Assembly: GCA_029856435.1 (NCBI GenBank)
Contig: JAHQXB010000114.1
Coordinates: 1-49,933 of the forward strand
Direction of reading: 5' to 3'
Source of the DNA: Candidatus Jordarchaeia archaeon
Lineage (GTDB): Archaea; Asgardarchaeota; Jordiarchaeia; Jordiarchaeales; Jordiarchaeaceae
Length of the DNA stretch: 49,933 nucleotides
The translations under genes were made by a program, and so were the position numbers. Shown in pieces: positions 1 through 49,933 of the stretch. Below the pieces are notes generated by a model. That model made no database searches, had not been told where the DNA came from, and worked only from the letters and a program-made list of their open reading frames with translations. Position 1 is the stretch's first letter, and each line of letters begins with the position of its first letter.

Positions 1-102
1 GTTCTTGAGTTTTTTGAGAGGAGAAACTATCGCGTAGAGTTGAACATAGCAAATTACATCGCGTCACCCAACATGAAAAAATCAAAGGAGGTGCTACGTT
101 AA
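1..102 (+). CDS. 3' end of a CDS running in from the left edge (VLEFFERRNYRVELNIANYIASPNMKKSKEVLR*), product unknown
   Basis: Frame 1 is open from base 1 to TAA at 100-102; too short to assign a family. Confidence 0.35.
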   Translation, partial: VLEFFERRNYRVELNIANYIASPNMKKSKEVLR

Positions 103-563
103 AAAATTTTTACTATTTCTTACCCCCGTATCTGGTTTTTCTTTTTTCTGCTTTTAGCTTTTCGCCTTTTGGAGTAATTACGTAGATATCTTTTCCATTT
201 TCTTCTATTATTACTTTTTTCCGCTTGGGTGCCTTATTCTATGGATGTTGGAAAGTCTATTTCATGCTTTGAGGTGCATATTGTTTGGTTTGTTTTTGGA
301 TTTTTCTGGAATGTAGTTTTAGGTTGGGTTCTATGTCGAATACATCACACATGGCAAGGTGTAGTTTCTTGCTTGTTTTGTGTTTTTGTTTATGTTTGGA
401 TGTTTGTTTTTAGAATTATTTTTTGGGTTTTAAAGGTGGGAGTTTGTTTTATTTGTGCTCTCTTTTGTGTTGGGTGGGAATGTTTTTAACTTTAAGTGTT
501 TTTTTATTTGTGGCTGTAAATCTATCTATTAGGGGTGGTTTGGGTTGTTGTGGGCTTGTAGAT

Positions 564-670
564 GGTGATGTAGAATCGTTCGGTTTCGCCTCAAAAAGGG
601 GTGTTTATAGGGCTTCTTTCACGATTTGGAGCCTTATTAGGGAGATGGAGCCGAATAAATCTGCATCACC
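564..670. mobile_element. MITE copy 1 (107 bp, imperfect 24-bp terminal inverted repeats, 10-bp TSD)
   Basis: Ends GGTGATG...CATCACC. Direct repeat GCTTGTAGAT at 554-563 and 671-680. Near-identical copy at 5876-5983. Confidence 0.9.
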
Positions 671-683
671 GCTTGTAGATTAA

Positions 684-698
684 CGAAAGCATTAAATA
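684..698 (+). promoter_or_regulatory. Putative BRE/TATA promoter of the hdrA-mvh operon
   Basis: CGAAAG followed by TTAAATA, about 120 nt upstream of the hdrA ATG. Confidence 0.4.
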
Positions 699-814
699 TA
701 AAAAATTACCGTGTTAGTCGGAAGTTTCACGTCTGAAAAATGGCGTGGGAAAATTTTTAGTGATGATTGTGTTGAGTGTTAGGAGTTCCAAACCGCCGTT
801 TGGAGGAAGCCCTG

Positions 815-2767
815 ATGGGTGAAAAAGAAGTACGTATTGGAGTGTACGTGTGTCACTGTGGTACAAACATTGCAGGTGTTGTGAGTCCGCAGGAGTTGGC
901 AAGCTATGCAGCGACTTTGCCCAATGTGGTGGTGGCGAAGGATTACCGTTTTATGTGTTCTGACCCTGGACAGGAAATGATTAAGCAGGACATTAAGGAG
1001 CACAATCTTAACAGAGTTGTGGTTGCGGCCTGCAGCCCTAGGCTTCATGAACCCACTTTTAGAAGGGTGTGTGCGGAGGCTGGATTGAACCAGTTTCTTT
1101 TTGAACAGGCGAATATTAGGGAGCATGATACCTGGGTGCATATGAGGCAGCCTAAAGAGGCTCTGGAAAAAGCGAAGGATCTGATAAGAATTGCGGTGGC
1201 CAAGGCTACAAGGCTGGAGCCACTAGAGGTGCAAAAGGTGAAGGTGGCGCCGGTATGCCTCATTGTTGGTGGTGGAATAGCGGGGATTTCAGCGGCGCTG
1301 GATGTAGCGAATGCGGGCTTCAAGGTTCACCTTCTTGAAAAGAGTCCAACCATAGGGGGAAGGATGGCCCAGCTTGACAAAACATTTCCCACGATGGACT
1401 GCAGCGCATGTATTTTGACCCCTAAAATGGTGGATGTCGCCCGACATCCCAACATAGAGATCCACAGTTATAGCGAAATAAAGGAAGTTGAGGGATATGT
1501 AGGCAATTTCAAAGTCAAAATAGTGGAGCATCCCAGATACGTCCTGGCGGATAAGTGCACTGGTTGTGGAAAATGTGCCGAAGTTTGTCCTGTCTTTGTT
1601 CCGAATGAGTTTGAGTTGGGTATGGGGTCGAGGAAAGCTATTTATGTTCCCTTCCCTCAAGCGGTGCCCAACATTTACACTATTGATAGGGATAAGTGTA
1701 TAGAGTGCAAATTATGTGTGAAGGTTTGTGAGCCTGAGGCCATTGACTTTAACCAGCAAGAAAAGGAGATAGAGCTGGATGTGGGCACGGTGATAATTGC
1801 TACAGGCTATGATGTGTATACGCCTTTTGACGCTCCTCAGTACGGTTATGGTATTCTGCCTAATGTTATTACTTCACTGGAACTGGAGAGGTTGTTGAGT
1901 TCCTTTGGCCCCACTGGTGGTAAGGTGATAGTTCCCACGACTCATGAGAAGCCGAAGAGGATGGCGTTCATACAGTGTGTGGGTTCACGTGACCAGAGGC
2001 TGTTTCCCTATTGTTCCAGAGTTTGCTGCACTTATAGTGTGAAGCATGCCAGGCAAATTAAGGAGAAGTATCCTGACACTGAAATTTTCATTTTCTACAT
2101 GGATATGAGAACTTTTGGGAAAGGCTATGATGAGTTCTACGAGATAGCGGGGAGAGAATACGGAGTGAACTTCGTACGTGGCAGAGTTGCTGAAGTGAGA
2201 CGAGTTCCGGGGACAGATAAACTAATGGTTCGTGCGGAGGACACCTTGCTGGGCCAACTTATGGAGCTCGAGGTAGACATGGTGGTCTTAGCGTCTGCAG
2301 TGATTCCCAGAGAGGAAACCGAACAAATACAACGTTTATTCCGGCTTTCTAGGAGTGCAGACGGATTCCTGATGGAGGCGCACCCCAAACTGCGCCCCGT
2401 AGACACTCTAACAGACGGAGTGTTCGTTGCTGGTATGGCTCAGGGACCAAAGGATATTCCGGATGCTGTGGCTCAGGGTAAGGGTGCGGCTGCGGCTGCT
2501 GTGGCGCTTATGGGCATGGGAGAAGTTGAGATTGAGCCCTATTTCAGTATTGTGAATGAGGATCTCTGTTCTGGGTGTAAGGTATGTCAGGACATTTGTC
2601 CCTATGGGGCAATTGGTATGACTGTGGATGGTAAGTCCAACATAAATAGTGTGCTTTGTAAGGGCTGTGGGGCCTGTGCCGCTGCCTGCCCCAGTGGAGC
2701 TATAGAAACACAGCACTTCAAGTTCAACCAAGTGATGGCTCAGATAGAGGCGGCGATGAAGAGGTGA
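815..2767 (+). CDS. hdrA: Heterodisulfide reductase subunit A (FAD, Fe-S)
   Basis: N-terminal [13 protein letters not shown] motif [17 protein letters not shown], inserted and C-terminal 2x[4Fe-4S] ferredoxin motifs. Start ATG 815 follows GGAGGA (ORF track starts at 776). Confidence 0.97.
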
Positions 2768-3201
2768 GCTTTATGGGTGGTAATGGAGAATTTGAGCCTA
2801 AGATTGTGGGGATTTTGTGTAACTGGTGTACATACGCTGGTGCTGATATGGCTGGCACCAGTAGGATGCAGTATCCTCCGAACGTGAGGTTTATTAGAGT
2901 CATGTGTAGCAGTCGTGTTGATCCCCAGTTTATTCTGAAGGCGTTCGAGTTGGGCGCAGACGGCGTGTTTATTGGAGGTTGCCATCATGGCGACTGCCAC
3001 TATGTTACTGGGAATTACAGGGCTGAGGAACGTATTAAGCTTGTTAAAAAGTTAATTGAGCAACTGGGGATTGAGCCTGAAAGGCTGAGGTTGGAGTGGA
3101 TTTCTGCTAGTGAAGGTAATGTTTTGGTTGAGGTTATGAACGATTTCGTTAAAAAATTGAAGGAGCTTGGACCAAGTCCGCTAAGTAAGGATAAGGAGTG
3201 A
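2764..3201 (+). CDS. mvhD: Methyl-viologen-reducing hydrogenase delta subunit ([2Fe-2S])
   Basis: [33 protein letters not shown] motifs; overlaps the hdrA stop. Confidence 0.96.
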
Positions 3202-3204
3202 AAA

Positions 3205-4134
3205 TTGGAGGTTTTGAAAAAAATGCCCGTTACAGTAGCCATGGTTTCGCTGGCAAGTTGTTGGGGTTGCTACCAGTCCTTGCTTGATACTCACGAGGCC
3301 CTTTTGGACATTCTGCCACATTTAGACATCAAGTTCTGGCACACGGTAACTGACTTTAAGTACAAGGACTTAGAGAGTTACAAGGATGGCTCAATTGATG
3401 TGGGTATCGTTGAGGGCGTATGCAGGACAGAGGAAGACGTGCACATCTTAAAAACTTTAAGGAAGAAGTGTAAGACTCTGATTTCCTTGGGCACCTGTTC
3501 AACTTATGGTGGAATATATGGTTTGCTTAATCTTACCACCATCGACCAGGCTTTGAAGCGCAAGTTTATGGAGGCTGAAAGCGTCCAGGAACCCAACATT
3601 CCAGACGAGGATGTTCCAAAAATGTTGGACTTCATCGTGCCAAACAGGAAGGTGGTGGATTTTGAAGTTTTCCTTCCAGGCTGCCCAGTAGTTTCAAAGG
3701 ACATCGCAAACGCTATACTTGGCCTGTTGAAGGGAGAGTTACCCACACCACCTGTACGTACTCTATGTGACGAGTGTCCCAGGGAGAAATCTGAGGTGAT
3801 CACAATAAAGCAGTTGAAGAGAGACTATGAGGGGATACCGGATCCAAAGAAGTGTTTATTGGAGCAGGGATATGTTTGTATGGGGCCCGCTACCCGTGAG
3901 GGATGTGGTGCACTATGTCCCAAGGCCGGTATGCCTTGCAGGGGATGCTACGGTCCTGGGCCGAATGTAATAGATCAGGGAGCTAAGATGATTAGTGCAC
4001 TTGGCTCGATAGTAGATTATGAGTCTATAAGCCCGGAGGAACTTGTGGAGAAGGTCGGTGATGTAGCCGGCACTTTTTACAACTTTTTCTTACCATCGGG
4101 CATAATCTCAAAAACGGTGAGGAAGGCGAAATAA
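3205..4134 (+). CDS. mvhG: Group 3c [NiFe]-hydrogenase small subunit
   Basis: SCWGC, GTCSTYGG, PGCP, LCDECPR, CLLEQGYVCMGPATREGCGALCP...CRGCYG. Confidence 0.95.
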   Translation: MEVLKKMPVTVAMVSLASCWGCYQSLLDTHEALLDILPHLDIKFWHTVTDFKYKDLESYKDGSIDVGIVEGVCRTEEDVHILKTLRKKCKTLISLGTCSTYGGIYGLLNLTTIDQALKRKFMEAESVQEPNIPDEDVPKMLDFIVPNRKVVDFEVFLPGCPVVSKDIANAILGLLKGELPTPPVRTLCDECPREKSEVITIKQLKRDYEGIPDPKKCLLEQGYVCMGPATREGCGALCPKAGMPCRGCYGPGPNVIDQGAKMISALGSIVDYESISPEELVEKVGDVAGTFYNFFLPSGIISKTVRKAK

Positions 4135-4135
4135 T

Positions 4136-5449
4136 ATGAGTAAGGAGATTGTTATTGAACCAGCAACCAGACTTGAAGGACATGCAAAAATTGTAATAAA
4201 ACTGGATAAGAATAATAAAGTGGAAGACGCACACTTTGGGGTAACAGTTACACGTTTCTTTGAAAAGTTCGTTGAAGGCCGCCTAATGGAGCGAGTTATC
4301 CGCATAGTGCCACGAATTTGTGGTATATGCCCTGAGGCCCACCACCTAGCTTCGGTGAGTGCTGTCGAGGCTGCTTGGGGCATAACTCCACCAAAGGCGG
4401 CGTTAAAACTGAGAGACCTTCTTCTTCAAGCAAAAACTATTTCCAGTCACGCATTGCACTTTTATGCGTTGGCGGCGCCAGACTTTTTGGTAGGCCCGCT
4501 TGCTGAACCGCAGTATAGAAACGTGGTCACAGTAATCAAACATCTACCTGACGCGGGCAAAAAAGCCATTGAACTTATGAAAATTGGTCAGGAACTCTGC
4601 TTCTTGATAGGCGGAAGGGCTGTACATCCAGTCACATCTGTTCCAGGCGGTCAATCTAAGCCTATGACCGAGGAGGAGCGTGACGAGCAACTGAAGCGAA
4701 TTGATAGAGCGATGGAGCTTACCAAGTTCACCGTAGACCTAGCTAAGAAGGTTGTTGGTGACTATTTGGATGTCATTACTAAGCTGGGAGTCTTTGATTC
4801 ATACTACGTAGGTCTTGCCAAGGAAGGGGTGCATACCATTTTTGGCGACGCAACAGTTAGAGTTATGAGCCCTGACGGCAAGATTGCCGCGGATTTTGCA
4901 AAGAAGGACTATTTGAACTATATAGCGGAACATGTGGCTCCTCACTCCTATGCAACCCACATATTCTTCAAACCTGCCGGTTATCCGGAAGGAATATGGC
5001 GTGCAGGACCCTTGGGGAGGATAAATGTTGCAGATAGAATGGAAACTCCCTTGGCCCAAGAAGCTCTTAAAGAGTTCAGGGATACTGTTGGTAGACCCTG
5101 CAATGCTACCCTTGCGTACAATTGGGCCAGGATAGTTGAACTGGTTGAAGCTGTGGAGAAGGCGAAGATGCTACTTGAAGATCCTGACATTGTGAGTACC
5201 GATGTTAAGCTGGCGGACGTGGAGCCCAAGGAAGGCAATGGTGTGGGTATAGTTGAGGCGCCCCGGGGAACACTGATACATCATTACTGGTCGGATGAGA
5301 AGGGGATATGCACAAAGGCAAACTTGATTGTAGCTACGAATCACAACATTGCTGCTGTGGAAAAATCTTTTCTGGTGACCGCCAAGCAGATATTTGAGGA
5401 AAAGATTCATGAAAAATTAAAGCTCCCAGAGCCCATGATAAAGACTTAG
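4136..5449 (+). CDS. mvhA: Group 3c [NiFe(Se)]-hydrogenase large subunit lacking the C-terminal Ni-binding motif (VhuA-type)
   Basis: TRLEGH, L1 motif RICGICPEAH, EAPRGTLIHHY. Ends ...PEPMIKT* with no DPCxxC motif; that motif is in the next ORF. Confidence 0.93.
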   Translation: MSKEIVIEPATRLEGHAKIVIKLDKNNKVEDAHFGVTVTRFFEKFVEGRLMERVIRIVPRICGICPEAHHLASVSAVEAAWGITPPKAALKLRDLLLQAKTISSHALHFYALAAPDFLVGPLAEPQYRNVVTVIKHLPDAGKKAIELMKIGQELCFLIGGRAVHPVTSVPGGQSKPMTEEERDEQLKRIDRAMELTKFTVDLAKKVVGDYLDVITKLGVFDSYYVGLAKEGVHTIFGDATVRVMSPDGKIAADFAKKDYLNYIAEHVAPHSYATHIFFKPAGYPEGIWRAGPLGRINVADRMETPLAQEALKEFRDTVGRPCNATLAYNWARIVELVEAVEKAKMLLEDPDIVSTDVKLADVEPKEGNGVGIVEAPRGTLIHHYWSDEKGICTKANLIVATNHNIAAVEKSFLVTAKQIFEEKIHEKLKLPEPMIKT

Positions 5450-5475
5450 TGAAAATAGGTGGAGGATAAGGAAAA

Positions 5476-5625
5476 ATGCCAGAAATCGACCCAAAGATTC
5501 TTAACCTTATGGAGATGGTTATGCGGTCGTATGACTGCTGACTTAGTTGCTCCGCGCACCTTATTATCCTTGACAGTGAGGGTAATGAGATTGCGAGCAA
5601 AGAGATTGTGATCGGCTCTGGTTGA
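5476..5625 (+). CDS. vhuU: VhuU-type selenocysteine peptide, 49 aa: MPEIDPKILNLMEMVMRSYDC[U]LSCSAHLIILDSEGNEIASKEIVIGSG
   Basis: GGAGG at 5461-5465, ATG 5476. In-frame TGA at 5539-5541 sits at the first Ni-ligand position of the L2 motif (D-x-C/U-x-x-C-x-x-H). The frame stays open to TGA 5623-5625, with a SECIS-like hairpin directly after. Confidence 0.9.
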
Positions 5626-5626
5626 T

Positions 5627-5661
5627 CCGGCGTCTGAAACCCCGAAGAGGGAAGACACCGG
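5627..5661 (+). ncRNA. Archaeal-type SECIS element in the vhuU 3' UTR
   Basis: CCGG-C-GTCT-GAAA-CCC-CGAAGA-GGG-A-AGAC-A-CCGG: basal stems, a GAA(A)/A asymmetric loop and three C-G pairs below the apical loop, as in Methanococcales/Methanopyrus SECIS. Confidence 0.8.
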
Positions 5662-5875
5662 GGACACCCCCCGCCGGGGGTTGCTTATCCGATCTCTGAT
5701 TCCTGCCAAAAAAGATAGGCTTTAAAACCATTCATAAGTGTTAGGAGTTTTAGGACAATTCCCAGAATTTTTTAGAAATTAATAATTTTTAGTGACTTTT
5801 TAGTTTTTTAATTTTTAAATGATTATTATTAATATGCGTATTTTCTTTTTTGTAGCAGCGAATTAGTGATTTTTG

Positions 5876-5983
5876 GGTGATGTAGAATTGTTCGGTTTCG
5901 CCTCAAAAAAGGGGTGTTTATAGGGCTTCTTTCACGATTTGGAGCCTTATTAGGGAGATGGAACCGAATAAATCTTCATCACC
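5876..5983. mobile_element. MITE copy 2 (108 bp, 9-bp TSD)
   Basis: Four differences from copy 1. Direct repeat TGATTTTTG at 5867-5875 and 5984-5992. Confidence 0.9.
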
Positions 5984-6062
5984 TGATTTTTGGGCGGCGA
6001 AAGTTATTTATTGGTGTAAGATTATAAATCTATAACGTTTTAGGGTCTTTGAGGGTTTTTTC

Positions 6063-6578
6063 ATGCAGCAGTTTAAGGTTGTTGTGGCGGGGCCGCGGGC
6101 TAGCGGCAAAACGGAAATTGTTTCAAGATTGGCGGAAAAGTTTGGTGGAAAAGGTGTTATTCATATCGATGCTGCGGGTTCCACGGTTTGTATGGATTAC
6201 ACTTACTTTGATGTGAATGGCTCGCGTTTTCATTTCTTTGGAACTCCGGGGGCAGACCAATTTTCGGTGGTTAGAAAATCTTTGTCTAAGGGGTTGAATG
6301 CTCTGCTCCTAGTGGTGAATAATGGTGAACCAGATTCCCTTTCAAAGGCGCGTGCAATCTACGAGGAAATAGTTGGAAACAGGGCGGTTCCCACGGTAGT
6401 GGCTGTAAACGAGAAAAATTCGGAGGCTTCTTTATTTTTAAACGAAGTTAAGAACGTTTTTAATGTGCCGGACAGTAATGTAATTACTGTTAATGCCAAG
6501 AGTGGTGAGGGAGTAGAGAAGCTCTTTTCAGAGATGATCAAAGTCGTTACAAATCATTACTCTAAGAACAGTACCTAA
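6063..6578 (+). CDS. Small GTPase, MglA/CvnD-like, divergent
   Basis: P-loop GPRASGKT, switch I STVCMDY, G3 region FFGTPG, degenerate G4 VNEKN, G5 NAKSGEGV. Confidence 0.8.
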   Translation: MQQFKVVVAGPRASGKTEIVSRLAEKFGGKGVIHIDAAGSTVCMDYTYFDVNGSRFHFFGTPGADQFSVVRKSLSKGLNALLLVVNNGEPDSLSKARAIYEEIVGNRAVPTVVAVNEKNSEASLFLNEVKNVFNVPDSNVITVNAKSGEGVEKLFSEMIKVVTNHYSKNST

Positions 6579-6670
6579 AACTTTTTATTCCCGTTTGTAT
6601 TATAGCAAAACTATAATTAGGACTTTAACCTGTAAATGATACATGGCTTTAACAGCGGATGTGACCTGAA

Positions 6671-7222
6671 ATGAGAAATAAACGGTTGATTAGTATAACA
6701 TTAACTATGATGATTGCATTAGCCTTCTCAGTATTTGCCCTCGCACCCATAGGAGCCTCAAACACATTTTGGTATGTGAACTCATACATTCCTAACTTAT
6801 ATTCTCCTCAATTGAGTGCTAGTGATGTTGGAAGCAAACAAGGGCCATATAATCTTACAGTGAGCTTTAACACTTATTATATTCAGGAGAGCGGCGATTT
6901 AATGATGTTCGTAGTTTTAGCTTCGACGCCCTCAGGCATAGTGCCCGGAATGGTGCTAGGCAATGGAACAACGGGTTGGCACTTTGTACCAGTAGACTAT
7001 TATACGCCCTCCATCACTCTTAGCCTTGAGGGGAATGTAACATTGTTCATATATGGAGCTTTAATGAAGAATGTTTGGCCCAGCGGTTGGCGCACTGTTG
7101 ACGAATGCTTTGGACTAGTGGGATTATACAACCCAATTAATAATGAAACTAATCGCTCTAATCTAGTAACTGCAAATGGAAACTGGCACATGATCCTAAT
7201 ATTTAGTGTAGCAGCTTTTTAA
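6671..7222 (+). CDS. Secreted/surface protein, probable glycoprotein
   Basis: Basic N-terminus plus hydrophobic signal peptide; five NxS/T sequons (NLT, NGT, NVT, NET, NRS). Confidence 0.7.
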   Translation: MRNKRLISITLTMMIALAFSVFALAPIGASNTFWYVNSYIPNLYSPQLSASDVGSKQGPYNLTVSFNTYYIQESGDLMMFVVLASTPSGIVPGMVLGNGTTGWHFVPVDYYTPSITLSLEGNVTLFIYGALMKNVWPSGWRTVDECFGLVGLYNPINNETNRSNLVTANGNWHMILIFSVAAF

Positions 7223-7358
7223 GAAACCAGCGGGAATGAAAAATTTCAGCAGCAGTACCTTAAACGTGGATCTGGCAAGTCGTAAAATAAGATGTTCTAC
7301 AGAGTGCATAGTTAGGGGTTTAAACTTACTTTCCAGTGGCGGGCAATAGATAGTTTCT

Positions 7359-7712
7359 CTACCTTTTCTCCTCTATTTTTCTAAGAGTTCGGTCAGCCTC
7401 GGTTGTAATTCTGGTTGTGGCTTCAGCTATTTTTCTGATTGCCTGTTCAATATCACCTAAGAGCAGGTTTTCTTCTGCTTTTTTAAACAGTTCAAGTGCA
7501 TTAGAGAAAAGGTCAGATTTTGTGACGTTAACCGCTATGCTTGCCTCAAGGTTAATCGCGTCTAGCACCCACCAAATTACCTCCCTAGGTTCTGGTTCCC
7601 CTCCACCCACCAAATAGGCTGAGTACCTTGTAAGGATAGATGAGAAAATAATCGAAAGCACCTTCAACTTCTCGGCAAAACAGTAAATTTCATAATCTTC
7701 CATTAAAAGCAT
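7359..7712 (-). CDS. Hypothetical helical protein
   Basis: 117-aa ORF fills the gap between flanking genes and has protein-like composition. Confidence 0.55.
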   Translation of the reverse strand: MLLMEDYEIYCFAEKLKVLSIIFSSILTRYSAYLVGGGEPEPREVIWWVLDAINLEASIAVNVTKSDLFSNALELFKKAEENLLLGDIEQAIRKIAEATTRITTEADRTLRKIEEKR

Positions 7713-7797
7713 CCCTTTCCATAAAATCTATTGACATATTCATTACAATTCTTTACCTTTTATTGTTTTCTAAACCATCTCTTGATTTGAGATGGGT

Positions 7798-8760
7798 TTA
7801 CTTTGTTTTGGCGGCTAGTCGCATAAACGCTTTTCTCCATCTTTCGATAGCCTCTTCGTTTCCTCCCAAAGCTTTAACCATGAAACCTGTTTTGTAAGCA
7901 ATTAGTGTCAAAGTGGAGAATTTGGGTCTCACAATAAATTTGAACAGGAAAATTATTATGTTTGCCGCTCCATCAAGTAATTTCCACAAGTTTGACCCAG
8001 CATACACTTCTTCGGACATGCCAAAATATAGGGCACGTCTAATGAAATGCTCTTTTGATATGCGCTCTTTAAACATTTTGTGTTTAACTACTGCATCTGG
8101 AGTGTAAACTACTCTATAGCCTGCCGCCCTAACCCTTAGTCCCAAGTCGGTATCCTCACCAGAGTAAAGTCCTCCAGACTTTCTGGTGATGTCCTCATTT
8201 AGAAAGTTGATTTTTTCCATAACGCTTCTCCGCACCGCCATATTACAGCCATAAGGATTTAGGGCTTCGGTACGCTGATTCTCTGTTCTTATTGCTAGTA
8301 TGGGGTAAATTGGAGGCTCCAGCCACTTTGGAACTTTATCATAAAATATGGGTAGCACCTTCCCGGTGACCAGACCGATTTGCGGTGACTCTTCAAAAAC
8401 CTTCACTAGGTTTGCTATCCAGTCCTCCCGATGAATTATGCAGTCGTCATCTGTGGAAACTATTATTTCCCCCTTAGATTTACGCATAATAAGGTTCCTT
8501 GAGCGAGTGTTCCCCATTTCAGTATCATTTCTAATGACGTGAAAATTTTTGTGGTGGCTGAATCTACTCTTCAAATATTCGTAGGTTCCATCTGCAGATG
8601 CGTCGTCTATCACCCACACATCAAAATTGGGGTAATTTTGGCTCAGGATACCCTCCAAACACTCAGCGACATCTTTTTTTCGATTGTAGGCACACAAAAC
8701 AACGGAAACAGACAAAACCATTTCACTGTATCTCCTTATAAACGCGTTGTAGAATTTCAC
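7798..8760 (-). CDS. Glycosyltransferase family 2
   Basis: SVVLCAYNR, IDDASADGT, STDDDC, GEDTDL. Confidence 0.93.
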   Translation of the reverse strand: MKFYNAFIRRYSEMVLSVSVVLCAYNRKKDVAECLEGILSQNYPNFDVWVIDDASADGTYEYLKSRFSHHKNFHVIRNDTEMGNTRSRNLIMRKSKGEIIVSTDDDCIIHREDWIANLVKVFEESPQIGLVTGKVLPIFYDKVPKWLEPPIYPILAIRTENQRTEALNPYGCNMAVRRSVMEKINFLNEDITRKSGGLYSGEDTDLGLRVRAAGYRVVYTPDAVVKHKMFKERISKEHFIRRALYFGMSEEVYAGSNLWKLLDGAANIIIFLFKFIVRPKFSTLTLIAYKTGFMVKALGGNEEAIERWRKAFMRLAAKTK

Positions 8761-8968
8761 CCACGTAATTAATATAAAATTGTCTTTAAACCTTTTTATT
8801 TTAAAAATTCAAACATCGAGACTTGTAGTGGCCGGAAAATTATTAATTAGTTTTTCTATTATCACTCTTATATTTGGATTTCCTTTAGTTATATCGGATT
8901 TGTTCTCTGAGGATTTCCGAAAAGTAGAAAATGTGGTATAATGTTTCAATTTGCTAGGGTAGTTTTCT

Positions 8969-9889
8969 ATGGTTATATCGGTTGTAATTTTAACTTTCAA
9001 TAGAAGAGAGCATGTGGTTGACACTGTGGAGAGCACGCTTCGTCAGGCGTTTGATGGGGACTATGAAGTCATTGTGGTAGATAATTGGTCTGAGGATGGA
9101 AGCTATGAGGAGCTAAAATCCAGGTTTTCCAGAATTTCAAATTTTTGTATTGTTAGACCCTCTCAGAGGATAGGAATCGCGGCGGCGAGAAATTATGGGA
9201 TTCAAATCTCTAAGGGAGACATAGTGGCGTTTATTGATGATGATTGCATCGCAAATAGGTCTTGGCTCAAAGAGATTAACAGCATCTTCAAAGATAGTAG
9301 CGTAGGATGTGTTGGGGGAAAAATAAGTCTAGTAATGGTGGGAGCAAAAAAGCCAAAATGGTTGGGGAAGGATGTCTATGGAATTCTAGGTGTAACCAAT
9401 TGGGGGGAAAAGGCCAGAGACATATACTTTCCCATAGGAGGAAACTTGGCCATTAGAAGGGATTTGGCACTAAAAATCGGAGGGTTTAAAGAGCAGCTGG
9501 GGCCCCATGGAGTTAAAGTCTTCGGGGAAGAAATCAGTATTAGCAATAGGGTGCGGAACTCCGGTTTTAGAGTTGTATATGCTCCCAAGGCGAAGGTTTT
9601 CCACAAGATTTGGAAGAATCGCATCGAAATAGAAAATTTGCTTAGGAGGGCCTACATGATAAGTGTGGGCGACTACTACCTCTATGGCAGGATTCCCAAA
9701 AAAGTCCTCATTAATCTGGGAATTTTGCTGGCATCCCTGTATGGTTATATGGCGTTTTGGAGACCCAATCTTCTAATCCACTTATTCTACGCAGCGGGAT
9801 ACCTAGTTCCATCCCTAACCAGAAAAGAACCGTTAAAGACTTTAGGCTCCATGATAAATATTTGGAAGAAAATCCAAAGGAGAAGATAA
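8969..9889 (+). CDS. Glycosyltransferase family 2, paralog of 7798-8760
   Basis: SVVILTFNR, VDNWSEDGS, FIDDDC, GEEISI. Confidence 0.93.
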   Translation: MVISVVILTFNRREHVVDTVESTLRQAFDGDYEVIVVDNWSEDGSYEELKSRFSRISNFCIVRPSQRIGIAAARNYGIQISKGDIVAFIDDDCIANRSWLKEINSIFKDSSVGCVGGKISLVMVGAKKPKWLGKDVYGILGVTNWGEKARDIYFPIGGNLAIRRDLALKIGGFKEQLGPHGVKVFGEEISISNRVRNSGFRVVYAPKAKVFHKIWKNRIEIENLLRRAYMISVGDYYLYGRIPKKVLINLGILLASLYGYMAFWRPNLLIHLFYAAGYLVPSLTRKEPLKTLGSMINIWKKIQRRR

Positions 9890-9891
9890 AG

Positions 9892-11046
9892 TTGCTGAAC
9901 CTACCCCTCGCGCTAATTGCCGTTTACATTTTCCTAGCGATAATAATGTTAGTAATACCTATTATTTACTTTTTCACAGCATTAGTATCAATATTTAAGA
10001 CGAAGAGCGGGAAGGAGAAGAAAAATTTGCCCACAGTTACCGTAATTGTTCCAACCTACAATGAAGAAAAAAATGTTGAACGCGTATTGAAAAGTTTGCG
10101 CAGTTTAAACTACCCGAAAGAGAAAATGGAGATCATTTTTGTCGATGACTCAACTGATAGAACCTTTGAACTTATAGAAAATGAAACAAAAGACTGGAAG
10201 AACGCAAAAAGAATAAAACATGAAAAGAGATTTTCAAAGGCTTACGGTCTTAACGAGGCACTATCTGTATCAAGCGGAGAGATAGTAGCAGTATATGACG
10301 CGGACTGCAGCATAGAACCAGACGCCTTAAAAGCTCTGGTTAAACACTTTGACGACCCAAAAGTAATAGCTGTCCAAGGAAGATACGAGGCGGAAAGACG
10401 CAATTTTCTAAGCCGCGTCATCGACCTCGAATACACACTCTGGCAGGGGGGACAGCTGGTCGCGGTACCAGTTCTAATTGGCTACAACTACGCAGTGAGG
10501 CGAACCTACCTTGAACGCACCGGCGGCTTTGACGCCGAAATGTTAGCTGAAGACCATGAATTGTGGTACAGGATTTATGTTGACGGCTACAAAATAGTTT
10601 ACACCCAGGAAGCAGGAGTGAAAGTGCTTGAGCCTCGCTTTTTTAAAGATTTTGTCCAGCAGAGGAGGAGGTGGAGCAGAGGGTCAGATCAAGCCACCGC
10701 TAAGTATAGTGCTCAGAGACTGAGAATGTTTCCCAAACCCAGAATACCCAACTTCCTATCTTTCACCTCTAGATATACTGCTCCCTCCCTGAACGCGGTG
10801 TGTTTAGCTCTGCTACCCTTCTTGCTGGCACTTGGCGTGTTCTACCATGAATTTGTTCCGCTTATCTTTATTCTTGCGGGAGCAATCTTTTTTATTAATT
10901 TGGGCGCCCTTATTTTTTGCCTAAAACTCAGAAAGCCCCGCGCCTGGCTCTACTTGGCACCCTTATCCTTCCTAGTTCTCTACCAGAACATTTTATTCTT
11001 CACAGTAAGAAGAAAGGAAATAAAGTGGGAAAAAACTCAAAAATAA
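9892..11046 (+). CDS. Membrane-embedded processive GT2 (cellulose synthase/IcaA-like)
   Basis: VDDS, YDADC, AED and QQRRRW motifs, with N- and C-terminal TM helices. TTG 9892 after AAGGAGA is a better start than 9757, which overlaps the previous gene. Confidence 0.88.
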   Translation: MLNLPLALIAVYIFLAIIMLVIPIIYFFTALVSIFKTKSGKEKKNLPTVTVIVPTYNEEKNVERVLKSLRSLNYPKEKMEIIFVDDSTDRTFELIENETKDWKNAKRIKHEKRFSKAYGLNEALSVSSGEIVAVYDADCSIEPDALKALVKHFDDPKVIAVQGRYEAERRNFLSRVIDLEYTLWQGGQLVAVPVLIGYNYAVRRTYLERTGGFDAEMLAEDHELWYRIYVDGYKIVYTQEAGVKVLEPRFFKDFVQQRRRWSRGSDQATAKYSAQRLRMFPKPRIPNFLSFTSRYTAPSLNAVCLALLPFLLALGVFYHEFVPLIFILAGAIFFINLGALIFCLKLRKPRAWLYLAPLSFLVLYQNILFFTVRRKEIKWEKTQK

Positions 11047-11129
11047 AAAGCGCCGTGTGAATAGTACCTGTTAACTAAAGCAGGTACAGCATATTTGAGG
11101 ATTAGAAATATCTTCTGGCGTGGCTTGTT

Positions 11130-13058
11130 ATGGAGGCGTACAGTTTGCCCAAAGTAAGTTTGTTGAAAGTGAAGGATGTAGAAGCAACAGTTAGGAAGGG
11201 AATTGAACTAATCGGCGGAATAGATGTGGATTATTGTGACCAGATAGTAATAAAGCCTAACATTTGCTATCACAAGGACATTTATGGTAATGTGAATACT
11301 GATTTGCGTGTCCTTGACGCCGTTATTCGTGTGGCTAAGGAGCATTCAAACAAAGTCTTGGTTGTGGAAAGCGATAGCACGTCAAATCCCGCCGAGATAA
11401 GAATGGAACAGAGCGGAGCTATGGGAATTATAAGAAAAAACCAGGTTTCCTTCCTTAATCTGAGCCACGACGAAATCGTAGACGTAGAGGTAGGCCAGAG
11501 AAAGATTCGCCTACCCAAAACTGTTTTGGAGGCGCCTTACTTTATAAATGTTCCAAAACTGAAAACTCATGAAATCACAGTTATTACAGTTGCCCTAAAA
11601 AACCTGTATGGACTTCTTCCCGAAAAGAGCAAAGCCGCATTTTATCATCCCATCCTGGAAGAAATCATCCCCTTAATAAATTTGGCAGTAAAACAAGACC
11701 TTATAGTGGTGGATGGAATTATAGGGATGGAGGGAAGAGGTCCCATAGTCGGCACACCTGTGAATATGAACGTGATTCTGTGCGGCAGAGATCCCGTTAC
11801 AGTTGATTCCGTAGCAGCCCATATAATGGGCTTTAAACCCCAAAAAATAAAGACCATAGTGAAAACCTACCAGGGAGGAGTGGGCGAAATTGACCTGTCA
11901 AAAATCGAAGTAGTAGGGGTTGAGCCCAAATCAGTCGCTAAAAAGTTTAGAGGACCAGAAATTTCAGTCACAGGCCTGGCAAAAGACGGCACATCCACAC
12001 TTAGAATGCTGTTCCTCCCCAGCAAGACCATAAGACTACCCGGAGTTAAAGAGGTGGGAATAGGAGTCATTGGTGCGGGTAAAATCGCGGAACTCCTACA
12101 CTTCCCCGGCTACTCAAAGCTTGAAAACGTGAGACTAGAAGCCGCAGCAGACCCCAATCAGGAAAGACTTCGAGAAATTCAAAAAAAGTTTAACGTGCGG
12201 GAAGTTTACACTGATTACCGCGACCTCCTAGAAAACAAAAAAATCGACGCCGTTTCCATCTGCACCCCTCCCGAACTCCACAAAACCATAACCATAGAAG
12301 CCCTAGAAAGAGGAAAACACGTATTATGTGAAAAACCTCTAGCAACCAACCCCAAAGACTGCTACACAATAATGGAAGCTTTGAACGGAATTAAAAAAAT
12401 TGTCATGCCCGCTTTCAACTACAGATTCACACCAAGCGTAAAACTTGCAAATGAAATCATCTTCCGAGGAAAAATCGGAGAAATAAAAGAAATAAAGGCA
12501 CTATTCAAGAGCGACCAGAGAACATGGAAGGCCCTAACACCCTTCAGATTCAAAGACAAATACGGCGTCATAACCGACCTTGGCCCCCACGCCATAGACA
12601 TGCTAAGATACCTATGTGGAGAAATTGAAAAAGTGCAAAAAACCAATGCCACCATAGAAAGGTATGGCGTCTACGACAATGCAGACCTGACATTTAACAT
12701 GGAAAATGGAGCAACTGCAAACATTGAATTAAGCTGGTTCGGAGACAGCATAATCCCCTCATTTCCCTGGGAAATAAGGGGCGAAAAGGCCACCCTAAAA
12801 CTAGACATCTTAAGATCCCCGTTCTCCATAAAACTGAGAAGAAAAGGCGAAAAAAGAGAAACCAAATACGCTGTAGAGTCTACCCTCACAGACTTAGTTA
12901 ACAAGCTAACAATGGCAGTTCGCAGAACACATTATAGTTACGACGCTGAAATTAATTACTTCGTTCAGTGCGCAGCTAACAATGCTTCACCCCAAGTTAC
13001 CGTAAAGGATGGCACCCGCTGCGTCGAAATTATGCAAGAAATCTCAGAGAAAATCTAA
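11130..13058 (+). CDS. Fusion of an N-terminal DUF362-type domain and a C-terminal Gfo/Idh/MocA NAD(P)-dependent oxidoreductase
   Basis: N-half: IKPNIC, NVPKLKTH, ALKNLYG, VDGIIGMEGRGP, DPVTVD. C-half: IGVIGAG, ICTPPELH, HVLCEKP, DLGPHAID. Confidence 0.85.
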   Translation: MEAYSLPKVSLLKVKDVEATVRKGIELIGGIDVDYCDQIVIKPNICYHKDIYGNVNTDLRVLDAVIRVAKEHSNKVLVVESDSTSNPAEIRMEQSGAMGIIRKNQVSFLNLSHDEIVDVEVGQRKIRLPKTVLEAPYFINVPKLKTHEITVITVALKNLYGLLPEKSKAAFYHPILEEIIPLINLAVKQDLIVVDGIIGMEGRGPIVGTPVNMNVILCGRDPVTVDSVAAHIMGFKPQKIKTIVKTYQGGVGEIDLSKIEVVGVEPKSVAKKFRGPEISVTGLAKDGTSTLRMLFLPSKTIRLPGVKEVGIGVIGAGKIAELLHFPGYSKLENVRLEAAADPNQERLREIQKKFNVREVYTDYRDLLENKKIDAVSICTPPELHKTITIEALERGKHVLCEKPLATNPKDCYTIMEALNGIKKIVMPAFNYRFTPSVKLANEIIFRGKIGEIKEIKALFKSDQRTWKALTPFRFKDKYGVITDLGPHAIDMLRYLCGEIEKVQKTNATIERYGVYDNADLTFNMENGATANIELSWFGDSIIPSFPWEIRGEKATLKLDILRSPFSIKLRRKGEKRETKYAVESTLTDLVNKLTMAVRRTHYSYDAEINYFVQCAANNASPQVTVKDGTRCVEIMQEISEKI

Positions 13059-13251
13059 CGAATAACATTTAACTTGACTGCGTACCTTGAGGAGTTGCAC
13101 TATGTTTTTAACTTGTTCTAGAAAAGGAAAGATTAAACCCTATTTGATGTGCAGAAACCCTTCATAGAAGAAGATAGAATGCTGCCACAAAACAAAACTT
13201 TATACTGCCTTATTTTGATAGGCATAGTGAAAATTTTAATTAGTTAAAGGG

Positions 13252-13578
13252 TTATTCGAGTTTCACTTCTCGTCTTTTTCTTTCCTTTTCTATTTCTTCG
13301 TCTATAATGGATTTTATTGTTTCTTGCCTGTTGAATCCTACCAGAGTTCTATTTTTGTTGATTACTAGGGCGGGAACCGCGTCTATTTTGTATTCTTCAA
13401 CCTCTTTTTTTACTTTGGGGTCAAAAATGTTGTTTATTTTCCATTCCACATCTTTCCGAGGGTCCCTCATTAGAGGGTTCACCACGAGTTTCATAAAGTT
13501 CTTGCACTCAATTGAGTTCGGGTTATAGAAATACTCTACCACTATGCGAATACGGGGTGTAGATGCTTTTCCACTCAT
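13252..13578 (-). CDS. Thioredoxin/glutaredoxin-fold protein with SxxC
   Basis: VEYFYNPNSIEC active-site region and cis-Pro motif DAVPALVIN. Confidence 0.7.
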   Translation of the reverse strand: MSGKASTPRIRIVVEYFYNPNSIECKNFMKLVVNPLMRDPRKDVEWKINNIFDPKVKKEVEEYKIDAVPALVINKNRTLVGFNRQETIKSIIDEEIEKERKRREVKLE

Positions 13579-13689
13579 AACTCCACAATCCTAATGTCCT
13601 CATAGCGACTGAGAATAATTTTAATTCATTTTTAACATGAAAAATTTGGTTTCATACTTTCTAGGATTGCGTAAGCGTATAAGGATTTG

Positions 13690-14328
13690 CTAGAGCCATA
13701 GGGTTTGTTTGAGTGTTATCACATAGGGTTTTTTGTTTTTATCTACGGAAACGAGATTGCTTTTTTCCAACTCCTTAATGTATTCGTTGACCTTTGCTCT
13801 GGTGAGTGAAAGTTGTTTGGATATTTCTGTGTAGCTTAACCCTTTCTCGTTTTCAAGTAGAGCGAGGATTTGATACTTTTTGTCCCGTGTTAACACATTT
13901 TTCAACATTTTTTTCCTGGCGCTCTCTCTTTCTTCAAGTAATTTGATGTGGTTCTCAAGGTCTTGAATATATTTGTTAAGTCGATAATCCATAGCTTCTC
14001 TCCTTACCGCTGAAGTTGTTTTTTCGGCTAGCAACTCGGATTCGCGGACGTTCTTTAAATCTCCTAAAATTATCTGAATCTGTTTCACTGCTTCAACTGA
14101 AACCCTGTCCACTATCTGATTAAGTAGATCCATTATTAGATTTTGTAACCGGGATAAAATTCTGCTCATATCCATATTGCTGAAAGTTGTTTTCTCACTG
14201 TCGAAAAGTTCTCTGCGCAGGCTTTCAAAGAAGGAGTTCACTTCAAATTGAGAGCTTTGCTGCGCGCTTTGTATCTCTGCCACTAGACGAATCGCACTTC
14301 TTCTTACGCGTTCATCCTCCTCGCTCAT
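13690..14328 (-). CDS. Coiled-coil protein with C-terminal winged HTH
   Basis: C-terminal ILALLE-LSYTEISKQLSLTRAKVNEYIKELEKSNLV pattern; heptad-rich N-terminus. Confidence 0.75.
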   Translation of the reverse strand: MSEEDERVRRSAIRLVAEIQSAQQSSQFEVNSFFESLRRELFDSEKTTFSNMDMSRILSRLQNLIMDLLNQIVDRVSVEAVKQIQIILGDLKNVRESELLAEKTTSAVRREAMDYRLNKYIQDLENHIKLLEERESARKKMLKNVLTRDKKYQILALLENEKGLSYTEISKQLSLTRAKVNEYIKELEKSNLVSVDKNKKPYVITLKQTLWL

Positions 14329-14515
14329 AAAAGATCACTCCAGATATAATATTAATTTATGGTTAGTGGTTTTATAATTTAATAATATTGAAAGATTATT
14401 TAAGGGAATCAGCATTATCAAGTCATTTGTAGTCAATTATTAAGAAGATTTTCTATTATACTAGGCAAAAAAGGGTATATTTATCTCTCTAATTATAGTA
14501 AGAGGGTGTAAGGGT

Positions 14516-15064
14516 ATGAAGGTTAATTTGTTAATTACCGGGCCTCCAGGGGTTGGAAAAAGCAGTCTAATAAACCAGATTGTTAGAGAGGCTCGAGAAC
14601 GCAACCTGATGGTTGGCGGCATCATCACCCCTGAGCAAAGAGTATTGGTGCAGGGAAAAAATGTTCGTGTAGGTTTTTTCATAGTTAATCTTCTTAGCAA
14701 CGAGCAGGATTTTTTGGCCAAGGCTGATTTAAAAAGTGAATACAGAGTTGGCAAGTATGGTGTGATTCTTGAAAACATCAAGAGTATTGGGGTGCGGGCC
14801 ATCAGAGAGGCGATTCAGAAGGCGAATTTAATTGTAATAGATGAAATTGGAAAAATGGAACTTTTGGCACCGGAATTCGCGGTTGCAGTGCGCGAAGCTC
14901 TTGATTCCCTCAAACCTGTGCTTGGCACAATTGGAAAGAACGTCCAACACCCCTTCGTTGAAGAGATTAAAAGAAGAAGAGACATTGAGATAATTAACTT
15001 AACTAGAAGTAACCGTGAGATGATATATAAGAGAATATTTTCGGAAATAATCGGTGCGGTGTAA
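14516..15064 (+). CDS. Nucleoside triphosphatase, THEP1/NTPase_1 family
   Basis: ITGPPGVGKS, RVGFFI, VGKYGV, IVIDEIGKMEL. Confidence 0.92.
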   Translation: MKVNLLITGPPGVGKSSLINQIVREARERNLMVGGIITPEQRVLVQGKNVRVGFFIVNLLSNEQDFLAKADLKSEYRVGKYGVILENIKSIGVRAIREAIQKANLIVIDEIGKMELLAPEFAVAVREALDSLKPVLGTIGKNVQHPFVEEIKRRRDIEIINLTRSNREMIYKRIFSEIIGAV

Positions 15065-15148
15065 ATTTCAAAAGAGTCCACGCTTAGTGAACCACACAAC
15101 TTAAAGGATAAATAAAAAAGTTTCCAGAGAGATACCGTTTTTCTGGGT

Positions 15149-15868
15149 TCATAGCTGCTGATTTTGTTTTCCCAACTGTGTGATGATAGGTAGTTTGGTG
15201 TAAATCCGGTATACTTGGTTAAGGTAGTTTGGTAAGTCCATAATGAAACTGTTGAGCTTGAAAAATGGGACGATAGGAACTCCCTCAGAAAAATTAACTC
15301 CCTCTGCTAGTAAGGTGACAATTAAGGGTATAATCTTTGCCTCTCTCCACCCCCATAGTCCCATTTTTAGAAACGTTTTAGGCAGTGCTTTTGAGAGAGC
15401 TTCAGCCCTTTCTATTTGCTTTTTACAGTAAGTTCTCAACATATGATTCTTGCCAGATTTTTTGTAATGTTTGGAATCAACACATAGGATTAGAGGATTC
15501 TTTAATCCAACAACATCTATTTCGTATCTTTTTTGATTTTGGCCGAATCTAAAATTTTGGATGCAGAAAAAGTTGTTCGTTTCAAGCACCTTCCTTGAGA
15601 AGGCTTCAAATTCCTTCCAGCTTAAAAGTTTACAAATCTTCTCTATATCCGCACCAAATTTTAAAGCAACTAGAGAAAGCTGAAGTCTGGTTTCCAAATT
15701 AAAGTTAATTTTGCGCTTGGCAGGATCAACAAATCCTTCAGCTGTTAATAGGTCAAAAAGCTCTTGGTCTTCCACCATATTTTTAAGCTCTTCAAAATCT
15801 AGAGTTTCGACCTCCCTTAACCTTTTTATAATCGAGATAACAGTTTCCGCTTTTTCTTTTTTGTACAC
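15149..15868 (-). CDS. PD-(D/E)xK nuclease (Mrr/NERD-like)
   Basis: WKEFE...EIDVVG...CVDSKH catalytic pattern. Confidence 0.75.
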   Translation of the reverse strand: MYKKEKAETVISIIKRLREVETLDFEELKNMVEDQELFDLLTAEGFVDPAKRKINFNLETRLQLSLVALKFGADIEKICKLLSWKEFEAFSRKVLETNNFFCIQNFRFGQNQKRYEIDVVGLKNPLILCVDSKHYKKSGKNHMLRTYCKKQIERAEALSKALPKTFLKMGLWGWREAKIIPLIVTLLAEGVNFSEGVPIVPFFKLNSFIMDLPNYLNQVYRIYTKLPIITQLGKQNQQL

Positions 15869-15952
15869 TAAAACCTCTCCTATTATGTATTTAAAAAACC
15901 GAAATGTGGCTGTAACGTTTTAAGTGTTGGACCTGAATTATAGTTGACAAAT

Positions 15953-16321
15953 TTATCTATTTTGAAAGTGAACTTGTTCGAATAATTTTTTAATTTCACG
16001 GGCAGCCATATCTATTTTATTATAGTAGCGGACTGGTGGAGCAACAAGGGCGGAAAGAAATGTTTTTGGAGAAACATCCACCGCTTTGAAAACCATTTTG
16101 CCTCCGGAAAACCTTATTGGCACATCACTCAAATCTCCCAGTCCTAGTTCACTTTTTGTCCTTTTAGGCGCTGATAGTGCAAATGAAGACATTGCGGCAG
16201 CCACTCTTTTATCAAATTCCGGTGGTTCCGCCGATGCCATAAAGCCCTCAGCTGAAGAGGCTACACAGGCTTTTAGAGAGCACTTCTTCATCGTTTCCTT
16301 CAAAATTTTGGAGAGCACCAA
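15953..16321 (-). CDS. Roadblock/LC7 (LAMTOR/MglB-like) domain protein
   Basis: ACVASSAEGFM and AAAMSSFALSAPKRTKSELGLGDL match the roadblock helix-2 pattern; about 120 aa. Confidence 0.75.
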   Translation of the reverse strand: MVLSKILKETMKKCSLKACVASSAEGFMASAEPPEFDKRVAAAMSSFALSAPKRTKSELGLGDLSDVPIRFSGGKMVFKAVDVSPKTFLSALVAPPVRYYNKIDMAAREIKKLFEQVHFQNR

Positions 16322-16795
16322 GTTTCCTGCGCAGAATGATCCTCACCCTTTAAGTATTTTAGACCGGATCATAATTTTATACAATTTTAAGCCAATTAAA
16401 CCTTATTCGAACACCGATAAATATAATTCTTTAAGTCCTTGAAACACTTCACGATGGCCTTGATTGGAGTAAAAGATGAATAAAACGGTAAAATTATTTT
16501 AAAAATCGTTGCTAAAAATAGTATTTTAAGAGTATATTTTTAGACTCGGCGGGCCTGTTTGGATAATTGCGTTCACCCTAATTTAGGCTACCGTTGTTGA
16601 GGTCCATCTCCAATTACTCACTTCATAAAAAACCGTGAGCATAATTACAAAATGTTTCGCAGTCTACCAATGAATTCTTAAATCTGTAAAAAGGGATTTA
16701 GACTCCAAAGTTGAATCTTCTACAGGTATTGTAGTTAATCTTATATCTTGAAATATTAATACGGTAACTATCAAGTGTACCTATGTTAGAAATTA

Positions 16796-18193
16796 GTGTC
16801 TAGGTGCTTTTGGTTGACTTCTTGGAATATAAATTTGGAGAAGCCAGAAATCTATGAAGAACGTTTTAGGGAAATTGCTTCGGGTGACTATGCGATACTA
16901 GTGATTGTGGCGACTAAACCAGATTTTTATAAGCAGTTTCCTCTAGTTATTGAGTGTGAGAGGCGGGGAGTACCTGTGGGTGTAGTTCACACCGGTCAGC
17001 ATTTCGACGAAGTTTTGGGATATGGTTTAAATGAGTTTCACTTAGATGAGCGTTTAGTAGCCAATCTTAAAATTCGGGGGGATTTATCTGAAAAGTTTGT
17101 TGACCTGTTCTCCAAAATGGTGAAACTTGGAAGATACCTGAAAGAAAATTTCCCAGAAACGGAGTTCATACCCATTGTTCATGGCGATACTTTAACTGCG
17201 GGGGTTGTACCTCTAGCTTGGAGTTACGGGTTGGGGAAAAAATGTGTGCAAAACGAGGCGGGATTGAGGGGAATGTATCCCAACTCCATGTTCGACTTTG
17301 TGAAGGGAAAGATTGGTTTCGAAAAATTTATAGATTGCCAGTGGACCTTGGATTGGAGTATTGATAGGAATGAGCCGTTTCCAGAACAAATTGACACATT
17401 TATCTGTGGTTCAAGTTGTTTCTGCTTCATTGCGCCTCACAGGATTAACTTTGAGAATCTGGTTCGCGAAGGATATGACCCGGAATTAATTCCAGTTTGT
17501 GGTAACAGTGTGGTGGACGCTGTAGAGTACACAAAGGATCACAAAGTTGAAAACAGCATTTTTGATGTGTATCCTCAACTTGAACAGGATTCTTGGCTGA
17601 GGGTTGATATTCACCGTAGAGGGAACCTTACTGAAAGCCGCTTCAAAAACATTGTGAGCGCAATAAAAAGGCTGGTTGTAGAATACAAAATGAACGTCTG
17701 CCTGGTAGAATTAACTGCAATGAAAACTGGACTTAAACACTATGGTTTAACCGAATATATTAAAAAATTAGCTGAAGAGAATAAAAACTTTTTATTTACT
17801 CCTCTGTGGAAAAGCTACAGCAATGTAATTGAGTTCTTCCGTTCAGGGCACTGTTGGGCAAGCCTAACAGATAGTGGATCCCAACAAGAAGAACTTAATC
17901 TGATTGACGAATGCATCCCATTAACCTGCCGCTTCAACACAGACAGACCAGAGTCTGTAATGTGCGAATCAAATGTGCTTACACCCCCTTTAGAGAATCT
18001 AGCTGACTTTATTAATTACATCTACAAAAGCGATATTCCTAGCACTATGAAAAAGGCACCAAAAATTTATGGTTCCAATGTTTCAGAAAAAATAATCGCC
18101 GCAATAGATAAAATCTATAAGAAACACAAAACCTTCACATGGTGCCACGAAAAATTCTTGGGCAAAAAGGAATGCGGCATAGACTACCTGTAA
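16796..18193 (+). CDS. wecB: UDP-N-acetylglucosamine 2-epimerase family protein
   Basis: ATKPD, HTGQH, HGDT, EAGLR, GNSVVDA, TDSGSQQEE. Confidence 0.85.
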   Translation: MSRCFWLTSWNINLEKPEIYEERFREIASGDYAILVIVATKPDFYKQFPLVIECERRGVPVGVVHTGQHFDEVLGYGLNEFHLDERLVANLKIRGDLSEKFVDLFSKMVKLGRYLKENFPETEFIPIVHGDTLTAGVVPLAWSYGLGKKCVQNEAGLRGMYPNSMFDFVKGKIGFEKFIDCQWTLDWSIDRNEPFPEQIDTFICGSSCFCFIAPHRINFENLVREGYDPELIPVCGNSVVDAVEYTKDHKVENSIFDVYPQLEQDSWLRVDIHRRGNLTESRFKNIVSAIKRLVVEYKMNVCLVELTAMKTGLKHYGLTEYIKKLAEENKNFLFTPLWKSYSNVIEFFRSGHCWASLTDSGSQQEELNLIDECIPLTCRFNTDRPESVMCESNVLTPPLENLADFINYIYKSDIPSTMKKAPKIYGSNVSEKIIAAIDKIYKKHKTFTWCHEKFLGKKECGIDYL

Positions 18194-18326
18194 AAAACGG
18201 TAATTCCTAGAACCAGCCTCGTTCACAAACATAAAATAGTATGAAAAACCTTTTATTGCCTATGAAAATATTTTCATAGTTTGTGTGTAGTGCAAAGCTA
18301 AGTTTAAAATTTTTGGGGAATCTATT

Positions 18327-18704
18327 ATGTCTGAGAGTTTGTCAAGGTTCAAGGTAAAATTTATCATTGAGGGTATAGGTGAAGCTGAGGGTGAACTTAA
18401 CAGAATTTATGCTCCTCTAACAGTAGAAGCCATTAGAGATAAACTTCCCATTTCGGGTAGAGTAAACGTGTGGAAGGATAGTGAAGTATATTTTAACGTT
18501 GGAATCAAAAAGGGGCTGGAAAAGGCCACAAAGGAAGTTGAAAAGGGGACAATTGCTTATTGGAGTATGGGTGACGCCTTGTGCATATTCTTTAAGCCCA
18601 TTGAGCCTTACTCCGAGGTGAACATTGTTGGAAAAATCACAAAGAACCTTCAAGTATTTGAGAAGGTGAAAAGAGGGGCTAAAATCGAAATGCGCCTCAT
18701 CTAA
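18327..18704 (+). CDS. Cyclophilin-like fold protein (TM1367/DUF369 type)
   Basis: APLTVEAIRDKLPI, EVYF, GTIAYW, ALCIFF, VNIVGKI. Confidence 0.85.
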   Translation: MSESLSRFKVKFIIEGIGEAEGELNRIYAPLTVEAIRDKLPISGRVNVWKDSEVYFNVGIKKGLEKATKEVEKGTIAYWSMGDALCIFFKPIEPYSEVNIVGKITKNLQVFEKVKRGAKIEMRLI

Positions 18705-18965
18705 AATTTTCACTCTTTTGTGCGCTCAGCGGTTTCCTAAAATACCTTTAACTGCGAAAATGAATTTGGAGTCTTCTAGGCTTAGAGCTCATATATGTTC
18801 TTTTTGAGTTTCCTAATCTGCAAATTTCATAGTATTTTGAAAAGTTTTTGAATCAAAATTGTTATTAAATATGCTTTTTCAGCTTCTTTTTTCGGTAGTT
18901 TTCAGTAGAGAGGCTTCTTTTTACAACCAAAATGATTCAAAGATTTCGCTAAATACTACAGCGAG

Positions 18966-19469
18966 TTAAAATATTGTTTTTATCTTTGGTGTTTTGGGTT
19001 TCAATGTATCTGGCTTAACTATTAGGCTTTGGTCGTCGGTTTCGATGACAACCTCGAGCCCATTATGGTACACTTTACAAGTTTTTAAGGGATTTTTGCA
19101 ACTTATTTTCAGAACCTGGCAATTAAATTTGAACCCCTCTTCCATACTCTCTTCGGAAAGGGGTTCAATTAGCTGTTCCCCTCGAACCAATTTAACGGTG
19201 TCAATTTTTAGCCTCTTATCTTCCTCTTCGATGGCTTCTCTCATTCCCTGTTTAAGAATGGTCTCCTTCTTTGCAGACCAATAAATCTTAGTCTTTCCTC
19301 TCTCCTTTTTTATTTCTACCAGTCCCAAGGGTTTGAGAGGATTCACTATATCATATATTCTCCTTTTTGGAACCTTTAGTTTTTGTGCCAGTTCAGTATT
19401 ATGTATTCCAGTGTCGCCTGCCTCTCTCAAGAGCTCAATAGCCCTTCGAGCCGCTTCCTCTAACTTCAC
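18966..19469 (-). CDS. Winged-helix DNA-binding protein with E2F/DP-like signature
   Basis: IELLREAGD...LAQKLKVPKRRIYDIVNPLKPLGLVEIKK...KIYW resembles the E2F DNA-binding domain ([20 protein letters not shown]...IQW). Confidence 0.75.
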   Translation of the reverse strand: MKLEEAARRAIELLREAGDTGIHNTELAQKLKVPKRRIYDIVNPLKPLGLVEIKKERGKTKIYWSAKKETILKQGMREAIEEEDKRLKIDTVKLVRGEQLIEPLSEESMEEGFKFNCQVLKISCKNPLKTCKVYHNGLEVVIETDDQSLIVKPDTLKPKTPKIKTIF

Positions 19470-19633
19470 GACAACTTCACTCCCCTAAAACTAGAATAAA
19501 GCCAGTTTATAAATAGTAACTTGTGTTATTAAATATTACCCCCTTCTTCGACAAAAGTATAATCCCAAAAGAAATTTTGTTGCGATTACTTATTCTGCTG
19601 CAGATAAAATTTGAGAATTGTAATTTTTCAGGT

Positions 19634-20215
19634 TTATTGAGAAGGAAATAATTTTGCTTCTTCAAGAAATGAGGAAACCAATAGTGTGGGGTCTAGTTGC
19701 TCTGCCTTCTCTTGTTTGTTCCAAGCAGAAACTATTTTCCGGTATTGCTCAAGCTCTTCTATTACTTGTTTTCCCAGTATCTCCAGATTTTTCTCCGAAA
19801 TCCTTTTTCCCTGTCCCAATCCAAGACAAATGTTTTCAGCCCTGGCCATTAAGCCCCAAGATAGCCAACCTTCCTTAACCTCAAAGACAAAGGGGAAACT
19901 CCGGCAAACCATAGGTCTCCCCTCATAAATCCCGCAGAGGTTACCCTTCAAAAATACACATGAACCGTCGTCCTTCTTTCTCAACCCCAAGAAGGCGTTG
20001 CCCCTAAACGTGGAAATAGCTGGGAAAACCAGTCTGTTCTCCAATTCTTTCCTAACTTGATAGAAACCAACATATTTTTGTAAAAGTTCCTTAAGATCGC
20101 ACTTCAAGTGGTTCACTAGTCGGATGGTGTCCCTATTCGTGATAGTAACAATGGTGTTCTTGTCCCTGCAGCAGTTCCCACACTTAATGCACTTGAATCT
20201 AACTTTTCTCACCAT
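19634..20215 (-). CDS. YkgJ/CxxCxxCC family Fe-S/Zn protein
   Basis: FKCIKCGNCC, CVFL, LCGIYEGRPMVCRSFPF, terminal CLGLG. Confidence 0.9.
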   Translation of the reverse strand: MVRKVRFKCIKCGNCCRDKNTIVTITNRDTIRLVNHLKCDLKELLQKYVGFYQVRKELENRLVFPAISTFRGNAFLGLRKKDDGSCVFLKGNLCGIYEGRPMVCRSFPFVFEVKEGWLSWGLMARAENICLGLGQGKRISEKNLEILGKQVIEELEQYRKIVSAWNKQEKAEQLDPTLLVSSFLEEAKLFPSQ

Positions 20216-20571
20216 GACCGAACAAGCCGCTCCACCATACTCTCTTTCTTACCGCTATCCTTCTTACTGTTCCCTTTTACGTCTTCACTATTTGAAGAAT
20301 TCACCTTGGCCCCATTGGATCTCTTACTTTTATCTAGTGGAAAGCTTATCCCGCAATGTTTGCACTCCACTATTCGCTCATGTTTATCTCCTTTTAAGTA
20401 GATATGCATTAATAGGGGTTCACTGCAGTTACCACATTTAAAGTCTTCTAACTTTTTAGTCTCCACAAGGACGGAACTATTGGGGTCATCCAATATTTTT
20501 CCTGCTTTTTTCTCTTTAGCACTCACCAAGACAAATCCCTGCATTGTAATTGTATCAAACCGGTTTAGCAA
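20209..20571 (-). CDS. Hypothetical zinc-ribbon protein
   Basis: CGNC...CKHC pair; stop overlaps the start of the YkgJ gene. Confidence 0.6.
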   Translation of the reverse strand: MLNRFDTITMQGFVLVSAKEKKAGKILDDPNSSVLVETKKLEDFKCGNCSEPLLMHIYLKGDKHERIVECKHCGISFPLDKSKRSNGAKVNSSNSEDVKGNSKKDSGKKESMVERLVRSW

Positions 20572-20705
20572 TTCATAATACTTTTTATAAACAGAATAGG
20601 TTTAGGAGAGATGTCATGACTAGCCCGACTCAAAAAACCAAATAAGCCCTAGTCAAACTATTACTTATTTTAAGCTCTCTGAATAAATAATCTACTTTAA
20701 ACCTT

Positions 20706-21059
20706 TTAAGCTTTTAGTAACTGAATCTCGATGGTGGAAACATTGCGCTTATCATCGCCAGTACCTATGATCTCGGTGCCTGTAGTAATCTTACCCAATT
20801 TTACACCCTCGGGTAAGAAGCGCTGACGAACAATCTCTGCAACATCCACCGCCTTAGAAATAGCTCTGCCACGAGCAACGATGATAACCTCTTTAGCGCC
20901 TTGATTGAACTGGATAACACAAGCTAAGACATAACTCAATCGACGTAGAACACAAAAGTGAATCTACATTGTCGGTTTCCTTCCTATAAAGACCATATTC
21001 TCTTCTGATCTTTCTTCTTCGGGTTCTGCCTCGTTCTTTTTTGCTGGTTTTTTGGACAT
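20706..21059 (-). CDS. albA: DNA/RNA-binding protein Alba, split gene: exon 1 21059-20969, exon 2 20938-20706, 107 aa after splicing
   Basis: GGAGG then ATG at 21059. Exon 1 ends [10 protein letters not shown]; exon 2 reads [37 protein letters not shown]...NVSTIEIQL. Joined KPTMSYVLA matches the Alba pattern KPVMNYVLA. Confidence 0.92.
20939..20968 (-). other. 30-nt bulge-helix-bulge intron in the alba mRNA
   Basis: Minus strand: CGAC-AA^U-GUAGA-UU-CAC-UUUU-GUG-U-UCUAC-GUCG-AU^U-G. The 4-bp central helix CGAC/GUCG has two 3-nt bulges. Cutting after the 2nd nt of each bulge removes the in-frame UAG and regenerates AUG. Confidence 0.88.
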
Positions 21060-21332
21060 TTTAATTGCCTCCCTTGTATGCCCCTTTATTATTAGATTAT
21101 TGTTTTATTTACCATTTAAATTTTTCTTTTTTAAATTACTTTTTAATCCTTTAACCTACACTCAGCACAATCTTAATTTTTATTTTTTCGGCGCAATTCG
21201 TAACTCTCTAGAAGAGAGTGGGGTGGTCTCTTCGCCTTTTCAGTAACCGAATTATTTAAATGAGGTTTGAACAATGAAACTTAGTGTATAAAAATTGCCG
21301 ATAATAAGAAGGCTGACCCGAGAGGATTTCAT

Positions 21333-21785
21333 ATGTCCGAGGAGCAACCATTGAACGTCATGTTGGTTTCTCTTATTATTTTAATTGAGGGGACATTAAT
21401 GCTTATTTTTGGAATTTACACGGGGGTCTTCTGGTTGCAGCTTCGGGGCTTTCTATCCATCAGTGATTTGCTTCTCCTTTTTTCAGCTGATCCTGTAACA
21501 TATTTGTTGGTACTTGGCTCAAAGTATATGCTTGGTTTTTGGGTGAATCTTAACCTTGCGAGGCTTATCTTTCTTTGGGGATGGTTTATCTTTAGTATTA
21601 TTGTTTTTATTACATTTTCTGGTCTTAAGAGCTGGGCATATTACTTAGCGATGGTGCATTCTATTATTGGTTTTATTTTTTCTGCTCTTTTTCTTCCAGA
21701 TTTGATGGCTCTTCCTTTAATTTCCGCCAGCTTGCTGGTATTAGTTTACTTACTGGTAAGTGAAGAAATAAAGGATAGATTCTAA
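21333..21785 (+). CDS. Hypothetical integral membrane protein (about 4-5 TM)
   Basis: Strongly hydrophobic 150-aa ORF with GAGGA upstream. Confidence 0.7.
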   Translation: MSEEQPLNVMLVSLIILIEGTLMLIFGIYTGVFWLQLRGFLSISDLLLLFSADPVTYLLVLGSKYMLGFWVNLNLARLIFLWGWFIFSIIVFITFSGLKSWAYYLAMVHSIIGFIFSALFLPDLMALPLISASLLVLVYLLVSEEIKDRF

Positions 21786-22067
21786 ATTGCAGTATTTCTT
21801 TTTTTGAAGACTAACTTTATGAATCTAAATCTGTATCTTTTGTTTTGATTTTTTAGAATTGTAATAGAAATTTGTTTATTGGTAGATGATTTTGTTTTCG
21901 TGACAAAATTTAATAAATTAAAAAACAAGTGGTGGAGAATTATTTCTAATTACATTTTCGGAACATTTTTTGAGCGTGGGCATAGGGCAAATGAATTGTG
22001 GAGAGTTAAAAATGTTACTGTCACCAAAAAATTTTCATTGGTAGGAAATACGAAACATGTATTGGAT

Positions 22068-22403
22068 TTATTTTCTTTTCCTTTTTGCTTTTGCTATCTC
22101 TACTTTTTCTACCTCTTTTACCTTTTCTACTATCTCTTTTTCTTCTTTTAATACGGGTTGGTATATTTTTATTCTGGGGTTGCCTTCTATAAGTTTTATT
22201 TTTCCTCTTTTCTCCAAGTCTTTGATTATTTCGTTTGCTACGCTTACCCTAATGTTGTATTTTCCTGAGATAATGGTTGGGGTTATTATTTTCATTTTTG
22301 GAACTTCTTCTTCTATTGATGATTTAAGCTCACTGCTTACCATAATGTTTCTAACCTGTTTTTCCACCGCTTTGGGTTCCTTAGTCCATTTTTTCTTGCT
22401 CAT
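22068..22403 (-). CDS. rps25e: 30S ribosomal protein S25e
   Basis: SKKKWTK, EVPKMKIITPTIISGKYNIRVSVANEIIKDLEKRGKIK. ATG 22403 follows GGTGGTGA. Confidence 0.9.
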   Translation of the reverse strand: MSKKKWTKEPKAVEKQVRNIMVSSELKSSIEEEVPKMKIITPTIISGKYNIRVSVANEIIKDLEKRGKIKLIEGNPRIKIYQPVLKEEKEIVEKVKEVEKVEIAKAKRKRK

Positions 22404-22615
22404 TATTTTCACCACCGATTAATTACAAACAAGAGTCAGTTTCATTAAAAGCATTTCCATCAATTATCATACTATGGCGATTTTTAGATTTTGCTACCAC
22501 GTTTCTATGTTAATGATTAATGAGGGATTAACTATTTTAACAAATAGTTGATAAGTTCTAGATAAATAACTTTTTTGAGATTAAGCTGCAAAAAGAAATC
22601 TATATCTATCATATT

Positions 22616-23125
22616 TTGGAGGAGAAATTTTTGGAGGAATCTGTAAACAAAGGCGTATCGGGATACGAGCCTTCTGAGCAGGAAAAGGTAATGTTGTTAA
22701 GAATGGAGTTGCAGGATTTGAGTTTTGCCTTTATAATCTCAGCAATAGATGAGTTTGGAGAGGGAGGGCTTAAATTTTGTAAGGCCTTTTTCAGAAACAG
22801 AATAAGTAATCTCCTCATTTGGTATAGGCATTTCTTTAAAGTAGTAAACGATGATGCCATTTCGATTGCCTCAGTTATATTATCTAGACGGGCTCTCCTA
22901 GGAGAGAAATATCACATTGTGGAGCTTAACGAGAAGAATTGTGAAGCGGATATAAAAAATTGCCCAATTATTAAAATTAAGGGCTCCACTGAGATATGTG
23001 AGATTATTTCAGAGGGGGAAGATGCAGCGGCAAAGATGATTAATCCCAAGGCTATTGCTACCTGCCGCAAGTTGACAGTTAAAAAGCGGCCACAGTGCCG
23101 ACTATCAGTAAAAATTGGAGGGTAA
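22616..23125 (+). CDS. V4R/ATC-hydrolase-like domain protein
   Basis: IKNCPI...EICE...D...INPK...C...C pattern after a helical N-terminus. Confidence 0.55.
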   Translation: MEEKFLEESVNKGVSGYEPSEQEKVMLLRMELQDLSFAFIISAIDEFGEGGLKFCKAFFRNRISNLLIWYRHFFKVVNDDAISIASVILSRRALLGEKYHIVELNEKNCEADIKNCPIIKIKGSTEICEIISEGEDAAAKMINPKAIATCRKLTVKKRPQCRLSVKIGG

Positions 23126-23164
23126 CACTACAATTTGCCCATTTTTCATCCGTTCAAAAAGGGC

Positions 23165-24019
23165 TTACTTTAAGTTTTGCTTCAATTGGAGGTTGTCAAA
23201 AAAAATTTTGTCCATCTCGCTGCGCTCTGATAGCCGGATCTCCCTGAGCTTGCGGATGTAATCCAAGTTCAGGCTGGCTATAATAATTTCTTCATTACTG
23301 GAGGCTTCGGTTATTTCTAGCTTTGAGGGGCTTTCGTATCCTTTCTTGAAACCTATTATTAGACTTCTGCCAGTCCACAAATCACCCCGCTCATTGCTAA
23401 CCGCGTTTACAGCAACTATGGGAACTCTATTTTCGAGGGCTCTAGCCTTCAAATAAATATGCCAATTCTCTATACCCGAGGAGGGTACAAATGCGGGATT
23501 AACTATTATGTCCGCCCCCTTCAACGTTAATATTCTAGGAACTTCTGGAAAAGCTAAGTCGAAACACACCGTCATTCCTACGCTGCCAAATTCTGTTTTG
23601 CAGAGCTCCAACCTATCTCCTGGGGTAAAAAAATTTTTCTCAAATTTGTACAAATGGATTTTTGAATGCAAACCAATACAGTTTCCTTCTCTGTCGAATA
23701 ATCGGGAGGTATTGTAATACTTGTTGCCCCGCTTCTCCCAAATTGAGCCTCCCACCACATAGACGCCGTTTTCACTCGCAATCCTTTCCAAACATCTTAT
23801 GCTGGGACCATTCTCATCTTCAGAGTCTTTAAACGGATCTCCATTTTTAATGTTCCATTTCTCCGGAAGACATATGAGGTCTACTTCTTTACTGGCTGCC
23901 TCCTGAGCTAATCTGCTAACCTTCTGTAGGTTTTTCTCTTTTGTTCCTTCCTTCAAAACTTGGATTCCAGCTATCCTTATTTCCACCATTACTTCGAACC
24001 ACCAAGGCTTATGCTCCAC
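23165..24019 (-). CDS. Carbon-nitrogen hydrolase (nitrilase family)
   Basis: E-K-C triad: LPEKW, HSKIHL, VCFDLAFPE. Confidence 0.93.
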   Translation of the reverse strand: MEHKPWWFEVMVEIRIAGIQVLKEGTKEKNLQKVSRLAQEAASKEVDLICLPEKWNIKNGDPFKDSEDENGPSIRCLERIASENGVYVVGGSIWEKRGNKYYNTSRLFDREGNCIGLHSKIHLYKFEKNFFTPGDRLELCKTEFGSVGMTVCFDLAFPEVPRILTLKGADIIVNPAFVPSSGIENWHIYLKARALENRVPIVAVNAVSNERGDLWTGRSLIIGFKKGYESPSKLEITEASSNEEIIIASLNLDYIRKLREIRLSERSEMDKIFFDNLQLKQNLK

Positions 24020-24272
24020 TTAACAATTAAGCGATACTCTTATAGATATTACTCTCTTACCTTTAATTCGAATTAAATTAAGCTTTTAACTATTTAAAAC
24101 ACAACCAAAAATAGTCAAAAAACACCTTTCCCCAATGCATAAAGGAAAATTATCAGGGAAAGTAGGAATGAAAACAAATTTAAAGCTGCCAAATTAAAAT
24201 AAGAAACCAACGTGCTACCCTGATTATTTCTATCAAATTTTGGTCAATCTATTTGGACTCGGAGGCTTCGCC

Positions 24273-25697
24273 TTGAGGGATTTACTGACGAACATTGTGG
24301 ATTACGGTCAAAGATTAGGAGCAGACTTCGTGGAAGTTAGACACCAAAGCTCTGATAACATAGTGTTTCATATGGAAGATGGAAGAGTAGAGTCTGTTAA
24401 ACAGGGAATTGAGTCTGGTTTCGCTATTCGAGTTTTGGCTCGTGGAAACTGGGGTTTCGCCACAGTCAACGCTGAGGAAGCATTAAGAGAAGCCACAGAA
24501 AAAGCTGTTAAAATGGCGATTGGCGCAAGCAAACATGTTAAAGAACCTGTAACCCTCTCCGAAAGCGACATAGTGGAGGATTGTGTAGCAATTAAACCAG
24601 ATATTAATCCGAAGGATATCCATATTGAGGAAAAGTTAAAACTCTTTTTCACAATTAACGACTGCCTTCTAAATTATAACAAGCACATTCGCAGTTGTAC
24701 TATAGATTATGCGGATATTACTGGTAAGAAGTGGTATGTGAACAGTGAGGGAACAGCAATCGAGCAGGACATCCTCTATGTTTGGAGCAGAATAGTGGGA
24801 GTTGCGCGTAAGGGCGACGTATTCGCATCAAGCAGAGAGGAACTAGGATCCACTAAAGGTTTTGGATTTTTGGTAAAGGAACCACCTGAGAACATAAGCA
24901 CACGTCTCGCCCAGCGCCTCTTAGAACAAATTAAAGCAAAACCGCCCAAAGGGGGTTCATTCACCGTTGTTCTAGGCTCAGACGTAACTGGAACCTTTGT
25001 GCATGAAGCTTTCGGGCACCTTGCGGAGGCTGATCTTACCCTCTCCGGAAACGTGTTAGCTAAAAATTTGGGAACACAAATTGCATCGCCTCTGGTAACC
25101 ATATACGATGACGGTACAGTAGAGGGGGGATTTGGAAGTTTCAAGTATGACGATGAGGGGGTAAAATCCCAGAAAACTATTTTATTAGACGAGGGGTATG
25201 TTGTTGGGTTAATGTATGACAGAGAACACTCATCTAAAATGCAGAAGGTCAAGAACTTGATGGTGCCAACCGAAATGGTTGGGCAATTCAATGTAAGGCC
25301 GACTGGAAATGCGCGGGCTGAAGATTTCCGTTCACCTCCAATAATACGAATGAGGAACACCTACATAGCGCCTAGAGACTATACCTTCGAAGAGCTTCTG
25401 GAAAGCATCAATTTTGGATACTATTTGGTGAGCTTTATGGGCGGTCAAGCTAATCTAGATGGAACATTTCAAGTTGGAATTCAAGAGGCTTACGAAATCG
25501 TAAAGGGTGAACTAGGTGAACCTGTGAGAAACGCCTCCATAAGCGGTAATACTTTAGAAACCCTGAGGCAGGTAGACGCCGTAGGGAAAGATTTTGAACT
25601 CCATAGCGGTCGTTGTGGAAAGGGGCAAACAGCCTTCGTAAGCGATGGAGGAGCTCCAATTAGGGTTAAAAGGATTATTGTGGGCGGAGCTGGTTGA
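24273..25697 (+). CDS. tldD: TldD family metalloprotease
   Basis: FVHEAFGHLAEAD (HExxGH), FKYDDEG, IRMRNTYI, CGKGQ. TTG 24273 follows GGAGG (ORF track starts at 24240). Confidence 0.93.
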   Translation: MRDLLTNIVDYGQRLGADFVEVRHQSSDNIVFHMEDGRVESVKQGIESGFAIRVLARGNWGFATVNAEEALREATEKAVKMAIGASKHVKEPVTLSESDIVEDCVAIKPDINPKDIHIEEKLKLFFTINDCLLNYNKHIRSCTIDYADITGKKWYVNSEGTAIEQDILYVWSRIVGVARKGDVFASSREELGSTKGFGFLVKEPPENISTRLAQRLLEQIKAKPPKGGSFTVVLGSDVTGTFVHEAFGHLAEADLTLSGNVLAKNLGTQIASPLVTIYDDGTVEGGFGSFKYDDEGVKSQKTILLDEGYVVGLMYDREHSSKMQKVKNLMVPTEMVGQFNVRPTGNARAEDFRSPPIIRMRNTYIAPRDYTFEELLESINFGYYLVSFMGGQANLDGTFQVGIQEAYEIVKGELGEPVRNASISGNTLETLRQVDAVGKDFELHSGRCGKGQTAFVSDGGAPIRVKRIIVGGAG

Positions 25698-27053
25698 ATG
25701 AGCGAAATTTTAGGCAAGGTGGAAAACATAATTACCCTCGCAGAAAGTATGGGAGCAGACGAAGTGGAGTTATTCATAACTCAAGGTAAATCATTTGAAA
25801 TAGAAATTAGGCAAGGACAAATAATTAGCAGTAGCAGTACCATAGACAGCGGAGTTGGAATTCGAGTTGTACTCAAAAAAGCTGTTGGGTTCGGCTACTG
25901 CAACACCCTAGATAAAAGGAAACTGGAACAAACCGCCGAAAAGGCAGTACAACTTGCCAAAAGCAGTAAGCCGGACAATAATTGGTGCGAACTGCCCCAC
26001 CCAAGTTCTTTTCCAGTAGTTAGAGGAATATATGACAAAAGGATTACCGAACTTTCTGTAGAGGACATAGTTGAAATTGCAGATAGAATGCTCCAAGCAA
26101 CCGCCGATTATGATAAGAGAGTAACGCCCTACTGGGGGGGCGCGGTTTCAGCACATGGAACATACGCTATCCTGAACAGCCATGGAGTAGAAGGTTTAGA
26201 GAAGAGCACAGTAATAGGTTGCATGATGGGAACTGTGGCTCAAGAGGGAAACCAAGTTTCACCAGAGTGTAGCGAAACTGACTATAAGCGTTCTTTAAAC
26301 ATTAAACCTGAAAATGTTGGACGAGAGGCAGCACGCCTAGCAATTGAATCCCTCAAACCCAAAAAAATAGAAACCGGAAATTACCCCGTTATATTAGCTC
26401 AGGACGCTCTGACTAGCCTATTGGGCTACACCTTTGTCCCCACTATAGGCGGTGATAATGTTATCAGAGACAAATCAGCTTATAAGAACAAACTGAATAC
26501 TCCTGTTGCCTCCGAAATGTTAACCGTAGAGGATGACGGAATTATGGAGAGAGGACTTAACACGGCCTCCTTTGATGGAGAAGGTACACCGAGGCAAAAA
26601 ACAACAATTATCGAAAATGGCGTCCTGAAAAACTTTATTTTCGACAATTACTTTGGAAGAAGGGCGGGAGTCAAATCAACAGGAAACGCCAAACGAAGGG
26701 GGTATTCAGCAACACCAAACATAGGCCCCACAAACCTATGCATAAAAAAAGGAGATAAGGATCCAGAAGAAATGGTGTCAGAAATAGAGAATGGACTATT
26801 TATCCGCGACGTACAGGGAGCTCACTCCAGTAATCCAGAATCCGGAGAAGTAAGTGTAGTTGCAACACCCTGCTGGAAAATCGAAAAGGGTGAAATAAAG
26901 TATCCAGTCAAAGGAGCAATGTTAGCTGGAAATATCTATGAAATGCTCAAAAGAATAGGAAGTATCGGAAACAACCTCAGGCAACTAGCTTATTTGGAAG
27001 CACCCTGGATTAGTTTCGAAAATGTGAGAATAGTTGGAGAAACTAAACTCTAA
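25698..27053 (+). CDS. pmbA: TldE/PmbA family protein
   Basis: SFDGEG, TGNAKR, GAHSSNPESGE, PVKGAMLAGNIYEML; lacks HExxH; directly follows tldD. Confidence 0.92.
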   Translation: MSEILGKVENIITLAESMGADEVELFITQGKSFEIEIRQGQIISSSSTIDSGVGIRVVLKKAVGFGYCNTLDKRKLEQTAEKAVQLAKSSKPDNNWCELPHPSSFPVVRGIYDKRITELSVEDIVEIADRMLQATADYDKRVTPYWGGAVSAHGTYAILNSHGVEGLEKSTVIGCMMGTVAQEGNQVSPECSETDYKRSLNIKPENVGREAARLAIESLKPKKIETGNYPVILAQDALTSLLGYTFVPTIGGDNVIRDKSAYKNKLNTPVASEMLTVEDDGIMERGLNTASFDGEGTPRQKTTIIENGVLKNFIFDNYFGRRAGVKSTGNAKRRGYSATPNIGPTNLCIKKGDKDPEEMVSEIENGLFIRDVQGAHSSNPESGEVSVVATPCWKIEKGEIKYPVKGAMLAGNIYEMLKRIGSIGNNLRQLAYLEAPWISFENVRIVGETKL

Positions 27054-27068
27054 CAAGTATTAGAAAGG

Positions 27069-27803
27069 TTACATCATTCTTCGCTTCCACTGGGGAATCT
27101 TTGATAAAAGCATCTCCTTATCAGTGGGACTTAGAGGCTGCTTAGGGGAATCAGCTCTAAGTTTCGCGGCAATCTTATTCATTTCGTAATAAATCGGGTG
27201 ATACAAAACTAGGGACTCCAAAGATTTTCTTGTAGACTCAATCTTTGCCGCAACTTCCTCCGCGGGCAGACTCCCCTCACAGAATTGCTCTAATTCATTT
27301 AACAAGCTAACTACCTTGTTAAGCGGCAGAGCCGAAGTAGTTATTTCGGAAACTGGCTTTAACGCTTCAGTCTTTGAATCCAACTGATCTAATGTAACTT
27401 TTGGTTCAGTGGCTTCCGTTTTAGGAGTATCTGGCGTTTCTTCAAAGATGGTAGGAGTAGCCTTTGCTTCCGATAAGAAAGATTCAGTAATCATTTCTTC
27501 GGAGACTTCCTGATCTGATACTTCTGTTGCTGGAGTCTCAATTGTTTCTGGAGAAATGGCTGTTTTCAATTCTGGTTCCTGTTCCGAAATTAGGGGCGGC
27601 TTGGGAACCGGGACAGTCGGCAATTTACTTAGCATCGTTTTTTCTATCTCTGAACCAGAGTTAACTGTTATTTTTTCCAGATTTGAGGATAAGTCAAGCA
27701 AGTCTTGCCTAAGCTTGCCCAATTGAAGAATCACATCTCGAATTGTATCTGCAACATCCTTCAATTTGCTTCTTACATTTTTCAGGTCCTCTTCTGAAGA
27801 CAT
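27069..27803 (-). CDS. Hypothetical protein: N-terminal coiled coil, acidic P/E/T linker, C-terminal helical bundle
   Basis: 244-aa ORF with clear three-part composition. Confidence 0.7.
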   Translation of the reverse strand: MSSEEDLKNVRSKLKDVADTIRDVILQLGKLRQDLLDLSSNLEKITVNSGSEIEKTMLSKLPTVPVPKPPLISEQEPELKTAISPETIETPATEVSDQEVSEEMITESFLSEAKATPTIFEETPDTPKTEATEPKVTLDQLDSKTEALKPVSEITTSALPLNKVVSLLNELEQFCEGSLPAEEVAAKIESTRKSLESLVLYHPIYYEMNKIAAKLRADSPKQPLSPTDKEMLLSKIPQWKRRMM

Positions 27804-27984
27804 TTGGATACCCCAACCGATGAGTAAATTACAGAAATACTACTAAAAATATGGATATCCACATACTTAAAAGTTCCAATAAAACTTTATTCTTTAATCA
27901 CCCCTAACTAAAATTTAAAGGAGGGCTATTTTTAAATCTCTGATACTGAAATTTATATAAATTTAACATGATGTTAGGTTTGAG

Positions 27985-28257
27985 GTGGATGTTTTGCCAG
28001 CTCTCAACTGTGGAATAAATTATGAGGTTCACAAAGATAAGATAATTATTATAAAAGAGGATGAGCACCTTGAAATTCCTCTATCCAAAATCAATTGTGG
28101 ATTTATAGCTCTAAACACCATCTATATTGAGGTGGAAAATCCCGAAGGTTCAGAAAATAAATACGCGTATTATACTTTAAAAACGGATAATCTAGTTGAG
28201 CTATATAGATGTTTGTCAGAGTTAAATATAGAAGTGCTACGTCTCTATGCCTTCTAA
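27985..28257 (+). CDS. Small hypothetical protein, possibly PH-like fold
   Basis: Beta-rich 90 aa with LEIPLSKI and a C-terminal helix. Confidence 0.5.
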   Translation: MDVLPALNCGINYEVHKDKIIIIKEDEHLEIPLSKINCGFIALNTIYIEVENPEGSENKYAYYTLKTDNLVELYRCLSELNIEVLRLYAF

Positions 28258-28347
28258 AAAGATTGCCCAAAAAGCGTGGGCTTGCTTGAAGCCGAAAAGC
28301 GGTTTCCTAATACAAACTACAGGCTGTTGGCGAGGAGAATCCCAACT

Positions 28348-28938
28348 TTAGTCTTGGTTGTCAATCTTGTTGGTTCCCCATCTCTGATAGAGGTTATGTT
28401 CTAGTTTTAGTACGTCTAAAATTTTTCCAACTATAAAGTTTACTATTTCTTCTAAACTTTTAGGTTTATGATAAAAGCCGGGCATGGCTGGGAGAATTAC
28501 AGCTCCCGACAATTTAGCCTTAAGGAGATTCTCTAGGTTAGCTAGGCTCAGTGGCGTTTCCCTAGGTACCAATATGAGGAGCCTATTTTCTTTTAAGGTG
28601 CAATTTGCAGCTCTTCGAATCAGATTGTCAGAATACCCATGTGCGATTGCTGCCAAAGTTGTCATGGAGCAGGGCACTATAACCATACCGTCTATGGGAA
28701 AAGAGCCACTAGCTATGCTTGCTGTTAAATCCGAGTTGTCGAAAGTTCTTGTTGCAAGTTTAGAAAAATCTTCGGGGGGTATCCCCAGCTCCAGTTCGAT
28801 TATCCGCTTCCCCGCTTCGGAAATAACGAGAAAAACTTCCACTTTTCGCTTTCTTAATTCTTTCAGGAAATTGTAGGCATAGGAAACTCCGCTTGCACCC
28901 GTAACTGCCACTATTAACCTCAAACAAAGACACCCCAA
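28348..28938 (-). CDS. ubiX: Flavin prenyltransferase UbiX
   Basis: VAVTGASG, ASIASGS, VPCSMTTLAAIAHG, PRETPL, PAMPGFY. True start probably TTG 28923. Confidence 0.96.
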   Translation of the reverse strand: MGCLCLRLIVAVTGASGVSYAYNFLKELRKRKVEVFLVISEAGKRIIELELGIPPEDFSKLATRTFDNSDLTASIASGSFPIDGMVIVPCSMTTLAAIAHGYSDNLIRRAANCTLKENRLLILVPRETPLSLANLENLLKAKLSGAVILPAMPGFYHKPKSLEEIVNFIVGKILDVLKLEHNLYQRWGTNKIDNQD

Positions 28939-28993
28939 AGTTAATTTAGCAAACTACACATATAAGTTTAATACAATAATTTAGTTGTAGCAT

Positions 28994-29719
28994 TTGGAGG
29001 AGAGCTCCGAAATGTCACATAAGTTAAGCGAATATGATTTAAACGCAAAAACTAAACCCAAGATGGAAGAAAAAATCAGTACCAAAAACAAGTACTACTT
29101 TCCAGCAAAAATTAGCAAGAATGATGCTGAAAGAATAGCGGAGTCTAAAAAAACCAGGGTTTTCGATAAAGGGAAAGGCCCTGTAAGTGTGGCTGCGGTG
29201 AGCCTTTTTTACGAGCCATTTATTCTAGCAGAAGGAAAAGCCGACCTAGACTACCTAAGAAAGAGGGATTTCGAGTTTTACTTTGATGAGACGGTACACA
29301 GCGCCAGAATAGGCGACACAATCGTTAAACCAGCAAAGGCGGACGTGGGAAAAAAAATCAAGATGCCAGGTGTGGAGAGAGTTAATCTCACAAGAGCCGC
29401 CAAGTGGTTATTTAACCCCATGGGAGGAGCGCAACCCTTAGAATCCATTCCAAGCACTGCAAAACAGGCTGCCACCGCAAGCTGGCTAAACCAGCATAAA
29501 AAAGAGATAGTAGACCCTTCAATAACTCCAGAAAAAATAATTAAAATGTTGAAGGATTCACTAGCAGCAAAACCCACCGATTCTAACAGGATGTTGAGTA
29601 CCAGTATCAAAATAGACCTGACCACTTACCTTATGCCTGCCTACTATGTTACATACAAGAGGGAAACAGAGAGCAAAGCCGCAAGAATTGATGGTGTTAG
29701 CGGAGAGATAACAGTTTAG
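28994..29719 (+). CDS. Hypothetical protein
   Basis: 241-aa ORF; GGAGG precedes ATG 29012; C-terminal MPAYYVTY...IDGVSGE. Confidence 0.7.
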   Translation: MEESSEMSHKLSEYDLNAKTKPKMEEKISTKNKYYFPAKISKNDAERIAESKKTRVFDKGKGPVSVAAVSLFYEPFILAEGKADLDYLRKRDFEFYFDETVHSARIGDTIVKPAKADVGKKIKMPGVERVNLTRAAKWLFNPMGGAQPLESIPSTAKQAATASWLNQHKKEIVDPSITPEKIIKMLKDSLAAKPTDSNRMLSTSIKIDLTTYLMPAYYVTYKRETESKAARIDGVSGEITV

Positions 29720-29770
29720 GCCTCACCAGTCAAAATTGCACAAATAGATTTTAGCAACATAATTGACTGA

Positions 29771-30367
29771 TTAAATTGTTAAAACCAGACTACACAGGGT
29801 TAGTGTTACTGCCACACTTATGGGATTGAGTAAATTATCATTTATTGGCGGAGTGAAGTAGTCTAGAGCTATGAAGACCACTGCAACAATTAGGGAAGTT
29901 AGTGGAAAAAATCCTTTGAAATAAAACATGGCTCCCAAAGTGATTAGAAAAGCGGTTACACCCCCTGCTATTAGGCCCTCAAAAGATTTCAAATTTCCTC
30001 TAGCTTCATAGTGGTGCCTTCCCCACTCATACCCTACAGTTGCTGCTGCGGCATCAGCAATTGCTGCCACCAAAACTGAGATTATCATTATATACGCTGG
30101 AAAAAGGAATATGAGGATAGTCGAAGCTAAAACAAAATAGAAGTATGCTGCAACTCTATTTTTTTCGTCTGGCTTAATTATTCTAGAAACCATAATATTT
30201 AGCGGGAAATTTGGGTCTCTCAGCCTCCAAACCTCAACAATCGCAAATAATACGAGAGTTGAGATAGAGAGTATGGCTGCTGGTAGCCAGCCAGCCCCCA
30301 AATATATGACGGCAAAAATGAGGGCTAGCATGTGAAAGGTTTTTCTGCGTAAGTTTCTAATGTTCAC
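29771..30367 (-). CDS. Dolichol/phytol kinase-like membrane protein (CTP-dependent)
   Basis: RRKTFHM, ADAAAATVG, KSFEG, DNL motifs. Confidence 0.85.
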   Translation of the reverse strand: MNIRNLRRKTFHMLALIFAVIYLGAGWLPAAILSISTLVLFAIVEVWRLRDPNFPLNIMVSRIIKPDEKNRVAAYFYFVLASTILIFLFPAYIMIISVLVAAIADAAAATVGYEWGRHHYEARGNLKSFEGLIAGGVTAFLITLGAMFYFKGFFPLTSLIVAVVFIALDYFTPPINDNLLNPISVAVTLTLCSLVLTI

Positions 30368-30699
30368 TCTTAATACCCCACATCACTAAGGGCTTTTCAC
30401 ATTTGAGGGTATTTATGCCTATCGAATTAACTGATGGTTCTTCACGACAATATGTTTAAGCCCAAAATAAATTCGTTGCTTAACGAATATTATTTTCATA
30501 TATTAATAAAAATTAATTTTACTGAATATAAAAATCAGTATTGAACTAATATATTAAATATTTTATATGTATATATAGGGTGTTAACAGGATTTTAGAAG
30601 CGAAAAAGAGCATTATAAGTTAAAAATATAACTTTTAAAAACCATATAGGAATAGCAATCATTGCAAAGGATGCTTTAAAGAAGGGAGGTATAATAAAC

Positions 30700-31011
30700 T
30701 TGCATAAAGAGGAGAAAGCTCGTGAACACAGCAAAGAAGAATACTTAGAAGTAAAAAAGAGTTTAACTCCCACACCCAAAGAACCCCTAGAACTTACAGA
30801 AGAAGAATTAACCCTATTAAGCATAATTGGGAAGGGAAGAAAAATATTTGAAAACCTGTATGTGGAGTTCAACGCCCCCCGAAAGGCGATTGGAAAACCA
30901 CCATTATCAAGAGAGGAACTACACAAAATTTTGGAAGAGCTGAAAAACAAGGAACTTGTAAATCTCACAGAGGTGTGGAGCACCACGGATAAAGCTGAAA
31001 AGTATCTATAG
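30700..31011 (+). CDS. Small hypothetical protein, winged-helix-like
   Basis: GGAGGT before TTG 30700; LSREELHKILEELKNKELV...W...TDKA pattern. Confidence 0.6.
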   Translation: MHKEEKAREHSKEEYLEVKKSLTPTPKEPLELTEEELTLLSIIGKGRKIFENLYVEFNAPRKAIGKPPLSREELHKILEELKNKELVNLTEVWSTTDKAEKYL

Positions 31012-31151
31012 TTTTGTATTCATGCGTCTGTGATAGAAAAACAAATCTGGGAATTAAAAATAGATGTACTTATTCGAGTTAATATACTGCATTTATTACT
31101 TTTAGCTCAAATAGGTATCCTATATTACCCCTTTTTGAATGAAGTTCATCA

Positions 31152-31694
31152 TTATTTCTCGCTCTTGTACGATTTTTTAAAGTAATATTCTAGTGTTCTC
31201 TCTACAGCCTCTTTAGCTGATATTTTGCCCTTCTTCAATTCGTTAAAAATTTGCTCTGTCTCATTTTGGTATTCGATTTCCACTCCTCCCTTCCTACCAA
31301 CTATTTCGTCAAGTTTAGGCAGAAACTCTTGAAAGGCCCCCCGCTCTCCATTCCACCATTGGAGGGAACCATAAGACTGGGTGAAAGCATCTCGAATATC
31401 TTTGAGAACATTTACTACATCATCATTAGTGTCACAGTAAGATACAACTATAAGGTGTTCAGAAGGGAGGGAAACAAATTTTTTATCCCCAAAAATGATA
31501 CTTTCTAAATCCTTTCCACTAATGTTTTTTCCAAAATCACTAAGCGCGCTTAAGAATCCAGAAACCAAATTCTCGTCCGCTTCCAAACTTCCATACTTCC
31601 TATGAAACACACAAAGCCCGTCACGGCGCAAAATATAGATGTTATGAATCATTAAAGGAGCCTCTCTCCTCAATTTTCGTTGAAAAAATTTCAA
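31152..31694 (-). CDS. Longin-like domain protein
   Basis: IHNIYIL..DGLCVFHRKY...LVSGFLSAL..F...DLESI...WNG....F..F pattern of archaeal longin domains. Confidence 0.8.
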   Translation of the reverse strand: MKFFQRKLRREAPLMIHNIYILRRDGLCVFHRKYGSLEADENLVSGFLSALSDFGKNISGKDLESIIFGDKKFVSLPSEHLIVVSYCDTNDDVVNVLKDIRDAFTQSYGSLQWWNGERGAFQEFLPKLDEIVGRKGGVEIEYQNETEQIFNELKKGKISAKEAVERTLEYYFKKSYKSEK

Positions 31695-31961
31695 TTACCT
31701 TCCAATAACGAGTATTTTGTCTACATATTTACCATCTTCGTATTAATAACCTTTTTTCTGTAGCACCAAAAATTCTAGTTTTTAGGAGACACCCCTCTTT
31801 ACACCATTTCCAGCGATTAAAGCTCGAGCCTTCACGCCAACATTTTGCAGCAAGTTAAATTGAGGATGTATCCTAAATTTTTAAACAGAAAGGGTTGGAG
31901 ATTCAATTTCCCTCTAGGTGCACTTAAATTGGTGAAAACACCATTTGAAAAAGTTATTAAT

Positions 31962-32057
31962 TGGTAGCAAGGAGCGGATTCGAACCGCTGTCCAGGACTA
32001 TCTCCTACTCATCAGAGCTCCAGAGGCCCCGATGCTTGACCACTACACCACCTTGCT
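31962..32057 (-). tRNA. tRNA-Gln(CUG) with a 20-nt intron at 37/38 (32000-32019) and encoded CCA
   Basis: Acceptor AGCAAGG/CCUUGCU (A1-U72, typical of archaeal tRNA-Gln), T arm AGCGG-UUCGAAU-CCGCU, anticodon stem GGGGC/GUCCU, anticodon at 32023-32021. Confidence 0.96.
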
Positions 32058-32215
32058 AAAATACTTTCTGCATTTTGCTAATTATCTTTACAAGGTTAAA
32101 AAACTTTCGAGGCTGCAAAACAACACACGAATGAAGATTTTAGGAGGAAAAATGAGTGAACCAAAAATTTAAAATTTTTCTACAACATCACCCCTTTCAA
32201 GGGAGTAGAAACCAT

Positions 32216-33166
32216 TTGCAGAATACTGGCGAATTTTTTTCTTTGGTTCAGCAATGTGCTACACTGGCCGTGCTGTTAGAGGTTAGTGGTTACCCCAAGC
32301 CAGGGAACGTGCATCGCACCCGTGATACGCCCAAAACCCGCTATGAACACTTTCTGGCTGGCGCGGTGGCCATTAGTCCAAGTGTGGGGAATGCGGCTCT
32401 AAGCGGGTATCGAATATATTTGGGGGAGATAAATATCAAAGAAGCCAGTGTGGGGCAACACATTCTAAGAGCGGTCATAGATACGTCAAATTGGCAACTT
32501 GGGGGGAACGTCAATCTTGGAACTATCCTCCTTTTTATTCCTCTGGCGGTGGCTGCAGGGATGGCACATCCTTGTGGTAAAATTGTTTCAAGCAAGCTCA
32601 GGGAAAATGTTAGAAAGGTTATGGAAAACACTACAGCTAATGATACATTAGCCGTTTATGAAGCGATTGGCATCGCTAATCCGGGGGGGTTAGGCAAGGT
32701 GGAAAAGTATGATGTTACAAATGAAGTGTCAAAATCTTTAATTAGGGCGAAAGGCGTGACTCTGCAGGATGTTTTTAGGATAAGCGCTGGTTGGGACAAT
32801 ATTAGTAAGGAGTGGGTAACTGGTATGGAGATTACCTTTGAGGTTGGTTATCCAGCGTTCTTAAGGGTTTATAATGAGTTTAGGGATGTAAACACAGCTA
32901 CTGTACACACTTTCCTAGAAATATTGTCAAAAAATCCCGACTCTCTTATTCAGAGGAAAATGAGTAAGGAGAAGGCGTTGGAGATTAGCAAGGCAGCCGA
33001 GGAGATTCTTAAACAGGGCGGTTTGATGAGTGAAAAGGGAAGGGCTATGTGCTGGAAACTTGATGAAAAATTACACAGATTTAAGGGTAAGCTTAACCCC
33101 GGTACAACCGCTGATCTTACTGCTTCTTCAATCTTTGTAGCTTTGCTGGAAGGATTCCGGTTCTAA
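32216..33166 (+). CDS. citG: Triphosphoribosyl-dephospho-CoA synthase (archaeal CitG family)
   Basis: LEVSGYPKPGNVHR, NVNLGTILL, PDSLIQRK, NPGTTADL. TTG 32216 follows GGGAG. Confidence 0.9.
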   Translation: MQNTGEFFSLVQQCATLAVLLEVSGYPKPGNVHRTRDTPKTRYEHFLAGAVAISPSVGNAALSGYRIYLGEINIKEASVGQHILRAVIDTSNWQLGGNVNLGTILLFIPLAVAAGMAHPCGKIVSSKLRENVRKVMENTTANDTLAVYEAIGIANPGGLGKVEKYDVTNEVSKSLIRAKGVTLQDVFRISAGWDNISKEWVTGMEITFEVGYPAFLRVYNEFRDVNTATVHTFLEILSKNPDSLIQRKMSKEKALEISKAAEEILKQGGLMSEKGRAMCWKLDEKLHRFKGKLNPGTTADLTASSIFVALLEGFRF

Positions 33167-33323
33167 ACAAAAAAACTAAGTTTTCGGAAAATTTGGGCTA
33201 AAAGGTTTTCACATATAAATGGTGGCTTGTAGCAGGGTGGTAAAATTTTTGCTATTTTTCCGATAAGTTATTTATTTGCCAAATTTACTTACTTTATGTA
33301 AGGGTTTTTGAGGAAGATTAAAT

Positions 33324-34556
33324 ATGGTCTCAGGAGTCTTTGTCCTCAACTTTGTGGGAAAGAATGTTTCAGTTGTTGCTTCAATAATTCACGCCGGCGA
33401 CGTTACTGAAAAGGATATTCTAGATATTTTTTCCAAGGAAGAAATTGAATGTGGAACTATAGGTCTCTTTTCTAGAGGCAAAGATAAAATATTATACTAT
33501 GCCACCGCTGAGGATGATGGTAAATATCTTCTAGGCATAATACTAGGTTCAGAGATAGATCATGCACTATTCGAAACGCCACTGAGGGAAGAGGCTAAGC
33601 TTTTATTGCATAGGGACGGAGTGAAAAATCTTTCTTCTAATCTGAAACCGGGCTATCAAAATATAATTAGGAGAGCCATGAAAAGTATCGAGGAGAGAAT
33701 CTCAGAGATATACAAGGATAAGGAAGAAGCACGTAGAAAAATTATTAGCTTGGAGGAAAAATTAAAAAATCTATACAGCGAAGAAAAACAACTGCTGCTA
33801 GAATTGGAAAAAGGAGAAGAGACGGATACAATCATCAGAAAAATTGAAACCATAATATTAAACCAGAAAGAGCTGGAAGAACTCATTAAAGAGCAGAAAA
33901 ATATTGAAAAGATATTTGAGGAAAAATTCTCCAATCTCAAAAGCGAACTAGCAAAACTGCATGCAGTAAATAGCCAGATTCCCGAATTCACTCTCCAACA
34001 ACCACCAGCGGAAGCCCTAGAAGAGGCAGAACCTGAACCTTTGGTAGAGTCCACAAGTTCCGAAATTTCAAATTTAATGAAAAAATTGGAAGCTCTATCA
34101 CATATACAATCAACTCTAAAAACCGAATTGGTTTCTGATGAAGGGCAAACCGCTTTGGTTCCAGAAACTATACCTGCATATAGTGAAATGAGTGAGCAGG
34201 TGATAGAATCCGTTGCTTCAGGAGCACCTCCAGGTACAACTCTGGAAAGAGAAGAAAAGGCTACAATGTCTGACATTCTTGTAGAAATGGTCGGTGAAGT
34301 GAAAGCTGCAATTTTGGAGTACCTATTCTGGATAAGGAAACCCAAAACAATCATTGAGATTTCGCAAGACCTCGAAACCACTGCCCAAATGATAATAGAA
34401 AACGCTGAGGATTTGGTGAACCAGGGGTATGCATGTAAATTATCCAAAAAGAATACAAAGGAAGTCTACTTAACAGTATGCCCCAATTGCCCGTTACAAT
34501 CCAGATGCCAAAAAGAACGAGCAATCAATTGGGATCAAATAGCACACAAAAAATAA
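33324..34556 (+). CDS. Hypothetical multidomain protein: alpha/beta N-terminus, long coiled coil, acidic linker, winged helix, CPxC-x4-C
   Basis: 410-aa ORF; heptads at about residues 110-215; KTIIEISQDL...LVNQGY winged-helix pattern; CPNCPLQSRC. Confidence 0.75.
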   Translation: MVSGVFVLNFVGKNVSVVASIIHAGDVTEKDILDIFSKEEIECGTIGLFSRGKDKILYYATAEDDGKYLLGIILGSEIDHALFETPLREEAKLLLHRDGVKNLSSNLKPGYQNIIRRAMKSIEERISEIYKDKEEARRKIISLEEKLKNLYSEEKQLLLELEKGEETDTIIRKIETIILNQKELEELIKEQKNIEKIFEEKFSNLKSELAKLHAVNSQIPEFTLQQPPAEALEEAEPEPLVESTSSEISNLMKKLEALSHIQSTLKTELVSDEGQTALVPETIPAYSEMSEQVIESVASGAPPGTTLEREEKATMSDILVEMVGEVKAAILEYLFWIRKPKTIIEISQDLETTAQMIIENAEDLVNQGYACKLSKKNTKEVYLTVCPNCPLQSRCQKERAINWDQIAHKK

Positions 34557-34693
34557 ATAGTCCCAAACCGTTTCAAATCCATTAGATTATTCACACTTAA
34601 CAATGTTGTTTCTAATGTTTCCATTTAACATTTTAAGGGGGAAACGCATTTTTAATAATTGAATCTTTAAAATTTCTATTACGGTAATTATGG

Positions 34694-35842
34694 ATGATTA
34701 AGATTATGTCTCGAATTCTCGAAAAACGTGAATTATGCGTTGGTTTGGTGCGTAGGTTAACTGAGGAGTTTGGCAGCTTTACAGTGCAAGATGTTATTTC
34801 TGAAACAGGGCTTCCAAGAAGTACTGTTCAAGATTGGATTAGAAGACTTTTGGATGAGCAACAGATTAACCAAGTGGAAAGCCCCAGCGGCCGTAAACCT
34901 GCCAGATACGCTTACAGAGCAAAATTAGGTTTGCCTTTTTCGGCCTGCAAAAGGATTTTCACCACACTAGACAAAGATCATGGAATTGGTGAAATTTATC
35001 ACCAATGCAGTAGCGAGGGAGCAGTTATGTTCTGTGCGTTTACTCACAAAAGGGCGGGAGGAGCCATAACTAGCACCAGATATGAGGGACTCATGCTAAG
35101 AGAACGATTTAAGCTGGGAGAAAAACCAACCGAGAAATTCGATAAACAGCTGGGAACCTCAGTTGTGGTTGAGAGGGTAGATTTACGCGGTGACGAAATT
35201 GTACAAACGTTAAAGGCTTATGGTGGACCAGCCCACTCATTAACTGAAACAATGAAAAACGCAAAAGGTGTTTTACGAGTAGAATTTGAGGATAAGGGAA
35301 ACTACACTGAGGGTAGAATCTTCACCAAGCCCTTGGAACATTTAACTTTGGGAATCGATGATACCGACACTGAGGAGGAAGGCGCCACATGGGCTTTATC
35401 CCTATCACTTTTAGATTACCTCGCTGAAAATGTAGAAAAAATTAGCCACAAAGTGGTGATGCTGAATCCCAACATTAAACACAAAACTGCGGGAAACGCG
35501 GTAAGCTTCATAGAAATCGCCACCGATCCCAAAAAATATCAGGAGATAGTTAATAGCAGTGTGGGCTTCCTTAAAAGAAGAACCCTTTCAGAAGATACTG
35601 CAATTGCAGTGCTCCGCGGACTAGAAATTCCAAGGGATCTGATAGACTTTGCTAACAAGGTTAGGGCAAGAGAAGTGGAAATTAGTGAAGCCTTAAAAGT
35701 TGCACAGAAATGTGGGATAGAAGTTTTTGAGGTAACTGGAAAAAGGGGTATTATAGGTGCTGTTGCAAGTCTAGCATTTTGGGAATCAAAACCCGATGTT
35801 TTAATGGATGCCAGCACAAATATCCAAAATATGCCCACTTAA
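34694..35842 (+). CDS. N-terminal HTH fused to a TiaS-N/methanogenesis marker 11-like domain
   Basis: TGLPRSTVQDWIRRL HTH; LGIDDTDTEEEGATW, LNPNIKHKTAGN, RGIIGAVA. Confidence 0.75.
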   Translation: MIKIMSRILEKRELCVGLVRRLTEEFGSFTVQDVISETGLPRSTVQDWIRRLLDEQQINQVESPSGRKPARYAYRAKLGLPFSACKRIFTTLDKDHGIGEIYHQCSSEGAVMFCAFTHKRAGGAITSTRYEGLMLRERFKLGEKPTEKFDKQLGTSVVVERVDLRGDEIVQTLKAYGGPAHSLTETMKNAKGVLRVEFEDKGNYTEGRIFTKPLEHLTLGIDDTDTEEEGATWALSLSLLDYLAENVEKISHKVVMLNPNIKHKTAGNAVSFIEIATDPKKYQEIVNSSVGFLKRRTLSEDTAIAVLRGLEIPRDLIDFANKVRAREVEISEALKVAQKCGIEVFEVTGKRGIIGAVASLAFWESKPDVLMDASTNIQNMPT

Positions 35843-35900
35843 ATTGTTATATATTTACAGGAGAGGATTAAAGCAAGTTGTCAAGAATATGGAAACTTAA

Positions 35901-36575
35901 TTAGTCTGGGGGTCTAACTATTCTTTTCCTTCTCCGGTACTTTGTTCTAATCTCCTTCTTCCTCTTAGCTAGTTCCTCCTCGTAGCTAACCATAGTTTTC
36001 TCTTTCATTTTTAAATAGTCCCTGAGCCATTTTATATCGGGAAATTCTGGAGGGGGAATTAAGAGTTCTTTTCCACAGTTTTGACAAATTCTATTGCCAA
36101 AAAGTACTTTACCACACTTGGGACAAAAACCGTGTTCCGGAAGAGTCCTACGCAACCTTAGAGTACCCCTAACATCAAAGAAAGCAAAGAATATGAAACC
36201 AATAGTAGCAACAATAGCCAACCAGACAATGGGTTCAGGAGTTTTTTTCTCCATCCAATCCATAACTGTAATCCACCAGTATTCTCCCATTAATGCTGAC
36301 AAAAAGTATGGTGGTTGTATTGACTGGAAACCCAAGATAGCTAAAGTTAAACTTGCCAAAAAACCAGTAACGTAAAGAAGAGAAAATTTCTTTATGCTGG
36401 TTCTCTGCTTTAACTCGTTGGCGCTGAGACATTCTATACATCTCTCGCCCACCAGCTTCTCCACCACCTCCAAGCAAAAATTACAAAAGTAACGTCCACA
36501 ATTAACACATTTCCCAACAGCAATTACCTCTGGGTGAAATGTACATTTCGGAAGTTTAACAGCCCTTGACACCAT
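35901..36575 (-). CDS. Membrane protein with B-box-like N-terminal Zn finger, 2 TM helices and a zinc ribbon
   Basis: CTFHP...CVNC...CNFC...CIEC; two hydrophobic segments; CPKC...CQNC; basic tail. Confidence 0.75.
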   Translation of the reverse strand: MVSRAVKLPKCTFHPEVIAVGKCVNCGRYFCNFCLEVVEKLVGERCIECLSANELKQRTSIKKFSLLYVTGFLASLTLAILGFQSIQPPYFLSALMGEYWWITVMDWMEKKTPEPIVWLAIVATIGFIFFAFFDVRGTLRLRRTLPEHGFCPKCGKVLFGNRICQNCGKELLIPPPEFPDIKWLRDYLKMKEKTMVSYEEELAKRKKEIRTKYRRRKRIVRPPD

Positions 36576-36831
36576 CGTATCTCCTCTATTTTACCAACCT
36601 CTCCTGTATGCTTATTCATTCCCCTTATAAAAAATATTCGGTAACCAAAAACACGTACCAAAGAGTCTTCAAACAAATCACCCTATTATTGGCAACTATA
36701 AATCGAAAAATGTAAAAAAATCTTTTAGCACAAAAAGGCAGTGGCTACCGAGAGAAGATAAGCAATTCGAATACCCCTTTTAACGATTTTTTGAAAGCAA
36801 AAGAGTAAAGCCACAACTTCACCACCCCTTC

Positions 36832-38141
36832 GCAAGGAAGCCCACTTTCTTTAGAGGTGGGAGGAATTGCGACCGCGATGTTTTTAAGCTGATTTTTGTC
36901 TGTTTGTTACGGGGACGCCTATGAGAAAGTGTTTGTCTCTAAGCATTCTTGAGCCTACAAAGGCTAAGGAAAAGTTGCTTAGAGATGCCTATATTTCCCT
37001 CCTCGGCATGGTTAAGGAGGCTCTCGGCTTCCTCGGCGAGGTTAAGTCGCAAGCTGAACTGCATAAAAAGACCTACTATTTGTTCAAGTATGATGCGGCA
37101 TCCCAGCTTATCATAAAGGCTGCAAGCTACGCATGGAGCATAAGAAAGACCATAAACGGCGACACATGTAGATGTGTTATCCGATTTGATGAGAGGCTTT
37201 TCAGTTTCAAAGAGACAAAGCGTGGCAATCCTGTCCTCAGCATCATTTTCAACCGCAGACGGATAGGGCTTCCGATAAAGCAGGATGGGGCGTATAAGAG
37301 ACTTCAGGAACACCTTAAGGAAGGCTGGAAAGTTACCAGCATCATCATGAAACAAGACCTCAGCTTTCGCATCATCCTCTCCAAAGAGCTACCAGAGCCA
37401 ATTATCAGGCCGAAATGGATGGGTGTAGACATAAACAGCTCCAAGATAGCCGCATCCATAATCGGCGGGGGGAGAGTTCTGAAACAAATCTACTTCGGAC
37501 AGGATGTTTTCGCCAAACAGTTCAGGTTTGAGGAAAGAAGAGCGAAGCTTCAAAGCTATAGAGATGAAGGCTCCAGCAGAGCTGGGCTTAAGCTCAAGAA
37601 GCTCAGCGGAAAACAGAGAAGCTATGTCCGCACGAGGATATGGCAGATAGCCAACGAAATTGTCAAACTTGCCAAAGGCCTTAACTCCAACATAGCCATA
37701 GAAAGGCTCAGGTATCTCAGAAAGCGTAAAGGAGAATGGAGTAAGAAGAGCGCCCATAAGGTTAACCGCATCCCCTATGGCTTCTTCAGACATGCCTTGA
37801 AACGCGTTGCCGAAAGGGAAGGCATAATGGTTATCGAAGTTAAATCCAGCTATACAAACCAGACCTGCTCGCGGTGCTGGTACATCGAAAATGAGAACTG
37901 GAGAGGCTACGTCTACTTTAAATGCGTCAAATGCGGCTACGAAGCCAATAGAGACCGAGTAGCAAGCCTTAACATCGCCCTCAGGGCGGCTCCAAAAGCA
38001 GGTGTCCCCAAATGCTATTTCTGGAGCCAGCTTGCTGAGGGGGAAGCTTCCCTCAGCAAGCTCGTCTTGAAGGATGAGGGGCATAGATGGCATCAAACCA
38101 CCCCGAGCTTCAAGCCCACGGATTTATCCGTGGTGGCTGAC
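36832..38141 (+). mobile_element. IS200/IS605-family element, tnpB-only (IS1341-like); left boundary approximate
   Basis: Matched subterminal hairpins AAGCCCAC-TTTC-TTTA-GAG-GTGGG (36838-36861) and AAGCCCAC-GGA-TTTA-TCC-GTGG (38112-38133). Probable right end TGAC at 38138-38141. No tnpA in the window. Confidence 0.7.
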
Positions 38142-38183
38142 TGTGAATCTAACATATGGGATAAAATTTCAGCCCCCTTTTAA
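36921..38183 (+). CDS. tnpB: RNA-guided endonuclease TnpB
   Basis: RuvC-I MGVDIN, RuvC-II IAIERL, Zn finger CSRC...CVKC, RuvC-III NRDRVASLNIA; all three acidic catalytic positions are present. Confidence 0.93.
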   Translation: MRKCLSLSILEPTKAKEKLLRDAYISLLGMVKEALGFLGEVKSQAELHKKTYYLFKYDAASQLIIKAASYAWSIRKTINGDTCRCVIRFDERLFSFKETKRGNPVLSIIFNRRRIGLPIKQDGAYKRLQEHLKEGWKVTSIIMKQDLSFRIILSKELPEPIIRPKWMGVDINSSKIAASIIGGGRVLKQIYFGQDVFAKQFRFEERRAKLQSYRDEGSSRAGLKLKKLSGKQRSYVRTRIWQIANEIVKLAKGLNSNIAIERLRYLRKRKGEWSKKSAHKVNRIPYGFFRHALKRVAEREGIMVIEVKSSYTNQTCSRCWYIENENWRGYVYFKCVKCGYEANRDRVASLNIALRAAPKAGVPKCYFWSQLAEGEASLSKLVLKDEGHRWHQTTPSFKPTDLSVVADCESNIWDKISAPF

Positions 38184-38217
38184 CCTAAAGATGTAAAGTA
38201 AAGGGGAGGTGAATTGG

Positions 38218-38559
38218 ATGTGTGAGTTTAAAGTAACCGTGTCTGATGGTAAAAAGTCGTCTATTGTGGCAACGGATATTATTTACGCCGAGCAAGTTGA
38301 AGGAAAAGTCATTCTGAGAGATATTTTAGGTGTATCTTCAGAGGTGAACTCTGCCATTATCTCCTATGTTAATGTCAATTCCCAACAATTAAAACTTTTA
38401 AGCCTACCCATACTTAAAACCTTCACCAGATTCCTTGAAATTTATGCTAAAAGTGTAACAGAAGATAAGTATAACCCTGAAATCGAAGAAACTTGGAACC
38501 AACTAAAAAATGAGGGTAACCAGCTTATAGAGAATTTAAAGAAGGCCTCTGCTTTTTAG
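38218..38559 (+). CDS. CooT-like nickel-binding protein with C-terminal helical extension
   Basis: MCEFKV...IIYAE..EG.VILRDILG....V.S.I..VNV matches the CooT pattern (Cys2); about 50 extra residues. Confidence 0.65.
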   Translation: MCEFKVTVSDGKKSSIVATDIIYAEQVEGKVILRDILGVSSEVNSAIISYVNVNSQQLKLLSLPILKTFTRFLEIYAKSVTEDKYNPEIEETWNQLKNEGNQLIENLKKASAF

Positions 38560-38563
38560 GATT

Positions 38564-38672
38564 GGAGATGTAGGTTTCGTTCGATTTCGCCTTTGAAGGG
38601 GGCTTTTATAGGACTTCTTTTCTTATGTAGATCTCCAAATTAAGGGGTAGAATCGAACAAATCTCCATTACC
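38564..38672. mobile_element. MITE copy 3 (109 bp, diverged, 10-bp TSD)
   Basis: Ends GGAGATG...CATTACC; internal sequence aligns with copies 1 and 2. Direct repeat TTTTAGGATT at 38554-38563 and 38673-38682. Confidence 0.85.
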
Positions 38673-38817
38673 TTTTAGGATTTAAGAAATGGATTTTGTT
38701 TGGTGTAGATACGGAATACTAAATATATATATTTTATAAATTATTTTTAATTATTATATATTTTTGACATAATTTTTAAATAAAGTAACTTTTTTACATT
38801 AACTTAGTAGGAATCAG

Positions 38818-39375
38818 GTGGACGTTGAAGTGAATCACTTCTTAGGCTTGGGACCTGTACAATTAGTGTATGTGCTTTTTGAGCTAAACATGAAAAATAG
38901 GCGCGCTATAAAGGTTCCCGAGGATGTGCATATAAGAGAGTACAATGCGGAGAAAGACGCAGAACTTCTAGCTATGCTCCACAACAGGACAATGTCTCAT
39001 TGTGAGGACTTCTCACCTATGGATGCAGAATTTGTTAAAAATATCCCGAAGCACACCTCTTTCATTGCAGAGATAGGCGGTTACCCGGTGGGTATGGCTA
39101 TTACGGCGGTTGCAAATGTAGAAAATTGTAGGCAGGGCTACATTGCGGAATTAGGAGTTTTAAAAAATTACCGTTACAGGGGAGTGGGCTCAGCTCTCCT
39201 AAGTAGGGTCTTGGACTTTTTTGAATCAGAAAAGGTGGAGAAGGTGACCTGCGAGGTTTTGGAGAGCAACATAGAGACTATGTACATATTGAAGAGAAAA
39301 GCTTGCTTCGTAGAGGTCGGGAGAGCCACTTATGTTACCTCGCAGATTCCTATTCGCCAGTTTATGGGGCACTAG
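38818..39375 (+). CDS. GNAT family N-acetyltransferase
   Basis: IAELGVLKNYRYRGVGSALL acetyl-CoA motif A. Confidence 0.9.
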   Translation: MDVEVNHFLGLGPVQLVYVLFELNMKNRRAIKVPEDVHIREYNAEKDAELLAMLHNRTMSHCEDFSPMDAEFVKNIPKHTSFIAEIGGYPVGMAITAVANVENCRQGYIAELGVLKNYRYRGVGSALLSRVLDFFESEKVEKVTCEVLESNIETMYILKRKACFVEVGRATYVTSQIPIRQFMGH

Positions 39376-39388
39376 CTGAGGGGAAAAA

Positions 39389-39907
39389 ATGGCGGCGGAA
39401 CTAGAAAAAAGTGTGAGGGTAGGGGGTTATGGAAAAAAGGAAACAATTTACTATTATATGACCAAGACGAATCTAGATGATTTGCCTTTTAATCTTATAA
39501 ATAATTCAATAATAATTAGGAACATAAGGAGGGACGAGCTGCAGAAATTTGTGGATTTAGTGAATGAGAGTCTAACCCACTGTCCTGATCCCTTCATACC
39601 TATGACTTTGGACTTTGCCGAGAAGTGGCCTTTAGAGCAGACCCTTGTTGCTGAGGTTGACGGGGGAATTGTGGGGTTTTTAATGTTTGAGTCACGGGGA
39701 AAAATAGGTTTACCGGTTCAGTTGGGTGTTTTGCCGAAATATCGTAGAAGGGGGGTGGGAACCAGTTTACTTTTGACACTGCTAAGGGATTTTAAGAATC
39801 GGGGAATTAAAGAAGTTAAAATGAAAGTTTTTAAGAATAATGTTCCTGCCCTAACACTCTATAAAAAATTAAAGTTCAAAGTGTATGGAGTAACCATCGA
39901 AGAATAA
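39389..39907 (+). CDS. GNAT family N-acetyltransferase (tandem paralog)
   Basis: LGVLPKYRRRGVGTSLL; N..ALTLYKKLKF. Confidence 0.92.
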   Translation: MAAELEKSVRVGGYGKKETIYYYMTKTNLDDLPFNLINNSIIIRNIRRDELQKFVDLVNESLTHCPDPFIPMTLDFAEKWPLEQTLVAEVDGGIVGFLMFESRGKIGLPVQLGVLPKYRRRGVGTSLLLTLLRDFKNRGIKEVKMKVFKNNVPALTLYKKLKFKVYGVTIEE

Positions 39908-39939
39908 TTCATTTTCTTTTATAGCTAATGTTTTTTAAA

Positions 39940-40977
39940 TTAGATTATGTGGATGAAGTCTTTTGCTTGAGCTTCTGGGGAGCCTACGAGTATCCTGTGG
40001 TATTTTTTTCCTACTTCTTGGGGTGTTACCTCCTCTAGTTTTCCTCTAGTTCTGATCCGTTCCCCTTCTTCTGCAAAGTGACAGAAGATTCCCTCATATG
40101 ACACTACTTCTTTTATGTTTTCGGCACTCTCCCCTTCTATTACTGTAATGTTGTCTATTTCATATTTGCATGGTAGGTAGAGGGATTCGCTGGCGTTTTT
40201 CACCGTGGCTTCTATTAGTGTGAAGCCTTTGCTTTTATATTTTTTCTCCCCGTATTTTTCTTTGATTTCTGATTCTTCCTTTATGGGGTGGATGGAGAAG
40301 CGGGTTCCTTTGTAAAAACCAATGTTCCACTTTCTTTCTAGGAGGAGCCTCGCTTGCTTTGAGTCTAGTTGGAATAATCCCTCTTTCTTTTTAATCCACT
40401 CTTGGGCAACCTCTCCCTGGAAACTTTTTAGCGGCCCGCTTTTTTTAAGATTTAGGACGGCTTCTTTGGTTGCTAGGGAATTTTTTCTTCCGTAGACGGT
40501 TAGGTCTATGTCTGAAAAATTGGGGTTATGGATGTTTATGAGTATGGAGCCAGTTATTCCATATTTCTCCATGGGCACCCCGCTCTCGTCAGATATCATT
40601 TCTATTAACAGAATAGCCTTTTTTTCCAGAGGGTCGAGGTCTTTACGCTTAAGGAGTTCCTTCACCTTTTCCTCTGGATGGTATCTTTCAGCTATGTAGT
40701 TTAGTGGCACCGCAGAAATTATGATGTTGTTTACCTGGTCTTCGTATAGGTAATGGGGATATTTTTCTTCCAATAGTTTGAATCCCTCAGCCACAGATTT
40801 GGCATCGTACTGTTTTAACATTCTTTGGAATCTCTGTGTGCTTCCCCATTTTCCTTCGGCACTCGGCATATATTTTAAATAGGCTAAAAATCTGTCTGGA
40901 GGGTGAGTGTAGCCAATAACACAGAAGAATAGGTTCTCGAGGGTTTTAAGGTAGTCTCTATCTTTTTCTCCACGCAA
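39940..40977 (-). CDS. Archaeal Pol-beta-superfamily nucleotidyltransferase (COG1665-like)
   Basis: GYTHPPDR, GITGSIL...SDIDLTVYG, C-terminal OB-like region with VVSYEG. Confidence 0.85.
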   Translation of the reverse strand: MRGEKDRDYLKTLENLFFCVIGYTHPPDRFLAYLKYMPSAEGKWGSTQRFQRMLKQYDAKSVAEGFKLLEEKYPHYLYEDQVNNIIISAVPLNYIAERYHPEEKVKELLKRKDLDPLEKKAILLIEMISDESGVPMEKYGITGSILINIHNPNFSDIDLTVYGRKNSLATKEAVLNLKKSGPLKSFQGEVAQEWIKKKEGLFQLDSKQARLLLERKWNIGFYKGTRFSIHPIKEESEIKEKYGEKKYKSKGFTLIEATVKNASESLYLPCKYEIDNITVIEGESAENIKEVVSYEGIFCHFAEEGERIRTRGKLEEVTPQEVGKKYHRILVGSPEAQAKDFIHII

Positions 40978-41007
40978 ATTTAAGTCTCCTAAAAATTTTT
41001 GAAATAG

Positions 41008-42060
41008 CTATTTGTGATGATTTCTTTTGACGATTAAAAAGTCCCCTCTTCCTCCTCCCAAAAGTAACCTGTGGTATGTTTCACTTTTCGTGATTACTCT
41101 CTCGACTTTTCCTTGGGCAATGAATTTTTCGTTTTCTCTGACTTGGTCGCAGAAGCGTCCTCGGTAGGACACTATTTCCCTGATTTTGGGGGCTTCACCC
41201 TCCAAAGTTTTTGTATGTTTTATGACGTATTTGCAAGGGGTAAATATGGATTCACTATCATCAGTAACTATTCCCTCTATTCTGGCAATGTTTAGGGATA
41301 CGTACTTTGAGTCTCCGTATTTCTCGCGTATTTCTCTTGGATCCTTAATAAACCGTATAAAGAAGTCTCTTCCATTAACCTCTCCTGATGTGCACTTCCT
41401 CTTTTCGCTAAATAGGTAGTCTTCGTAACTCATCAGTGTGTCTTTGACCCTGAAATTGTACAATTTTCTTAAACCTTCTTCGTTATAAGGTTTTATTGCG
41501 GTGTTGCTGTTGTTGAAGAGGTTTCTCAGCGCCTCGTATGCCCTGCGGGAATTTTTTTCGCCATAAACTATTATGTCCACGTCTGAGTCGGGATTTGCCA
41601 AATCAACTAGAGTAGAGCCAGATACTCCTATTTTGTTTATTGAAATTTTAGATTCTTTTCGGAGAATTTCCACAAAGAGTAGCGCATCCCTCTCCAAATC
41701 ATCCAAGGACTCTGCAACCAACAATTTTTGAAGCTTATCTGTAGGCTTGTGAACCTCTTTTATTTGACTTCTTAGAACACCTTCAAGCTTCAAACCAAAC
41801 ACGGCGTCAAAATATACATATCGGGGGAAGTGTTTAACTAGATACTTTTCTCTGTCTTCTAGGGAGTAAACCTTACTATACTTCTTACCATTCTTTCTGG
41901 TTCTCTCCCCTTCAGCATCTGGATAATATCTCAGATATGCTATTACCCTATCGGGGGGATGCACTAGACCCTTTACATCAAAAATTAGATTATTTTTGTC
42001 CTCTATAAAATCCCCCTCTAGAATGGGCTTCCTGTATCTCAATTTTTCACACTCAAACAT
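41008..42060 (-). CDS. Archaeal Pol-beta-superfamily nucleotidyltransferase (COG1665-like), tandem paralog
   Basis: GLVHPPDR, GVSGSTL...SDVDIIVYG, IVSYRGRF. Confidence 0.87.
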   Translation of the reverse strand: MFECEKLRYRKPILEGDFIEDKNNLIFDVKGLVHPPDRVIAYLRYYPDAEGERTRKNGKKYSKVYSLEDREKYLVKHFPRYVYFDAVFGLKLEGVLRSQIKEVHKPTDKLQKLLVAESLDDLERDALLFVEILRKESKISINKIGVSGSTLVDLANPDSDVDIIVYGEKNSRRAYEALRNLFNNSNTAIKPYNEEGLRKLYNFRVKDTLMSYEDYLFSEKRKCTSGEVNGRDFFIRFIKDPREIREKYGDSKYVSLNIARIEGIVTDDSESIFTPCKYVIKHTKTLEGEAPKIREIVSYRGRFCDQVRENEKFIAQGKVERVITKSETYHRLLLGGGRGDFLIVKRNHHK

Positions 42061-42070
42061 TTATTTTTCT

Positions 42071-43057
42071 TTACAATTTTTGGTGGCTTGGTTTATAGAT
42101 TGTTCTTGTGGGAAATGGGTCTAGTGCTTTTCTTATCTCTCCTAGGGTGGTGGCCTTTGTGGCGTAGGCATTGTAGCCGTGTACTGATTCCATGCTTTCA
42201 ACTTCAACAACTATTTCGGTGGAGTCCGGAAGTTCTTTAAACTTTTGAGCACTTCGGTAAATTATCTGCCGTGCTGTGTCTTCGACAAATTTGGGGTTCA
42301 GGTGTGCTATGCGTATTAGCTGGGCTTCGTCTGGCCTTTTTAGAACATCTTGTATCACACCGCTCATGGATTCCTCAATTATCTGTGTGAGGTCTTTTAT
42401 GCCTACTGATTGCTCCTTGGGAACCTCTATCATTATTTTTGCTCTGCACCTTTGGCTGTGTGAAGCTATGGGTATGAGGTTTAAAATTTTTTCAATGGAG
42501 TCATCACTTATTTTGAATTCCTTAGCTCTGTTTTTAAGCATAATTCTTGAATAGTCCTTAGTGATTTCTTGCCCGCAGGGACAAACCGTCATGCCTTGAC
42601 CGCTTACCCCCAAAAAGATTTTGGTAGCTATTTCTCCCTTCCTCCTTTCCCCCACTCCTTTGGCGTACACAATGTAATGCTTTTGCCTCTTAACCCCTGT
42701 TTCCCCACTTTTTACATCGAAAACCAGTGGGCTCTCCATGTTAACTATTGCATGTGAAGCGTAGTCATGTTTCTCAAGAAGCGTTTTAACTAGTTTCTCA
42801 CAAAAACCCTCAATGCTTGCCATAGGGCGGTAGGAAATTTCCTCTATTATTTCTTCGATGGTTTCAATACTTCTAGACATGTGAATCCCCCTCATGTTGT
42901 GAGGAAGATCGATGAATGCTGAAATTGAAGGTAAGAGGATAATTTCCTCGCCATCTTTAGTTATTTTGACACGTTTAACTATGCCAACTAGTCCAACCTT
43001 ATCCAGACCTATGGGTAAAAGCGCTTCCTGGTTTTGAACGTCTGGAAGTTCCACCAC
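42071..43057 (-). CDS. mptA: GTP cyclohydrolase MptA (FolE2 family)
   Basis: LPDVQ, RGIHMSR, GMTVCPC, ASHSQR, LKRPDE, NPKFVED, ESVHGYNAYA. Confidence 0.93.
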   Translation of the reverse strand: MVELPDVQNQEALLPIGLDKVGLVGIVKRVKITKDGEEIILLPSISAFIDLPHNMRGIHMSRSIETIEEIIEEISYRPMASIEGFCEKLVKTLLEKHDYASHAIVNMESPLVFDVKSGETGVKRQKHYIVYAKGVGERRKGEIATKIFLGVSGQGMTVCPCGQEITKDYSRIMLKNRAKEFKISDDSIEKILNLIPIASHSQRCRAKIMIEVPKEQSVGIKDLTQIIEESMSGVIQDVLKRPDEAQLIRIAHLNPKFVEDTARQIIYRSAQKFKELPDSTEIVVEVESMESVHGYNAYATKATTLGEIRKALDPFPTRTIYKPSHQKL

Positions 43058-44616
43058 TATTCATCCTCTCCAAAAATGTTCGAATCTTGAGCGTAGCTCT
43101 TGCCCAAAAGTAAACATATTTCAGCCTTACTTAATTCTCTGCCGAGATACAGAGCATGATCCATCCTGCTAACTAGTCCTAAAGAAATAATTTTCTTACC
43201 GAGAGCCTCCGCAGACAAGCCTTTAAGCAGCAGCTCTTTATTTGAGCTTGAATCACTAAATAGTACATATAATTTTCCCTCTTCATGGTTAACCCATATC
43301 TTGAAGTAGCCCTTAGGGTCGGGGATGTAGGACTCATCGGCTACGCCGGTTTCTACCACCTCAACATTCTCAACACGTGGTTCTATGTAATCAGTCTTAC
43401 TTTTTGATTTTAGCAATGTCAACCCCAAATCCTTTAATGTTTTATCTCTCTTAGAAGCTATAAAGGCCATCATGGTCGCCCTACTAAGTTCATACACGCT
43501 GCGTCTAGTTTTCACACTGTGTTCTGTGGTTAGGAGAAGGGATACTCCAAGTTCTACCGCTAAACAAGCCAAAAGACCATTGACTCCCACACTATCAACG
43601 TCCATAAATTCTGTGACATTTCCCACCCCAAACATCATGGGCAGAGACTGACTATTTCTCCTGAACAGTATATAGGACTCCAAAGATTTGGATAAACCGG
43701 GACTAATTGGAGATTCTAGGAGGGGATCAACAATGATTTTTTTGAATCCGTACCTCTCAACAGTCTGACACAAGTTTATTAGATTTTCAACTCGTTCTTT
43801 GGCCGTTTTGGGCAGGAACCCCATTTTAACGTTGGTTGGAAGCAAAACTACGCCTACATCCTTAGGCAGAGACTTCAGCTCCTCTATATTACCCTGATCT
43901 AAACTCAAAACTAAGTCCGCTCCAGCTTCCACTCCTGCCTCTATTTCGGAGGGAAGCATGGAGTCGATGGATACGGGCACCAGAAATTTCTCTTTCAGTA
44001 GGGAGATTATTTCTCCGAGTTTGCTTGAATTGTCCTCACCCACCACTGCCCCCACATCTATCATGTTTGCCCCGGAGCGGACATAGTACTCTGCAGTTTG
44101 TATCAATTTTTCCAAATCTAATTTTGGCGCGTCAACTATCTCAGCTAGGACTCTAGGCGGAAAATCGAGGCCCACATAAACCGGTTTGATTCCCCTTCCT
44201 ATCTTGAAATTTCTAAAATCCTCAATAGTACTTTTTTCCGATTGGGAAAGTAAATAAGTGTACTCTTCTATTCCTCTTTTTTTAAGAATATAGTCTGCAG
44301 GGTAGATCTTTGATAGGGGAATATCTAAATTGTCCAGAATCAATGGGATATCGGAGGCATACTTTGGACCTTTAAAAGTTGGAATTTTCAGTTCATCCTC
44401 AATTATGCTAACGTCCCCTTTAACAAGACCGGGGACAATTAACAAATCATATTTTTGGGATATTTTGTCCCGCAACTGTTTAACTATAAAGTCGGGAGAT
44501 AAGAATGCGGCCACCGAAACAGGCAATGCAATAACGTCAACCTCTAGACTACTCTGAGAAGCGACCTTCTCTACGTAATCTTTAGCCAGCCTCCCAGTGA
44601 CTAGTAAAATCTTCAA
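43057..44616 (-). CDS. Dihydropteroate synthase-like protein with C-terminal DUF4346-like domain
   Basis: LLVTGRLA, AEIVDAP, GANMIDVG, PVSIDS, FGVGNVTE..DVDSVGVN, DPKGYFKI. Confidence 0.9.
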   Translation of the reverse strand: MKILLVTGRLAKDYVEKVASQSSLEVDVIALPVSVAAFLSPDFIVKQLRDKISQKYDLLIVPGLVKGDVSIIEDELKIPTFKGPKYASDIPLILDNLDIPLSKIYPADYILKKRGIEEYTYLLSQSEKSTIEDFRNFKIGRGIKPVYVGLDFPPRVLAEIVDAPKLDLEKLIQTAEYYVRSGANMIDVGAVVGEDNSSKLGEIISLLKEKFLVPVSIDSMLPSEIEAGVEAGADLVLSLDQGNIEELKSLPKDVGVVLLPTNVKMGFLPKTAKERVENLINLCQTVERYGFKKIIVDPLLESPISPGLSKSLESYILFRRNSQSLPMMFGVGNVTEFMDVDSVGVNGLLACLAVELGVSLLLTTEHSVKTRRSVYELSRATMMAFIASKRDKTLKDLGLTLLKSKSKTDYIEPRVENVEVVETGVADESYIPDPKGYFKIWVNHEEGKLYVLFSDSSSNKELLLKGLSAEALGKKIISLGLVSRMDHALYLGRELSKAEICLLLGKSYAQDSNIFGEDE

Positions 44617-45348
44617 TTAACTCACACCCAGAGACGAAATGGCATCATGGATTTCGGAGGGTTTCTCCAAAACCTTTACGCCCTCAAAGAGCATTATTTT
44701 GCGCACGTTTTCTGCGTCTAATTTTCGCACCCTAGTTTTTACCTCTTTTCCAAAACTAATCGCGCCGTAAGGACATAAGTCTACGCATATTTTACAGCAT
44801 CGGCACAGGGTCAAATCAATGTTGGGCTTCCCAACCATCTTAATAGCATTGCTCGAACATTTTATTAGAGGCGGGCAAGTATCACATCCCCTACAAGCTT
44901 CATAGTCTATAACAACAGGTAGCTTTGTGGTAACTATGCCCTCCTTATAATCTGTAGGTACAATGTATACCGGTACATTTCCCTTCTGTGCCTGTGCAAA
45001 GGCGGAGGTCACCAATGTGTCGGCTATTCCGCAAGCTATCTTTGCTACAGTATTGGCTGTTGCTGGCGAAATCACAAGAAGAGCATAAGTCCCCCTAGCG
45101 AGCCTCCCAGCCTTGGGAAACCCCTTCCCCTGCTCCCTCTCCAAAACTATTTCTTGATAATAGCCTCCCGGAGATATTTGTTTAAGCTTGTCAAGAACTC
45201 CATAAATGCGTGCCACCTCTTCTCCTGCACATGACAAAAAGGTGGTGATTTTAAACTGTCTATTACTAGCCAACTTTAAGAATACTTCAAAGCTTTCAAG
45301 AAGGAAATGGCCGGCTCCCGTAATGCACCATGCTATGTTAAATACCAA
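44617..45348 (-). CDS. dmrX: Archaeal flavoprotein with 2x[4Fe-4S], dihydromethanopterin reductase DmrX-like
   Basis: IAWCITGAGHFL, SPATANTVAKI..GIADTLVT, CRGCDTCP...C and CRCCKICVDLCP. Confidence 0.8.
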   Translation of the reverse strand: MVFNIAWCITGAGHFLLESFEVFLKLASNRQFKITTFLSCAGEEVARIYGVLDKLKQISPGGYYQEIVLEREQGKGFPKAGRLARGTYALLVISPATANTVAKIACGIADTLVTSAFAQAQKGNVPVYIVPTDYKEGIVTTKLPVVIDYEACRGCDTCPPLIKCSSNAIKMVGKPNIDLTLCRCCKICVDLCPYGAISFGKEVKTRVRKLDAENVRKIMLFEGVKVLEKPSEIHDAISSLGVS

Positions 45349-46417
45349 GTTTCTCCCTCAACTCTTCAATCTCTTTAAAATAAACATAGTCAAGGACAGT
45401 TCCCGAAGCCTCCCTAATCTTCAAAGATTCAACCAAATCCTTGTTACTGCCTCCTGCCAGTCCATCAGCAATTAGAGCCGCTCCCTGAGCTGCTTCCTTT
45501 GCTATTTTGGCAAACCCCTCAACTCTTCTGACACCTGCGAAGCCTGATAATCTTTGGGTAAGTTCTCTTTGGATTCCTTCCACCCTTGATAGCCTACCTG
45601 AAAGAAGTATTTGGGGCGCATCACCTACTGAAACATTGATTGCTGCAATGTCCTTAACGGTGCTTTCTAGGAGGGCTTCCCAAGCCATTTTAAAACGCTC
45701 ATCCCTCTCAGCCATAATTTCAAATTCCTGTGGGCTTAATCCATTATACCCAGCGATGTATGCAGCTCCGCCTGTATATAACAGGTTCTTGTCAAACTTA
45801 CCCAGTAAATAGGCTACTTCTGCATCCAGCCCCCCGCAGGCTAAAAATCCTATACCGCCTTCTGCTCCCCCTATCCCATCAACTATTTGTCCATTCTTAA
45901 TTCCCATAACTGCGGTGAATCCACTACCCATCTCCACCAGAACAAAGGATATTTTGCTGTAGTTTTTTTGCAGCCTTCTGGACTCCTCATATAGTGCAAG
46001 TGCTACGCTGCAGAGTTTGTCTGAGGTTCCCATATCTATTTTACCCACCTTTCTAAATTTGGGGACGGTGGGTAGATGTTTGACTCCCGGAATGAAGTAG
46101 CCGTTTATTTTTTCACGTTTAAGAAGCTCAATCACTTCGTTCAGCCCTATTAGTTTCCTTTCCTCCTCCCTCTTTAGTGTGAGAAGAAAGGATTTTTTCT
46201 CGTCAAGTTCATCAATTCTGGTGAGTGGCAGACCATACCCGCTGGGAGCAACAATTAGGTCTAGGTTGCCCATTGACTTTACCACGTCAATTACCAGCGA
46301 AGGTGTTGAAACAATATTCTTAGTGGAAATGGAAGTGTCTAGAATTAATTTTCCATCTTCCAGCCCAATAAAATCCCACGATCCAGTTCCGGGATCAATT
46401 CCACAAACTCTAACCAT
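45338..46417 (-). CDS. DUF1464 family ASKHA-fold protein
   Basis: GIDPGTGSWD, APSGYG, DMGTSDK, GQIVDGIGG, AKEAAQGAALIADGLAGG. Confidence 0.85.
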   Translation of the reverse strand: MVRVCGIDPGTGSWDFIGLEDGKLILDTSISTKNIVSTPSLVIDVVKSMGNLDLIVAPSGYGLPLTRIDELDEKKSFLLTLKREEERKLIGLNEVIELLKREKINGYFIPGVKHLPTVPKFRKVGKIDMGTSDKLCSVALALYEESRRLQKNYSKISFVLVEMGSGFTAVMGIKNGQIVDGIGGAEGGIGFLACGGLDAEVAYLLGKFDKNLLYTGGAAYIAGYNGLSPQEFEIMAERDERFKMAWEALLESTVKDIAAINVSVGDAPQILLSGRLSRVEGIQRELTQRLSGFAGVRRVEGFAKIAKEAAQGAALIADGLAGGSNKDLVESLKIREASGTVLDYVYFKEIEELREKLGI

Positions 46418-46451
46418 AAGTAGCCCCCTTACAAAGTGGGGAGTAAAAAAA

Positions 46452-47453
46452 TTAACTGCTAAGTAGTATTAAATCGGTTTCTTCTATTTCAACGCCACTG
46501 TTGTTAACGTTTGAAATGAATACGCTTCCTCCAGTATGCTTTTTGAGGAAAAGCTCTGTTTCCAAGGCTAATTTTTCGGCGGCTTCTATCCCTTCCACCA
46601 ATCCATAAACTGCGGGGCCGAAGGAACTTACTCCTGAACCATAGGCTCCTTTCATCATCATATGATTTATTAACTTCTTTACCACAGGATCCTGCAACTC
46701 AACTTCTACCTTTTTAAAACCAACCCTCTGTATTTCAAAAAGGCTTTCTCCAAAATTTTGGATATCTCCTTCTACCAGTGCTGGAAGAGTTTTCATCAAG
46801 ATGAGATGGCTAAGTTTTTCAACTTCACTCAAGGGAAGGGGACAATATTTTTGAAAGATTCCCACTTCTCGGGCTCCATGTGCCCCCCTGTCCACGTTGG
46901 GCACTCCGATTACAAATAACCAATCCTCTGGAACATCCTGTCTAATTATTATGGGTGCGGGGGGGGCTTTTGAAGCTGATGAAGGTAGAAACTTTTCTTT
47001 CTGTTTTCCCGGTCCAAATGTGTGTCCCCCGTCCATTATAAATCCTCCATGTTCAAAGGCGGCGGCGCCTATGCCGGATGTTCCAGCTCGCCCAACGATT
47101 CTTGCTAATTCTCTTACTGAGAAGGTGCCTCCATTGATTCTGCTGATGGCGGTTGCGACGGCTAGGGAGAGTTGGGTTTTTGATCCTAAACCTATGTGTT
47201 CGGGTATTGTGGATTTAACTTTTATTTTTATACCGCTGCCGGGCGCGATTTTGTCAATGACATTTTTAGCAATGAATTCTGTTAGCTCTTTTTTTTCTCC
47301 TTCCACTATGATTTTGTCCGCTTTTTCCGCTTCTATAAGTACGTTTGGATAATTTAGTGCTACTCCTATTCCCCCATCGATTCTGCCATGTGCGCCGTTG
47401 AGATCGATTAGGGTGAAGTGTAGTCTGCTGGGGGTTTTTATTCTTATTTTCAC
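46452..47453 (-). CDS. mptG: Beta-ribofuranosylaminobenzene 5'-phosphate synthase
   Basis: TPSRLHFTLIDLNG..GRIDGG, HIGLGSKTQ, GRAGTSGIG, GGFIMDGGH, SSFGP. Confidence 0.93.
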   Translation of the reverse strand: MKIRIKTPSRLHFTLIDLNGAHGRIDGGIGVALNYPNVLIEAEKADKIIVEGEKKELTEFIAKNVIDKIAPGSGIKIKVKSTIPEHIGLGSKTQLSLAVATAISRINGGTFSVRELARIVGRAGTSGIGAAAFEHGGFIMDGGHTFGPGKQKEKFLPSSASKAPPAPIIIRQDVPEDWLFVIGVPNVDRGAHGAREVGIFQKYCPLPLSEVEKLSHLILMKTLPALVEGDIQNFGESLFEIQRVGFKKVEVELQDPVVKKLINHMMMKGAYGSGVSSFGPAVYGLVEGIEAAEKLALETELFLKKHTGGSVFISNVNNSGVEIEETDLILLSS

Positions 47454-47690
47454 TTTTTTCCCTCTTTGTTGTGTTTGCTCTCCCTCATCTCCTAATAGTT
47501 TAGTGTAGTTAATTACACTTCAGTGAAGATGAATACATTTAATCCATAGGCAAATTGTCCAAACCAACATATAAATTTATCTAAAAAAGAAACAACCACA
47601 TAATTAATAAAGAAAGAGGATATATAATCAGTCCCTAAACAATGAAAAACAATAATAGCACCGCAACACTAGTTATTCCACACTCATCTG

Positions 47691-48629
47691 GTGAGAGATT
47701 TGTTTTTGGGTTTTCCCGCATTCCACTTTTCAGTATACACAACATACGAAAAAGTTTCCCACATAGTAAGCAGACTACATGAGAATGAACTTAACGCTTT
47801 AGAAATTCTTTTCCTAGGCAACGTGCTCTACGCCCCCAAAGGCAGCTCAGCTCCTCTTTATCCAACCGTGGAACAGACACAAATGTTGTCAGAAAATCTT
47901 CGCGGTCTGCTTGTAAGTGTACATGCACCCTACGTCATAAGTTTAACCACCAGTAGCGCCAAACGTGTAAAGAACACAAAGGCACACTTCAGCATTAATT
48001 TAAAACTGGGCGATATACTGGGTGCTACCCACATTACATTCCACTGTGGCTCAATGAAAACGAGAACCAGTGAAACAAGAGTCAAGAGCTTCTTAACCGA
48101 AATAATGAAGATCAGAGAGGATAGGGGACACAAAGTCATGCTGGCGCCAGAAGTTGCAGGAAAGGTTAAATCCTTCGCAGACTTTGACACCTTAATTAGG
48201 ATAGCAGCCGAAACTAACTGCCTGATCTGCTGGGACTTGGCCCACGACTTCGCCAGGGGAGGAATGGTAACAAATGAGGCAGGTTTACTACGTAGACTAG
48301 AATTACTAGAAGGCAGTATAGACCTGAAAAAATATAAGGTGCCCATACACATTTCTGGAATCATAACCACAAGAAGAGGGGAAAAAGCCCACACCACTCT
48401 TGACAACAAATCAAATCAACTTCCATGGAGATTCATCCTCTCTTTTTTGAAGGAACAAAACTTTTTACAAAAAACCATAATGATCTGCGAATCGAAAAGT
48501 GAAAAAGATAGTATTGATGAGAGAATTAATGAAACACTAAAAATAAGGAATTACCTGATGAGTAGCCGAGAACCAGAATACAAAATTTCAAAGTCCCGCC
48601 TAGACACCTTCCTAAACTATAAAACTTAA
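47691..48629 (+). CDS. nfo: Endonuclease IV-like AP endonuclease (family 2)
   Basis: Metal ligands HAPY, TFHCG, APEVAGK, CWDLAH, HISG, EKAH, ICES. Confidence 0.8.
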   Translation: MRDLFLGFPAFHFSVYTTYEKVSHIVSRLHENELNALEILFLGNVLYAPKGSSAPLYPTVEQTQMLSENLRGLLVSVHAPYVISLTTSSAKRVKNTKAHFSINLKLGDILGATHITFHCGSMKTRTSETRVKSFLTEIMKIREDRGHKVMLAPEVAGKVKSFADFDTLIRIAAETNCLICWDLAHDFARGGMVTNEAGLLRRLELLEGSIDLKKYKVPIHISGIITTRRGEKAHTTLDNKSNQLPWRFILSFLKEQNFLQKTIMICESKSEKDSIDERINETLKIRNYLMSSREPEYKISKSRLDTFLNYKT

Positions 48630-48910
48630 AGGCAACAAGAAGACCTCTTGGAAAATTAGAAATGCTTCCACTTGGCCACTCTTCATAATTTTAATCCTCA
48701 TTTGTCAAACGGGTCATCATATTATAACATTGTTATAAATTTGGGTTTAAAAGAAAAAACGGAACACGAGAACAAGGAAAAAGGTAACTGAAGCCTCAAA
48801 AAAGGTATATTTTAAAACTCACTAGAAAAATAAGAGAATATTTGAGAATAAATAAAAAATTAAAAGTAGATAGAGGAACTATGTTGCAGGTGAAAAATTC
48901 CTAATTACAC

Positions 48911-49249
48911 TCAGTCTATGTCATATTTAAGGGCCTTAATCCTCTTCAGTGTTTTCGCTCTTATGGGAACATGATCAAGAGACCACTTCTCAGATATTTT
49001 TACGGGTTCTACTTCAAATTCTTGTTCAACTTTTTTAAATTGTTGAGGCTTAGGCGGCTCAAGACCACATGTAAGGTCTGATTTTAATTTTTTTCTAACA
49101 CAGTCCGCATGTATGCATTGTGGCCCTATGCAGAAATCTTCGCCCCAAGAGCAAAAAAGTTCTGTTCCCCGTTTAGTTTTTCTCGGTTGGAGTGCCCGCT
49201 GTGTACACTGAAAGAACTGGCAAGAGGGTTGGCATGGTTTCCCAACCAA
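48911..49249 (-). CDS. Cys-rich hypothetical protein
   Basis: CQPSCQFFQC...FCSWGEDFCIGPQCIHADC...TC; eight Cys in a conserved-looking spacing. Confidence 0.7.
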   Translation of the reverse strand: MVGKPCQPSCQFFQCTQRALQPRKTKRGTELFCSWGEDFCIGPQCIHADCVRKKLKSDLTCGLEPPKPQQFKKVEQEFEVEPVKISEKWSLDHVPIRAKTLKRIKALKYDID

Positions 49250-49933
49250 AACACTACAGCTCCTAAATTAATATTCTACACTACAGAAAATAAACACGAA
49301 TAAATAAACTTTCCGATATGAGTATCGGCACAGTTAACTGGGCGTCGCCTTTTGGGTGTACGTTTATTGTCGCGTCCTGTGTCCCCATATCGAAGCCCAT
49401 TATGAGTTATTCTGCAGGGTAAAAAGCCGAAAAGGGCACCCCAAAAGGGATGAAGGCCGAAAAACAAACAACACGCAGCAGGAGACACAAAATTAATTGT
49501 GCCCCCACTTCACCATAATAACCATAGCCGCAGCAACAATGATACCCGGAATAATACTCGCAGCCAAACACCTAGATTACACAAAAGAAAACTAAACACG
49601 ATTTTTATTAAAAAACAATTTTTGAAAAAGACATTCTCTTCCCATTATTACTAGAACATATGTTCCAAGAATCTACAAAAAGATTCAAAATACAACCCTT
49701 AAACTAATATTGCCCAAAAATACGCCGTATAGACTTTCCATTTAATTTTTTCCTTTTCTCTTCCAGAAAATATGGTTTTTTCCGCCTTTTTTGGGAAAAG
49801 AAGCCTTAAATAACCCCAATTAAGAAGAGGTTTAGGAAAAAATTAATGAGAGACTCTATACGGCGTACACCCTCCACTACGTGCCAAGCACAAAAGAAGT
49901 TTTTCATATCGTCATGGCACCTTGAATTCCTCA

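Follow-up and report, generated by a model that had tools for sequence, protein, structure and literature searches.

Evidence for a relaxed HBh' intron of the BHB class in the pre-mRNA of one alba paralog of Jordarchaeia

How can a complete Alba protein be encoded by a gene whose uninterrupted reading ends at a UAG after 31 codons? The question is raised by one of four alba genes in a Jordarchaeia/Freyarchaeia (Asgard) genome of 3.54 Mb (181 contigs, 42% G+C). This gene lies in the window, i.e., the whole 49,933-nt stretch of DNA that was analyzed (contig C43), and is the one of the four that is interrupted, by a 30-nt insert. An initial annotation of the window proposed that the insert is a tRNA-type BHB intron that is removed from the alba mRNA by tRNA-splicing enzymes. 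The evidence set out below indicates that it is very probably a genuine relaxed HBh' BHB intron in the pre-mRNA of this alba paralog, and that the mRNA almost certainly has to be spliced by the tRNA-splicing enzymes. Among the points that weigh against this reading is that the other three alba paralogs (contigs C76, C66, and C109/C154) are all uninterrupted, so that loss of the window copy might be tolerated. The C109/C154 paralog is split over two contig ends, the start of C109 overlapping the start of C154.

On the minus strand, the interrupted region reads ...AAAC-CGAC-AAU-GUAGA-UU-CAC-UUUU-GUG-U-UCUAC-GUCG-AUU-GAGUUAUG... and its features are collected in Table 1. The sequence matches the initial annotation to the base, both in the exact length of the interruption with its in-frame UAG and in every detail of the described fold: the CGAC/GUCG helix, the bulges AAU and AUU, and the GUAGA/UCUAC stem with its CAC-UUUU-GUG cap. 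Upstream of the insert, an ATG-initiated ORF (21059-20964) encodes 31 aa and ends ...FIGRKPTM directly before the UAG; this is the short peptide that had been predicted from unspliced mRNA. Downstream, the exon 2 frame (from 20939) encodes 77 aa and matches the Pfam Alba profile with E = 3e-21. The match covers profile positions 12-65, and because it begins only at position 12, exon 2 by itself lacks the fold's first strand. Removal of positions 20968-20939, which corresponds to cutting after the second nucleotide of each bulge, produces CCG ACA AUG AGU (P-T-M-S), with the Met codon made across the junction. The predicted spliced product is the 107-aa Alba that had been proposed.

Table 1. Features of the interrupted alba gene (window coordinates)
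Feature	Position	Strand	Remarks
alba exon 1	20969..21059	-	Start codon, K/E-rich tail, strand beta1, and first base of the Met codon
Predicted 30-nt BHB (HBh'-type) intron	20939..20968	-	Exactly this unit is missing from intron-less orthologs and contig L169
alba exon 2	20706..20938	-	Last two bases of the Met codon, then SYVLACV… to the TAA stop
Central helix, 5' strand CGAC (exonic)	20971..20974	-	Pairs with 20941-20944; invariant in 10/10 variants
Central helix, 3' strand GUCG (intronic)	20941..20944	-	All four pairs standard in 10/10 variants, never varying
Bulge 1, AAU	20968..20970	-	Predicted 5' splice site between 20969 and 20968
Bulge 2, AUU	20938..20940	-	Predicted 3' splice site between 20939 and 20938
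Intron hairpin h' (GUAGA/UCUAC, internal loop, CAC-UUUU-GUG)	20945..20967	-	Folds at -6.6 kcal/mol
In-frame UAG	20964..20966	-	Second codon past the predicted 5' splice site; UAG or UGA there in all 10 variants
Shine-Dalgarno-like GGGAGG	21068..21073	-	8 nt before the exon 1 ATG
Putative TATA-like box TTTAAAT	21114..21120	-	About 55-61 nt upstream of the ATG; assigned tentatively

The structure contains the defining elements of a BHB motif: two 3-nt bulges on opposite strands, with a 4-bp helix between them. The hairpin h' is present in all variants recovered from relatives, and the exon-side helix that a strict hBHBh' motif would have is reduced to a single invariant C-G pair (20975/20937). 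Since only this one pair closes the exon side, the motif belongs to the relaxed HBh' form, in agreement with the weak exon-exon helix noted in the initial annotation. Among relatives, the bulges vary in part. The third nucleotide of bulge 1 is U or A and its two exonic A's are fixed; the second nucleotide of bulge 2 is U, A, or G and the third, which is the exonic U of the AUG, is fixed.

To calibrate the cut rule, we used an authentic tRNA intron that lies elsewhere in the window. The gene for tRNA-Gln(CUG), at 31962-32057 on the minus strand, carries a 20-nt canonical 37/38 BHB intron, with a CUCU/GGAG helix followed by a 3-nt bulge on each strand (GGA and AUA). Formation of the mature tRNA with its 37/38 junction needs cuts after the second nucleotide of both bulges, and the geometry of the alba insert is identical to that of this intron. 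In the variants with bulges AAA/AAU, shifting both cuts one base later would give Lys in the product, and unequal shifts would break the frame. tRNA-Gln is the only tRNA found in the window.

We also considered folding energy. The energy of the 71-nt alba region is unexceptional compared to shuffled sequences (z = -0.9), and the minimum-energy structure of the window copy is a competing fold that is 1.5 kcal/mol better than the BHB structure. For six of the 10 variants known from this site, the unconstrained minimum-energy fold is exactly the helix, 3-nt bulge, and hairpin. Folding energy alone is uninformative, and the case therefore rests on comparison with relatives.

Relatives were gathered from genome and metagenome collections and from contigs that encode close relatives of the Alba protein. 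Alignment of their alba loci, which the initial annotation had named as a way to check the motif, revealed 20 independently assembled contigs in which an insert occupies exactly this position. These represent 10 variants with lengths of 27, 28, 29, 30, 31, and 40 nt, and canonical cutting restores …G[RK]KPTMSYVLACV… in every one of them. All 10 share the CGAC/GUCG helix, one C-G pair outside it, bulges of the form AA[U/A] and A[U/A/G]U, and an inner helix that begins with the same two pairs. The remainder of the inner hairpin differs between families: it is GUAGA…UCUAC in the genus of the window, and in the other family either GUG-A-GGCGG-loop-CCGCC-CAC or a hairpin of 13 bp. An assembly artefact is ruled out by the occurrence of the insert in 20 independent contigs from NCBI, JGI, ENA, and Logan.

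The pairing itself is maintained across this divergence. Standard base pairs occupy 98% of cells in the 10-variant alignment; in registers shifted by 1-3 columns, the figure is 11-48%. Two inner-helix pairs change from A-U to G-C on both sides, compensatory changes that stem from a small number of events in evolution. Within the genus, variation is seen at 0 of 24 paired intron positions, compared to six of nine unpaired positions (Fisher p = 8e-5), although synonymous sites of the flanking exons are near saturation (dS at least 1). The locus is also syntenic, with alba followed by a small ORF and then a CxxCxxCC-domain gene (20571-19634 in the window).

Orthologs that lack the insert provide a further view of the junction. 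Among species representatives of the class, nine of 11 carry the insert and the other two have an uninterrupted junction, the two states being mutually exclusive. Both intron-less species belong to one genus of the second family and read AA[A/G]-CC[A/G]-ACA-AUG-AGU-UAU. In all intron-less orthologs (L171-176, L180-182, L202, and L203), exon 1 is contiguous with exon 2, and the junction predicted by the canonical cuts, CCGACAAUGAGUUAUG, is read exactly. Agreement with these orthologs and with the tRNA-Gln calibration supports the cut positions given in the initial annotation. For the complete Freyarchaeia genome CP147778.1 (about 1,125,563-1,125,608; L013/L196), the corresponding predicted spliced junction is CCGACAAUGAGUUACG. 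The simplest history would place the intron in the class ancestor, followed by precise loss in part of one genus.

A further sequence lacks the intron within an otherwise near-identical context. Contig L169, a 1,057-nt Logan assembly from run SRR28530378, encodes a 108-aa protein (P0001) and is 99.6% identical to the intron-bearing genome of isolate SQRJ_82 (L011), with four mismatches and exactly 30 nt missing. L169 derives from a spliced transcript or else reflects precise loss of the intron in the very recent past. DNA is the somewhat likelier source, since the 365 nt that precede the start codon are part of the contig; its ORF content in this upstream region is uninformative on whether RNA or DNA was sequenced. 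The literature searched made no mention of SRR28530378, and the source paper of SQRJ mentions no metatranscriptome. A search for a spliced eL42, another interrupted gene of this genome (see below), found no near-identical spliced form. Whichever its source, the unit missing from L169 is the unit predicted by the BHB structure.

The core of exon 1, ENMVF[IV]G[RK]KPT, is conserved in all orthologs (dN/dS about 0-0.15 at dS of 0.4-1.2), and within-genus comparisons over this core and exon 2 yield dN/dS of 0.01-0.05. By these measures, both exons are under strong purifying selection. The start codon of exon 1 and the GGGAGG preceding it are kept in every relative, and nothing similar to this motif precedes exon 2.

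These observations bear on two alternatives in which the gene would never be spliced. In the first, exon 2 alone would be translated from a UUG, AUG, or GUG, and exon 1 would be a separate small ORF or leader. The codon over bulge 2 is indeed UUG, AUG, or GUG among the variants, each a usable start, and gene callers annotate a 77-78-aa 'DNA-binding protein Alba' in relatives. Such a protein would nevertheless lack strand beta1 (Pfam positions 1-11), which is precisely what the core of exon 1 supplies under purifying selection and what intron-less orthologs carry fused in frame. The only Shine-Dalgarno-like motif stands before exon 1, and the conserved BHB geometry with its compensatory changes would be left unexplained. 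We consider translation of exon 2 alone to be very unlikely. In the second alternative, the insertion would have inactivated the window copy, with its function covered by the three intact paralogs; the in-frame stop and the presence of those paralogs are compatible with a pseudogene. The insert has been kept at one site over the whole class, however, without further lesions in the 20 contigs, and it evolves like a structured RNA. Together with the low dN/dS at dS of at least 1 and the conserved start codon and ribosome-binding site, this makes a pseudogene a hardly tenable explanation.

Translational recoding is a third alternative, whether by reading through the stop (e.g., with pyrrolysine at UAG) or by bypassing the insert as in T4 gene 60. 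The stop lies directly after the last codon of exon 1 and is followed by a hairpin, a superficial likeness to a bypass site, and one public gene call (P0002) reads the UAG as Gln. Inserts of 28, 29, 31, and 40 nt would nonetheless break the frame on read-through, and in two variants the UAG is replaced by UGA. Matching take-off and landing codons are absent from nine of the 10 variants: AAG precedes the stop, and neither AAG nor ACA occurs at the 3' end. Pyrrolysine machinery among Asgard archaea is reported only for Sifarchaeia (PMC9723677), and this report together with the insert lengths excludes pyrrolysine read-through. We regard recoding in general as having a negligible chance of being correct.

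One lineage, represented by contigs L090 and L190, contains a doubled intron. Here, a second BHB intron of 31 nt lies 8 nt upstream of the first (helix CAGG/CCUG, bulges AAG and AAA), so that the inserts are split by a micro-exon of 8 nt (ACCGACAA). Together the inserts amount to 62 nt, which makes the gene unreadable through them and again conflicts with recoding. The central helix of the second motif lies inside the micro-exon, which suggests that the two introns would be spliced in order. L090 (about 960-1000) and L190 are Guaymas-type metagenome contigs, and both of their alba introns are 31 nt long.

With these alternatives weighed, splicing by the tRNA enzymes remains the preferred reading, and it sets demands on the enzymes of the host. 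The alba motif needs a broad-specificity EndA because it lacks an exon-side helix; the HBh' relaxed motif is accepted by (alpha-beta)2 and epsilon2 enzymes, and Asgard EndA is reported to be an (alpha-beta)2 enzyme with an L1 loop that confers broad specificity (PMC5829648). The genome contains two EndA homologs, on contigs C104 and C64. The first, a 192-aa ORF, keeps the Tyr/His/Lys catalytic residues and has its best solved match in 3P1Z_B, the catalytic subunit of the Aeropyrum pernix heterotetramer (E = 3e-45); the region of the Crenarchaea-specific loop aligns as GQPLGIRKPKSPQF versus GQPLDVEKPRGADF. The second, a 197-aa beta-like ORF, is without the His and also matches beta-subunit models. 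RtcB is likewise present (579 bits). Judged by sequence, the host thus appears equipped with an alpha/beta EndA carrying the broad-specificity L1/CSL loop and with RtcB; the initial annotation had called for a heteromeric EndA and RtcB. With almost no exon-side helix present, cleavage at the 3' splice site hangs on an enzyme property assigned by homology, and we infer the cleavage and ligation of the alba RNA themselves.

Previous work indicates that this lineage of Asgard archaea is extremely rich in non-canonical tRNA introns (PMC5829648; PMC11291895), with introns in 92-95% of tRNA genes in Freyarchaeia and Atabeyarchaeia (PMC11291895). ARAGORN recognised only six tRNA genes in the 3.5-Mb genome, a number that is of no use as an intron census; presumably, most tRNA genes are too heavily interrupted to be recognised.

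Three further protein-coding genes of this genome contain BHB inserts whose canonical removal restores conserved motifs. In rtcB, a 30-nt hBHBh' insert with an in-frame UGA (contig C93:1547-1576, minus strand) has a CCCG/CGGG helix, bulges ACA and AAG, and an exon helix CCUUG/CAAGG, and its removal restores LPDAHQGYGFPIGG. Of the six genomes of the genus, five show an in-frame stop in rtcB; genomes of the other family show none. Maturation of the rtcB mRNA would thus depend on the very ligase that it encodes. In eL42, a 33-nt in-frame insert with two stops (contig C42:8859-8891, plus strand) has a GCCU/GGGC helix and two AAA bulges, and removal gives …GSQPKPIQKRFAKTTKK…. In cbf5, a 31-nt BHB insert (contig C73:22783-22813, minus strand) lies between GHAGTL and DPKVTG (GTL|DP), and the region folds as a complete textbook hBHBh' structure. 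On contig C5, around minus-strand index 40119, another gene carries a 31-nt insert with the same CGAC/GUCG helix as alba, bulges AUU and AAU, and a strong 7-bp exon helix AUCCCGU/ACGGGAU.

The genome was also scanned, in six versions and with shifted-cut controls, for BHB motifs that would leave two coding frames joined after canonical removal. The loose versions gave no excess over the controls because junctions of adjacent genes and chance open frames dominate them. The strict versions gave a small excess (33 and 30 motifs, compared to about 20 in the respective controls). The scans recovered alba, rtcB, gatE, an EndoQ-like gene, pcm, and a handful more; they are of low power and missed eL42 and cbf5, both of which were confirmed by other means. 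A genome scan for other ORFs split by BHB motifs had been suggested in the initial annotation; such inserts are confirmed for rtcB, eL42, and cbf5, and the scan's own excess is small (about 30 versus 20). Only about ten or more further candidate mRNA introns can be claimed for this genome; in all, the alba intron is taken to belong to a set of at least a dozen.

Taken together, these results are consistent with the following sequence of events. The alba transcript would fold such that the exonic CGAC pairs with the intronic GUCG, which would place the 5' splice site in the 3-nt bulge between the central helix and the intron hairpin, and the 3' splice site in the 3 nt after the helix, where one C-G pair would close the exon side. 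An (alpha-beta)2 EndA with the L1/CSL loop on its alpha subunit would cut after the second nucleotide of each bulge. RtcB would join the exons, forming the conserved AUG Met codon over the junction, and would probably circularise the excised 30-mer. The complete 107-aa Alba would be encoded by the spliced mRNA only; translation of unspliced mRNA would stop at the UAG.

Why such an intron has been retained is a separate matter. One possibility, extending a proposal of the initial annotation, is that it serves as a regulated gate that couples Alba synthesis to tRNA-splicing capacity or to binding of Alba to its own pre-mRNA, the stop codon acting as a safeguard. Retention over the class and helix sequences conserved beyond the needs of pairing agree with this, as does the UAG or UGA that all 10 variants have as their second read-through codon, even where the helix has been replaced. 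The need for rtcB itself to be spliced in this genus would moreover create a loop. On the other hand, the two class species and contig L169 that lack the intron argue against an essential role, and the conserved stop counts as only two or three independent cases. Introns of the same kind in eL42, cbf5, rtcB, gatE, and other genes unrelated to alba fit spread and entrapment better than gene-specific regulation. We therefore think a regulatory gate improbable. Most likely, the intron persists since the gene would be inactivated by any mutation that spoiled the motif; an element that is unable to decay without killing its host gene is expected to show invariant helices and, on rare occasions, replacement of a whole helix, as is seen here. 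The constant stop at the second codon, representing two to three independent events, could reflect selection against translating unspliced RNA.

One of the nearest precedents is the intron of cbf5. The cbf5 pre-mRNA intron of Crenarchaeota was reportedly described by Watanabe in 2002 and Yoshinari in 2006. Like the alba intron, it is a BHB-type intron within a coding region that has been gained and lost among related lineages, and it is removed by a hetero-oligomeric tRNA splicing endonuclease of the type predicted for alba (PMC2738675). The alba intron differs in its gene, in its phylum (Asgard, Jordarchaeia), and in its relaxed motif without an exon-exon helix, and it is one of many apparent mRNA introns in its genome, including one in that genome's own cbf5. 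Splicing of crenarchaeal cbf5 has been shown experimentally, whereas that of alba is predicted from sequence. Another mRNA BHB intron that is a substrate of EndA, and whose removal appears to favour expression, occurs in HVO_1309 of Haloferax volcanii (PMC7714728). In contrast to alba, that intron lies in a 5' UTR, has a canonical motif, is cut by a homodimeric EndA, and is the single case in its genome.

Two other systems share features with the predicted alba splicing. The HAC1 and XBP1 mRNAs, to which the initial annotation likened alba, are spliced by Ire1 together with a ligase, RtcB or Trl1, with RtcB being the ligase in metazoa. As proposed for alba, these mRNAs are processed by an endonuclease and a ligase independently of the spliceosome, which alters the encoded protein; unlike alba, where the motif is of the BHB class, they depend on the Ire1 nuclease and two 7-nt loops and are regulated by stress. 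Non-canonical (HBh'/BHL) tRNA introns are said to have been described by Marck and Grosjean in 2003. Those of Thermoproteota and Asgard archaea (PMC5829648; PMC11291895) share with the alba intron their motif class, cut positions, size range (tens of nt), and predicted enzymes. The host RNA of the alba intron is instead a messenger. Codons (ACA-A / UG), not tRNA structure, constrain the exonic portions of its motif.

According to a 2020 paper, whose own example lies in a 5' UTR, cbf5 was otherwise the sole case reported, and the sole one in a coding region (PMC7714728). The authors of the initial annotation had known of no described alba intron; our full-text literature search likewise found no description of an alba intron, nor of BHB introns in Asgard protein-coding genes. 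The alba intron would be a second, well-supported case in an archaeal coding region; its host belongs to the group of archaea nearest to eukaryotes, and its gene encodes a highly conserved nucleic-acid-binding protein of chromatin and RNA. At this one site, an evolutionary series can be followed from ancestral presence through helix replacement and a doubled intron with an 8-nt micro-exon to precise loss.

There are also practical consequences. Public calls of this alba gene contain one of three errors: restriction to exon 2 (77-78 aa), a start placed within the intron (84-85 aa), or a UAG translated as Gln (118 aa). Miscalled records of this sort lie behind P0002, P0003-P0007, and P0086-P0090, with P0002 being the 118-aa product of the unspliced gene with TAG taken as Gln. 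In this lineage, introns of this type will lower estimates of completeness and distort catalogues of proteins.

More broadly, the tRNA-splicing enzymes may constitute a general mRNA-splicing system in Jordarchaeia, acting on alba, cbf5, eL42, rtcB, and at least ten other genes. Output of Alba and of the ligase would then be coupled to splicing capacity as a checkpoint, and alleles such as that of L169 would be captured spliced transcripts or cases of ongoing precise loss, perhaps via cDNA. We put this wider model forward tentatively and think it rather doubtful as a whole. If confirmed by RNA data, a large number of mRNA introns that includes one in the ligase gene would be the wider novelty. 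Such a set of introns would make Jordarchaeia a natural system in which to follow how introns spread and persist in protein-coding genes without a spliceosome.
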